Shown here one piece after another: positions 1 through 64,000 of a DNA stretch of 64,000 nt. The DNA comes from Octopus vulgaris (Eukaryota). The stretch's first letter is position 1; every line of letters begins with the position of its first letter. A program made the position numbers and the translations under genes. The notes under the pieces were generated by a model. It saw only the letters and a program-made list of their open reading frames with translations, ran no database searches and was not told the DNA's origin. The stretch is taken from the NCBI GenBank assembly GCA_951406725.2, contig OX597831.1, positions 47,802,001 to 47,866,000 on the forward strand, read 5' to 3'.

Positions 1-195
1 TCTTGCCAACAGAGAAAGAGCTGGTTTCTAACTTAGATCCAAAGCTCCTTCATTGGAATTTCTACATCAACAACAGGGTATTTTTGCTTGTATGTATGAA
101 TGTATGTATGTATGTATGTATGTATAAGACTTTTACAAGGGAAAGTTTGACAGACAGCTTTTTCTTTGTGAAAAATTCAATAAATATGTACTCTA

Positions 196-605
196 GGTGC
201 AAGCATGACTGTGTGGTAAGAAGGTTGCTTCCCAACTACACGATCCCAGGTTCAGTCCCACTGCATGGCACCTTCAGCAAATGTCTTCTACTATAGCCCC
301 CAGCTGACCAAAGCTTTGGGAGCGGATTTGGTGGACAGAAACTGAAAGAAGCTCATTGTTTATGTGTGTGTTTGTGTGTGTGTGTGTGTGTGTGAGAGTG
401 TGTGTGTGTGTGTGTGTATGTGTGTTTGTGTGTGTGTGAGTTTCTTTATGTCTGATGCTGATGTGTTTACATCCCTACAGCCTAGTAGCTTTGAGAAAAA
501 GACTAAAAGAACAAAATAAATAAAAAGTGAGATTGATCCATTTCACTAAAAATTCTTCAAGGTGTAAACCCCTCCATGATTGCAGCAGTCTTATAAACTG
601 AAACC
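196..605 (+). mobile_element. tRNA-derived SINE, family A, diverged copy with internal (TG)n
   Basis: Head (tgactgtgtggtaagaagg...ggttcagtccc) with A/B-box-like motifs; body matches the copy at 8779-9193. Confidence 0.8.
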
Positions 606-774
606 CACGCCTGCCCCAAAAAATGAAAAGAAAAATTAACAATTATTGAGTTATCCTTCAGTTTAATGTTAAACTGATTTTATATGTAACTTGACATAAT
701 AACAATAAAAACAAACATACACACACACATATATACAAAAGTTTATATATAAGCCCCCCCCCATATATATATAT

Positions 775-980
775 GAGAGGTGTTGGTATCCAGAAGACCC
801 AAGGTGTTACAGAAGGACCATAGTTAAACTCTCAGTTCGATAAAAATACAAGTGAGGAATCTAATGCAGCTCTTGTGTGAGCATGTATATGCTAAATAAA
901 ATGAGACAACAAAGCCAAGGCTGTGCAGAATTTTCAGAACATTTATAAAGCCTTGGCTTTGTTATCTCATTTTATTTATA
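775..980. repeat. Short fold-back element related to 1305-1540, between (TA)n and (CA)n
   Basis: Shares gacccaaggtgt/gaccatagttaa/ccaaggctgt blocks with 1350-1530; inverted arms at 893-922 and 949-978. Confidence 0.65.
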
Positions 981-999
981 ACACACACACACACACATA

Positions 1000-1245
1000 T
1001 TGTTGTATCTGGGGAGAATCATTCTCTTTTAGTGCCTTATTATTTAACACACTCACTGGTAAAGTTTACCAGTGAGTGTGTCAAATAATAAGGCACTAAA
1101 AGAGAATGACTCTCCCCATATACAACAAAATATGCATCAATACACGAACTCACATTAAGAATCTTGCAAGCCAAATCCAAAAAAGAAGTACAGCAGAACC
1201 TCGGTTTATGAACTCCACTGATCACGAATAAATCATGCGTTATGT
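1000..1245 (+). mobile_element. PLE-associated repeat with a 129-bp palindrome; same family as 33774-33975 and 51645-51820
   Basis: Near-perfect palindrome 1000-1128 centred on 1064; right arm and continuation align with 33846-33965. Confidence 0.75.
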
Positions 1246-1257
1246 ATCTCTATGTCT

Positions 1258-1303
<46 letters not shown>

Positions 1304-1304
1304 G

Positions 1305-1910
1305 CTTACATTAGCAAGAAGTTGAGGTTATAAGAGATAATGGTGTCATTGAGACCCAAAGGTGTCAGGTAATGCTGAATAAGTGCTATAGAAAGACCAT
1401 AGTTAAGTTCCAGATTCGGTAATATTGAGAATAAGGGGTTCAACGTTGATTCTATGTCAGCGTGTGTATATAAGAATTTTTTGCGTAATAGGATAAAAAA
1501 ACCAAGGCTGTATAGATATTAGAGCATTTATAGATAGAAGGTCTTACAGCTGTTTCTAGGATATTAATTAATAATATCCCTTCATCGGAGATGGTATGAG
1601 AGGAAAAATTAAGTCATAGTTAGTTTCGATGTGATACAAAATAGAGAGTGAGGTGGAGGAAAGAAAATAGATGTAAGATATGTATGGGTATTGAATTTGA
1701 AAATCCGTTTTATAGGCATAATGGTATATATGCAATATTCCAATATCCTTTGAGTAAAATCCAAAAGTCCAACAGAGTTTAATATGAGTCCTTCCAAATA
1801 TAGAGTTTATAAGCAATGTAAGATTCCCTTATGAGTGAGATCCAGCAGATTTTAAAACTTGGTCATTCCCAGTAGAGAATTTATATACAGTGTTGTAGAG
1901 TCAAGGTTTG
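1305..1910 (-). mobile_element. Probable PLE-derived element in (TA)n carrying a hammerhead motif
   Basis: Flanked on both sides by (TA)n; contains the hammerhead fold at 1542-1591. Confidence 0.55.
1542..1591 (-). ncRNA. Minimal type I hammerhead ribozyme motif (CCGAUGA core)
   Basis: Minus strand: TCT CCGATGA a-gggatatt..aatatcct-a GAAA CAGCT GTA AGA; stem I TCT/AGA, palindromic helix III ACAGCTGT. Confidence 0.7.
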
Positions 1911-1991
1911 TATATATATATATATATATATATATAAATATATATAAAGCATGATTTATTCATGATCAGAGTTGTTTGAAAACCAAGGTAC

Positions 1992-2045
<54 letters not shown>

Positions 2046-3151
2046 CTATCTATCTATATATATATATGTATGTATGTATAGACACGTACATATATACATA
2101 CATTCATTCATTTACACATATACGTACATTTATATCTATATGAAACTTGAATGAAACAGGAAAATTGTGTTTGTCTGACATCAAGATATTAACAATTTAC
2201 TGAATTACACTTTACATTTCACGTATTTTAATTAATATTTATATAATGAACTGTAAACCATTTCCTTTTTATATCTAATAATTAACTGTTATCGTTTTAG
2301 TCTGTGTAAAAGCACTGTCTGCCACACAAGATACATTATGGTTATACATTTGAGTGAATATATTTTGTGTTTTTTCATGTCAGTTTGCGTGAGTGTCTCC
2401 GATAAAAACAAAAGAAGGTATAAACGGTTGATCAATTGTCTTTTCTTAACAGAAACTACAACATATGGCGAGACAAGATTTACATATATGTTACAAATCC
2501 ACTTCTCAATATTAATGTCAGCAGACTTTTTAACAATATACCTAATTAAGCTTTGCAAAAAGTTCTTCTTTCAATTTTGTAGATATGACTAAGATATCAG
2601 ATGAAAGAATGTCCTCTTTTTTGAAGACAGAAGTCTAGGAGTTGTCTGGGTTTTGTTTCTTAGTCTTTTATAAAGAGCAGCTGTAGAACTATCACTGATT
2701 TTGCTCCACTCAGGTTCATCTGGACAAAGGCTTCCTGGTTGTTTTCTTTGTCATTTTACTTTTGTAATACAATCGCCATCATCAGTGGTAGCATAATCAA
2801 TGTTAATTATATTCATCACCGACATAGTCTTCATCATACTATTATATTTATCACCATCATCATTGTCATCGTCGTCGTTGTCACCACCACCGTCGTCATC
2901 ATCATCATCATTGTGTATTGAAATACTCATTATTTTCGAGGAGCCTCATAGCATACATTATACGTGTGATATAAAAACGTGTGTGTGTGTATACATATAT
3001 ATATATATATCCAGCTGTTTCTGAAGGGAGATATAGCCTTTGACCTTTGAGTAGGAAATGTATGAACTGAATACACATGATTAATAATAGACAAACACAG
3101 AAAAGCCCTTGATGATGTTGCTAGTGTTAATATCAATGGTGATAATCATGT

Positions 3152-3183
<32 letters not shown>

Positions 3184-3680
3184 GTGAAATGATAATGAGG
3201 ATTTATTGGACTGAAGGTAATAATGCAGGGTAATGAATATGTGTTCTGTCAATGCCGATGTTTAAAGAATCAGACTTCTGTCTTTTATAGAAGAATATAC
3301 TAGCAAAATTATTTATTTACTGAAAAATTTACAACAACGATATAGATGTAAATTTGCAGCTAATAATAGAGGTAAAGGTAATTAAGCTGGAAGAATCGTT
3401 ATTTCCTTGCTTAGCAGAATTTCTTCTTCCAGATCTTCATGTTGGGCTCAAATCCCACCTTCCAACACTTTGGGATTGATAAAATAAAGTAACAGTCATG
3501 TACTGAGATTGATGTAACAGACATGCTCTCTCACCTCAAAACCACTGGCCTTGAACTCTACAACAAACTGGCAGGCAATCTGTTCAGAGAGACTATTGTG
3601 ATCACAGTCATATGCCATATAAATATGAAAGAAATACAACTAAGCTTTTTGTCAGGCATTCTTTTATTTGTTTGTTTGTT

Positions 3681-3917
3681 TGTTTCAGTCATTTGACTGT
3701 GGCCATGCTGGAGCACTGCCTTTAGTCGAACAAATCGACCCCCAGGACTTATTCTTTGTAAGCCTAATACTTATTCTATTGGTCTCTTTTGCCAAACCGC
3801 TAAGTTATGGGTATGTGGACACGCCAGCAACAGTTGTCAAGTGATGGTGGGGGAACAAACACAGACACACAAACATACATGCACACACACACACAAACAT
3901 ACACACACACAGACACA

Positions 3918-3954
<37 letters not shown>

Positions 3955-4141
3955 TTACACACACGCGCGTGCACACACATATAATGGGCCTCTTTCAGTT
4001 TCCATCTACCAAATCTACTCACAAGGCTTTGGTCGGCCTGAGGCTAAAGTAAAATACACTTGTCCAAGGTGCCATGCAGTGAGACTGAACCCAGAACCAT
4101 ATGATTGGCAAGCAAGCTACTTACCACACAACCACTCCTGC
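3681..4141 (-). mobile_element. tRNA-derived SINE, family A
   Basis: Full-length reverse-complement match to 8779-9193 with internal (CA)n. Confidence 0.9.
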
Positions 4142-4211
4142 TAATGATTCTGCCAGCTTGCAGCCTTAATAAACCTTTCTACTATATGGAAACTGGGCAA
4201 TAGCCTCCTAA

Positions 4212-4433
4212 CCCTTTTGATACTAACCTACCTGAAACTGCCTCTCACTCTGTAGTATAAATGTCTTATTTTCAAAAATTTTGCATTAAAATCTTCCACC
4301 AAACCTTAGTCACAATTTATGTTCCTAACACTAGCTTAGTGATAACTAAGTTATTTTACTAAATTCTTTGTTATATTTAAAATTAATTGAGAGAAACACC
4401 AAGCATCTCAAAATAAATATGGTAACAAAAGTG
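4212..4433. mobile_element. piggyBac-type MITE
   Basis: CTAA|CCCTTTTGATAC...GTAACAAAAGTG|TTAA termini; a reverse-complement copy starts at TTAA|CCCTTTCGTTAC at 5458. Confidence 0.7.
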
Positions 4434-4679
4434 TTAAGCCCTAGATTTCAAGAAAAATAAAAAATAAAACAAGAGAGATATTTGACATACCAAGTTATGT
4501 TCCAGCAGTTCATATCAACGATAGATTACATTGTGTAACAAATTTTTTTTTTTTTTTTTTTTGTCTTTGGTCAGTAAATGTTATTTCCTATTTGTTTCTA
4601 TCTAGAAATCAAAGGAAATGACTACTATTCCCTTCAACCTTTGCTTTTCTGACCTGGGCATCAATGTTTTGAAACTGAC

Positions 4680-4910
4680 CTATTTTCCATTACATTTCAA
4701 ACAGATTCAGCACTGAGTTGCTGAAGCAGAAATATCATTAGAGTAAAATATTCCACTCCATTCTATAGATTTGCTTGTCAGTTGCTTGAGCTTAACCACT
4801 TGAGCATGTCCCTAACTGGTTGACAATATGTGCATCTCTGATCGTGAGTATAAGTAGTTGGGGAGCATTATAACCATGTGTTGAGAGATTCTTTGGGGTT
4901 TGAATAAATG
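4680..4910. repeat. Interspersed repeat homologous to 17775-17940
   Basis: Shared blocks gcatgtccct, atatgtgcatctctgatc, gtagttggggagcat, ttctttggggtttgaataa. Confidence 0.75.
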
Positions 4911-5129
4911 TAACAAAAGCAAAGTTTGAAGGAAATATTAACCATTTTTCATACTTTCTTGGGGTAAGCAAATAGGAAATAACAGTTGCTACCCATGGAC
5001 AAAAATTGTGTTACGCAGTGTTATTTTCAATTTTTGTTTCTTTTATGGTTCACTTGATTGAAGAAAGGCAGTACCTATTATAGATTTTCTCAGAGCTTCC
5101 ACGACTGCTTGCTTTTGCTCACCCACCTC

Positions 5130-5340
5130 TTATCATCATTGTTTCAACATCCATTTTTTCCTTGCTTGCATTGTTCAGATAGAATTTGATGAGGCAAGCT
5201 TTCTATAACTGGATGCCCTTCCTGTCACCAACTCTCACCTGCTTCCAAATAAGGTAATATTTCCCCATGACCAAGACTTGTTTTGCAGAATATTGGAAAT
5301 AAATGGCATTCATTTACAACAATCATATAATGTCAAAAAC
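5130..5340 (-). mobile_element. RTE-related SINE fragment
   Basis: ctggatgcccttcctgtcaccaac motif and (CAT) tail, as at 12157-12487 and 62360-62600. Confidence 0.6.
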
Positions 5341-5457
5341 ACACACACACACACACACACACGCATCCCCCCTCACACACACATACACACACATGCATGC
5401 GCATATACAATGTGATTCTTTCAGTTTAGATTGACCAAATCCATCATGAGGCTTTAA

Positions 5458-6196
5458 CCCTTTCGTTACTGTAATTATTTTGAGATACTCTGTGTTTCTT
5501 TCAATTATTGGGTTGTCCGGAAAGTTTGTGCCAGTTTTTAAAGGAAAGAAAAAGGTCAATAAATACTTGCCATTACATTTTTAATCAACCAAATATGAAC
5601 CATTTTGTTGCACAATGCATCTCCATCTTTCCTTTAACTTGAAAATACCCACTTCCCAGAATTGAGGTGGTTTCATGGCAAAGAATTTATCAAGGTATCT
5701 TTTTACATCATACAAGGAATTGAAATTTTTACCATTAAGACTTTTCTGCAGAGACCTGAATAAGTGGAAATCCGAAGGAGCAATATCTGGGGAATATGGA
5801 GGGTGGGGTAACATACCCCAGCCGAGCTGCAACAATTTTTATCTGGTTCTCAAAACATCAAGTGCCAAAAATGAACTTTCTTATCTTATTTAAAGGGTTA
5901 CAAAATTAACACAGGTTATAGGAACATAAACCTTCTTCCACAAAAAGATAGTTTAAACTGTGCTCTAAATGGAGGTGTAGTCAAATTCTATTTTATGGAC
6001 TCAACCATGTTCTAAAATAAGTTGAAAGGTAAGCTACTATAAATCGGCGCAAACTTTCCAGACAATCCAATACTTTAAATATAACAAAGAATTTAGTAAA
6101 ATAACTTAGTTATCATTCAGCTAGTGTTAGGAACATAAATTGTGGCTAAGGGTTTGGTGGAAGATTTTAATTCAAAACTTCTGAAAACAAGACGTT
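5458..6196. mobile_element. piggyBac-type MITE, split by a mariner derivative and itself inside a family A SINE
   Basis: 5458-5507 plus 6073-6196 are the reverse complement of much of 4212-4433; SINE pieces lie at 5410-5453 and 6197-6310. Confidence 0.75.
5508..6070 (-). mobile_element. Internally deleted mariner (non-autonomous) with TIRs and TA duplication
   Basis: TA|TTGGGTTGTCCGGAAAGTTTGTGCC...GGCGCAAACTTTCCAGACAATCCAA|TA; ORF 5581-5835 has LPHPPYSPDIAPSDFHLF. Confidence 0.92.
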
Positions 6197-6893
6197 TCAC
6201 AAGGCTTTGGTCTTCCTGGGTCTAGATTAGAAGGCACTTGGCCAAGCTGTTACACTGTGGGACTGGACCTTAAACCATGTGGTTGGGAAGCAAGTTTCTT
6301 ATCCACAGCATCACATTCTACATCCAACAGAATAATTTTCTACAGAAAAAGTGATTAGGCCATTATTTATTTATTTATTCATTTATTTATTTATTCTATT
6401 TTATTTTATTGTTTTTAAAATTTTATGTCATGCATTTTTTGCCTGGCTGGTTATAAGGTTTCCATTTCCAATGAACCAATCATACTGTGGCCATTTCAAA
6501 GGACTACTGATATAGCTTGTTTGCCCAATCAGCATAGAACCTTTGTAATTATTCTCAAATCACTGATTAAAAGATGTAATCTCTCACATAAAACATCATA
6601 GAATTTCATTTTGTTTTTTATATCTTTGATTTTGAGGGAGTTAGCAAAACTGCTATAGAATTCCTGCAAGGACTGATAATTCAGTTTTCATTAGCTGAAT
6701 TACCAGACAGAACAAAATTGTCATTAACTTGCCCCATATTGATTGCTATTGGAAATAGTAGAATCACGAAGTATATACTTTACTTAATTACAAGACTACT
6801 TGTATAGCATTGTTATGAATAAATATGTATACGGAGTTCATAGCCAATATGTTTAATTGTGGGTATGGTGCTATTGCTGTGATAAATGCATTT

Positions 6894-6949
<56 letters not shown>

Positions 6950-6955
<6 letters not shown>

Positions 6956-7253
6956 GATTGGACATGGGCGATCGTTGTATTCTTTCTTGTCTTGAGGTTC
7001 ACAGCCAAACGGCTGCGTGGATTTGTGTGGAAAATGGCACACATGTGGAGACGGGTGCATAGATTGGAATGCAGTTTGTATTTTTTTTCCAGCCCCCATA
7101 GTTACCGAGAAAATCAATTAAAACTTTTTCTAATGGAATTCCCCTGTTTGTTCCTCCATTGAAACAACCAGTTGCTCACACAGCCGGCATATACCATTTA
7201 ACATAATCTTTTCCATAAATCAACTATTGTAAAAATTTTATATGATGAGCATG

Positions 7254-7300
<47 letters not shown>

Positions 7301-7686
7301 CCATTTCATATATCTTCTTTCAATTTCTGCTCTCTGGAAATAAAATTTTTACCGATACAATTGCTTACAAAAATAGGGATTAATGTATACTTTCTTTCTA
7401 TGTTCATAATTAAATCAATGTTTTAATGATTAGACAGAGGTCCAATAGAATAGCTCTCAGAAACAGACTATGTACAAATTCGTTCTTCACAACTCCTGAA
7501 GCTGTTTTGTGACCGGTTGGTGGGGGGCGGGGAAGTCAGGAAATTTTCATACAGCTGGAGGCTCCAATCGAAACAGGGGACCCAAAATGATAAGGTTGAG
7601 AAACGCTGTTATAGATTATGCCTAACACAAAACGATCATGACCACATCATCCAAACAGACCGGGTGAAACCGGGCTTAGCTGCTAG
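6950..7686 (+). mobile_element. Probable non-autonomous Helitron
   Basis: 3' hairpin CCGG-gtgaaa-CCGG (7660-7673), then CTAG (7683-7686) and T; 5' end is obscured by (TA)n. Confidence 0.55.
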
Positions 7687-8096
7687 TATATATATGTATA
7701 AAGAACCTTGGAAGTGGTAAATATCCAAGTGAGATGTATACCAAAGGGTATTCTTCAGGCCAAGGGTATATTGATTAAATGAAGTTTACATTGTCATAAA
7801 GTGGTACATGTCAATACATGGACAAATTGTATTTAAAATTAAAGTTTAGGCAGGAGACTATAAGATGTAATATCCAAAACCTTGTTATGGAAATGTCTCT
7901 TCTAGTGTGTCTGCAGAGCACATTCATTTCTTTTGTTGCTGGATGTATGTAAAGAGTTCCTCAGTGCATGTTGAGTGTATTTTAAATGAATAATACAGAA
8001 AACAGAAGTAAGCTGAAATGATCATTGTCCTAAATACAGCTTCAAGTACACCGTCTTCTGTATTAATCATTTAAAATATATATATATATATATATA

Positions 8097-8489
8097 TCTT
8101 TATATATAAAAGTGAAGTTGTGTGTCTGTCTCCTACGATTTAGATTCCTAACTACTCCCACATTTTGCGGTGCAGTGTAACCAAAAGCAGGTATCTTATA
8201 GTCGTGATTCATATCAAGCCCTTCTGAGTATTAGAGCATGTCTACGATGAGTCTACGATTTAAAAAAAATTTACTGTCATTTTTTCCCATTTTTAATGCA
8301 TTTTTTTGCTATTATATAAGGGAAGTAACTCTCTAAAAATGTATTATTAAATCTCAGAACGTAAAAAGCTACAGTAACACCCCCCTTTGTGGTTAGCCAT
8401 ATTGAGATGGGTATTATACTTTACATCTCTAAAAATGCTTATATAGTTATTTCCCTTACAAACCTGAGCAACGCCAGGCGATACTGCTA

Positions 8490-8490
<1 letters not shown>
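8097..8490 (+). mobile_element. Non-autonomous Helitron
   Basis: A|TCTTTATATATAAAAG 5' end, subterminal hairpin cctg-agcaacgc-cagg (8463-8478), CTAG|T 3' end, no TSD. Confidence 0.8.
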
Positions 8491-8528
<38 letters not shown>

Positions 8529-8530
<2 letters not shown>

Positions 8531-8763
8531 AGAGTAAGCACATAAATGCAAAACAAAGTGGAAAAAATAGTGTTCGAATACCAGAGGTAGTGTAATATGC
8601 TTTATTGAAAGGCAGCAAAAATATCACAAAAATTGTTGCTCAGAGTTGCATGTTCCTGTTTGTCAGACTGTTTTGCTTAGGATCTAAACAAAAGTGCCTG
8701 ATGAACAGGAATGTGTAACACAGTAAAAGTTTTTGGGATACTTTTGCTGCTTTTTAATAAAGT
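8529..8763 (-). mobile_element. Decayed fold-back hammerhead element, same family as 42398-42618
   Basis: 8529-8610 is the reverse complement of the 42540-42618 tail; decayed arms follow, with CTGATGAacaggaatgt at 8698; flanked by (TA)n. Confidence 0.75.
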
Positions 8764-8778
8764 ATATATATATATATA

Positions 8779-9193
8779 GGCGCAGGGGTGGCTGTGTGGT
8801 AAGTAGCTTGCTAACCCACCACATGGTTCCGGGTTCAGTCCCACTGCGTGGCATCTTGGGCAAGTGTCTTCTGCTATAGCCCCGGGCCGACCAATGCCTT
8901 GTGAGTGGATTTGGTAGACGGAAACTGAAAGAAGCCTGTCCTATATATGTATATATATATATGTATGTGTGTGTGTTTGTGTGTCTGTGTTTGTTCCCCT
9001 AGCATTGCTTGACAACCGATGCTGGTGTGTTTACGTCCCCGTCACTTAGCGGTTCGGCAAAAAGAGACCGATAGAATAAGTACTGGGCTTACAAAAAGAA
9101 TGAGTCCCGGGGTCGAGTTGCTCGACTAAAAGGCGGTGCTCCAGCATGGCCGCAGTCAAAATGACTGAAACAAGTAAAAGAGTAAAAGAGTAA
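8779..9193 (+). mobile_element. tRNA-derived SINE, family A, best-preserved copy
   Basis: GGCGCAGGGGTGGCTGTGTGGTAAG A box, GGTTCAGTCCC B box, internal (TA)/(TG) tract, (AGTAAAAG)n tail; CpGs retained. Confidence 0.92.
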
Positions 9194-9290
9194 TATATAC
9201 ACACACACACACATATATATACACTCACATATATATTTATATATATATATATACATGAATACACATTACATATATATATATATATATATA

Positions 9291-9671
9291 TATCTATACA
9301 ATATGTTACATTACTCGGTAGTCAAGATAAAACTCTGAGTTTCAGATGCCGAAGTGGAAATCCACAACACCATCTCTTCGGTTATCTGGCTATTTGAAAA
9401 CGTTATGAAAAAATACCGTTAAAAAATGAAGGGAAATTACTCTGTTATAACTCTGCTTTGCCTGCGTACTTATACATCGCTCGCATTTTTCGTCATAAAA
9501 AAGATAAAAAAGATAACCGAAGAGATGGTGTTGTGGATTTCCACTTCGGCATCTGAAACTCAGAGTTTTATCTTGACTACCGAGTAATGTAACATATTGT
9601 ATAGATAAATTTCCTCTATTTACATAATATTGAGGTCTCTTTCTTTCTTTTGTTATCTTACCGTTTTATCA
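9291..9671 (+). mobile_element. Well-preserved PLE-type fold-back element with perfect 97-bp inverted repeats
   Basis: 9291-9387 is the exact reverse complement of 9511-9607; an unpaired tail runs to 9671; (TA)n on both sides. Confidence 0.85.
9511..9573 (+). ncRNA. Minimal type I hammerhead ribozyme motif (CCGAAGA core), mirror copy on - strand at 9325-9387
   Basis: AGATAA CCGAAGA gatg..gtgga-tt-tccac..catc t GAAA CTCAGA GTT TTATCT; 6-bp stem I, helix III ACTC-A-GAGT. Confidence 0.75.
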
Positions 9672-9703
<32 letters not shown>

Positions 9704-9852
9704 GCATACACATTACATATATATATATATATACATAATGCCTTATCTTACTAACAGGGGAGGTAACGTAAATAGGCAGTCACATTTAGACAGAGAGGCT
9801 GAAAGATAGATAGAAAGATCAAAAGACAGAAATGAAGAAATAGATGGAAAAG

Positions 9853-9877
9853 TAGACAGACAGACAGACAGACAGAC

Positions 9878-9916
<39 letters not shown>

Positions 9917-10265
9917 GAGTCATAGACAGAGTCATAGATAGAGTCATAGATAGAGTCATAGATAGAGTCATAGATAGAGTCATAGATAGAGTCGTAGACA
10001 GAGTCATAGATAGAGTCATAGACAGAGTCATAGATAGTCATAGATAGACAGAGTCATAGATAGAGTCATAGATAGACAGAGTCATAGATAGAGTCATAGA
10101 TAGAGTCATAGATAGACAGAGTCATAGATAGAGTCATAGATAGACAGAGTCATAGATAGAGTCATAGATAGACAGAGTCATAGATAGAGTCATAGATAGA
10201 CAGAGTCATAGATAGACAGAGTCATAGATAGACAGAGTGATAGATAGATAGAGTGATAAATAGAT
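9853..10265. repeat. Compound GACA/GATA microsatellite turning into a 12-bp (AGATAGAGTCAT) minisatellite
   Basis: Tandem units read directly; explains the YDSI/MTLS ORFs. Confidence 0.95.
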
Positions 10266-11174
10266 AGGTATGATCGGAACATGAATTGTTAGGTAGATAA
10301 GTAGATGGGAAGATAAATGGGTGGATATACCAATACATATCATGTTTACTAAATTTTATTACCCATGAGCAAATAGAAGAGAGTTTCAAAGTTTGATATG
10401 AGTATTGAACTGATCAGTTTCAACTTCTGTTGGTGGCTGACTAAGGATACAATGTTTTCTTCCTAGATCTGACACACAAACTTTCATGCTGTTCATTCTA
10501 TGATAAAATGATCATGGCTGAATCACCTTTGATCATAGCTCTGATCATAGAACAACCCACATGTGCATGAGGTATATATACATGCAAATGCATGCACACA
10601 CACCCACACACACACAAATTTCAAGTTTATCTCATCAACAACAAGCAATATACAAAACATTAGGCTTATACATACACTCCAGCTCTGCTGACTTTTTCTT
10701 TGACCACTTTAGAGAAGTTATATAGACATCACATGATCAGTTTCTCCTCTATTCCTTACAGAGTAAAAGAAATTACTTTGTAGTCCTGTTTGATTCATGC
10801 ATTTTGTATGTGTGTGGGGTTTGTGTTGGTGTTCTTTGACAGGGGCTAGAGTTGTGTTCTGTTCCTGAAATCTTTGATATTTTGCCTTTTGATACAAATC
10901 CCATGTCCAGACACAATAGCCAGAGCTAAGTCATTGACAGCATTCAACATGACTACATCCACTTCAAGAAATCAAGGGAGATATTATATGGTTCTTTGAC
11001 TTACTAGATATAGAAAGATAGTTCTTTTGTTAAATCAAATGAAACATGATTGTTTAACTTGTGAGTGACTTCTCTCCCTTGACCAAACAGTATCAGACAC
11101 AATGCCTTGAAGCATTTGTTCTATCAGCATTCAGAGTTCAAATTCTGCCAAGGTTAACTTTATTTTTACCTCCT

Positions 11175-11648
11175 TTCAAGTATTTTCAATTGTTTGGCAA
11201 CAGTCTTCCAAGAACAATTCATGAATTTTCCTGGCGTTTTCATTCATTTGGGAGATCAACAGTTTCTCTAAACAAGGTTGGTCATCAAATAACAAGTGAT
11301 CATTCCTATAACATGAAAACTGCTCGCAAACTTGTGTTTTGATCATGGCAGCATCCTTATAAACTGTTTGAAGCATGACAATTGTTTCGGCTGTTGTTTT
11401 ACCCAGCTGAAAACAGAATTCCATGGACGTACATTGTCCTTTCCTTTCAGCCATTGCAAAAATTGATGAACAACGGAGAAGTAGTGGCAAACAAAGATGT
11501 ACCACATGGCAGTACAATCTCACACAATGCTGCCAGTCAGCAGACTGATGCCTGAGGGTTGTATCAAGTGACTTCTAGTGGTAGAAGCCTGAACTACATG
11601 GGCTTGTCCCACAGAGAACATTTCCATTTACTTTTGGATAACCCTCAT
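11175..11648 (-). mobile_element. Mariner 5' fragment (N-terminal HTH region), decayed
   Basis: ORF 11176-11523 reads FCFQLGKTTAETIVMLQTVYKDAAM...DDQP; TIR-like end near 11625-11648. Confidence 0.8.
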
Positions 11649-11777
11649 ATTGTTTATGTACACACACACACACTATATATATATATATATATATATATTA
11701 TTAATAATATGAAGGAATATTATTCCAAACTTACAGGGAAAAATTCAATTTAGAAATACTAAATCAAATTTCACAAA

Positions 11778-11824
<47 letters not shown>

Positions 11825-11829
<5 letters not shown>

Positions 11830-12152
11830 AATTAGAAGAAAACCACCTGTTATCAATTCAATAATGAAAAATTGAATTATACCATTTTGAAAAATTACAT
11901 ATTATAGAAAGATTAAATATAAGATAAAACATAACAATGATTAAGTAATGTGCAAAATAATAAATAAATAAAACCTATATATTTGGTATACTAAATATAT
12001 AAGTTTTATTTATTTACTATTTTGCACATTACTTAATTATAGCTATATGTTTTTTCTTATATCTAATCTTTCTATAATATGTAATTTTTCTAAATGGTAT
12101 GATTTAATTTTTCATTATTGAATTGATAAAAGGTGGTTTTTTTCTAATTTAT
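11825..12152. repeat. About 330-bp AT-rich imperfect palindrome next to (TA)n
   Basis: Centred on GTATAC (11986-11991); the arms pair along their length. Confidence 0.85.
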
Positions 12153-12156
12153 ATAT

Positions 12157-12486
12157 CATCATCATCATCATCATCATCGTTTAACGTCCGTTCTCAATGC
12201 TAGCATGGATTGGACGGTTCGACCGAGGATCTGGGAAGCCAGAAGGCTGCACCAGGCTCCAGTCTTATCTGGCAATGTTTCTACAGCTGGATGCCCTTCC
12301 TAACGCCAACCACTCCGTGAGTGTAGTGGGTGCTTTTTACGTGCCACCTGCACAGGTGCCAGGCGAGGCTGGCAACGGTCACGGTCGGATTGGTGCATTT
12401 TACGTGCCACCGGCACGGAAGCCAGTCGAGACGGCACTGGCATCGGCCACGATTCGGATGGTGCTTTTTACGTGCCACCGGCATGG

Positions 12487-12487
<1 letters not shown>
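12157..12487 (-). mobile_element. RTE-related SINE with (GAT)n tail and internal tandem units
   Basis: Minus strand has ggcgttaggaagggcatccagctgtagaaac...gacgttaaacgatgatg and repeated ggtggcacgtaaaa units. Confidence 0.8.
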
Positions 12488-12529
<42 letters not shown>

Positions 12530-12671
12530 TAGATATATATGTATATATATGTATAAGTGTATATGTATAAATATATATATGTGTGTGTGTGTGAGTGCAT
12601 GTGTATATGTATATGTATGTATATATTTATACATATGCATGTACGTTTATATGTGTATATATATATAAGTA

Positions 12672-12717
<46 letters not shown>

Positions 12718-12929
12718 CATAAATAACAATATATGGATTCAGCTAATCTAGTGGTACTCATGAAAGAAGCTCCTTAGTGTATCGTTCTACAAAATATAGA
12801 AGATATGGTATGATACAAGAGAAAACCAAAAGTACATAGAAAGCACCAGAAAAAGTAACATAATCTATTATCTACTTGAAATAGATGTGCCTCTATGATA
12901 CGCTTCAGCAGCCTTGGTGCAGGATTGTA

Positions 12930-12970
<41 letters not shown>

Positions 12971-13794
12971 TGAGTGAGTGAGAACTCGTATATTACATTG
13001 TCTTCTCATATGTTTGCTGATTGCAAACAGTAGCTTTGCTGGTGATGTTGTTTGCTTGCAGTCTTCCTCGAAAGCACATCTGGGCTTTGTGACATGTCCT
13101 GATATGTTGCACAATCTTTGTCAACAAAAAGCTCGTTTATAATGTATCATTTGTTTCCAGTTCTCTGTGTAAACATGTCCAGGCTATTGATTGTTCCATA
13201 AATTGGGAAATTAATTTCCTCATTTGAAAATAAGTGGGGGTTGGTGACAGGAAGGGCATCTGACCATAGATAACTCTGGTTTATCATATTCTTACCTGAT
13301 CCTCGCAAACATGGGAAAGTAGTTGTTAAAACAATGATGACTGATGGTTTTTATATGTTAGTTTTGGTAAAGCGCCACTGAGATAAAGATTGACTGTTGG
13401 TCAGATGGTTTAGGATTTGATTCAAGAAATGTAAGCTGCTTGAATAATTGATTAATTATTCTGTTTACTCTGTGTTCAAATAACAAAGCTATTATCCTAA
13501 TATTTGTAAAACGCAGTCACTATAGTTTTGTTGAATGCTGGGGGGCATAAATAATACAAAGTTCTTATACCGGATCTTGGAGTAGATCAAATAACCTACA
13601 CACTTTTTGTTTACACAACTTCAATAATAATCAATAAAGAGAATGTATTGTGATGAGATTTATCTTGTAAACATTAGACTTTTAAAATTAGGTTCTTAGT
13701 TCAAATCAGACCAAGATTTACTTTCCTCATTGCAGAAGTCTGTAAAATAAGAACCAATCAAATACCTAGAGTGGTATATAATAGATTCTACCTA

Positions 13795-14310
13795 CTGTAA
13801 ATCCTTGTGTATAGTCCGCCCTTGAGTATAATACGCAGGGGATTTTTAGGGGGCTGTACCTCTGAAAAACCTAAACCTTGTGTATAGTATGCACTGTAAC
13901 TTGAGTCATGCGTAATTAAGCCTGCAGCACCTAGTCGAACAAACACTTCGGTGCATGCGTAATTCAATAATGGTGATGTTCTTAACTGTTATATGGGAAT
14001 GTAAATATGTTTGCAAATTGTTTATGTTACATGTTATTCTGTGTTCTGAATACTTTTATTTTAATAAATGTTGCTTACTGCAAGTTATGGATGATTCTTT
14101 TATGACTTCATTTCTTTCAGGCTTAGCTTAATGTATTTTTGTGTCCGACATCACAAAATGCATCTGAATAAACATTGCCAGACAACAAATAGAGACTCGG
14201 ATATTGCTTAGAAAATACTTTTCATTTTTAACCTCGTATATAGTATGCACTAGGGATTTTGACCTTTAAATTTTGGGGAAAAAATGCGGATTATACTCGA
14301 GGATTTACGG
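13795..14310. mobile_element. pogo/Tigger-like MITE (Tc1/mariner superfamily)
   Basis: TA|CTGTAAATCCTTGTGTATAGTCCGC...GCGGATTATACTCGAGGATTTACGG|TA; subterminal gtatagtatgcact repeats. Confidence 0.8.
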
Positions 14311-14337
14311 TATTCCAAAATTCTCAGCTTTTTATAT

Positions 14338-14532
14338 AAGTGGTTCTCAACCATTTTTTGCCTATGGAACCCTTTGATTGCTATTTTACTTGGGTGAACC
14401 CTCATAACCATTCCATGTTATATATTCATAGCTGAATTAAAAAATTAGAATATTTTGCGTATTGTAGAATCATAACCAATTTATCGCTCATGGAACCTCA
14501 AGGATCATATAGACCCTGATTGTAAAACACTG
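14338..14532. mobile_element. hAT-type MITE, decayed
   Basis: Termini (a)AGTGGTTCTCAACC and gattgtaaaaCACTG resemble CAGTGGTTCTCAACC TIRs. Confidence 0.55.
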
Positions 14533-14841
14533 CTCCATATGAATTAGTTTTATTCTCAACATACACCCCTGACTGACTAGGTCTCTTACATTCCACAAAG
14601 CTTTCCTCCATCTCTTGGACTTTCAGATCAATTTCTTGGTTAGAGTTCAGACGGTTTTATGCTAACTAACCCAGGAAGCTATACAAGTAATTTAAATCAT
14701 CCTCACATCCAACACACAGCTAAAGCTCATAGCTACTAAAATTTCAAAATAGTTTATTCATGATTATGTTACTATGGCTCAGGCAAAAGCATGCAGCTAA
14801 TGACTCTTGAAACAAATCGCATGCTCCAACAAAACTGGACA

Positions 14842-15293
14842 GTGCAGGAGTGGCTGTGTGATAAGTAGCTTGCTTACCAACCATATGGTCCTAGGTTCAG
14901 TCCCACTGCGTGGCACTTTGGGCAAGTGTCTTCTGCTATAGCCTCGAGCTGACCAAGGCCTTGTGAGTGGATTTGGTAGACGGAAACTAAAAGAAGCCCG
15001 TCGTATATATGTATGTATATACATATATGTGTGTGTGTGTGTGTCTGTGTCTGTGTCTGTGTCTGTGTGTGTATGTGTGTGTATATGCTTGTGTTGTTTG
15101 TGCACCCAACATCACTTGACAATCGATGGTGGTGTGTTTATGTCCCCATAACTTAACAGTTCAGCAAAAGAGACCATTAGAATAAGTACTAAGCTTACAA
15201 AGAATACGTCCTGGGGTCGATTTGCTCAACTAAAGGTGGTGCTCCAGCATGGTCGCAGTCAAATGACTGAAACAAGTAAAAGAGTAAAGAGAG
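14842..15293 (+). mobile_element. tRNA-derived SINE, family A
   Basis: Full-length match to 8779-9193. Confidence 0.9.
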
Positions 15294-15661
15294 CTTTTAT
15301 ACATCTTCACAGCTTCTGCCAGATAATCACCCAAAATATGAAACCTGCATCATTGTACCACATAGCCCACAATTTCTCCCACATCCAAACTGAGCCCTTG
15401 CCAAAAGATCTCTATTGAGCCTTTGCCAAAAGGTTTCTATCCGCTTTGCAAAATTTCTCAAACACTTAATTTCTCAGCCATGGCTCTATAAACAGTATTT
15501 CTGTTGAGACTGCTTTCATATTTGCTGCCACTTTTGCATCCAATTTCACACTACTCTTTACATAAATCCCTTCCCAAACTTTCAGTTTCTGCTTTACCAG
15601 GTTCGTCACTACATATACATATGCACCAAATGAGTGAAAGCACCACCAGCTGTTTGAAGTG

Positions 15662-16348
15662 AAAGACGCCAATGGCCCTGACAATGTGCTTCCCATTACT
15701 CTTAAGCACTATGCCTTAGAGTTATCCCCTTTTCTCATCAAACATTTAGATCCCTCACTTTTCATCATGATAAATCTGGATGTTTGGAAACTATATAAAT
15801 GTATCCCATTTCTGTGAAGTGAAACTCATTCAGCCAAGCATCAGTCTACCACATTAACTTCTTATTTCTTTATTGCCCACAATGGACTAAACATAGAGGG
15901 GACAAACAAGGACAGACAAAGGGATTAAATTGATTACATCGAACCCTAGTGCATAATTGGTACTTAATTTATTGACCCTGAAAGGATGAAAGGCCAAGTT
16001 GACCTCAGCAGAATTTGAACCCAGAATGTAAAGACAGACGAAATACTGCTAAGCATTTCGCCTGGCATGCTAACGATTCTGCCTGCTTCTAACATGTCAA
16101 AGGCAATGGAGATAGCTACTAACAACAACATTCTCCAACACTTTGAATATCTTGTTCCTGTTAATGATCACATGCACTACTTAGTGAAGCCAAATCTACC
16201 GGAGACCTATTCCTCTCCTATGTCACTTGCCAGTAGGCCCTCACTCTCCAGAAATTTGGTGGAAACAGTGATATTGTGCTTGACAGCAACAAAACATTTA
16301 ACTCTGCCTGGCTCATGAATCACCTGGAAAAAATGCCTGCTTAAGGCC
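15662..16348 (+). pseudogene. Decayed non-LTR (CR1/Jockey-group-like) reverse transcriptase fragment split by a SINE
   Basis: Reads KDANGPDNVLPITLKHYALELSP...WK...TLTS [SINE] NMSKAME...LQHFE...KSTGDL...VLDSNKTFNSAW, with stops and frameshifts; matches the N-terminal RT motifs. Confidence 0.75.
15863..16090 (-). mobile_element. SINE, family B
   Basis: Reverse complement of gagttcaaattc..gaggtcgactttgcctttcatcctttcggggtcgataaattaagtacc; short cttct duplication at both ends. Confidence 0.85.
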
Positions 16349-16659
16349 TCTAGCAAGATTTGAAACTAAGTTGTCAAATTATGAAGTTTAAGTCATGGCA
16401 TAGCAACATCATGTTCATGTGAGAGGCTGAGTTATTGAGCAATTAGCAGCCAGATTTTATGTGATAGATTATTCTAGATCCTTCAAGAATGTCTCAGTTC
16501 AAGAGTTATATAAAGGCTTGTTTTTAGCGTCAACATTCAGTGTGTGGCAACCTGCTGCCTAGCTCCAAACACTCTCTTGCCATTTACTCAAAATTGATGG
16601 TCTGGCTTTGGGGTATGAATTCTCAATGCACAATACCACATTTCTGAGAGTGACACTCA

Positions 16660-17049
16660 TAGCAGATCTTCCAGCTCACTCATTGTCTTGGAGGGATGTT
16701 CTTCCACCTTTGAAGAACCCATGCCGCTTGAAACATAGTGCACAACTCTTTACCTTGTTGCTGTAAGCTTGCCAAAGCATGCTCAATGGCTCTGTAGCAG
16801 ACAGACTTCCCAAGTTTAACACAAACTTTCGTGTTGGCTTTTTGTTCCTATCCAGGACAAAATCACAGACTATAGCACACGTGTGATCACAAAAAACACA
16901 AATTTCACAACATCGAAGTAAACACAGCTATGTCCCTCAGCACACTGCTTCATGAAGGTTACTGCTTGCTCTCACTGTACATACAACTGTGTGCTTCCAT
17001 CTGTTGGTGCACTACAGAACTAGTCTGGGAACCTTTTGATACCACCTTA
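16660..17049 (-). mobile_element. Mariner 5' fragment, same family as 40165-41084
   Basis: TIR ctagtctgggaaccttttgataccacct; reverse-complement similarity to 40165-40540. Confidence 0.8.
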
Positions 17050-17396
17050 TTTAATAATCATTTTTCATGATTCCTACTCAGCCTGGATATGTTGTTATAG
17101 TTGGATGATTAGAATCTGATGTGTTTATTTTCTCCTGTCTAGGCAAGATTAAGTACAGAGCTTTTGTAATCAACTACTTATTTTGTAATGAACTATTATT
17201 TAGTTTCATAGTGAGGCGCTAAAAGCACCATCCAAGTGTGATTGGTGCAGCCACCTGGTTCGCCAGTCCTCAGTCAAATTGCCCAACCCATGCAAGCATG
17301 GAAAGCAGACGTTAAATGATGATGATGATGAACCTCAGTACTCGACTGATTCTTATTTTATCAGCCCCAAAAGGATGAAAGGCAAAATCGTAGATG

Positions 17397-17439
<43 letters not shown>

Positions 17440-17473
17440 ATAATAATAATAATAATAATATAATGGTGATGAT

Positions 17474-17691
17474 AATCCTTTCTACTGAAAGCACAAAGCC
17501 TCAAATTTGGGGTAAGGGATTAAGTCAATTACATCGACCCTAGTGCATAACTGGTACTTATTTAATTGACCCCGAAAGGATGGAAGCCAAAGTCGACCTC
17601 GGTGGAATTTGAACTCAGAACATAAAGAGAGATTACATACTGCTAAGCATTTCACCTAGCATGCTAACAATTCTGCCAGCTCACCACCTTC

Positions 17692-17692
<1 letters not shown>
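17474..17692 (-). mobile_element. SINE, family B, in an (AAT)n tract
   Basis: gaccccgaaaggatggaagccaaagtcgacctcggtggaatttgaactcag...ctgccagctcaccacc. Confidence 0.85.
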
Positions 17693-17746
<54 letters not shown>

Positions 17747-17756
17747 TAATAATTAA

Positions 17757-18220
17757 TAAAAGATGGGCTACAGAAAATATTCTGCTCAATACCACACATT
17801 TGATTGTCAGTTGTTTGACTGTAACTAGTTCAGCATGTCCCTTAGTGGCTGCCGATATGTGCATCTCTGATCACAAGCTGAAGTAGTTGGGGAGCATCAT
17901 AGCAATGTGTTGAGAGGAATTCTTTGGGGTTTGAATAATTCACCTCTGGAAACATGGGTGTTTCATTCAACATCCTTAAACAATCAATATTCGGGGACAT
18001 TTTGAGCAGGATGGGCTACTTGACCTGAAGAAAATTCTAACTCGGCCCCACTTGCAAGGTCATGTGCTATTTATCTTGATATGAAATCATGTCGCACACA
18101 TGGTTATGATGCATGTGACTGGTGCACCCTTATCAGATGGGTAGTCATGATGGGTATACTGGGTTTCGTATATTTTACCCCAATGTCACTTTGATGGCAT
18201 GCACTGCTCTCTCACTCAAT
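17757..18220. repeat. Interspersed repeat embedded in (AAT)n
   Basis: (AAT)n on both sides; partial homolog at 4680-4910. Confidence 0.65.
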
Positions 18221-18259
18221 AATAATAACAATAATAATAATAATAATAATAATAACAAT

Positions 18260-18495
18260 AATCCTTTCTACTATAGGCACAAGGCCTACTATAGGCATAA
18301 GGCCTGAAACTTTTGGGTTGGAGACTAGTCAGTTACATCAACCCCTGTGTTTCACTGGTACTTAATTTATCGACCCCTGAAAGAATGAAAGGCAAAGTCG
18401 TCCTTGGCAGAATTTGAACTCAGAATGCAGAGACAGACGAAATACCACTAAGCATTTCACCCAGTATGCTAACAATTCTCTCAGCTCACCATCTA
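18260..18495 (-). mobile_element. SINE, family B
   Basis: Matches 17474-17692; has an internal ctactataggcacaaggc duplication. Confidence 0.85.
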
Positions 18496-19326
18496 AATAA
18501 TAATGATAATAATGATAATAATAATAATAATGGTTTCTTATAATAACAATAATAATAATGAAAGTTTATAGCCCCCACACAGAGCAATCTATTATTGCAG
18601 ATCATATTTTCACGAACCTCTGACATCTTTGATTTATTTGTTATTATTTTTTTTCTGTTTTTAGAACTAATTTTCTTTTAGTATTTCTTGCCTGTTCAAA
18701 TTATCCTCCCACTGGAAAACTGACTGAAATTACAAGAAGGGGATTCTTGGGAGATACATATAGTCTTTGTTGCACTGTGTGAATAGTTGTATCTACCTGC
18801 AGGCCACATTCTTACAAATGTAGTTGATAACCAATCGATATTTACTGGTTTTGAAATTCCCTTAAGTATAGAAAGTTAGAAAGTGTGTGTGTGCGTGTGT
18901 GCATGTGTGTCTGTGTGTGTGCGTGTGTGTGTATGTGTGTGTGTGTGTGTGGTAGTGGCGTGGGTGGCAGTGTTGAAGTTGGTGGTAATGGTGCCAGCCG
19001 TGTTGGTGATGACGGTGGTGGGTGCCGTTGGCTGTTTAGAGCTGGCTTCCAACGCATCAGTCTTGTTCCAGCTGAGAGGAAACAAGATTGTTTCGTTGAA
19101 ACAATTTATTATTAACTACTGAATGTAAATTAGCAGTTGGATGAACAGGGCAGAAGAGTTAAGATACAAAGTGACTTATTTTATTTTGGATTACCATCAA
19201 TATATTTATCTCTTCTTCCACTTTCTTTCTCTTACTCTCTTTCTTTATTTCTCTCTCTCTTTCTCTCTGTCTCTCTTCACTCTGTTTCTTCATATATATA
19301 TGTATCATTGAATGGATGACTCTCTC

Positions 19327-19553
<227 letters not shown>

Positions 19554-19850
19554 CACACACACTATTTATAAACCATCTTATGGTTCTTTGTTCTGAGCAA
19601 ATGCCTTTTGTTAAACTTACTGTTTTATTAAGGTGTGTTGACACACACAGTTCTATTAATTTGAGTTCTTTATTCTAAATTTTATTACCATATTCTCATG
19701 TTCCTTTGAATAGATAACCCAAGGGTACACACACACACACACACACACGCACACACATACAAGTGAGTGGACAAATGAAAGAAAAGAGCACTCAACACAT
19801 TGAGTAGGAGCTACATGTATTATCTAAAACAGTATGATTTTGCTCCATGT

Positions 19851-19897
19851 GGCTTAAAGTTTCATGGACTCCTGACAGAAGCCCATCTTTTTCAGGC
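19851..19897 (-). ncRNA. Degenerate hammerhead-like motif upstream of and antisense to the PLE ORF
   Basis: Minus strand: gc CTGAAAA ag atgggcttc-tgtca-ggagtccat GAAA CTTTAAGCC; good stem II, mutated core and cleavage site. Confidence 0.4.
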
Positions 19898-19971
19898 TTA
19901 GATTATTGAATATATATATTTATGCACATATATCTTCTGGGGTTGGAAGGTTTAAGCTTCTAGAAACTAGT

Positions 19972-21630
19972 AAGAACAGTAAATTCTTGCGACTAGACAT
20001 AGAAACCTATTATACCACTATTTATCTGATTCTTAATCAAGCCCTGATTTATAGCATGAAAAATTGCAATTTGTCCCAATGGGAAATAGATATTATACTT
20101 GCCACATTAGCCACTCTAGTAGATTTTGAAGATAGATTATGGAATAGATTGGATAGGGAGAATGCATTTGATATAGCAATGGGCTCATATGATTCTGCTC
20201 AGATCACAAACCTAGTCAGAATATACATCCTTTCATTAATCCAGTTTTCCTTTCCAGAAGTAACCTGGGATCTATATAGGGATGCTGCCTTATTTTTTTC
20301 TGGACAGAAGTAGAAAAGTACAGTTAGAAAGGCATAGGAAAAATTTCTCTAGACTTTTAAAAAATTTAGGACTAAACATTACTATGGGTAAAGATTTATG
20401 AATTTTCTTGATACTAGCTTCTATCTTGATACTGAATTATTTGAACCATTTCATGAGCCAAATGATCATATTAAGTACATTAACAAGGCATCCAACCATC
20501 CATTCAGGGTTTAGTTAAGAATTTCTCTACAAGAATTTCTAGATTATCTGTTAATAAAATTATCAAATCTCATGCAACTTATTATAATGCTGCTCTAGTT
20601 GGGTACCATGAAAAAAATTCAATATATACAAGAAGCAGGAATACACAACATTGGCAATTCCTCCAATTGTAATACACATTGTACACCACAATGTCAGAGT
20701 TTGAGAGCTCACTCAGATAGAGAATACAAGCCAGGAAGAATTGGTCATATCAGTGAACTACCAACAAAAACTCATGGACGCACATAATAATCCAGCTGCT
20801 TGTTCCAATCCTGTGCAACAAACTCGATCAAATAAGCCTAACAACAGATATAAGAATCAGGATGTTCTCTGGTTCAATCCAATTTTCAGTTTGCATGTTT
20901 CAACCAAGATCACTGGAAAATTTTTTGCTGCTTTGGGCAAATGTTTTCCTAAATCTAATTGGTATCATGCTATTTTTAATAAGCACACCATGAAGGTATC
21001 CTACACCAACTCTGCTAATTTAGAGCAGCTTATGCATCGCATAAACAATAGTAAAATGTGGCAAAGGTTCAATAACCCACCTACTGGACCAAGGAGATGT
21101 AAACCACAATGATAAACAATAACTACAACCAAATTGTAGTAGTAGAAATAATTATGATACAGATAACACAGTAACAACGTTGGTAAATGGAGTCAGGACT
21201 GCCTTATACACAAATAAATGCTCATGCAGAAAAAAAATCAAAATGTTGTTTGATGAATCTCTGTATTAGTACAAATCTTGTGTATAAATGTACTGTGCAC
21301 ACAAGGGTCGGGCCGTATGTTTACATAAGGCAGATGGCTGATTCATTTAAGAATCATTATTATAACCATGCTATCAGCTTTAAGACAATCAATAAGAGAC
21401 ATTCAACATCTTTGGCAGATTTTGTACGGTGACTTAAGGAGGATAAAATGAAGTACAGCGTAACTTGGCCCATAGTAAGGCTTATACAATATAAACCATA
21501 CAATATAATTTCCAGGAGATGCTGTCTCTGCTCTGAGAAATCCCTGTCTATTCTGTGGACTAACGAGAAGATCATTAGTAGAATTTCTGAACGACTCTTG
21601 AGATGCTTACATGCATATAAATGTACTTAA
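19972..21630 (+). pseudogene. Penelope-like retroelement (Naiad-like) RT + GIY-YIG endonuclease, 5'-truncated and decayed
   Basis: LDIETYY, FDIAMGSYDSAQITNLV, LYRDA (YRDD), NFLD, YINKASNHP, WFNPIFS, IFNKHTMKVSY, KCSCR..C, LVYKC..YVYI, NHAISF, CCLCSEK, CLH; several stops and frameshifts. Confidence 0.88.
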
Positions 21631-21910
21631 ACACAATGCAGCAGGAATGAATTTTGAGTAACTGTTAACATAATTTAATTTACCTTAAGGTATGAATGAC
21701 TTATGTTTACTTTAAACCTCCCCATTCTTACAAGCACAAAGTAGATAGCTAACTTGCTTTCTGATTGTGAGTGCACCAAACCTCTCATGTGCGTATGCTC
21801 ACATTTTTGTGGATGCTTGTATGAGCAAGTGTACTCAATCCATGCAGCTTGCTCGAGGGTGTTTATACATCCATGGTAAGCTACTTACCACACAGCCACT
21901 CCTGCACCTA

Positions 21911-22153
21911 CTGCGACATATACTCTGGTTACTAGAACAATGCCATTCTAAAACAGCTTTCGAATGGGCCCAGTCAGAGAGTGAAAAATAAAAAAGAAAC
22001 AGAAGTAGACCAAAAAGTAAGAGGTACAAGATATCTGTAACCAACTTGAGGGAGGCCAATATCACATGGGTAAATGTAGAGAAAACTACAGACAACAGAA
22101 ACTAGTAGCATCAGCTTACTGCCCAATATGCTCAAGAGTTCAGGAGGAACTGA
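21911..22153 (+). pseudogene. RTE-clade LINE 3' terminal fragment
   Basis: LRHILWL...AFEW...KRNRSRPK...ITWVNVEKTTDNRN**...RRN*, matching the RTE C-terminal pattern GH-LR...RGRP...W...DR..W. Confidence 0.7.
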
Positions 22154-22563
22154 AACTGTACTAATAAGACCAAACCATCTTCACAGTTGTCACCATGCTG
22201 TCAAATACCTGACTTATTCCCCACTGAATTTCATATTAAATTTTAATTTGAATTCCTGGTTTGTCTCCCTTGCTATTTTTGATCAGAGTTAATCATGAAA
22301 ATAATGATTTTTTTTTTTTGTCATTACTATGAATGTAATTTAATTTTAGATATTGTTGATTCAATACATCTTGTGTGTTAGTGTCCGTTTTAGATTTTAG
22401 TTATATAATTTTATTTCCATTGTTGGTATTTTATCACTTGATAAAATTATCTTCTGGTTGAGAGTATATATAAGATAGAGAGAAAAGACAGAGAAGACAT
22501 GTGTGTGTGTATGTTTGTGTAAAAATATGAGTATTCATTGTTAAAGGTGTGTTTGCCATATAC

Positions 22564-22596
<33 letters not shown>

Positions 22597-23088
22597 CATA
22601 CACACACACACATCACACACATAAACACACACACATGTACATACATGTATGTATATGTAGGTCACATGTGTATATATAAATATACAGTGGGTATGTGTAT
22701 TTTCATTGATATTTGCTTTGTTATATAGATATGTGTTTGTGTATACAGGTATATATATATTTCATTCTGTATGTACCTATGTATTACTTTGTGTATCTGT
22801 GTGTATGTAAATGCATGTGCTTTTCTATGATTCTTTATTTGAGTATCTGTCCCAAAGAACAGACACACACACACATGTGCATGTGTATATGTATATATAT
22901 ATCTGACAATGCATTAGGAAGACAAAAAAGAAAACAAATAAGAAAGAAGAAATATTGCTGGAAAATCTATAATCTACAGGTTTTAAGGTTAATCAATAGA
23001 TTTGATGCAGTGAGTTTGATAACATAATGAAATTAGATTAAATATGATTCATGGACTAACATGACTTGACTGACAACACCAACATGTG

Positions 23089-23127
<39 letters not shown>

Positions 23128-23330
23128 ACACACATATACACACATGCACACATATACACGTGTGCCCACCTGCACACTATCACCACCATTAGTTGATTGA
23201 ACGCATGAGACATGGACCAACGAAGGAGTTACTCTACATGGATGCTTGAGCCATTAGAAATAGCAGCCATGTCTCACTTTTTCTGAGCATATCTTACTGT
23301 CTTAGTAAAAGTAAAGTTATATTATGTAAA

Positions 23331-23890
23331 GGCGCATGGCTCAGTGGTTAGAGCATTGAGCTCACAATCATGAGGTAGTGAGTTTGATTCCTGGACTGGG
23401 CTGTGTGTTGTGTTCTTGAGCAAGACACTTTATTTCACGTTGTTCCAGTTTACTCAGCTGTAGAAATGAGTTGTGACATCACTGGTGCCAAAGTGTATCA
23501 GCCCCTTTGCCTTTCCCTTAGATACCTATTTCTTTACTACCCACAAGGGACCAAACGCAAAGGGGACAGACAAGGACAGACAAACGGATTAAGTCGATTA
23601 CATCGACCCCAGTGAGTAACTGGTTCTTAATTTATCGACCTCGAAAGTCGACCATGGCAGAATTTGAACTCAGAATGTAACGCCAGACGAAATAGCGCGA
23701 AGCTTTTCACCTGGCGCGCAAACGACTCTGCCAGCTCGCCACCCCTTTCCCTTAGATACCATCACTGGCATAGAGAGGGGAGACTGGTATGCATGGGTGA
23801 CTGCTGGTCTTCCATAAACAACCTTTCCCAGACTTGTGCCATGGAGGGTAACTTTCTAGGTGCAATCCCATGGTCATTCATGACCGATGG
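23331..23890 (+). mobile_element. tRNA-derived SINE, family D, interrupted by a family B SINE
   Basis: A box TGGCTCAGTGG, B box GTTTGATTCC; insertion at 23527-23743 has a 17-bp TSD. Confidence 0.8.
23527..23743 (-). mobile_element. SINE, family B, nested
   Basis: TSD CCTTTCCCTTAGATACC at 23510-23526 and 23744-23760. Confidence 0.9.
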
Positions 23891-24339
23891 AGCAGGAGGT
23901 CCTCCTCATATTATACAATTCAATCTGGCGCACATTGTCATCCTCATTCATCACCATCTTTTAAATGAAGACAGAATGTTTCTGGCTGGATCACTTTTGC
24001 TTGACCAGGATCAAACTGGGACTAAACAACAAATATATGCCAGCAAGTGTCCCTTTACTTGGCTTGATTGATCTACAGAAAATAGCAACCAATTCTCCTT
24101 GAAATCATAGTGTACCATCTTAAAAGTAAAAGAATACATTGAACAGTGTATACTTAGATATAAGTAAGGTCGTAGTTGGAGAGGTACTTAAGCATAGATC
24201 TGCTCAATCAAGACTGACCTAGGGCTAAACAACAACAAAAATAACTATTACAATAATAAAATAAAATAAAAAAATAACTATTAGATGTGAAGTAACAACA
24301 ATGGAAATCATTTTGTATTTTAAATAGCTTTGTGATTCA

Positions 24340-25440
24340 GAAGTTTGCTTCATAACTTTGTATTCTTGAGTTTTATCATATTGGAGAACACCTTGGTCAA
24401 GTTTTTATCAGAGTCTAAAGCAACCAAAGATTTATGAGTGAAATTTGATGCGTGATTGTAAGTTCAAATTCCATTGTAGTATTTGATCTCAGAACAGCAA
24501 GACTAGAATAAATGCTAAATGGATGAACCCCAAAGGGATCAAAGACAAAGTTTACTTTGGCAGGAGTTAAACTCTTGGGCACCATATCTGATTCCTCTAA
24601 TATTCAGTTTGTCTCTCAGCAAAGAACTGAAACAAATGCTGCAAGACACCAACTCTGAAAGAGTGAATGACCAAGATCATCTTGGCAAGGTTTGAACTTG
24701 GAACTCTTGAACATTATGTCTAATTTCTTTCATAGCCAACTTTTTCACTCAGCACATTTGTGCTCTGTCATTTATGCTTATAATCAAAGATTTGTTGGTG
24801 AAATTTGATGTGAAATTCTAAGTTCAAATCCTATGTTCAAATCTAAGTTCAAAACCTAAAACAGTATCAAAGCTAGGAGTGATTGGGGTGATGGGACAAC
24901 TCTGCTTTGGGCAATGCTTTTATGGGGTTGACACTTTTGGGTCTGCTGTGTAAGCAGAGAGGCAGATGTAGAGGCCAACAATTTAAAGACTTCCCTGGGT
25001 GCAATATACTTGATCTATGATCCTAAAATTCTTCCAGATGACCATTTTGGCCTGATACCTTTCTTTTTCAAACCCAAGAGTATGAGAGACAAATTTAACT
25101 ATAGCAAAATTTAAAATCTGAACTCTTGGACAAGACATCCTATCTGATTCCTCTGATAGTCAGTTTTTCTCTCAACATGTTTGTGCTCTGTCAATTCATG
25201 CATGTAACCAAAAATTTATCAGTGGAATTTGGGGTTGAATTTTAAGTTCAAATCTCATAGTGGTATTTAATCTCTAATCTCAGAACACAAAGAGCTGAAA
25301 CAAATGCCACAAGGAATCAACCCATAAAAGGATAAAAAACGAAGTTAATGTTGGTAGGACTTGAACTTTGAACTCTCAGTCACCACATTTGATTTCTTTG
25401 ATACCCAGTTTATATCTTAACATATTTGTGTCGTATCACT
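24340..25440. repeat. Diverged local tandem array of SINE-derived composite units
   Basis: Blocks gtgaaatttgatg..taagttcaaat and aactcttgg..tctgattcctct..cagttt recur near 24425, 24570, 24700, 24790, 25120, 25210 and 25370. Confidence 0.6.
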
Positions 25441-25503
25441 AATACATGCTGATATTGCACACCCATCAGAACATACTCATATCATTTGTTTCAAGCGTTT
25501 ACA

Positions 25504-25698
25504 TCAGTGGCATATGGTGGTTGTTGTACTGGGTGTGCTGCCACACCCTATACCACCAAATTTCAAGCAGGAGTATAACAAACGTTTTCTATTAAGATTT
25601 GCAATTAAATTAATGAACAAGATTAATATTTATAATGGATATGCCATTTTCAATGGGTGTGCAACACACACCTAGCACATTCAGAAGATACATCTCTG
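25504..25698. mobile_element. Possible hAT-like MITE, decayed
   Basis: CAGTGGCATA...GATACATCTCTG ends with internal gggtgtgc..cacacc motifs. Confidence 0.35.
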
Positions 25699-26070
25699 CT
25701 TTACACATGTTTCGTATACCAATGCCCTATATACAGTATAAGGTTGATGTGGCTGATGTACAAAAAAGAAACATTTTTGTTTAAGAGACCAAGAAAGAAT
25801 CATCTGTTTTGAATGCTTGTGATAGACTGAACTCTGTCCAAAAGCTCACATAGACGAGAATAATGATGGTGGTGGTAGTGCTAGTGGTGGTGGTAGTGTT
25901 GGTGGTGGTAGTGTTGGTGGTGGTGATGATGTTACTGAACTAAACAAGACACTAGCAAGCTATTGCATGGTAACTGTCATACTGTTGGTGATGGTTATTT
26001 ATAAATTTACATAAAATTGTGTATTGAATGATTCCTAAAACCAATTTCAAATTGAATATTTCCATTGGTG

Positions 26071-26107
<37 letters not shown>

Positions 26108-27663
26108 AACATACACATGCACACACATACACACGTTCATATATATGCATGTACCAACACACACATACATATACGTATATATGCATGTACCAATAAATAC
26201 ACATGAATTTGTAAGGAAAAGAAAAAGCAAAACCCTTCAGGAAAAATGGAGAAGAATGAAAAACAAACAAAAGACAAAACAAACAAACAAAAAGTGAAAA
26301 TTAAAATATCCTTTAAAAAAAAATGAAAAGAATAAATGAATCAAAAAAGCAAACCAATTTATATTATCGATCTCAGGGAAGTGGTGGGACCTGTTATATC
26401 AAAGCTTCTTTCATCTAAGTATTTATTTCTAACAAACTAATGTTTTAGCAACTGGATTCACTCAGGTGGAAGCAAATACACTGACCGTATTGGTAATACA
26501 ACCTTATCAACTCTGCTATGGATTGATTCAGGTGTAAATATATTCATTCTGTCTTCTTTTTATGAAAGTGTAGCAGTAAAATTGCTCAACTTTATAGTTT
26601 ATTCTGCTATGGCTTTGCTCTTGTTTATAGTGATTACTAGTTGTTGTTCAATGTACTGAGTATGCATAGGTGAGGTTAGTTTCATTCAGGAAAACATTGA
26701 GACTGAAAGCAAAAGTAATTAGAAGAAAGTAACAGACAGGTGTATAGACATAATTTGTTGAAACCTTTTGTCGGTCGTTAAAGGCTTTTTGTCATCATCT
26801 GGGTTATCTTCATCAATATTGTTTTCCTACAAGGAGGTGTGGCAGAAATAGTAAATACTAAGCTAAATGACTTTCATTATTATGTTTCTGTCTCTGTATA
26901 TTGTCCCGTTAAATCCCACCAAGTTTACCTTTCCCTCTTTGTCACTCAAGGATTTATAATGTGAAATCTGTCTGTCTGTGTGTCTCTGTCTCATTCTCTC
27001 TTTACATCGTGTGCTTAGGTTCTTTCAAGGTCATATTTTCTTCACAATTCTATGCTTGACATCATAAATATTAGTTATTTGTTCATTTTGTTTGTTTGTT
27101 TTATATCTGTTTTTTTTCTTCTTACCAGCATGGGTTAGACAAACTTATTAGTGAAGCATTGTCTTACAACCATCACTAACCCTTACCTATTCTTCAAGTC
27201 TCAGGTTTTGAGCAAGCCCTTTCTACTTCACAACCTACAGTTGACCAGCCTGAAATCTTTCAAATATATATGCATATGTATGTATATATACATACATACA
27301 TACATATATATATGCATGCTTTGCTTAGCCCAAAGCTATAGAAGAAAGTACTTGCCCGAGATGCTATGCAGTGGGACTGAACCTAGAGCCATGTGGCTGT
27401 GAAACAAACTCCTTACCACACAGCCACAATTGTGCCTACATATACATGTGTGTGTGTGTGTGTGCGTGCATGTGTGTGTGCATGTGTGTTTGTCTACCTA
27501 CCAGAGCATAACAATTGGTGTTGGTTTGCTTATATTCCCGTGAGCAACTGGCTTGGCATATGGGACAAATAAATTAAGTACCAGGCTTAAAAGAAAGTTG
27601 TGGAGCTCATTTGTTTTAAATTAAACTTTTCAAAGCAGTGCTCCAGCATGGCTGCAGTCCAGT

Positions 27664-27869
27664 GGGTAAAATAAGTAACAGAAAGAAAATTTTTAAATAT
27701 TTTTACTTGTATCCTTAATACTTCATGAATTTAATTCTACCCTGGGTACCTCGTTCCTTACACTATCAACCACTTTAGATTTATCCTCAATTCACATTTC
27801 ATTCCATTGCTCTCCGATAACTGCAGCTTTTATGGTTCACTTCCACATACTCTTGTAACTCTTGCACAT
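27664..27869 (+). repeat. Local duplication with 30951-31118
   Basis: Near-identical aaatatttttacttgtatcc...ctcttgcacat; the second copy lacks about 44 bp. Confidence 0.85.
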
Positions 27870-28118
27870 TTCTTCCATGGCCTGGAATGGATCTATGATT
27901 AAGAAAGTCACTTTATAATCACAAAATTCTCTTGGAAGGAACTATTCTTATTCTGGAGTGACTGGCTCAGGCAAACTTAAAGGTTCCATGCTTATCCCAG
28001 AATACAAAGCTAAGTCATATGAGACTACCAAACTAACAAGGAAGGCTCTACACACCTGGTTCATCTGCTAGAAATAACAACTGTGTTATTACAATGCAAA
28101 CTTCTTAACTACAATGTA

Positions 28119-28495
28119 CATGTATGTATGTATGTATGTATGTATGTATGTATGTATGTATGTATGTATGCATGCATGTATGTGTGTGTGTGTACGTGTG
28201 TATGTATGCATGTATGCATGTATGTATGTATGTATATATGTATGTATGTATGTATGTATGTGTGTGTATGTGTGTATGTATGTATGTATGTATGTATGTA
28301 TGTTTGTATGTATGTATGTGTGTGTATGTATGTGTGTATTGATGCATGCATGCATGCATGTATGTATGTATGTATGTATGTATGTGTGTATGTGTGCATG
28401 TATGTATGTATGTATGTATGTATGTATGTATGTATGTATGTATGTGTGTCTGTGTGTGTGTGTGCGTGTCTGTGTGTGTGTGTATGTATGTGCAT
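28119..28495. repeat. (ATGT)n/(GT)n compound microsatellite
   Basis: Read directly. Confidence 0.95.
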
Positions 28496-28877
28496 GTCCA
28501 GTAAGTTTACCATCATTAATTCCCTTTTTTTTTCTATAATAGTTTTAACTATTAATGGTGAGATACTATGGATATATTTTTTCGGTAAACTTTCCTTGTG
28601 GTGAACTTACCTGTAATCATGTATGTGTGTGGAAGTCTGTGTATGTATGTGTGTACATATATATATATACACACACACGCACACGCAGACCTCCGTGCAC
28701 GCACATATCCACACTTACACACACATTCCCCTCTACCATTCTGCAGTCTTTGACAATACTACTCTTCTGTCTTTCTTCACCCTTTTCCTTCCTGTCTTTC
28801 AAAATGTGACCTTGTGTGTACCGTTGGCGATTTTTTTTCTTCTGTCTTCCCTTCTCTGGATCTTTCCTTCTCCTATG

Positions 28878-28910
28878 TTTCCGATGAAGAGCTCCGCTTG
28901 AAACGTTAAA
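28878..28910 (+). ncRNA. Minimal type I hammerhead ribozyme motif (CCGAUGA core, 33 nt)
   Basis: TTT CCGATGA a gagc-tcc-gctt GAAA C GTT AAA; loopless palindromic helix III; lies in a short element (about 28690-29010) that ends in (TA)n. Confidence 0.75.
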
Positions 28911-29010
28911 GCCTCCTTCTTTCCTTCTTTCCTGAGCGTCCAATAATACTATATCTGTTCCACGTCCTTGCGTTGTTGTGTTTTTTGTGCTTTCTTGTTT
29001 GGATTAACTT

Positions 29011-29041
<31 letters not shown>

Positions 29042-29929
29042 GTATATGTATATATGTATATGTATCTCTATCTGCCAATCTATCTATCTATCTAACTGTT
29101 TATCTATCTACACACACACACACACACATGCTCATGTCCACACACACATTCACACACACATACACATATCTGAAGGACTTCAGATTGGTCATCCTGAGAG
29201 TGTGAGGTAGAAAGGATTTGCTCAAAATCTAAAACTTGAAGGAATTCTATTCCCCAATGTGGGGACACTTAGACAAGTGTCTTCTACCAAGGTCTCAGTC
29301 AGACAATACCTTGCAAATGAAATTTGACACCTGAAAACTGTACAGAAGTCTGTCATATACAGTTAGATAGATGAATAAATAGATAACAAAAAATACAAAC
29401 ATTCTTTAAAAAAAATTAATATTTTTGATACTTGCATCACACCAGTATAAACAAGAAAGAATTGCACAATGCTAATTGAATAATGGAGCGCAACAATTCT
29501 GTGCATGTCATGCCCTCCCCTTCTTTAGCGCCTACATAATTGTGCAGATCAGATCTAACCTTAATCTCCATTTTCCTTTTCTTTTTTTGTTCTCTTGATA
29601 AAGGCTGTTTTAAATCCAAAATATTGAAACATGTCACAGTATAAACAGTTGGGGTTTTTTTTGCTGTTGTTTCCACTCTTTTGTATCCAACTCACAATGT
29701 AATTGCTTTCAAAAACACTTAACTCGATTTCACAATGCTTTATATAAACCATACTATTCTAATCTCATTACCCCTTAGTTAGGCTATATGTTCTTCCATT
29801 ATTTATTTATTTATTTAATCTATCAGAAAAAAACAGGTGGAGATTGGCTACCAGATGAATTTCCCTAAAGCATTGCTTGAAATGTGGTAGCTTCCCTAAT
29901 ACAATCAGGAACATTCACCTACCTGAATA

Positions 29930-30620
29930 CTTTAGATTGGCTTGTTACAGAAGTCTCTCTAACCTTCATACAAGTTTCATGATTAAGAAGCTTCTCTGAC
30001 ACTTTTTTTTTCTGTTAATACATTTAAATGATTTCAGATCTGAATGTAAAATTTGACCTATTTCTCGACACTTCATTAACCATGTTTACCCAAGATGATT
30101 GACCAATGCTCCTACAACCAAATTCCCTATGTCAAGAAATGACGCTGATGTAAATTCTTTTGGATTTTTAAGGAAATAATATTGCACAAATTCTTCCTTC
30201 CACAATTACATTGACAACCTGCAACAATCATACCAACATCACAGATAAATGGCCCATCAATACTTATGTTCCTTTTGTCACACATCTGACAGAATTCCTT
30301 TCATCTGCACAAATAAAACTGCTAAACCTGGTTCCAAAGTTCATCTTAACCTGATGACATAATAACAAAGTTGATATATAAACTTTAGTAGTGCCTACAG
30401 TGGGTATCATCAGCTCTGAAACCAACCTCTACCTTAGCCACAATATACCTACCTTCCATTGAGAAAACAATTCATGCTACACTGCTCCAACCAACCCAAG
30501 GCTTAATGCTAACCTTTCTAGGCTTAAATTTTTTGTTTACTGTTACATACCAGAAACACTCTGTCGTCCTCTAACCTCTCTAGCTCTCCACTTCCTACTT
30601 TATGATACTAACAATCTAAG
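29930..30620 (+). pseudogene. Highly decayed LINE (APE endonuclease region) remnant
   Basis: Traces CYRSLS (29943) and SDLNV (30034) at spacing consistent with the YRSP and GDFN motifs. Confidence 0.35.
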
Positions 30621-31177
30621 AATCTTATATTCAGAGAGAGGAGAATTCTGCATCCTTAATGCCTTAGTGATCTAATGCTTAAACAAGTCTATGTGAAAAG
30701 AAACGATCACCAACATCATATTACACCAGCTCAAAAATATCATGAATGCCAGCTGAAGGAACATTGGTAAATGTGGATGCTTCCCCAAACAAAAATTTGG
30801 CCACTAGAAATATTAGACTTATCGAAAATACCATCTGACTAAGATATAAAAACCTAGATCCAAAATAAAAACTGGGCCCCTTGTCTCTAGCATAGAAGAA
30901 TGATTATTTTAAAATATTTTGCATCCTGTCCAAAATCTTCAAGCCTGTATGGGTAAAATAAGTAAATTAAGTAAAAGAAATATTTTCAAATATTTTTACT
31001 TGTATCCTTAATACTTCATGAATTTAATTCTACCCTGGGTACTTCGTTCCTTACACTATCAACCACTAATTGTAGCTTTTATGGTTCATTTCCACATATT
31101 CTTGTAACTCTTGCACATATTTTTGTTACATCAACAGTTCTAACATCATGAACAAACTCTAACATTTACTGACATTA

Positions 31178-31720
31178 TGGCAGGGAGCTGGCAGAATGGT
31201 TTGCATGCTGGGAAAAATGCTTAGCAGTATTTTATCCGTCTTTACATTCTGAGTTCAAATTCCGCTGAGGTTCAATTTACCTTTCATTCTTTTTTTAAAT
31301 TTTTTTTTTCTGCACCCTTTTCAAGCCTAGCCAAGCTCATGGGCCCAGTTTCCCAGTTTCTATGACGTATGTGTTCCCCACCAGCTGGACGGGACACCAG
31401 TCCATTGCAGTGTTACTCAAGAAACAGGAAGAAAGAGTGAGAGAAAGTTGGGGTGAAAGAGTACAACAGGGGTCACCACCACTCCCTGCCAGAGCCTCAT
31501 GGAGCTTTTAGGTGTTTTCGATCAATAAACACACACAACACCTGGTCTGGGAATCAAAACTGCAATCCTCCGACCGCAAGTCCACTGCCCTAACCACTCG
31601 GTCATTGCGCCTCCATTCTTTTGGGGTCGATTAAATAAGCACCAGTTGAGAATTGGGGTCAATCTAATTAACCTCTCATTCCTCCAAAACTGCTGGCCTT
31701 GTGCCAAAATTTGAAACCAA
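31178..31720 (+). mobile_element. SINE, family B, interrupted by a family C SINE
   Basis: ggcagggagctggcagaa...ctttcattct | ttggggtcgattaaataagcaccag. Confidence 0.8.
31311..31614 (-). mobile_element. tRNA-derived SINE, family C, with V-domain-like core
   Basis: A box TGACCGAGTGG, B box GTTTTGATTCC, core ctgcaatggactggtgtcccgtccagc, A-rich tail, ATTCTTTT duplication. Confidence 0.75.
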
Positions 31721-32039
31721 CATTTACTCACATCACAGTAAATAAGTATATCTTTAGTCAAGACTATGATTACCTCTATTCTTATTACCTTCTCTTTCTA
31801 GTATAGTGATTGGTTACAATTTCATGTTCCCTTTGCTGTTCTGGTAGCAAAACTTCAGGCATCCACTAATTTCTGATAGTTATTGTGACCAATACATACA
31901 ACCATTTTAGTGACTTCACATATAAACAGACACTAGGAAACCTTGTGAAGCTATGTGTTGTGGAATTATTGGCAATCATTTGTATGGCTCACCAAGATTA
32001 GAGAGTCTTTAAGACTTTCTACTTTTGTGTTTTCTTCCT

Positions 32040-32245
32040 GTATAAATAATGTACATGACATGCTGAACAATATGAATGACAATGTAAATTTTGAAATGGA
32101 ACCTCTCAATGGCACCAGGTTTCTCTCTTCCTGGTTAATTTCTGGATCAAAAATCACAGAGGCGATATTCATTAATACCAACTTTCACAGGAAAACTGCT
32201 TGCAAGGCTTTATTTGTACCTTACAGGTCAGAAAATGCCAAAGCC
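32040..32245 (+). pseudogene. Possible PLE reverse transcriptase C-terminal remnant
   Basis: LNNMNDNVNFEMEP...FLS...NTNFHRKTACKALFVPYRS resembles the PLE pattern LN..H..IKF.ME...FLD...YRK......Y.S. Confidence 0.5.
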
Positions 32246-32252
32246 ACTTGCT

Positions 32253-32275
32253 TCATCATCATTATCATTATCATT

Positions 32276-32310
<35 letters not shown>

Positions 32311-32490
32311 TGTCGTCGTCATTCTCATCGTCATCATCATCGTTCTCGTTGTCATCATCATCATCATCATCGTTGTCATCATCATCATCATCATCATCAT
32401 TGTTGTTGTCATCATCATCATCATCGTTCTCGTCGTCACCACCACCACCACTGTCACTGCCACCATCACCACCACTATCATCATTATCAT
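32253..32490. repeat. (CAT)n/(CGT)n/(CAC)n trinucleotide tract
   Basis: Read directly. Confidence 0.95.
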
Positions 32491-32607
32491 TTAATGTCTG
32501 TTTTCCATGCTGGCAAGGACTTGTTAGTGTGAAAGTATCCAGCGAACTGCTGGATTGAATGACAACCCTTTATTCCCAAAGCTGCAGCACCTTAATCATA
32601 AAACCTA

Positions 32608-32991
32608 TGCAGGAGTGGCTGTGTGGTAAGTAGCTTGCTTACCAATCACATGGTTCTAGGTTTGGGCAAGTGTCTTCTATTATAGCCTCAGGTCGACTAA
32701 AGCCTTGTGAGTGGATTTGGTAGATGAAAATTGAAAGAAGCCCATTGTATATATGTATATATATGGATATGTATGTGTGTATATATGTTTGTGTGTCTGT
32801 GTTTGTTCCCCCAACATTGCTTGACAAACGATGTTGGTGTGTTTATGTTCCCGTAACTTAGCGGTTCGGCAAAAGAGACCTATAGAATAAGAACTAGGCT
32901 TACAAAGAATAAGTCCTGAGGTTGATTTGCTCGACTAAAGGCGGTGCTCCAGCATGGCCGCAGTCAAATGACTGAAACAAGTAAAAGAGTA
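32608..32991 (+). mobile_element. tRNA-derived SINE, family A
   Basis: Matches 8779-9193 with a small deletion after the B box. Confidence 0.9.
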
Positions 32992-33163
32992 CTATCCACC
33001 AGGTCATCCATCATGAGATAGACAGCTGGTACAGTCTTCTCTGAGAAAACTCCTGCTTTGAAATTAGCTCACATACCCACACCAACAATATAAGCTCACT
33101 AGCTAGATGCCCTTATCAATTATATGAATAAGCATTTCTGGACTTACATAGTGTACCACATAA

Positions 33164-33740
33164 TCTATATAGATAAAAGTGAAATTCTGTCTGTCTGCCT
33201 GGGATCCCTGTATCTTAGTCTACATTTGCTCTACATAAACATATTATATCATTTTGGAATCAGGACGATCCTGGGATTGAAAATCTGACTTTCATTTGGT
33301 TCTTGAACATTCAGCATTGGGATATGATGCAAGAGCATTTGGGCTGCTATTTTTAGCAGGCAAGGCAACTGCAAGAGGTTTCAAATGGTTTATAAGAGTT
33401 ACCTCCCTTAGCTATAATAATAAATGTGACATTGTGTTAGAAAACTGACCAAAACGTTTTGAATTTAATACCAAAACTTTGTGACAATTACCTCCATTAC
33501 CTACAATAAAACAATTAACAAAAGTCAATCACTTAAAATTGTTGGACTTCACCTCATGTAGCAGTACTTTTCCTATGGTCGGCTCTATGTTGGTTGTTCT
33601 AGAGCTGAAAATGGCAACACTCTCTTCGTACTAACACCAAATGGTAAAACCAAGAATGTTGTTCATCCTGCTGCTTGGCAGTGATCTCCAAATGTCACAG
33701 TGATACAAAATCTTCCAAATGCAATACTCTGTGATATAAA
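33164..33740 (+). mobile_element. Helitron deletion derivative retaining the Pif1-type helicase C-terminus
   Basis: A|TCTATATAGATAAAAGTG 5' end; 33511-33684 reads TINKSQSLKIVGLHLM*QYFSYGRLYVGCSR...GKTKNVV. Confidence 0.85.
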
Positions 33741-33773
33741 TCTGAGATGGTAGGATACCAATAAATTCCGAGA

Positions 33774-34325
33774 GTCAAGACTATTGAAAAGGTTGCAAGA
33801 CACAACGAAAATTTTAGGAAAATAAAAATAAGAAATAAGTGGAAATTTTACCGGTGAGTGTGTTAAATTATAAAGCACAAAAAGAAAATTACTCTCTCCA
33901 GACACAACAGAATATGCTTCAACACACGAACTCATATAAAGAATCTTGCAAACCAAATCAAAAAAATGAAATACCAATAAATGTTTTATTATTATTGCTC
34001 TCTTCAGTTTTGGCCACAGGCCCAATTAGCCCTCCACAGGAGCTATCTTAAAAGTTCACATGGAAAGCGGCTTTTAAACTAGTATATAATAAATGTGGCA
34101 GAAATTTTATGCTAGAAGCATCATTTGAAAACTGTACATCTCTGTTAAAGGATATAGTCATACAAATACTTTTCTTTTAGAAAACATCTGTAAAGATGTC
34201 CTAACTTAATTATCACAATTACCACCAAAACCCAAGAATAGAATATTGGAAATTTGAGGATTAAGGAGATTATTCTAATTAATGAATTAAATCCTGCAAT
34301 CAACAACATACAACAGTTGTGTGAT
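33774..34325 (+). mobile_element. PLE remnant: repeat with hammerhead motif plus GIY-YIG C-terminal trace
   Basis: 33774-33975 matches 51678-51820 and 1065-1185; 34254-34306 reads LRIKEIILINELNPAIN. Confidence 0.7.
33781..33817 (+). ncRNA. Minimal hammerhead motif with U3-A8 covariant core (UUGAAAA)
   Basis: CTA TTGAAAA g gttgc-aagac-acaac GAAA A TTT TAG; stem I CTA/TAG; the copy at 51688-51724 has a perfect gttgc/gcaac stem II. Confidence 0.6.
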
Positions 34326-34347
34326 GCAACATGGCTAATACAATATA

Positions 34348-34630
34348 GGTGTTGGCATGATTGTGTGGTTAAGAAGCTTGCTTTGCAACCAAATGGTCTT
34401 GGGTTCAGTCCTGCTGTGTGGCACCTTGGGCAAGTGTTTTGTAGTATTGACCTGGGCTAACCAAAGCCTTTTTGAGTGGATATTGTAGGTGGAAACTGAA
34501 AGAAGCCTTTCATGTGTATATGTGTGTGCATGTGTGTGCGTGTGTGTATGCAGGCATGTGTGAGTGTATGTGTGTGTGTACCCCTGTCTAGAAGTCCTAT
34601 GATGGTTGTAAATGAGTAGTAATGTTGCTT
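34348..34630 (+). mobile_element. tRNA-derived SINE, family A, diverged
   Basis: gggttcagtcc...caccttgggcaagtg...ggaaactgaaagaagcc. Confidence 0.8.
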
Positions 34631-35346
34631 GTTTCAGCCTTCTATTAAAAAACATGCCTGGCTATAGGAAAATATTATCTTGTTTGGAAATAGATGAAGG
34701 TTGATGACAGAAAAGGCATCCAGACGTAGGAAATCTGCCTCAAAAAATGCCATTTGAAACATGCAACAGACGATGATGATGATGATGATGATGATGAACA
34801 TTACCAAACTGTGCATGTTACACACACCCTATCTTCACATACCTGTACTGACCAATTCTGTGTTCTATTTCTATTTCATTTTTTTTTTTTGTTTCTCTTT
34901 ACATAGCCTTATTAAATTTGAAATATTGAAACAAACTAAAAGTGTAAACTGTGATTTTTGGTTTGTTCTTACTCCTTGATTTCCATCTTTGACACAGTGA
35001 CTTTCTGAAACACTTAAATCTATTTTACATTACTTCCTATAAAATATCTTACCGAAATAATAAATGCTTCCAGAAGTAACAATTTCAATAAACTTTTTCC
35101 ATCATTTATTTTTTTTTTTCGTTAGACAAGATGCAGTTGGTATGGGGGTTATGTCAAAAATGAAAGTATACAATACTTTCATTACTAACTACTTACCGAA
35201 AATCTTTATAAAGAATATCTCTCAGTGATACAGGTTAGATATATATCAAAGTTATGTCAGTGTTGCTATGGAAACATCAAGACAATGCCAATACAGACAT
35301 TCATCTGTCAGACCATTTTAATTCACCCAGGCTGCCAATGATGCAT

Positions 35347-35835
<489 letters not shown>

Positions 35836-36116
35836 ATATTAATGGCTTTTTAATCTTTTACTGTAATACCTACATTGTTAGTACCAAGGCCCATAGTGGA
35901 GTCAGCAAAGTCATGAGAATCACTAAGCATTAAATGTTGGTAATCTAAAAGAAGACAAACAAACGAAGTATATAAAATAATGGAATGTATGTTTATTGGT
36001 CATATAAAAATACTTAATACTTTGAAAGTATTAACGGACAAAATTATTCAATTGACGAAAGTATTCTCCATTTATATTTCTGTCTTGTTGATTCTTTGTG
36101 TCAGACATTTTATATT

Positions 36117-36325
36117 GGTTTCAAATTTTTGCACAAAGCCAGTAATTTCGGGAGTGGAAGCAAGTTGATTACATTGACCCCAATGCTCAACTTGTACTTA
36201 TTTTATCAACCCCGAGAGGATGAATGGTAAACTCAACCTCAGCGGAATTTGAACTCAGAACATAAGGATGGATAAAAAGCCGCTAAGCATTTTGCTTGGC
36301 ATGCTAGCAATTCTGTGAGCTTGCC
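36117..36325 (-). mobile_element. SINE, family B
   Basis: aacctcagcggaatttgaactcagaac...gctaagcattttgcttggcatgctagc. Confidence 0.8.
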
Positions 36326-36689
36326 ATATTTGTCTGATATTTTATAGTTTATCATGCTTTTGTGAACAATAGAATCATTGGTTATCAGTTTCTAATCGAC
36401 CAATAGTTAGTTTAAACTTAACATACAGGAATGACAAACATGTGTTGGTGCAACATTACATAACATACTTAAGAGCTTTGCTCCCCAAAAAGCTTAGGTC
36501 ATTGTTGGATTTTTCCCACTGTTTTTGACTCTGGATTGTCAGTGCTGCTCCCTGAAGGAAAACCTTTCTCTTCCAGATCTTGTTGGTTTTGAATTATTCG
36601 TGATGCTTCTGAAACTGTCTTTTATTTTTGGTAGGTGTGTGATCTCTAAGTGAATCTATATTAACCTCTGAGATGAAGTGATCTATATT

Positions 36690-36806
36690 CATCTGGCCTC
36701 TATCCTTGGAGCTATCCAGCATGGAAGGCCCTACCAGGTGCTTGTGCTCTACTGGCATTGCTCTCAGGGCACTAAGACACACAAGCTACCATATACCACA
36801 ACATGA
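36690..36806 (-). mobile_element. RTE 5'-UTR-like segment immediately downstream of the 5S-like head
   Basis: Minus strand gcttgtgtgtcttagtgccctgagagcaatgccagtag...ggtagggccttccatgctgga...gatagaggccaga resembles my recollection of RTE 5' UTRs. Confidence 0.5.
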
Positions 36807-36826
36807 ACTGGACCTTGGTGGTTACT

Positions 36827-36948
36827 GATTACAACATCCACGTTTCCCGAGTGGCTACCTGTCTATATACTAACTAGACTCACCATTTTTTAGCTTCAGT
36901 GATTAGATAAGAACCAACCAGTGATTCCAATATGATATGGCCATAAGT
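36827..36948 (-). pseudogene. 5S rRNA-derived sequence (pseudogene or SINE3 head)
   Basis: Minus strand acttatggccatatcatattggaatcactgg..ttcttatctaatcactgaagctaa..gttagta..gggaaac..gatgttgta is colinear with metazoan 5S rRNA over about 120 nt. Confidence 0.8.
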
Positions 36949-37348
36949 GTTGTTGCAAAATGGGCTGAATAAATACCGCAAGATATTTTTATGTGAAGCA
37001 TCACTTTATCAGTAGTTTTGCTATTGGTGTGTGTGTATTATTTGAATCAGATATATCTTCTGAAAGAGAAGCTCATTTCAAAAGAGCTACACCAAGAGAC
37101 TGTGTAACCTAAGCCACAAACACTCAAAACAATGTGAAGAGGATATGAAATCATATTTAATCATTAGCCTCTCTGAAATATTTTCATTATTTTGTCCTAA
37201 ATCTTCATTATTTTGTCCAAAATCTTCATACTTGTTTTCAAACGTTTTAGTTAGCCCTTGTTTCATACATTCTGAGTAATATAAAGCTTCCATTTCATAA
37301 ATCGCAAGTTACTCTGGTGGCTGAAGAAAAAATTGAAAATGGAATACT

Positions 37349-37561
37349 CTTTTACTTGTTTCACTCATTTGACTGTGGCCATGCTGAAGCACTGCCTTTA
37401 GTCGTGCAAATCGCCCCCAGGACTTATTCTTTGTAAGTCTAGTACTTATTCTATCGGTCTCTTTTGCAGAACTGCTAAGTTACAGGGACGTAAACACACC
37501 AGCATCAGTTATCAGGCAATGTTGGTGGGACAAACACAGTCACACAAACATATACACACAC

Positions 37562-37626
<65 letters not shown>

Positions 37627-38014
37627 TATATACGATGGGCTTATTTCAGTTTCCATCAACCAAATCCACTCACAAGGCTTTGGTCTGCCAAGGCTTTAGT
37701 CGGGACTTATTCTTTGTAAGCCTAGTATGTATTCTATTGGTCTCTTTTTCCAAACTGCTAAGTGATGGGAATATAAACACACCAGCATCGGTTGTCAAGC
37801 AATGCTAGGGGGACAAACACAGACACACAAACATATATATATATATATACATATATACAATGGGTTTCTTTCAGTTTCTGTCTACCAAATCAACTCACAA
37901 GGCTTTGGTCGCCCCGAGGCTATAGTAGAAGACACTTGCCCAAGGTGCCATGCAGTGAGACTGAACCCGGAACCATGTGGTTCATAAGCAAGCTACTTAC
38001 CACACAGCCACGCC
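37349..38014 (-). mobile_element. Two tandem family A SINEs (partial plus near full-length)
   Basis: ggacttattctt and the following body occur twice (near 37420 and 37703); junction at about 37690-37702. Confidence 0.88.
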
Positions 38015-40164
38015 TATGCCTATAATGTATATCATGAATAAATGATGCATGGATGCCCAGGAAATATGTCCTCTGTATCAAATGTAATACACAGGATTGG
38101 TAAAAGGTTAAACTAAGGAGTTGCATTGAAATCCATGCAACAGATTGAATTCCATTGACATTATTGAAGACCCAAGTTGTGGCATTTAACAAGGCACTGC
38201 TGTGTTAAGTCTATCATTACAGTTATGCCTTAATACAGTGACAGCAAGCATTTTTTTTTTTTTTGTCTAATGTGCTGAAAATTTTATTTCTTTGATAATT
38301 AAGTCATGTGCTTTATTGGGAAGTCACATATACCCACTCATTTTAGTTTTAGGTAGATAGTTATAGATATGTGTTTCGAAACATGGCATTGCCAGAGTCT
38401 TTTTTTTTTAAATTCCATCTTAAATCACCTGTAAAAAAAACTAGTGATGCGTCACTGCTGATATGCATGTAATAGACTTTCCATTACTGCTTTAGTATAT
38501 CACCATGTGTAGGTTATTGACAACATAGTGTAAAGGATAGTTAAATAGTAATATTCTGTTTTGTGTATATAGCATAGTGTTGTTGTTGTTAAGATACAAT
38601 CTATGAGCGACCTATAGATTCTTCTGATGATTGTATGATAACCTGCAGAATCTGTCAATAACAACTCTCTTTCTCCAACATTTTACTTTCTCACTCCTTC
38701 ATCTCTTTCTCCCCCTCTCTCTTCCTCTCATGTATATGGAAGTGTGTGTTTGGCCTATAATCTCATATGCACTATCTCAATAATCTGTGTTATGCAATAT
38801 ACGATGATGATAAAAGTTGTTTGTAACCATGGCAACATATGAAGTTTATCAAACAGCTAATGAAGACGATATTTTTTATTTTATTTTACATCATTTTATT
38901 ACAGAAATATCTGGAAATTATTCTTGATAAATACTTCAATAGCTACAAAATGATGTTTTACTACAAGTCATTTATGCTTATATTATTCATAGTTACCTTT
39001 TGATGGGATGCGTGACTGTATATTTTTACTTTTACTAGTTTCAGTCATGTGACTGTGACCATGCTGGAGCACCACCTTAGACTAATTTTTGGTGTTATTT
39101 ATTTCACAAATTTTTGGTATTATTCATTTACTGTTACATTCTGCTTACAGTCACACACTTCATGAAAAAAAAAAAGAAAAAAAAAGAGAGAGGAAGTGTG
39201 ATTATATCAAGACATTAATATATTTCTGATTTGAACCACCAAGGTTTCTGCACTGAAGGAGTCTAATTAAGAGCCATATATGAACATCAATGTACATTAC
39301 GTCTGCTCATTATGTTATACTGCCAACCAGCAAATTACAGTGAGTGTTTAAAATCTGAGTGATGTATAGGGCAGCCAGCTGTCTTATGAACTTGTACCTT
39401 ACTTTTCTACTTATTTTAAGTGTCAAGAAAGTTATAGGTAAACATAACAACTCTTGCAGGTTTCTCACTCTTGACCGAATGGAAAATCCTGGATGTGACA
39501 GCTAAAAAGAGGGTTGCACCAGTGATATTTCGTTGAGCCTATTAATCCATTCTATGCAAGGTTTGCTGTAAAAGTACACAAAATGTAAGCCTTACAATGA
39601 TGATTCTCAACAAAGATTTATATGGCATTTGTTGGTTCATAAGATTCTGTTCTTAACATTTATCTACAATAAGCTGATTTTATAAAACACAACATATTTT
39701 AATTTTTTAATCCAGTTCTTAAGAAAATTTAATTATAAAACAAGGTTGGATTTTTTTTTATATATATAGAATACCTATAAATCATTGCAACTGGGTGAAC
39801 TAGAGCATCTACCTGACCCTCTTATCAACATTCATTTGTACTATTCACTGTTATAAAACCCAATTAGTACCATTTACTGATGCAGACCTGGTACATTACA
39901 TCCTCCCTAGCACCTCTCTCCTCACTTGACCTCTCTGGCCCATCTTGAAACCTATGTTGAGGGATGCAACATCAAACATGTTTTGCCATGTACACTCTTT
40001 CTTCACTCTCCTCTCTTGTACTGCTGCTCTTACAGACAAACAAAAACATACACAAATAAACACACCTATACACAGACTCACATACAGGTGGACATACAGA
40101 CATGCTGATATACACATATGCTCATTTAGACATACACACACACACACACACACACATGCATGTG

Positions 40165-41084
40165 CGAGGTGGTATCAGAATGTTCCTGGACTAGTTCTGT
40201 AACATGCCAACAAATGGTGACACATGGTTGCATGCACCATGAGAACTAGCAGTGGCCTTCATGAGGCAGAGTGCTGAGTGACATCACTGTGTTTATTTCT
40301 CAAGTTGTGAAATTTGTGTTTTTGTGATCACACGTATGCTATAGTCTGCGATTTTGTAATGGAAAGGAACAAAGAACCAGCGTGAAATTTTGCATTAAAC
40401 TTAGGGAGTCTGCTACAGAGACATTGAGCATGCTTTGGCAAGTTTACAGCAACAAGGCAATGGGTTGTACACTATGCTTCAAGTGGCATGGGTGCTTCAA
40501 AAGTGGAAGAGCATCACTGAAAGATGATGAGCAATCTGGAAGACCTGCCATGAGCATCATCTCTGGAAATGTGGTATTGTACATTAAGAATTCATACCTC
40601 AGGACCTGACCATCAATTAGAGTTCTACTGTGACATTTTGAAGCATTTGAAGGAGGACATTTGGTGAAAGTGACCGGATTTGTGGAGCATGAGGAATTGT
40701 ATATTTCATGATGACAGTGTACCCTGTCAGCAAGTTGTCCTCGTTCATGAGTTTCTCACCAAAAACAACATGGTATCATTTTCACACCTGTCCATTACAC
40801 CAGATTTAGCACCTGCAGATTTTCATCTTCTCTCCAAAATGAAAATGTAGCTCAAAGGTCCCCCATTTTAACACCATTGTCGGAATACAGAGTGAATCGC
40901 AAATGGTTCTCAACTCACATATAGAAAATGATTTCCAGGCCAGATTCCAAAAGTGGCAGGATTGCTGAGACCGGCGTATTACTGTGCAAGGTGACTATTT
41001 TGAAGGAGATGATGCTAAAATTTAGGTAAATAAGTTGTTTGTTATTAAACATATCTAGTTTGGGAACATTTTGATACCACCTTG
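40165..41084 (+). mobile_element. Mariner element with both TIRs, internally deleted and decayed transposase
   Basis: CGAGGTGGTATCAGAATGTTCCTGGACTAG / CTAGTTTGGGAACATTTTGATACCACCTTG; KFCIKL..DDEQSGRP, FHDD, TPDLAPADFHL. Confidence 0.9.
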
Positions 41085-42199
41085 CCTTAAGATACACTCA
41101 TAGATACATGAACACGTGTATATACATATGTGATATATGCACTCTTATATATACACACATGCACATATGCATGTACACACTCATGTGTACACTCACACAA
41201 ATACTTGCATACACATTCTTTCTGTCTCTTATGCACATACACAGAAACTAATTAACATATGCACATTCACACATTTACAGACACACACATGCAAACATGT
41301 ATTTACATTCACTCAGGCATACACATCCTTATATTCACACAAACTCAAGTTCGCGTTCATATACATACACTCATACTGAGATTCATACATATGCACAGAA
41401 AACACATGTTCACACACACTTGTATACTCTCTAAAACACATATTCAATCACAAACACACACCTGCACATAGATTCTCAAATTTACATACATTCACTCATA
41501 CACAGACATACAAATACACACACATACATGCCGACATATACACTCATGCACACACACTAACATACTCTTGGAAAAATACATATTCAATCATGAACATGCA
41601 TAGATTCTAGCATTCACATGCATACACATATATACAGATTTACATACTCAAAGACACACGCACAAACACATACCAAACATATACACTCACAAAAAAACAC
41701 ATATTCCGTCATAGATACACATAGATTCTTACATCCACATACACACATTTTGAACTTAGTAACTTCTTCCAGGTGAATAAATTTGCAAGAACAAGTGAGG
41801 TGAGTGACAAGGTGGTTAGCCAAAAAGACTTTTATTTTTCTATCCTCTTCTAACTATTGGAATCAGAAATATTGGCCCAAAGAATCCTAAAGTTGAAGAA
41901 TGTAAATCTTGTCAAAACTTTGATCATTGAATTTGAAATTAGGGGAACTGAATCTTGGCATAATACCAAATTTTTAGAAGCTTCTTCCAAACTTTGCCGA
42001 TGTACAGAGAAATAGATACAGAAAATCAATTTAAATGTATTTTAAGATTTGCATATTTTCTGAGAGAAAATGGAAATAAGAAAAGGTTAAAATTAGAAAA
42101 ATCAGTACAATGCAGATAATCTCAACATTGTGTGCTTGTTCTATATGGTTCATTTCGTAGTTCATTTATTTTCATTAATAAGGTAATTGCAGGTATGGG

Positions 42200-42363
42200 T
42201 ATGGGTGTGTGGTTAAGAAGCTTGCTTTGCAACCATGTGAGTTTGGATTCTGTCCCACTGAGCAGCACCTTGGGCAAGTGCCTTCTGCTATAGTTGCCAT
42301 GTGAGAGAATTTGGTAGACAGAAATTGTGTGGAAGCTCATTGTGTGGAAGCTCATTGTGTGTC

Positions 42364-42365
<2 letters not shown>
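42200..42365 (+). mobile_element. Family A SINE fragment
   Basis: gtgtggttaagaagcttgc...caccttgggcaagtg. Confidence 0.75.
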
Positions 42366-42395
<30 letters not shown>

Positions 42396-42397
42396 GG

Positions 42398-42618
42398 TAA
42401 AAGCAGCAGAAAATTCAACAAAACTTGTTACTCTGAGTTTCACGTTCCCGTTCGTCGGACAGTTTTTGCAAAAACTGTCCGACGAACGGGAACGTGAAAC
42501 TCAGAGTAACAGGCTTTGTTGAATTTTCTGCTACTTTTAAATAAAGCATATTACTCTACCACTGCTATTTGAGTACTCTTTTTTCCACCTTGTTTCACAT
42601 TTATGTGTTTACTCCGGT
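42398..42618 (+). mobile_element. Well-preserved palindromic hammerhead element in (TA)n
   Basis: 142-bp spacerless palindrome 42398-42539 (centre TTTTTGCAAAAA, about 3 mismatches) plus an unpaired tail. Confidence 0.85.
42475..42512 (+). ncRNA. Minimal type I hammerhead ribozyme motif (CCGACGA core), mirror copy on - strand at 42425-42462
   Basis: CTGT CCGACGA ACG-GGAA-CGT GAAA CTCAGA GTA ACAG; stem II capped by a GNRA loop. Confidence 0.8.
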
Positions 42619-42758
42619 ATATATATAGGTAGATAGATATAGATATAGATAGATAGAAAGATAGATAAAACTTACTTGGAAGTGGATGCAGAGCGTTTGA
42701 TCATATAATAATATAAATAATATATATATATGCATACATATATATACATACTTACATC

Positions 42759-42800
<42 letters not shown>

Positions 42801-43638
42801 TATGTCGGCACAGGACGTCACGAAAAGTGTACAACAAAAAATATGAAGCATGTATACATGGAGCATGAACTATTCTTTCGAACAATGAAAGACACAAATA
42901 GAAAACAAAACAAATAACGTAAAGAACGACCCTTCATCAGTTGTTGGCTGTTTTTCTAGTCCCCTTTTTTCGAGCATTTAACAACAATGTACGCTTTTGA
43001 TAAAGCAGTTGTTTCCACAAAGCAAATTAAATAAAATTTGGGATTTTGCAGAGGGTCAAAATTAGTAACACAAACAGGACAGTGGAAACAAAGAGGAAGG
43101 GCTGCTAAGCCTAAATGAGGTTGTGGTAGCAAATGCGTAAATCAAGCTAGGACAGGAGACAAACAAGAACATGTCTTCCTTGTTCGAGCTACAATGAAGA
43201 GAAAGAAAGAAAGATGGCCAATGGTCATGTGGGAACCACGTGAGCAAGGGAGGCGGAGTGAGGGAGAGAGAGTTACAGAGTAATAGGATAGAATAGTGGG
43301 AGAAGAGGGGGTAAAAGAATAAGAGAGAGAAGAAGAGAGAAAAACAAAAGAGTAAAACGATCATATAGAGTGAACTTCAGAATTATTAAGATAAAATACG
43401 TATTTGTATGTGCGTGTGTGTGTGTAGTTCAAATTTACAGAAAACATAAGATGTAGACAGCTGTAGGAACAACAAGCAAGTGTATTAGTTTAATGCTTGG
43501 GAAGAATAGAAAAGCCTTTTATATTTCCAGCCTATGCTCTTTGACATAAAGGATTAAGAAGAAAAAAAGAAGAGAGAAAAAAATGTGTAAGGATGTGTGA
43601 GTATTTATGTGTGTGTCTGTGTATATATGTGTACATGT

Positions 43639-44000
43639 AGGAACAAGCACGGCAGTGTGGTAAGAAGCTTGCTTCTCAACTACATGGTTCCGGCTTCAGT
43701 CCCACTGCATGGCAACTTGGGAAAGTGTCTTCTACTATATCCTCGAGATGACCAAATCCTTGTGTGTGGATTTGGTAGATGGAAACTGAAAGAAGCCAGT
43801 CGTGTGTGTGTATGTGTGTGTGTGTGTGTGGATCTGTGTTTTTTCACCATCCATCAATTGACAACTGATGTTGGGGTGATTACATACCCATAACTTAGCA
43901 GTTCAGCAAAAGACACTGATAGAATAAGTTTGTTCGACTAAAGCTGGTGCTCCAGCCTGGCCACAGTCAAATGACTGAAACAAATAAAAGAATAAAAGAA
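43639..44000 (+). mobile_element. tRNA-derived SINE, family A
   Basis: Matches 8779-9193. Confidence 0.88.
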
Positions 44001-45284
44001 TATATATATATATGTGTGGGTGGGTGTGTGTATGTATGTATATATACACACACCCACCTATATTGTATATATGTCTGGACCCCGCTATACTTCTTCACCA
44101 CGACTTTCTCTCACTCTTTCTTCCTACTTCTGCCACAAAGCAGAGGAACCAGAGTGTAATCCACTATGGTGTGGTAAAACTTTCAGACCCTAGTCTAGTT
44201 TGCGAATCCTCTGTACCCCAGGATGATTCAGCTCTCCACCCATTAAAAGGCCACCGTTTGCGGAATGAGGATAACAATGTAGCTTTCACGCCTGTGCAAC
44301 TGCCAGTCTATTGCATGCCGTGGGTGGATCTTCAAGTTGCCACACACATTCTTAGTAGCTTAGAGTAGGCTCGAATTAGAGATTATTCTTTGTAGTTAAT
44401 GGCGTGAGTCCTGATTGGAAGAAGAAGAAAGAAGACACCAGCTGTTATGCAGTGGTTGAGGACTAACAAAAAGACTCACACACACATACACACACATACA
44501 CACACATACACACACACAAACACACACACATATGATGGGCTTATTTCAGTTTCCATCTACCAAATTCATTCATAAGGCATTGGTCATTTGGGGCTATATT
44601 ATAAGATATTTTTGCTGCACTGTGGAACAAAACCCAAAACCCTTTAATTGCAAAAGAAGCTTCTTAACCACCCAACCATACTTGCACTTATTCTTATTCT
44701 TCTTTTTACCATTAATTATGTTGGCTTTTTTTTTTCTCAAATTTTGATGAGACTGTAGATTATATTTTCTGTTTCATAAAATTTGTTGTCAAAAAAAAAA
44801 ACATGGTAATGAATTAGAAGAATAATTAGTGCATCACACAAAATGCTTTGAAATAAATAACTAAGGCTTTTAATGTTTCCAGTTCAAATACCACCAAAGT
44901 CAGCTTTATTTTTCATTCTCCTGGGTTTGATAAAATTAAATACCAGTTAATTACTAAACTGGTGTTAACGACAATAAACCTTGAAACATGCAGCCTTGTG
45001 CCAATATTATTAATATTTGATGATGGCATAAATATTTTTGTTGTTTAAATTATTAATTTTATTTTGTTTTATTTTGTGTTTATTGTTTCCTTATATTTAT
45101 TTTACTATATTTTGTTCCTTTGTTGTCTGCATGTGTTTATTTTTATCATAGTTACCATAACCAATTCTATGTTTATCTGAACTTGGTAACAGTTGAGGTT
45201 CCACCATTTTCATTATTAATAACGCAAAAATATCTATAAAACAGAACAAAACAAAAAGACAACAAACACCTCTTCCTCTGTTTA

Positions 45285-45668
45285 TGTATGTATTTTTGTG
45301 TGTTTGTGTGTAGTGTCTTTGTGTAGACTTTGTATATGTATATTTATGTGCAGAGTGTGTATGTGTGTATGCTTGTACACAGAGTTTGACCGTCTGTCTA
45401 TGCTTGTATGTAAGGTTTGTGTCTGTGTAGAATTTGTATGTCTGTGCATGGTTCTGTGTATAGTTTGTCTGTTTGTATGTATTTTTGTGTGTTTGTGTGT
45501 AGTGTCTTTGTGTAGACTTTGTATATGTATATTTATGTGCAAAGTGTGTATGTATGTGTGTGTGCTTGTACACAGAGTTTGACCGTCTGTCTATGCTTGT
45601 ATGTAAGGTTTGTGTCAGTGTAGAATTTGTATGTCTGTGCATGGTTCTGTGTATAGTTTGTCTGTTTG
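45285..45668. repeat. Tandem duplication of an about 190-bp TG-rich unit
   Basis: 45285-45473 is nearly identical to 45474-45668. Confidence 0.9.
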
Positions 45669-45829
45669 TGTGTATGTTTGCGTGTTTGTGTGTCTGTGAT
45701 ACTTTGTGAATATTTCACTGTCAGTCTTCCGTTTCTAGTCTGGCTTGAGTTTTTTTCTTTCATCATTTTCATATCTAAATATTTGTCTAGGCTAGTTCAT
45801 TCTTATTTCCTCCCCTTTCTTACTGTGAG

Positions 45830-46240
45830 TTCATCTATAAATGAACTCACAGTACTGGGCAATAACAACAACAACAACAACAACAACAACAAACAACAAC
45901 TACTACTACTGCTACTACTACAACATCCTTTACATCTATTTACAGATGACCTCACAACACTGCGTACAACAACCACTTTACATCTAACTATAGATGACAT
46001 TGCTGTACTGTGTAACAACAACAACAACAACAACAACATTCTTGTATCTATTTATAGAAGACCTCACTGTTTTAAACAATAGTGACAACATCATTACACC
46101 TATATATAGATGACCACACTGTGCTGGACGGCAACAACAACTGTCATGCACCTCTCAATAGACGACATCACTGTACTGGTCAAAATGAATAACAATAATA
46201 ACACCTAACTATCGATGACCTCACACTGCTGTGCTACCAA
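45830..46240. repeat. Degenerate minisatellite with (CAA)n spacers
   Basis: atct...tagatgacctcaca..ctg motif recurs about 7 times. Confidence 0.75.
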
Positions 46241-46559
46241 TAAATAGAAACAACTATATACTCATATATTGCAGTATTTTCTATTTCATAATAGCAAACT
46301 GAATATTGTTTAACAAGTCTTTGGTCAAACAAAATTTTATCAGCTTTCATTCCTGTACAGTAACTTTAAACAAATGTCCATACCAGTACAAATACAAACA
46401 AATTAAAAGAGAAGCAAAACCCAAATGGTTTAAAGAATAACAAGAATAAGTGATAGTGCTAACATGCTGTCAAGCAACCTATGAGAATTTCTAACAAACT
46501 CTCTCTCAGTTCACACCCTTTTGTTTTAATTTAAAAATATAATAACATAGGTAAAGTTC

Positions 46560-47118
46560 ATTAACCGATATCCACATAAAAAGCACTGTCCAAGCGTTGG
46601 GCCTCATGGAGGCAGTAACATCAAACCAAGTGAAATTGTAGTTTTAGATGATGCCAGTGTTGTGTAACTGGCCTGTTGAAAGCACCCTTCAGTCGTTGGG
46701 CAATATGATGTGCTTGTGAAGACCTGTAGAACCGAGTGAAATTACAGTTGTGGCTGATGTCAGTACTGTCTGACTGGCACTTGTGCTGGTGGCGCGTAAA
46801 AGGCACCGTTTAGGCATTGAGCCTCATGGTGGCAGTGACAGGTGATCAAGACCTTTGACGATATGCCATGCTAGAGTAGACCTGTCAAACGAAGTGAGAC
46901 CGTACTTATGACCACCACTAGTGTCAGGTCATTGGCACCCATGCCAATGGCACATAAAAAACACCCACTACAGAGTGGTTGGCATTAGGAAGGGCATCCA
47001 GCCATAGAAACCTTGCTAAATTCAGATTGGAACCTGGTGCAGCCCATAGGCTTACCAGTTTTCAGTCAAACTATCCAACTCATGCCAGCATGGAAAGCGG
47101 ATGTTAAATGATGATGAT
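46560..47118 (+). mobile_element. RTE-related SINE with long 5' tandem units
   Basis: ggcattaggaagggcatccagccatagaaacc...gcatggaaagcggatgttaaatgatgatg. Confidence 0.8.
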
Positions 47119-48207
47119 ATCAATTTCTCTTCTCTCAATCTCTTCTCTTCTTTATTCCCTTCTCCTCCTCTTTTCCCAATACCTCAAGTTCTTTGCTCTC
47201 TCTCTCTCTCTATCTCTCCTCCCTCTGTCTACATTAGTTTATTTTTCCATCCACCTTTCCCTCCCTCTCTTCCTCTCTACATCAATCTGGTTTTCTTTTC
47301 CCTCTCCCTCTCTGTATACACCAGTCTATCTATCCTAGCTTTCCTCTCTCTCTCATCACATATCTCTCTCTCACCAAATCTCTATCTGTCATTCTTTCTC
47401 CCTTCATGTTTCTCAATATCCCAGTCTCACCTCTGTTTCTCTTTCTTAATACATCCCTCTGTCTTTCCTTCCAGCTTTCCTACCTCTTTGTCCTTTTTTA
47501 AATACATCACTATCTATTTCTCCCCTTCTCTCTTACTACTTCAAGCATACACACATAAGCACACTCACAAAAGAACAACTTAAGGGACACACTGCACTTT
47601 ATATGGAGAAAAAAATCTACCTTTAACTAAACAACTGCTTATAATTATTATCATTATTTTTTTTTTTTTGTGTGTGTGTATTTTAGGTTTTATCCCGGAC
47701 AAAATAGGTTTCAGAAATTGCTTACTGCAAAGATAATCCCTAGAGAGCTTTCATAATCTGAATAAAGAAACTTTTTCAATAGTTAATACCCTATTATCAT
47801 TGCTATCAAATTCCTGCAAATTTTTTATTTGACAATGTATTATGGTGCTCTAGCAAAATAAAACCCATTTGTAAGAAAGTGGGGAAAAACCCTAAATCAA
47901 CAAAATCAGTGATCAACAAATTATATGAACAACGTTGATCATATAATGCTTTTAATAAATGAACATGTTGATGTTCAGTGAAGCAGATTTTTTATGGCTG
48001 GATGCCTTTCCTGCCACCAACCCTTACTTGATTCCAGGTAAGGTAAATAGTTTCCCTTAGTCAGGACATATTTTTAGGGAAGATTGTAAATCGTACAACA
48101 TTACTTCAATGATGGAAAAATATGGTTTGCAATTGGTTTGTGATATTGAGACAAGGTGACTGAAACTCACACACACATACACACATATCCACATACAGAC
48201 ATGCATA

Positions 48208-48246
<39 letters not shown>

Positions 48247-48298
48247 CCTTTAAATTTCCTTGTATGATGATCTGGTACTTTAGACTCTTATTTATCCA

Positions 48299-48424
48299 CC
48301 CTGATGATGCAGGCTCAGGATTTTACCAATGTTTGCTTGTTTCCATTGCTGGCTGCAAATTTTTGATGAGCTACATCTATCAACATTATGTAATGAGTCT
48401 GAGCCCTCAGAAACAGCTGTCGGA
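48299..48424 (+). ncRNA. Type I hammerhead motif with canonical core and long stem II insert
   Basis: CC CTGATGA tg..ggctcag...ctgagcc..ca GAAA CAGCT GTC GG; inside a (TA)n-flanked element at about 48242-48482. Confidence 0.7.
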
Positions 48425-49826
48425 CTTGCAACACTTTGTCCCCTCTATCTTTGAGTATTCTGAGTAAATTTGCTCTTTTAAAATATATATATATATATGA
48501 CAGCTGAAAATTTTAAGTCTGAATTCTCTTTTTACATGTATACATGTATATATATTTTGTATATTTTAACCCAGGTTTATTTGAATTATTGTCTCTGTCT
48601 GTCTGCCTCTCTGTACACACACATTTATTTACACATACATGATGCTTGTCAATTCATTAATTGAGTACTTTGTCATCACTGACAAAGTACATGCTCATAG
48701 GCACCAAATCAGTTAAAGACTAACAAGACTTCAAATTTGTAAGTAATATGGAGTTGATAAAATTCTTGTTTAAAATTGCAAGAAGATGGTTAGAGATAGT
48801 CTAAATGCTATGTGACTGGAAATGACATGTTTGTCCAGCAAAAGATTTTCACAAATTTTTTCCACACAGATGACTTTAGACATTTGATTTAACTGTGAAG
48901 ATTGCTGGAAGTAGTTATTGTTTTTATACACACACACACACACACACACACATACACAAATATGTATATACATGCACACGCCCATGAACAAACACATACA
49001 TGATGGGCTGCCATCTTTTCCGTTTCCATCTGTGAAATGCCCTCACAAGGCTTTGGTTAACTCTTCTATATCCCAAAATCCTCATCATCCCCGTCGTCGT
49101 CATCATCATCATCATCACCATCGTAACCATCAGCACTGTCTTCGTGATTGTTTTTACATTCGTTTCCCATGCTGGCATGGGTTAGACAGGTCATCAAAAT
49201 CTTAGTCCTATTATTTGGCTGTCCACTGATGTGCCGCACAGGTCTGTGTGACCTAGTGATTAGCATTTTATATTGCTCCAGTCTACATAGCTGAAAATGT
49301 GTACCAGCTTAGTGCTGTTACAGCCATATCTCTCTCCAGCTTCTCTGTTCTGTAACATCTTCCCTGTTCTGCTTGGTCAAAGGTGGAAGAATAAAGAGTA
49401 TGCCTAGGTGTGCTTGCAAATACATAGGTACCTAAAACGATTACCAAGCTACACACACGAGTGATGACTATAGCTTCTTTATTTCTTTCCTGTATGCACC
49501 ATAGATAGATCTACTTGATCAGTGTTCACCTGCAATTAAACAACAGTAGTCATAGCAACAATGCTATCAACCCAATAAAGGTTGAAGTCTCTTAACCTGC
49601 TATAAACTGCTCTAAACACCCTCGTATCACATCCTACTGTCTTAAAAAGAAAGGATATACTGAATGATGTAATTATATATATATATATATATATATATAC
49701 TATTTTTACTTTTTCATTTTCTGCTTTCCGTTTTTTGAACCTTCTAGATTTTCTTTATGCTTTCTTCTCAACTTTTCGCATATCTTCTCTCATTCAGTTT
49801 TTAGTTCGTTATGATATGTGGTTTGT

Positions 49827-49878
49827 ACCTGATGAATGTGTTCAAGCTATTTCTCAACATAAGAAACTATTAGTAGCT
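49827..49878 (+). ncRNA. Degenerate type I hammerhead motif
   Basis: CTGATGA atgt..aacat aa GAAA CTATTA GTA; helix III ACTA-T-TAGT; element lies between (TA)n and (GT)n(TA)n tracts. Confidence 0.5.
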
Positions 49879-49975
49879 AATAAAAAAACATGTATTGTGT
49901 CTATTAAATAATATTTATCTCCCACCAGATGGAGTACTTTTTTTGTTGATCTTACCATCATGGAACAGTACATTA

Positions 49976-50020
<45 letters not shown>

Positions 50021-50208
50021 TTCATACGATATAGTGTATATTTATACACATAAGGAATCCACCACTTAACATGAATTCAACACATTAGAAAGAACAGCTA
50101 GGTTCTGTAAACCACAAAAATAACGGATAAAATTCGACAGGAATAAATTTGAAAATGAAAAACATTTACCATCTAGTACCCTGGTATATATATATAATAT
50201 TTATATAT

Positions 50209-50398
50209 ATATCGAAAAAAGAGGAGGTCACTAGAATTTTGGAAAAAGAATTACTTTATCTAGTCATTATTATTATAGCACTTTCATTTCTTTTCTGAAC
50301 ATGTCAAGTTTGAAAAACAAATGCAAGCATTAATAATAATGACTAAATAAAAAAAATTCTTTTCCCATAATTCTGGCGACCTCCTCTTTTCTCAATAT
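50209..50398. repeat. About 190-bp imperfect palindrome next to (TA)n
   Basis: aaaagaggaggtcactagaatt pairs with aattctggcgacctcctctttt. Confidence 0.8.
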
Positions 50399-50572
50399 TC
50401 AATATCTGTAGACCACTTCTAACACTCTTATACATGCATACATACATACATACATACATACATACATGCACATACATACATACATACACACATGCATGCA
50501 TGCACACACACATACATGCACACACACATACATTCATACATACATACATACATACATACATACATACATACA

Positions 50573-50606
<34 letters not shown>

Positions 50607-51149
50607 CATACATACACACTCACATACATTTATGTATAAAGTATATTCAGGTTAAGGTTCTTCTATATAAACCAATGAAATCTGTCACATTTGCAGTATG
50701 GCTAAAGATTAAACTGGTTCTCTCCAGCTAGTTTACTGGGTAAGAAGTGGGAGGAGAGAATCAAGGGGTGGCCAAACTTCTTACAGACAAGTCAAGAGAC
50801 ACCTGTAATTAGGGAGGATACTGGTGCCAACAGGTTAACTGTATATTGAAAGATAATATGATAATGTAACTGGATTCAAATATCCTACAGGTTTGCTTGA
50901 TATCTTGAGGTTTGGCAAAAAATAGAGATAAAGCAAGCAGGTTGTGTCACCTGTTGAGTATCTGAGATCTCTTTAAGCCATGGATTCAGTATTGATAGGA
51001 AGAACCATAGCTGAAGCCTCAGTGGTTGTAGCCTTAATTCATTATCTTAATCCATTATAATCCATTATCTGATTTAATTCCATCTTGTGACCTTTCTCTG
51101 CTCTTAACGGAATTCATTCTGTAACCAGCATTTGAAGAAATAGTCTTTG

Positions 51150-51152
<3 letters not shown>

Positions 51153-51191
<39 letters not shown>

Positions 51192-51545
51192 TTAATGTCC
51201 GCTTGCCATGCTACCATGGGTTCGACGATTTGACTGAGGTCTGGCGATCCAGATGGCCACACCAGGCTCCAATCTGATCTGGCAGAGTTTCTACAGCTGG
51301 ATGCCCTTCCTAATGCCAACCACTCCGAGAGTGTAGTGGGTGCTTTTATGTACCACCGGCACGAGGGCCAGTCTGGTGGTACTGGCAACGGCCACGCTCA
51401 AATGGTGTTTTTTACGTGCCACCTGCACAGGAGTCAGTCCAGTGGCACTAGCAACGACCTCGCTTGAATGTTTTGTTCATGTGCCACTGGCACAAGTGCC
51501 AGTAAGGCAACCCTGGTAACGATCATGCTCAAATGGTGCTTTTTT
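51153..51545 (-). mobile_element. RTE-related SINE
   Basis: Matches 12157-12487 and 56350-56745. Confidence 0.85.
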
Positions 51546-51644
51546 CCATCTTCCCTTGTACTGGTTGTTGAGGCCCATAAAACTATCAGGGAGAAGGAAT
51601 CAAAGCCCTTACTCTCCCTCTGACTGAACTATAGAAATATAAAA

Positions 51645-51820
51645 TAAAATATTTCATTTTTGGATTTGGTTTGCAAGAGAGTCAAGACTACTGAAAAAGT
51701 TGCAAGAAGCAACGAAAATTTTAGGAAAATAAGAATAAGGAATAAGTGAAAATTTTACCGGTGAGTGTGTTAAATTATAAGGCACAAAAAAGAAATGACT
51801 CTCCCCAGACACAACAGAAT
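51645..51820 (+). mobile_element. PLE-associated repeat with inverted 5' piece and hammerhead motif (51688-51724)
   Basis: 51645-51677 is the reverse complement of the family's tcttgcaaaccaaatccaaaaatgaaata segment; the rest matches 33774-33912. Confidence 0.75.
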
Positions 51821-52503
51821 AAAATAAAATGTTTTGTTGCTTAACATATTGCTCCAGACTGAGTGGGTCTTGGGTTCAATTTGTATTTACAGCCATCAAG
51901 TTGTGCATCTGAATATGGCAGGTTACTTCCTCACACAACTCCATTCATGGCTTATTGCAGTTTGCCCAACAGTTTCTATACCTAATTTACGGCTGATTGA
52001 TTAAATAATAATAAGGGCAGGGGCAGCCATCCATAAAATAAACAATTGCTTCAACAATAATAATCAAAACGTACATGCAGCCACCCGCACTCCACCCACC
52101 TGCCCCACGCATCCAAACACTCTCGAATATATAACAAAGCCATCAGACACTAATACCCATTCCACTGTTTAACAACAAAAGGTATTCTTCCAACCAAATC
52201 AATAAACCTTTAAACACACCATTCGCAGATACACAAACACAAACTCCTGCACATACAGTTGCATACACACACATACAGGTGTATATATGCAGACACATTT
52301 AGTAGTAGGAACATAAGGAATAAGAAGCATTTGGGCGAAGTCGTCAAACAAGATTTATGTGAAGTGGTGAAAATATCCAGCTTACTAATCACTTAGTGTA
52401 TATAGCATTAGTGATTTCTGAAAGCTCTTGCCAATGCGGCAAACTGTATGTTATTTTTCTATGTGTGTAAATAAACAAGTGTGTAGATGTGATGTACATT
52501 CTG

Positions 52504-52570
<67 letters not shown>

Positions 52571-52805
52571 TGTATGTATGTATATTTTTTTTTACTTGTT
52601 TCAGTCATTTGACTGCAGCCATGCTGGAGCACCTCCTTAGAGTGTTCTAGTCCAACAAATTGATACCAGGACTTATTTCTTAAGCCTAGTACTTACTCTA
52701 TCAGTCTCTTTCCCTGAACTGCTAACACAGACAAACTCAGACCCAAAGACACTCACACACACACACACACACTCACACACACACACACGCACATGTATCT
52801 ATATA

Positions 52806-53234
52806 TATTATTAAGTTTGAAAATGGAGAGATTTAATGGATACAAATTAATTTATTAATTGATTAACATCTTCACCTACAATTGTTTCATTTCTCATCCA
52901 ATTTATTATACAAAGCATATAGTAATATACAATCTTGCAAGATTATATATTTATATATGTTTTTGTTATATCGCACGTTCAGATGGCGTACCTTTGCTGA
53001 TGACATACCTCTACTCAACTACCAAACTCTCACTTCCGACGACTCGACTCAACAGAGCTCAATGTCTAGTTATCACATCCACTATTTATACATATTGGAT
53101 TAGCCTACTTATCCATACAACAGTTTTGTAGTTTAAATCAGATGCAAAACAAAACAATTGTAGGTGATGATGTTAAACAATTGATAAATTAATTTGTATC
53201 CATTAGATCTCTCTGTTTTCAAAACTTAATAATA
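52806..53234. mobile_element. Fold-back element with about 110-bp diverged inverted arms next to (TA)n
   Basis: Arms at 52806-52915 and 53125-53234; each has a hammerhead 3' half, (G)AAACAATTGTA-ggtg. Confidence 0.75.
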
Positions 53235-53614
53235 ATATTTGATATTTTATGATATTTTATATAATATATTCATTGAAGAAATATCTCTGCAAAATACAAT
53301 GTATTAAACCAGTGAGGTGTCGAGCTGGCAGAAACTTTAGAATGCTGGGCAAAATACTTTATGGTATTTCGTTTCTGTTTACATTTTTTTGAGTTCAAAT
53401 TCCACCAAGGTTGATTTTGCCCTTCATCCTGTCGGGGTTCATAGATTAAGTACCAGTTACTCACAGATGGTGCTCAACTGACCCTACTATACTGTGTAGC
53501 TGACAAAATCAAAAGCAAGCAATGTGCATGTGCAAAATTAAAAATATAAAATGGCAACAGTTTACCAGTCACACCCTGTATATAAATATATATCTTTATT
53601 TTTTATTTGTTTAT

Positions 53615-54222
53615 CTTTTACTTGTTTCAATCCTTAGACTGCTGCCATGCTGGGGCATTACTTTGAATTTTTAGTCAAATGAATTGACCCCAGTATTTCT
53701 TTTTAAAGCCCGGTACTTTTTTCTATTGATGTCTTTAGCCAAACTGTTAAGTTACAGGGATGTAAACACACCAACACTGGTTGTCAAGCAGTGGTGGCAG
53801 GGGGGAGCATACTCAGACACAAAGACACACATAGATATACATACATACATGCATACATGAATGTATGCATACATGAATGCATGCATTCTCACGTGCATAC
53901 ATGCATCTGTGTATATGTGCATATGTATGTACATGCGCATTTACATACATACATACATACATACATTACATACATACAAACATGCATACATACATACACA
54001 CACATACATATATACATATACACACACATATACATACATATACACACACACATATACATACATACATACATACATATATAACTGTCTACAAAATCCACTC
54101 GCAAGGCTTTGGTTGGCCTGAGGCTATTTTAGAAGACACTTGCCCAAGGTGCCATGCAGTGGGACTGAACCCGGAATCATGTGGTTGGGAGACAAGCTTC
54201 TTACCACACAGTTATGCCTGCA
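53615..54222 (-). mobile_element. tRNA-derived SINE, family A, with expanded internal microsatellite
   Basis: Tail half at 53615-53830 and head half at 54083-54222 flank about 250 bp of (CATA)/(CA) repeats. Confidence 0.85.
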
Positions 54223-55351
54223 CTGTATACATATGTATGTGTGTGTGTGTGTGTGTGTGTCTGTGTGAGTAATTGAGTGTGTGTATAAGACTCTCTCATT
54301 GAGAACAACATGAGTGCCAAATCTACTCACAGGCTTTGATCAGCCTTGTAGAAAGCTATAATAGATTAGTGCTATCATAGAAATCACTTACCCCACATGA
54401 CATGCAGTGGGACTGAACCTGAAACCACATAGCTGGGAGCTAAATATCTGAACCTCACAACTGTGTATGTGCTTATTACTAGAGCACAGTAATTTTTTGG
54501 GCTGATCCTGTAGCCTGTAACTTTGGAGTCACCCTGATATATGCTGAATTCCTTCAGTAATTGACAGTTAAATCTTATATACATGTTTTGCATATTGAAC
54601 ACTCTATTTGCATGAATATGAAAATAATGGCTCTATATATATGATTCTGTCACTTCTATGTATGTTTAAATAGATATATTTATGTTTGTATGGATATAAG
54701 AATGCATATATATATATATGCATATATGCATTCATATATCCCTACAAACATATATATCATTATATATATGCATATACGTATACATATACATACATATATA
54801 TCATCATATATATATATTGAGATGTGCATATTTGGATACATATTTGGAAGTTTGAATACACATGCTTGTATAGTCATATGTATGATTGCACAGATGAATG
54901 TATGGAAATATGCATGTATGCTAAGTTTCTTTCATTTAATTCTTTGACTTCCTCCTATAGAGAAGAAGCTGATTTATAATAAAGAAACAAAGCACCATGG
55001 TTGCTAGAATTTAGACAATAACCATGGGAAAGGTTTACATGCTAAAGTTTGTAAAAGCCTTGCATAATTTCACTCTTCTGTATAGAGATTGTATTTGCGA
55101 AGTACATGATAATTGGTCTTGGTCATTTTTGTTGCCTAAATCCCACCGGCTGATTTTTTTTAATGTTACCATCTAGACATTTAGGAAACTACACAAGTAT
55201 TCCATTAAATATAGGTACAAATGTAAAATATTATTTTAGTAGGAAAGCTATAAGTTTAGAGCAGTTGCTTGTTAATTTTCTCTTTCTCACAGATTTTGAA
55301 TGATGTGTGGATATGTGTGTGTAATGTGTGTGTGTGTGTGTGTGTTTGTAT

Positions 55352-55750
55352 TTATTTCTGTATTGCCCACTGGGGGCTAAACATAGAGGGGACAAACAAG
55401 GACAGCCAAAGAGATCAAGTCGATTACATCGACCCCCTCCCCTCTCCAGTGCAAACTGGTACTTATTTAATTGACCCCGAAAGGATGAAAAGCAAAGTTG
55501 ACCTCGGCAGAATTTGAACTCAGAATGTAACAGCAGACAAAATTCCTTTCTACTCTAGGCACAAGGCCCGAGAATTTGGGGCAGGGGGCTAGTCGATTAG
55601 AACGACCCAGTATGCAACTGTTACTTAATTTATCGACCCCTGAAAGGATGAAAGACAATGTCGACCTCGGCAGAATTTTAACTTAGAACGTAAGGACAGA
55701 CGAAATACTTCTAAGCATTTTGCCCAGCATGCTAACGATTCTGCTAGCTC
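55352..55750 (-). mobile_element. Two tandem family B SINE units
   Basis: gacccc..gaaaggatgaaa..gacctcggcagaattt occurs at 55473 and 55634. Confidence 0.85.
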
Positions 55751-55845
55751 ATGTGTGTGTTTATATTAGATTATTAATCATATGGTATACACCTGGAATT
55801 TTAATGGCAAAACACATTCACTTTCACAGTGTTTGTTGGATACTT

Positions 55846-56260
55846 GATTAATGAGGGAGAGAGAAGATGGAAGATACGAGAGTGATTATTGATCATTACA
55901 ATTGTTTCAATCCATCTAGCATTGATCCCTTATGGGTGGGATATTGAACGACTGGTTTAGGAGTATCTGTTGGTATAGATGCGTCTCCTCAGGTGATTAC
56001 CAAATGTATCTCATTAAAATAACATCTGCTCTACAAGATTTCTTCTCGGTATGTGTATACAAAAACAGCAAATTAAGGGATACAGCTTCATTATTATAGA
56101 AGATCAATAATAAATATCAGATGCAAAAACAAACACATACAACAACAACAATTGCTGTTCAGTATCTCACCCATGAGGGATCAATGCCAGATGGGTCGAA
56201 ACAATTGTAGTGATCAATAACCATTCTCATATCTTCCATCTTCTGTCTCTTTCAGTAATC
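55846..56260 (-). mobile_element. PLE-type fold-back element with about 104-bp inverted arms
   Basis: 55846-55949 pairs with 56157-56260; the right end abuts (TA)n. Confidence 0.8.
55892..55997 (-). ncRNA. Type I hammerhead motif (CUGAGGA core, long stem II)
   Basis: Minus strand ATCAC CTGAGGA gacgcatcta...tagatggatt GAAA CAATT GTA ATGAT; the other arm keeps the better-pairing gatgggtcGAAACAATTGTAgtgat. Confidence 0.72.
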
Positions 56261-56349
56261 ATATATATATATATACACAAATACATATATGCATACATAC
56301 ATATTTATATATAGGCAAGTGAAGTCAAAATTAAAATCAAATTTGTTGA

Positions 56350-56745
56350 TTGGTATCCATGCTAGTGGAGCGCTAAGAGCACCATCCAAGCGTGGTCATT
56401 ACCAGCGTCGCCTTACTCACACTTGCGCCAATGGCACGTGAAAAACATTTGAGCGAGGTCATTGCCAGTGCTGCTGTACTGCCTCCTGTGCAGGTGGCAT
56501 GTAAAAAATACCATTTGAGCATGGCCGTTGCCAGTACTGCCTGACTGGCCCTCATGCTGGTGGCAGGTAAGAGCACCCACTACATTCTCGGAGTGGTTGG
56601 CATTAGGAAGGGCATCCAGCTGTCGAAACTTTGCCAGATCATATTGGAGCCTGGTGCAGCCATCTGGTTCGCCAGTCCTCAATCAAATCGTCCAACCCAT
56701 GCTAGCATGGAAAGCAGGTGTTAAACGATGATGATGATGATGATA
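56350..56745 (+). mobile_element. RTE-related SINE
   Basis: cacccactacattctcggagtggttggcattaggaagggcatccagctg...(GAT)n. Confidence 0.85.
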
Positions 56746-56766
56746 TATATATATATATATATATAA

Positions 56767-56925
56767 AATACAAAATGGGACAAGAACGCAAAACATCTAG
56801 ACCATTAGGTGATACAAAAATGGAACAACAAAACATCTTTGTATCGTTTATCTGGATGTTCTGTTGTCCCTTTTATGTATCACCTAACTGTCTGGATGTT
56901 TTGCATTCTTGTCCCATTTTGTATT
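56767..56925. repeat. About 160-bp palindromic element in (TA)n
   Basis: aatacaaaatgggacaagaacgcaaaacatc pairs with gatgttttgcattcttgtcccattttgtatt. Confidence 0.85.
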
Positions 56926-57075
56926 ATATATATATATATATATATTTGAAAACCCCACTAGAATGGGAGAAAGCGCTAATGATCTAAATGATATGATATA
57001 TATGTAAAAAATGTAATATATAAATAAATATCTGTAAATATAAACCATCCGATCTTCTGATTACCTCATTTCTTC

Positions 57076-57115
<40 letters not shown>

Positions 57116-57145
57116 CGTACATACACTTTGGTCTCTGATATGTAA

Positions 57146-57183
<38 letters not shown>

Positions 57184-57556
57184 CATAAGGGGCATCAGCC
57201 ATCTGAATGTGGCTAGGGACAGGGCAGGGTGGTGGGGGTGTTACTGATGCATTTAGCCCCAGGCGATCATCAACGTCACCAGGAGGGCTGACACCATCTC
57301 GGTGTCCTCTAGCCTGCTGTAGTCAAGAAAACCCGCCTATCACAACAAAATTGAGATCCTAAAACCAAGTTCCCACATAATAAGCATCAGTGTGGGTGTT
57401 GCTGCCATGTAAAAAGCACCCAGTATGCTCTGTAAAGTGGTTGGTATTTGAAAGGCCATCCAGCTGTAGAAACCAACTCAATACAGACTATGGCGTCTGG
57501 TGCAGCCAGTTCTTGTCAATCTATTAACCCATGCCTGCATGGAAAACGTATGTTAA

Positions 57557-57595
<39 letters not shown>

Positions 57596-58101
57596 TGTTT
57601 GTGTGTGTGACTGTGTGTATGTGTGTGTTGTTGTTGCTGGTTGTGTGCACATATATCTACAGCTAAGATATCAAATTTGGTAAACCATGAAATTAAGCAA
57701 ATGAAAATATAATCTCCTTGCATAACTGCCTCTTCAAACAAGCTTCTTTCTCAAGAGAGTGTTCTCAGTAAAAGTACACGTTAAGTTCTGAGACTTAACT
57801 TTATAGAAAAACTGAGAATTTTTATCAGATAGAATATATATCAGTTGGAATTTTGCCATGTGTCAAAGATGCAGTGAAATAAAATTCTGATAAGAGGAGG
57901 GTAAGCAGCAGCGTTTATTCCCATCAGAGCCAGATTGGTGCTAGTCATATTAGTGTTAACATATTTAACATGTTCAGCATTTATAAGTCAACTAGAAATA
58001 AATAAGAGGTTAGATAAGAAAAAGAAAAAAGAATCGATATTTGTCAATGACTAAATTTTATATTTGTTGTAAGGTGTAAAGCACCACTTCTGAACATGTC
58101 A

Positions 58102-58512
58102 TTTACTTGTTTCAGTCATTTGACTGTGGCCATGCTGGAGCACTGCCTTTAGTCGAGCAAATCGACCCCAGGACTTATTCTTTGTAAGCCTAGTACTTAT
58201 TCTATCAGTCTCTTTTGCCGAACCGCTAAATTACGGGGATGTAAACACACCAGCATCGGTTGTCAAGCGATGTTGGGGGGGGGGGGATAAACACAACACA
58301 CAAACATACACACATATATATATATACAAACATACACACATATATATATATATATATACGTAATATATACATATATACGACGGGCTTCTTTCAGTTTCCA
58401 TCTACCAAATCCACTCAGTTTCCATCTACCAAATCCACTCACAAGGTGCCATGCAGTGGGACTGAACCCAGAGCCATGTGGTTCGTAAGCAAGCTACTTA
58501 CCACACAGCCAC
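58102..58512 (-). mobile_element. tRNA-derived SINE, family A, with internal 25-bp duplication
   Basis: cagtttccatctaccaaatccactc occurs twice at 58392-58440. Confidence 0.88.
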
Positions 58513-58718
58513 AGTGTTATTTTCATCTCATCAGTGAAACATATCCTTCTCCTTTCTTGCTATGAAGTTGTGATTATAAAGATTCACTAAATGAATGTAC
58601 AGAGTTCTGTATTTGTAGGCGTAGGATTTGGTAGACGGAAACTGAAAGAAGTTTATCTTTTAGTCAGGAGGAAAGGAAGTATCTATGATCTTTCACTGGG
58701 TCTCTGAAACTTGTGGAG

Positions 58719-58873
<155 letters not shown>

Positions 58874-59189
58874 TAAAGTAAACTTAAACTAGAAATATGG
58901 CCAAAATCCTTGCTGCACAGGGGCTTCTGTGGAATGTGCTTTAAGCATGAAGCAGTGGTATTAAACCAAATAATGAATTGCCATGTTTAATTGTGTGTAA
59001 GTTGCACTCCTTTGAACTCATGTATAAGCTGTACCTCTAATTTAGTGTTAAATCTTGGTACAAAACTTTTCTCCCTTCATATCCAAATTTGATATCAGAT
59101 TTTCCCTATGTATACATCTCTTCACAGTTCTTTTTTTTTTGTTGTTTCTTTATTTAAAATCAAATATGTAAATGATAGTGACAATCTGT

Positions 59190-59500
59190 TGGTCATGACG
59201 ACAAGGGTTCCAGCTGATCTGATCCATGGAGCAACCTGCTCATGAAATTAAATGTGAATGTGGCTGAGCACTCCACAGACACACGTACCCTTGATGTAGT
59301 TCACAGGGAGATTCAGTGTGACACAGAATGTGACAAAGCAGGCCCTCCAAAATACAGGTACTACTCATTTTTGCCAGCTGAGTGGACTGGAGCACTGGGA
59401 AATAAAGTGTCTTGCTCAAAGACACAACACACCACCAGGAATCGAACTCACAACCTTATGATTGTAAGTTGACTACCCTAACCACCAAGCCATGAGCCTT
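59190..59500 (-). mobile_element. tRNA-derived SINE with a family D-like head and a different body
   Basis: Minus strand tggcttggtggttagg...gagttcgattcc...ttgagcaagacactttatttc. Confidence 0.75.
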
Positions 59501-60400
59501 CACTAGTGGAACTTATACATGAGTAAAAATGGTAAAACTACCACTGAAGTTGGCCAAGGTAGAATTTGAACTCATGACAAAGAGAACTGAGACAAATAAC
59601 ATGTTGTATTTTTGAATCTCTAATGACTCTGCTAATTTGCTGCTTATAGATTTTTAAGCCCTCAGTCACTACTTCTCCCTTCTTGGAAAAAAAGGACATT
59701 GAGTATTGTCCTCTATGATCAACTCTTTTCAGTGTAAATCATAACTAACTCAAACATATGAGTGTGTGTGTGTGTGCATTTGTGTGTGTGTGTGTGTGTG
59801 TGCATTTGTGTATGTGTGTGTGTTCTAAATATTCAAAATAAATGCATAAAAAAATCAATCTATAATAATAAATATTGCAAAAAACATTGAGAAATAACAT
59901 TATTTTAAAAGGCTTTCTTAAAAGAAAATTTATGTAATATCACAAATATAAATCATCATCATCTTCATCATCACCAACATTTTACATCTGCTTCCTATGC
60001 AGGCATAGAGATCAAATAATTCAAAGATACCATCTGCATACAGAATTAACTTGAAAAATGTCAAATTCAACAGCAACTACGCCAGCTTCTCCAATATAAA
60101 GCCATCTGCAAAAGGGATGAGTACTGCCTCTCTTTTTCAAATAACATAATAATTTAAACCAATAAAAGGAAAACTTATGAAACTCTCTTTGACTAAAAAG
60201 CTGAAAGTAGATGTCAGCTGAGTTCGAGAATTAGTAATAGTTACTATATGACAGAGAATTTTACTGCTAATACATCTCCTACAGTCTGGAGTCAAAAAAC
60301 CAATATTGTAGATGTAGGTAACTCTGCTAACCATATCTTACAATCTTAGCCATGTGTCTGGAAAGGTAACTCTGCTAACCATATCTTACAATCTTAGCCA

Positions 60401-60965
60401 GGTTGTCTGGAAAGTTCTTGCTGATTTTTAAAGGAAAGAAAAAGGTCAATAAATACTTACCATTACATTTTTAATCAACCAAATATGAACCATTTTGTTG
60501 CACAATGCGTCTCCATCTTTCCTTTAACTTGAAAATACCCTCTTCCCAGAACTGAGGTGGTTTCATGGCAAAGAATTCGTCAAGGTATCTTTTTACATCA
60601 TACAAGGAATTGAAATTTTTACCATTAAGACTATTCTGCAGAGACCTGAATAAGTGGAGACATGAAGGAGCAATATCTGGTGAATATGGAGGGTGGGGTA
60701 ACACATCCCAGCTGAGCTGCAGTAATTTTTGTCTGGTTCCCAAAGCATCAAGTGTCGAAAATGAACTTTCTTATCTTCTATTTTAAAGGGTTACAGAATT
60801 AACACAAGTTATAGGAACATAAACCCTCTTCCATGAAAAGATAGCTTAAACTCTGCTCTAAATGGAGATGTAGTCAAATCCTATTTTATGGACTTAACCA
60901 TGTTCTAAAATAAGTTGAAAGGTAAGCTACTATAAATCAGCACGAACTTTCTGGACAACCGAATA
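60401..60965 (-). mobile_element. Internally deleted mariner, second copy of 5508-6070
   Basis: Same TIRs and deletion junction; ORF 60471-60743 reads WDVLPHPPYSPDIAPS. Confidence 0.92.
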
Positions 60966-61199
60966 GTTAAAGACCTCACTGAATTAAGTCAAATCTAATA
61001 AGACTACTTCAAAAGAAAAATTATTAAATATGCAAACTTAAAACACAATAATAAAAATTGAAGTTATACATACAAATGTAAACAAACCTTTTAATGTCTC
61101 CCATCGTTTAACCATGTTTTGATAACAGACATACATTCCCATCCTCTCCTAATCTTTTTTTCTTCCTTGCCATCTTGACTAAGGACAAATTGCCCAAAA

Positions 61200-61416
61200 T
61201 ATTCTTTTCTACTCAAGGCACAAGGCCTGAAATTTTTGGTGAGTGGGGCAGTCAATTAGGTCGACCCCAGTATGCAACTGGTGCTTAATTTATCAATCCC
61301 GAAACGATGAAAAGCAAAGTTGACTTTGGCGGAATCTGAACTCAAAACATAAAGACAGATGAAATATTGTTAAGCATTTTACCTGGCATGCTAACATTTC
61401 TGCCAGCTCACCGCCT
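61200..61416 (-). mobile_element. SINE, family B
   Basis: Matches 17474-17692. Confidence 0.85.
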
Positions 61417-61921
61417 TAAATTGCTCAAAATATTGATGTCTCCTCTTTGATGGTTTTTGCCTAAAAATGCTTATGATTCGCCCTCTCACCATTGATTCCA
61501 AGGGTATTACATACTATCCACAAAAGTGGTTAACAGTTATGACGTGAATGGTGAGCAATAAATTTATTTTGAATTTAATAACATCTACTACCTTTATTAC
61601 TAAAGAACAAAAAGTTGAGTGAAGTAATAAGTGTTCAAACACTTTAGGTGGATAATTGGGAACAACTGGTTAAGGAACACAGCCATAGATATGCTAAGTC
61701 TGGAAACAAGAAAATGACCAAAACTAAAGTTTGAACTGAACAATATACAGCAATGTGTTATGTCTAAGGACATAACTCAGTAGCTGTAAGTATGATTTGG
61801 GCTTATGTTCTCATCAGTAGTCTAAGTCTCTATCAGGATAAGATTAAGACCCATGGAGATTCAAACACTTAAAAAATTTTAGTGACTCCATATATATTTA
61901 GGTGAAGGAGTTGCTGTGTGG

Positions 61922-62092
61922 AGGCACAGGAATGGCTGTGTGGTAAGTAGCTTGCTTACCAACCACATGGTTCTGGATTCAGTCCCACTGCGTGACACCT
62001 TGGGCAAGTGTCTTCTATAACCTCGAGCTGACCAAAGCCTTGTGAGTGGATTTGGTAGATGGAAGCTGGAAGAAGCCCATCGTATATATGTG

Positions 62093-62135
<43 letters not shown>

Positions 62136-62345
62136 TTGTGTGTCTGTGTTTGTCCCCTCAATATCGCTTGACAACTAATGCTGGTGTGTTTACGTTCCTG
62201 TAACTTAGCGGTTCAGTGAAAGAAACCAATAGAATAAGTACTAGGCTTACAAAGAATAAGTTGTGGGGTCGATTTGCTCAACTAAAGGCGGTGCTCCAGC
62301 ATGGCCACAGTCAAATGACTGAAACAAGTAAAAGAAAGAAAGAGT
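61922..62345 (+). mobile_element. tRNA-derived SINE, family A
   Basis: Matches 8779-9193. Confidence 0.9.
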
Positions 62346-62358
62346 ATATATATACACA

Positions 62359-62359
<1 letters not shown>

Positions 62360-62392
<33 letters not shown>

Positions 62393-62784
62393 TTTTAATG
62401 TCCACTTTTCCAAGCTTTCATGGAGAAGTGGACAGAGTTTATTGAGGCTGAGTTTCTTTTGAGAGATACCTTTCCTGTCTTCAAACCACACCTGTTTTGT
62501 AAGCAAGGTAATATTTCCCCATGGCCATGACATATTTTCACAGAATATTGGAAAATGAATGACACTGCTTGTATGACAGTGACACTCATTTACGACAATC
62601 GCACTATTTAAAGACAAGGTGATGCATCCCACCCTGCATATACAATGGGCTTCTTTCAGTTTCCATCTACCAAATCCTCTCAAAAGACTTGGCTTGGCAC
62701 AGACTCTAGCTGGAGATGCTAACCGAAAGTGTCACACAGTGAGACTGAACCCAGAAGCATGTGGTTGGGAAGCAAACTCTTAAA

Positions 62785-62790
<6 letters not shown>
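62360..62790 (-). mobile_element. RTE-related SINE 3' part joined to a family A head
   Basis: (CAT)n tail, aaggtaatatttccccatgg block (also at 5250), then cttctttcagtttccatctacc...gactgaacccagaa. Confidence 0.65.
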
Positions 62791-62821
<31 letters not shown>

Positions 62822-64000
62822 TACACACACACCCACCCACGCAGACACAAACACAGACACACACAGACGCACATATGAAGAAAGAGAGAGAGAGAAGAAA
62901 AATGAGAGAGGGAGAAATAGTGGGAGAAAGTGAGAGAAAGACAGAGAGAAGAAAGAGAAGGAGAAAGAGAGAAGAAAGAGAGGGAAGGAAAGAGAGAAGG
63001 AGAGAGAGGGAAGGAAAGAGAGAAGGAGAGAGGAGAGAGAGAGAGAGAGAGACAGACAAACACACAGACAGACAGAGCAAGAGAAAGGCAGCGAAAGAGA
63101 TCTGTTTAAACAAAAACACAAATTAATAATCCATTTTACTTCTGAACTTTTTATTTTCCATATTCTTTGAAATGTTCTTTCTGAATTCTTGGGCAAAAAG
63201 AACTAATAATGTTCTTCCTACCCAAACCCCACACATACAACTTAAATAATTTTCTTCCATATGTATAGCAGATTATCTTGATTGGATTATGTTATGGATG
63301 ATAAAAACTAGAATTTATTTTGATTAGAATGGGCTTAGTATGTAAAGAAAGCTGCAGTATTGAGTTATTTTTTATCTACATGCATCATACCACCGTGTGT
63401 TTTCTTGTGTGCAACACATGCAGGTATGCATGTGTGTGGAAATGCATGGCTTCATATGTCTATGCATGCATATGCATGCATTAGTATGTGTATGTATATG
63501 CAGTTGTGTGCATATTTGTATATGGAAATAGGCATAATTTATTGAAAATATTCTTAGTCATATATAAGCAAATTGTGTATAATATTCTTTGAAAAGTAAT
63601 ATATTAGCCATAAAAAGCCCCAGTTATTCCAGTTCAATGTTCATTTAGGGAAATAGCAGTTTAAACACCCAATAATACTTTACAGGCTATGAGATGAATA
63701 TTCTTTTTCTACAATCTTTAGGATTATGAAATGTAATTAATGAATTTTAGTGGGTTTTTTTTAAATATGCTAGTTTTTCATGGTTGTTTGCATACTATAT
63801 GACATATCTATTAAGTGTATTCCTCAGTACAACTTTGGCAAATATGATAAACCACAAATATATTCAATGGGCTTCTATCAGTTTCTCTGAAACAATTCCA
63901 CTATTAAGGTATTGATTGGTCTTGTGCTATTGAAAACACTTGCCTAAACCCAGAATCACGTTCCTAGGAAGCAAACTTCTTTCTGTGTGTGTGTGTGTGC

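Follow-up and report, generated by a model that had tools for sequence, protein, structure and literature searches.

A 220-bp insertion of a Penelope-like element (PLE) in the genome of Octopus vulgaris is arranged head-to-head and set in a (TA)n tract. It probably arose (at a probability of roughly 0.6) from two cDNAs that were primed from both nicked target strands, started at two fixed sites of the element RNA and were joined at a GC microhomology. The insertion lies in the window, i.e., the whole stretch of 64,000 nucleotides that was analyzed (assembly GCA_951406725.2, contig OX597831.1, positions 47,802,001 to 47,866,000), and positions are given in window numbering, in which element position 78 corresponds to 42546 and position 149 to 42617. 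Insertions of this kind arise routinely from a very abundant PLE family, and the locus is itself ordinary; the family, not the locus, is the test bed for PLE inverted ends, and the importance is modest.

For EN+ PLEs, passages of PMC8557442, PMC3846280 and PMC2377424 already describe 5'-truncated copies in inverted orientation, junctions that are palindromic and a tail on one side only. Pen2a of Adineta vaga (PMC3846280) and Penelope of Drosophila virilis (PMC2377424) likewise have a head-to-head inverted 5'-truncated copy with a palindromic junction and a tail at one end, whereas the unit in the window is reduced to two pLTR ends without an ORF. For Penelope-13_HM, PMC8557442 describes a 5'-truncated inverted copy with a hammerhead on both strands. 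The origin of the inverted repeats and of the one-sided tail is called open in passages of PMC8557442 and PMC11167929. With insertions in the thousands, young parents that are still intact and two sharply defined end points, the octopus genome makes priming from two strands and fold-back of one molecule testable by counting; the family also supplies a Hydra-type protein for biochemistry. The literature covered, i.e., outside subscription papers, Repbase/Dfam and the supplements of PMC13282606, yielded no description of the octopus family or of its U4C subfamilies, the 71-bp tail and the almost exceptionless restriction to one tail, nor a twin-priming model for PLE inversions. The family may be contained in Repbase, Dfam or those supplements; the O. 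vulgaris repeat survey itself (PMC13282606) lists 31 recently active Penelope-like families, in the portion consulted without such detail.

The insertion and its parent element

The palindrome is 142 bp long and spacerless, as the earlier note had described it, with arms of 71 nt each (42398-42468 and 42469-42539) that are 96% complementary. Three pairs are mismatched (42404/42533, 42423/42514 and 42425/42512), and the innermost 43 nt of the arms (42426-42511) contain no mismatch. The computed fold of the 142-nt hairpin has an energy of -110.2 kcal/mol, compared with -29.2 ± 3.7 for 200 shuffles (z -21.7). The (TA)n reported on both sides was found as (TA)12 on the left and (TA)5 on the right. 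The unpaired tail, put at about 80 bp, is present with 79 bp beyond the paired part, but 7 bp of these are the normal end of the repeat, absent in the left arm, and are followed by the 71-bp tail proper (Table 1). Contigs from four public DNA runs reach the unique left flank, and no contig from these runs crosses the palindrome.

Table 1. Features of the insertion and its flanks, in window positions
Feature	Position	Strand	Basis
(TA)12, left part of the microsatellite target	42372..42395		sequence
Two non-element bases between (TA)12 and left arm	42396-42397		sequence
Inverted arm without tail, element positions 1-71, ending 7 bp before the short end usual in the family (position 78)	42398..42468	-	family comparison
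Left copy of the type I minimal hammerhead motif, with U4C core and a stem I shorter by one pair	42425..42462	-	published Hydra hammerheads
Head-to-head junction with its centre at 42468|42469, where the parent has a self-complementary GC dinucleotide	42463..42474		copy comparison
Tail-bearing arm, pLTR end, element positions 1-78	42469..42546	+	comparison with intact elements
Type I minimal hammerhead motif, right copy, U4C core	42475..42512	+	published Hydra hammerheads
Right copy, stem I	42475-78/42509-12	+	motif layout
Right copy, core, U4C	42479-85	+	motif layout
Right copy, stem II with GNRA loop	42486-95	+	motif layout
Right copy, second core segment	42496-99	+	motif layout
Right copy, palindromic stem III	42499-42507	+	motif layout
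Right copy, predicted cut	after 42508	+	motif layout
71-bp PLE tail; in full-length elements the 5' leader between pLTR end and ORF	42547..42617	+	copy comparison
(TA)5, right part of the microsatellite target	42618..42627		sequence

The genome of the same species (2.8 Gb, 227 contigs) was searched with the right-hand 150 bp of the insertion. The search gave 406 candidates; 40 were scored, all of them 94-100% identical to the query and 26 with an adjacent inverted match. A pattern of the hammerhead core, fixed exactly at 28 places, was matched 6,838 times genome-wide, and the reversed pattern used as control 0 times. In the 5' direction, longer copies continue for about 1.1 kb as non-coding sequence and then reach the C-terminus of an endonuclease. 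This piece had 15,515 candidates in the genome, of which 150 were scored, and 16 regions were fetched from its matches. Whole frames of 723-727 amino acids with a common start were present in 10 of the 16 regions, in units of 3.43 kb that include a 1.05-kb 3' region; in one region (L075) such units stand in tandem. The 150 bp on the right side of the insertion recur in the intact elements at 92-93% identity, as the pLTR end plus the leader before the ORF, which bears out the PLE origin proposed from the window.

The parent protein combines a reverse transcriptase (RT, with YRDD) with an endonuclease of the GIY-YIG type at the C-terminus (GVVY...YTG module) in a single ORF. In the copy L077 the protein has RWK at 37 and DKT at 113, no CCHH or Cys between GVVY and YTG, then CxxC, E at 667 and N...CxH from 682. 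Database proteins matching at E≤1e-20 number 964, the best at 58% identity and one carrying PF01541; a direct Pfam scan of the parent protein gave no match. At most loci the ends of the family run into (TA)n: a perfect TA repeat follows immediately after 52 of 106 matches to the short-end motif (40 more run into the tail) and after 38 of 48 matches to the long-end motif. By its sequence the parent is firmly assigned to the EN+ PLEs.

It likely belongs to the Hydra clade, a placement made by motifs and by visual comparison with printed Hydra proteins. The marks given for this clade in passages of PMC8557442 are RWK, DKT in place of DKG, an endonuclease without CCHH, CxxC/CxH around E and N, and (TA)n targets; examples are Hydra-2_Amil, Hydra-2_Ajap, Hydra-1_Obim and Penelope-13_HM (Craig et al. 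2021). The octopus family is alike in these features, including the C-terminus of the form CxxC-E-N-CxH. The placement is only likely because the linker motif CxCx5C is intact in just 3 of 18 distinct long frames (L076, L080 and L083; in the other frames the second Cys is F or S), and because the unit is longer than typical, 3.43 kb compared with generally <3 kb in the clade (a typical, not a strict size). The tail also differs, with 71 bp in the octopus family and 30-40 bp in the Hydra clade, and the Hydra cores listed in the source all have U4, whereas the octopus family has C4, as in the window, in 2,951 of its 6,838 core matches. Hydra-1_Obim differs from the octopus family in protein and hammerhead and is thus a separate family; three strings specific for the octopus family had no match in the portion of the PMC8557442 supplement that was searched.

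Tails, ends and junctions across the copies

Seventy-seven regions were selected for the core only and regardless of inversion; they contain the first 100 core matches in the list for one contig (C1), and the sampled loci thus have an intact core in one arm. The regions were mapped on the natural copy L077, and the arms counted reach the 3' end region at an identity of at least 73%. One region (L170) had no usable match, and some of the unpaired arms have partners below the cut-offs. The 77 loci contain 50 head-to-head pairs and 34 unpaired arms. The full 71-bp tail is carried by exactly one arm in 49 of the 50 pairs; one pair has a partial tail and none has two tails. The arms have two near-invariant 3' ends, 71 nt apart, with 60 of 134 ends at each; exact inspection placed them at positions 78 and 149. 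The 5' ends range from -2561 to +94, and 64 of 98 lie within -13 to +7, just before stem I, with a peak at -6 to -2. The +7 edge of this cluster is set at least partly by the requirement for an intact core, but the pile-up at -6 to -2 is not.

The inversion point, which the earlier note wished to see compared among copies, is variable, yet it piles up just 5' of the hammerhead, and the exact 24-mer junction of the window is found at 19 loci. Fifteen of these were fetched, each with one tail. The junction of the window occurs with three core types and was therefore formed repeatedly and not copied as a unit. The junction encountered most often is a CTAG palindrome, matched exactly 213 times. 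The junctions form a continuum, and the arms measure anything from tens of bases to more than 3 kb; at 49 junctions the BLAST ends overlap in 31 cases, abut in 4 and leave extra bases in 14. A fixed template end or stop is the more likely cause of the 5' pile-up than microhomology alone: other parts of the element are also rich in palindromic 4-mers (115 in 1,049 bp), the junctions gather at this place even in older subfamilies that lack CTAG, and unpaired arms end here as well (-6 to +6).

Of 34 pairs that could be scored, 31 have two arms of identical core type, compared with a random expectation of 29%. In 9 of 11 long pairs no other copy matches an arm better than its partner does, the exceptions being L204 and L030, the latter old and ambiguous. 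In 12 pairs the arm lacking the tail extends further 5' by more than 15 nt, in 6 the tail-bearing arm does, and 31 pairs agree within 15 nt; in L136 and L153 the tail-less arm extends about 900-1000 bp further, and in L083, measured separately, it is also the longer one (3.35 versus 1.77 kb). The 12:6 split is not significant (p 0.24) and shows only that both polarities occur.

Origin of the inverted pair

In the preferred reading the enzyme of the element would nick both strands of the (TA)n tract, and one nicked end would prime at RNA position 149 and the other at 78, by analogy with PAc (a Poseidon element of Anolis carolinensis; PMC11167929). Both cDNAs would run back through the hammerhead to a template end near -5, or to some other fixed stop that precedes stem I by about 5 nt. 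The two short cDNAs would then be joined via 2-4 complementary bases, in the window via a 2-base GC microhomology. Such a course would give one tail per insertion, and either arm could be the longer one. For PAc, extracts of PMC11167929 report that the purified protein cuts and extends both target strands, beginning at two sites inside the RNA between which the tail lies, and that hammerhead cleavage is unnecessary. The resemblance extends to the position of the tail between two fixed ends downstream of the hammerhead, and the targets of PAc are AT-rich. PAc belongs to a different clade, however, and in the octopus family the two sites, as mapped in the genome, are separated by 71 nt within the 5' leader that precedes the ORF; their use as starts, the template end and the joining are inferred. 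A target-site duplication is unreadable in (TA)n.

A wider proposal, which reads the family as an in vivo record of obligatory twin priming in PLE integration, is tentative and has somewhat less than an even chance. One strand would always take the proximal start and the other the distal one 71 nt away, in keeping with the single tail of 49 of 50 pairs, and both would run off the 5' end of the RNA just before the hammerhead; the approximately 2,950 U4C copies would mean that efficient self-cleavage is dispensable for spread.

The strongest competitor is fold-back self-priming, in which a short palindrome lets a cDNA or an antisense RNA pair with itself, and extension yields a hairpin, one arm of which the endonuclease trims to position 78. 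It is unlikely but deserves serious weight. The junction hot spots are indeed short palindromes (213 loci with CTAG, 19 with the junction of the window), and the arms of a pair have subfamily and private variants in common, although a shared source of the arms is predicted equally well by self-copying and by two cDNAs. Self-priming and resolution by the endonuclease are proposals published in passages of PMC3846280 and PMC8557442; antisense RNA as the self-primed intermediate has been proposed for Adineta PLEs. The earlier note had suggested fold-back priming during PLE reverse transcription. In its simple form, with a single target-primed cDNA, this does not agree with the longer tail-less arm in 12 of 18 asymmetric pairs and in L083; such a cDNA cannot yield a longer tail-less arm, hence two cDNAs fit better. 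What survives of the suggestion is the version with later trimming, since a two-tailed hairpin trimmed on one side at integration also gives both polarities, and central deletions at palindrome centres could create small arm asymmetries. Against fold-back in general, another copy beats the partner arm in the two exceptional long pairs named above, unpaired arms stop at the same place as paired ones, and the PAc data in the consulted part of PMC11167929 indicate internal starts on sense RNA for both strands.

Far less probable than either is a palindrome that moves as a non-autonomous unit and is copied in one piece, as a mini retrozyme or MITE-like element would be. The 19 loci with an identical junction and near-identical ends, and the 213 with another junction, might suggest such a unit, but the occurrence of one junction with three core types points to repeated origin, and neither the continuum of junctions nor arms of such different lengths fit a MITE-like element with fixed terminal inverted repeats and uniform length. 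Non-LTR retrozymes are tandem direct repeats, each with a hammerhead, whereas the locus is a single inverted pair and tandem units of the retrozyme kind are absent. An arm-specific G>A in most of the top matches had been read as the sign of a master palindrome; missing from 14 other loci chosen by their junction, with 33 exact genome matches, it was rejected as an artefact of the query.

Hammerhead motifs and neighbouring sequences

A hammerhead motif is present on each strand, as claimed from the window, although the two copies are alike in 37 of 38 nt only, the outer base of stem I being different. Of the core CUGANGA, GAAA and NUH, the motif in the window matches all but U4, which is C; intact copies, which carry the motif in the pLTR at the place it has in the window, match fully, and the intact young copies retain U4. 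Stem I has 4 bp (3 bp in the left copy) and stem II 3 bp. Minimum-energy folding of the motif alone gave no hammerhead fold (z +1.5), and Rfam at its gathering threshold gave no hammerhead match in the whole window, so that the identity of the motif needed outside support. It rests on an element-by-element correspondence of the sequence with published hammerheads of the Hydra clade, among them that of Hydra-2_Amil from coral, as printed in the source, which is identical to the window in stem I, the arms of stem III and the base at the cut site and has a different but paired stem II. Many Hydra hammerheads have, like the octopus family, opposing bases at the foot of stem II that do not pair. 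The short palindromic helix III and short helix I agree with the minimal type I PLE hammerheads of PMC4209133; stem II differs in the octopus family, with only 2-3 bp, a GNRA loop and A opposite U/G/A at its base, where the minimal PLE type has G10.1-C11.1. Family-wide (L001-L212), the subfamilies are distinguished by core positions 4 and 7, by the GNRA loop and by the nucleotide preceding GAAA (U, G or A); stem III has conserved arms around a variable centre (A, C or U).

In L165 and L177 the tail arm starts at position 41, the predicted cut site. Hammerhead cleavage was considered as the marker of this junction, but complementarity in stem I also accounts for it.

The earlier note had also envisaged a ribozyme in competition with a dsRNA hairpin. 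A functional bidirectional switch of this kind, cleavage versus dsRNA for the benefit of the host, is even more improbable than a mobile unit. The near-perfect 71-bp hairpin would form if the locus were transcribed, but in the computed ensemble of the whole palindrome forcing the hammerhead helices costs about 73 kcal/mol on either strand, and still 11 kcal/mol in a lone arm. The antisense arm is transcribed first, whichever side transcription enters. The short palindromic stem III (computed self-duplex -9.4 kcal/mol, able to dimerise) implies a dimer for cleavage, and two motifs on opposite strands allow no dimer within one RNA. According to passages of PMC4209133, minimal PLE hammerheads are inactive as monomers and have low activity as dimers; in a viroid hammerhead U4C considerably lowered activity in vitro and still permitted infectivity (PMC3088659, in extract). 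A cleavage-versus-hairpin switch is therefore unlikely on the penalty, the lack of an in-RNA dimer, the weakness of minimal hammerheads and the U4C core. The three differences between the arms, one of which shortens stem I, are as expected from drift, and the family forms such structures routinely. The hammerheads of the locus are predicted to be passengers, sequestered in the 71-bp hairpin of any read-through transcript. A role as ADAR or Dicer substrate or as a cruciform, also raised in the earlier note, is a generic possibility for any transcribed inverted repeat; many such hairpins, if transcribed, would add to the dsRNA pool of the host. Opposite-strand hammerhead pairs 100-700 bp apart were noted in Schistosoma in 2014 (PMC4209133).

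In the young subfamily a 3'-splice-site-like AG stands directly before the extended stem I (L077:1692-1701); D. virilis Penelope has an intron end at a comparable AG before stem I of the hammerhead, according to a passage of PMC4209133. Contigs from four runs guessed to be RNA map on an intact copy, and these cannot show strand, ends, level or editing. In three contigs from two runs guessed to be RNA, other sequence is joined at this AG, in a form that has no exact match in the genome; this is a weak hint.

Perfect palindromes are a known class of artefact, but an assembly or chimeric-read error is the least credible explanation of all and the locus is taken as real, in agreement with the earlier note, as the arms differ at three positions, the ends are unequal, the sample of 77 loci holds 50 pairs of like architecture at unrelated flanks, and the same window contains an older, decayed example at about 8528-8760. 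In the latter, a head-to-head insertion of the same family between (TA)n tracts, the tail arm is on the minus strand (79% identity to the young element) and the tail-less arm on the plus strand.

Other PLE families lie beside copies of the octopus family and use (TA)n targets in common with it. An RT-endonuclease frame of another family, with cysteines between the GIY-YIG halves, adjoins an octopus-family copy at L077:3-1523, and a related RT frame of another family is located downstream of the tail in L056. Within the window, degenerate RT and endonuclease fragments at 19906-21621 belong to another, related PLE family (plus strand; 29-46% identity to the L077 protein in tblastn). A high-copy repeat at 42805-43510 (minus strand) adjoins the palindrome between microsatellites and has copies in several of the fetched loci; it contains the first half of a hammerhead core at 42934-42940 and is possibly the 3' end of another PLE. 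At 36826-36948 (minus strand) a 5S rRNA-like match of 42.4 bits (threshold 38) with many broken pairs is likely a pseudogene or a 5S-derived repeat.
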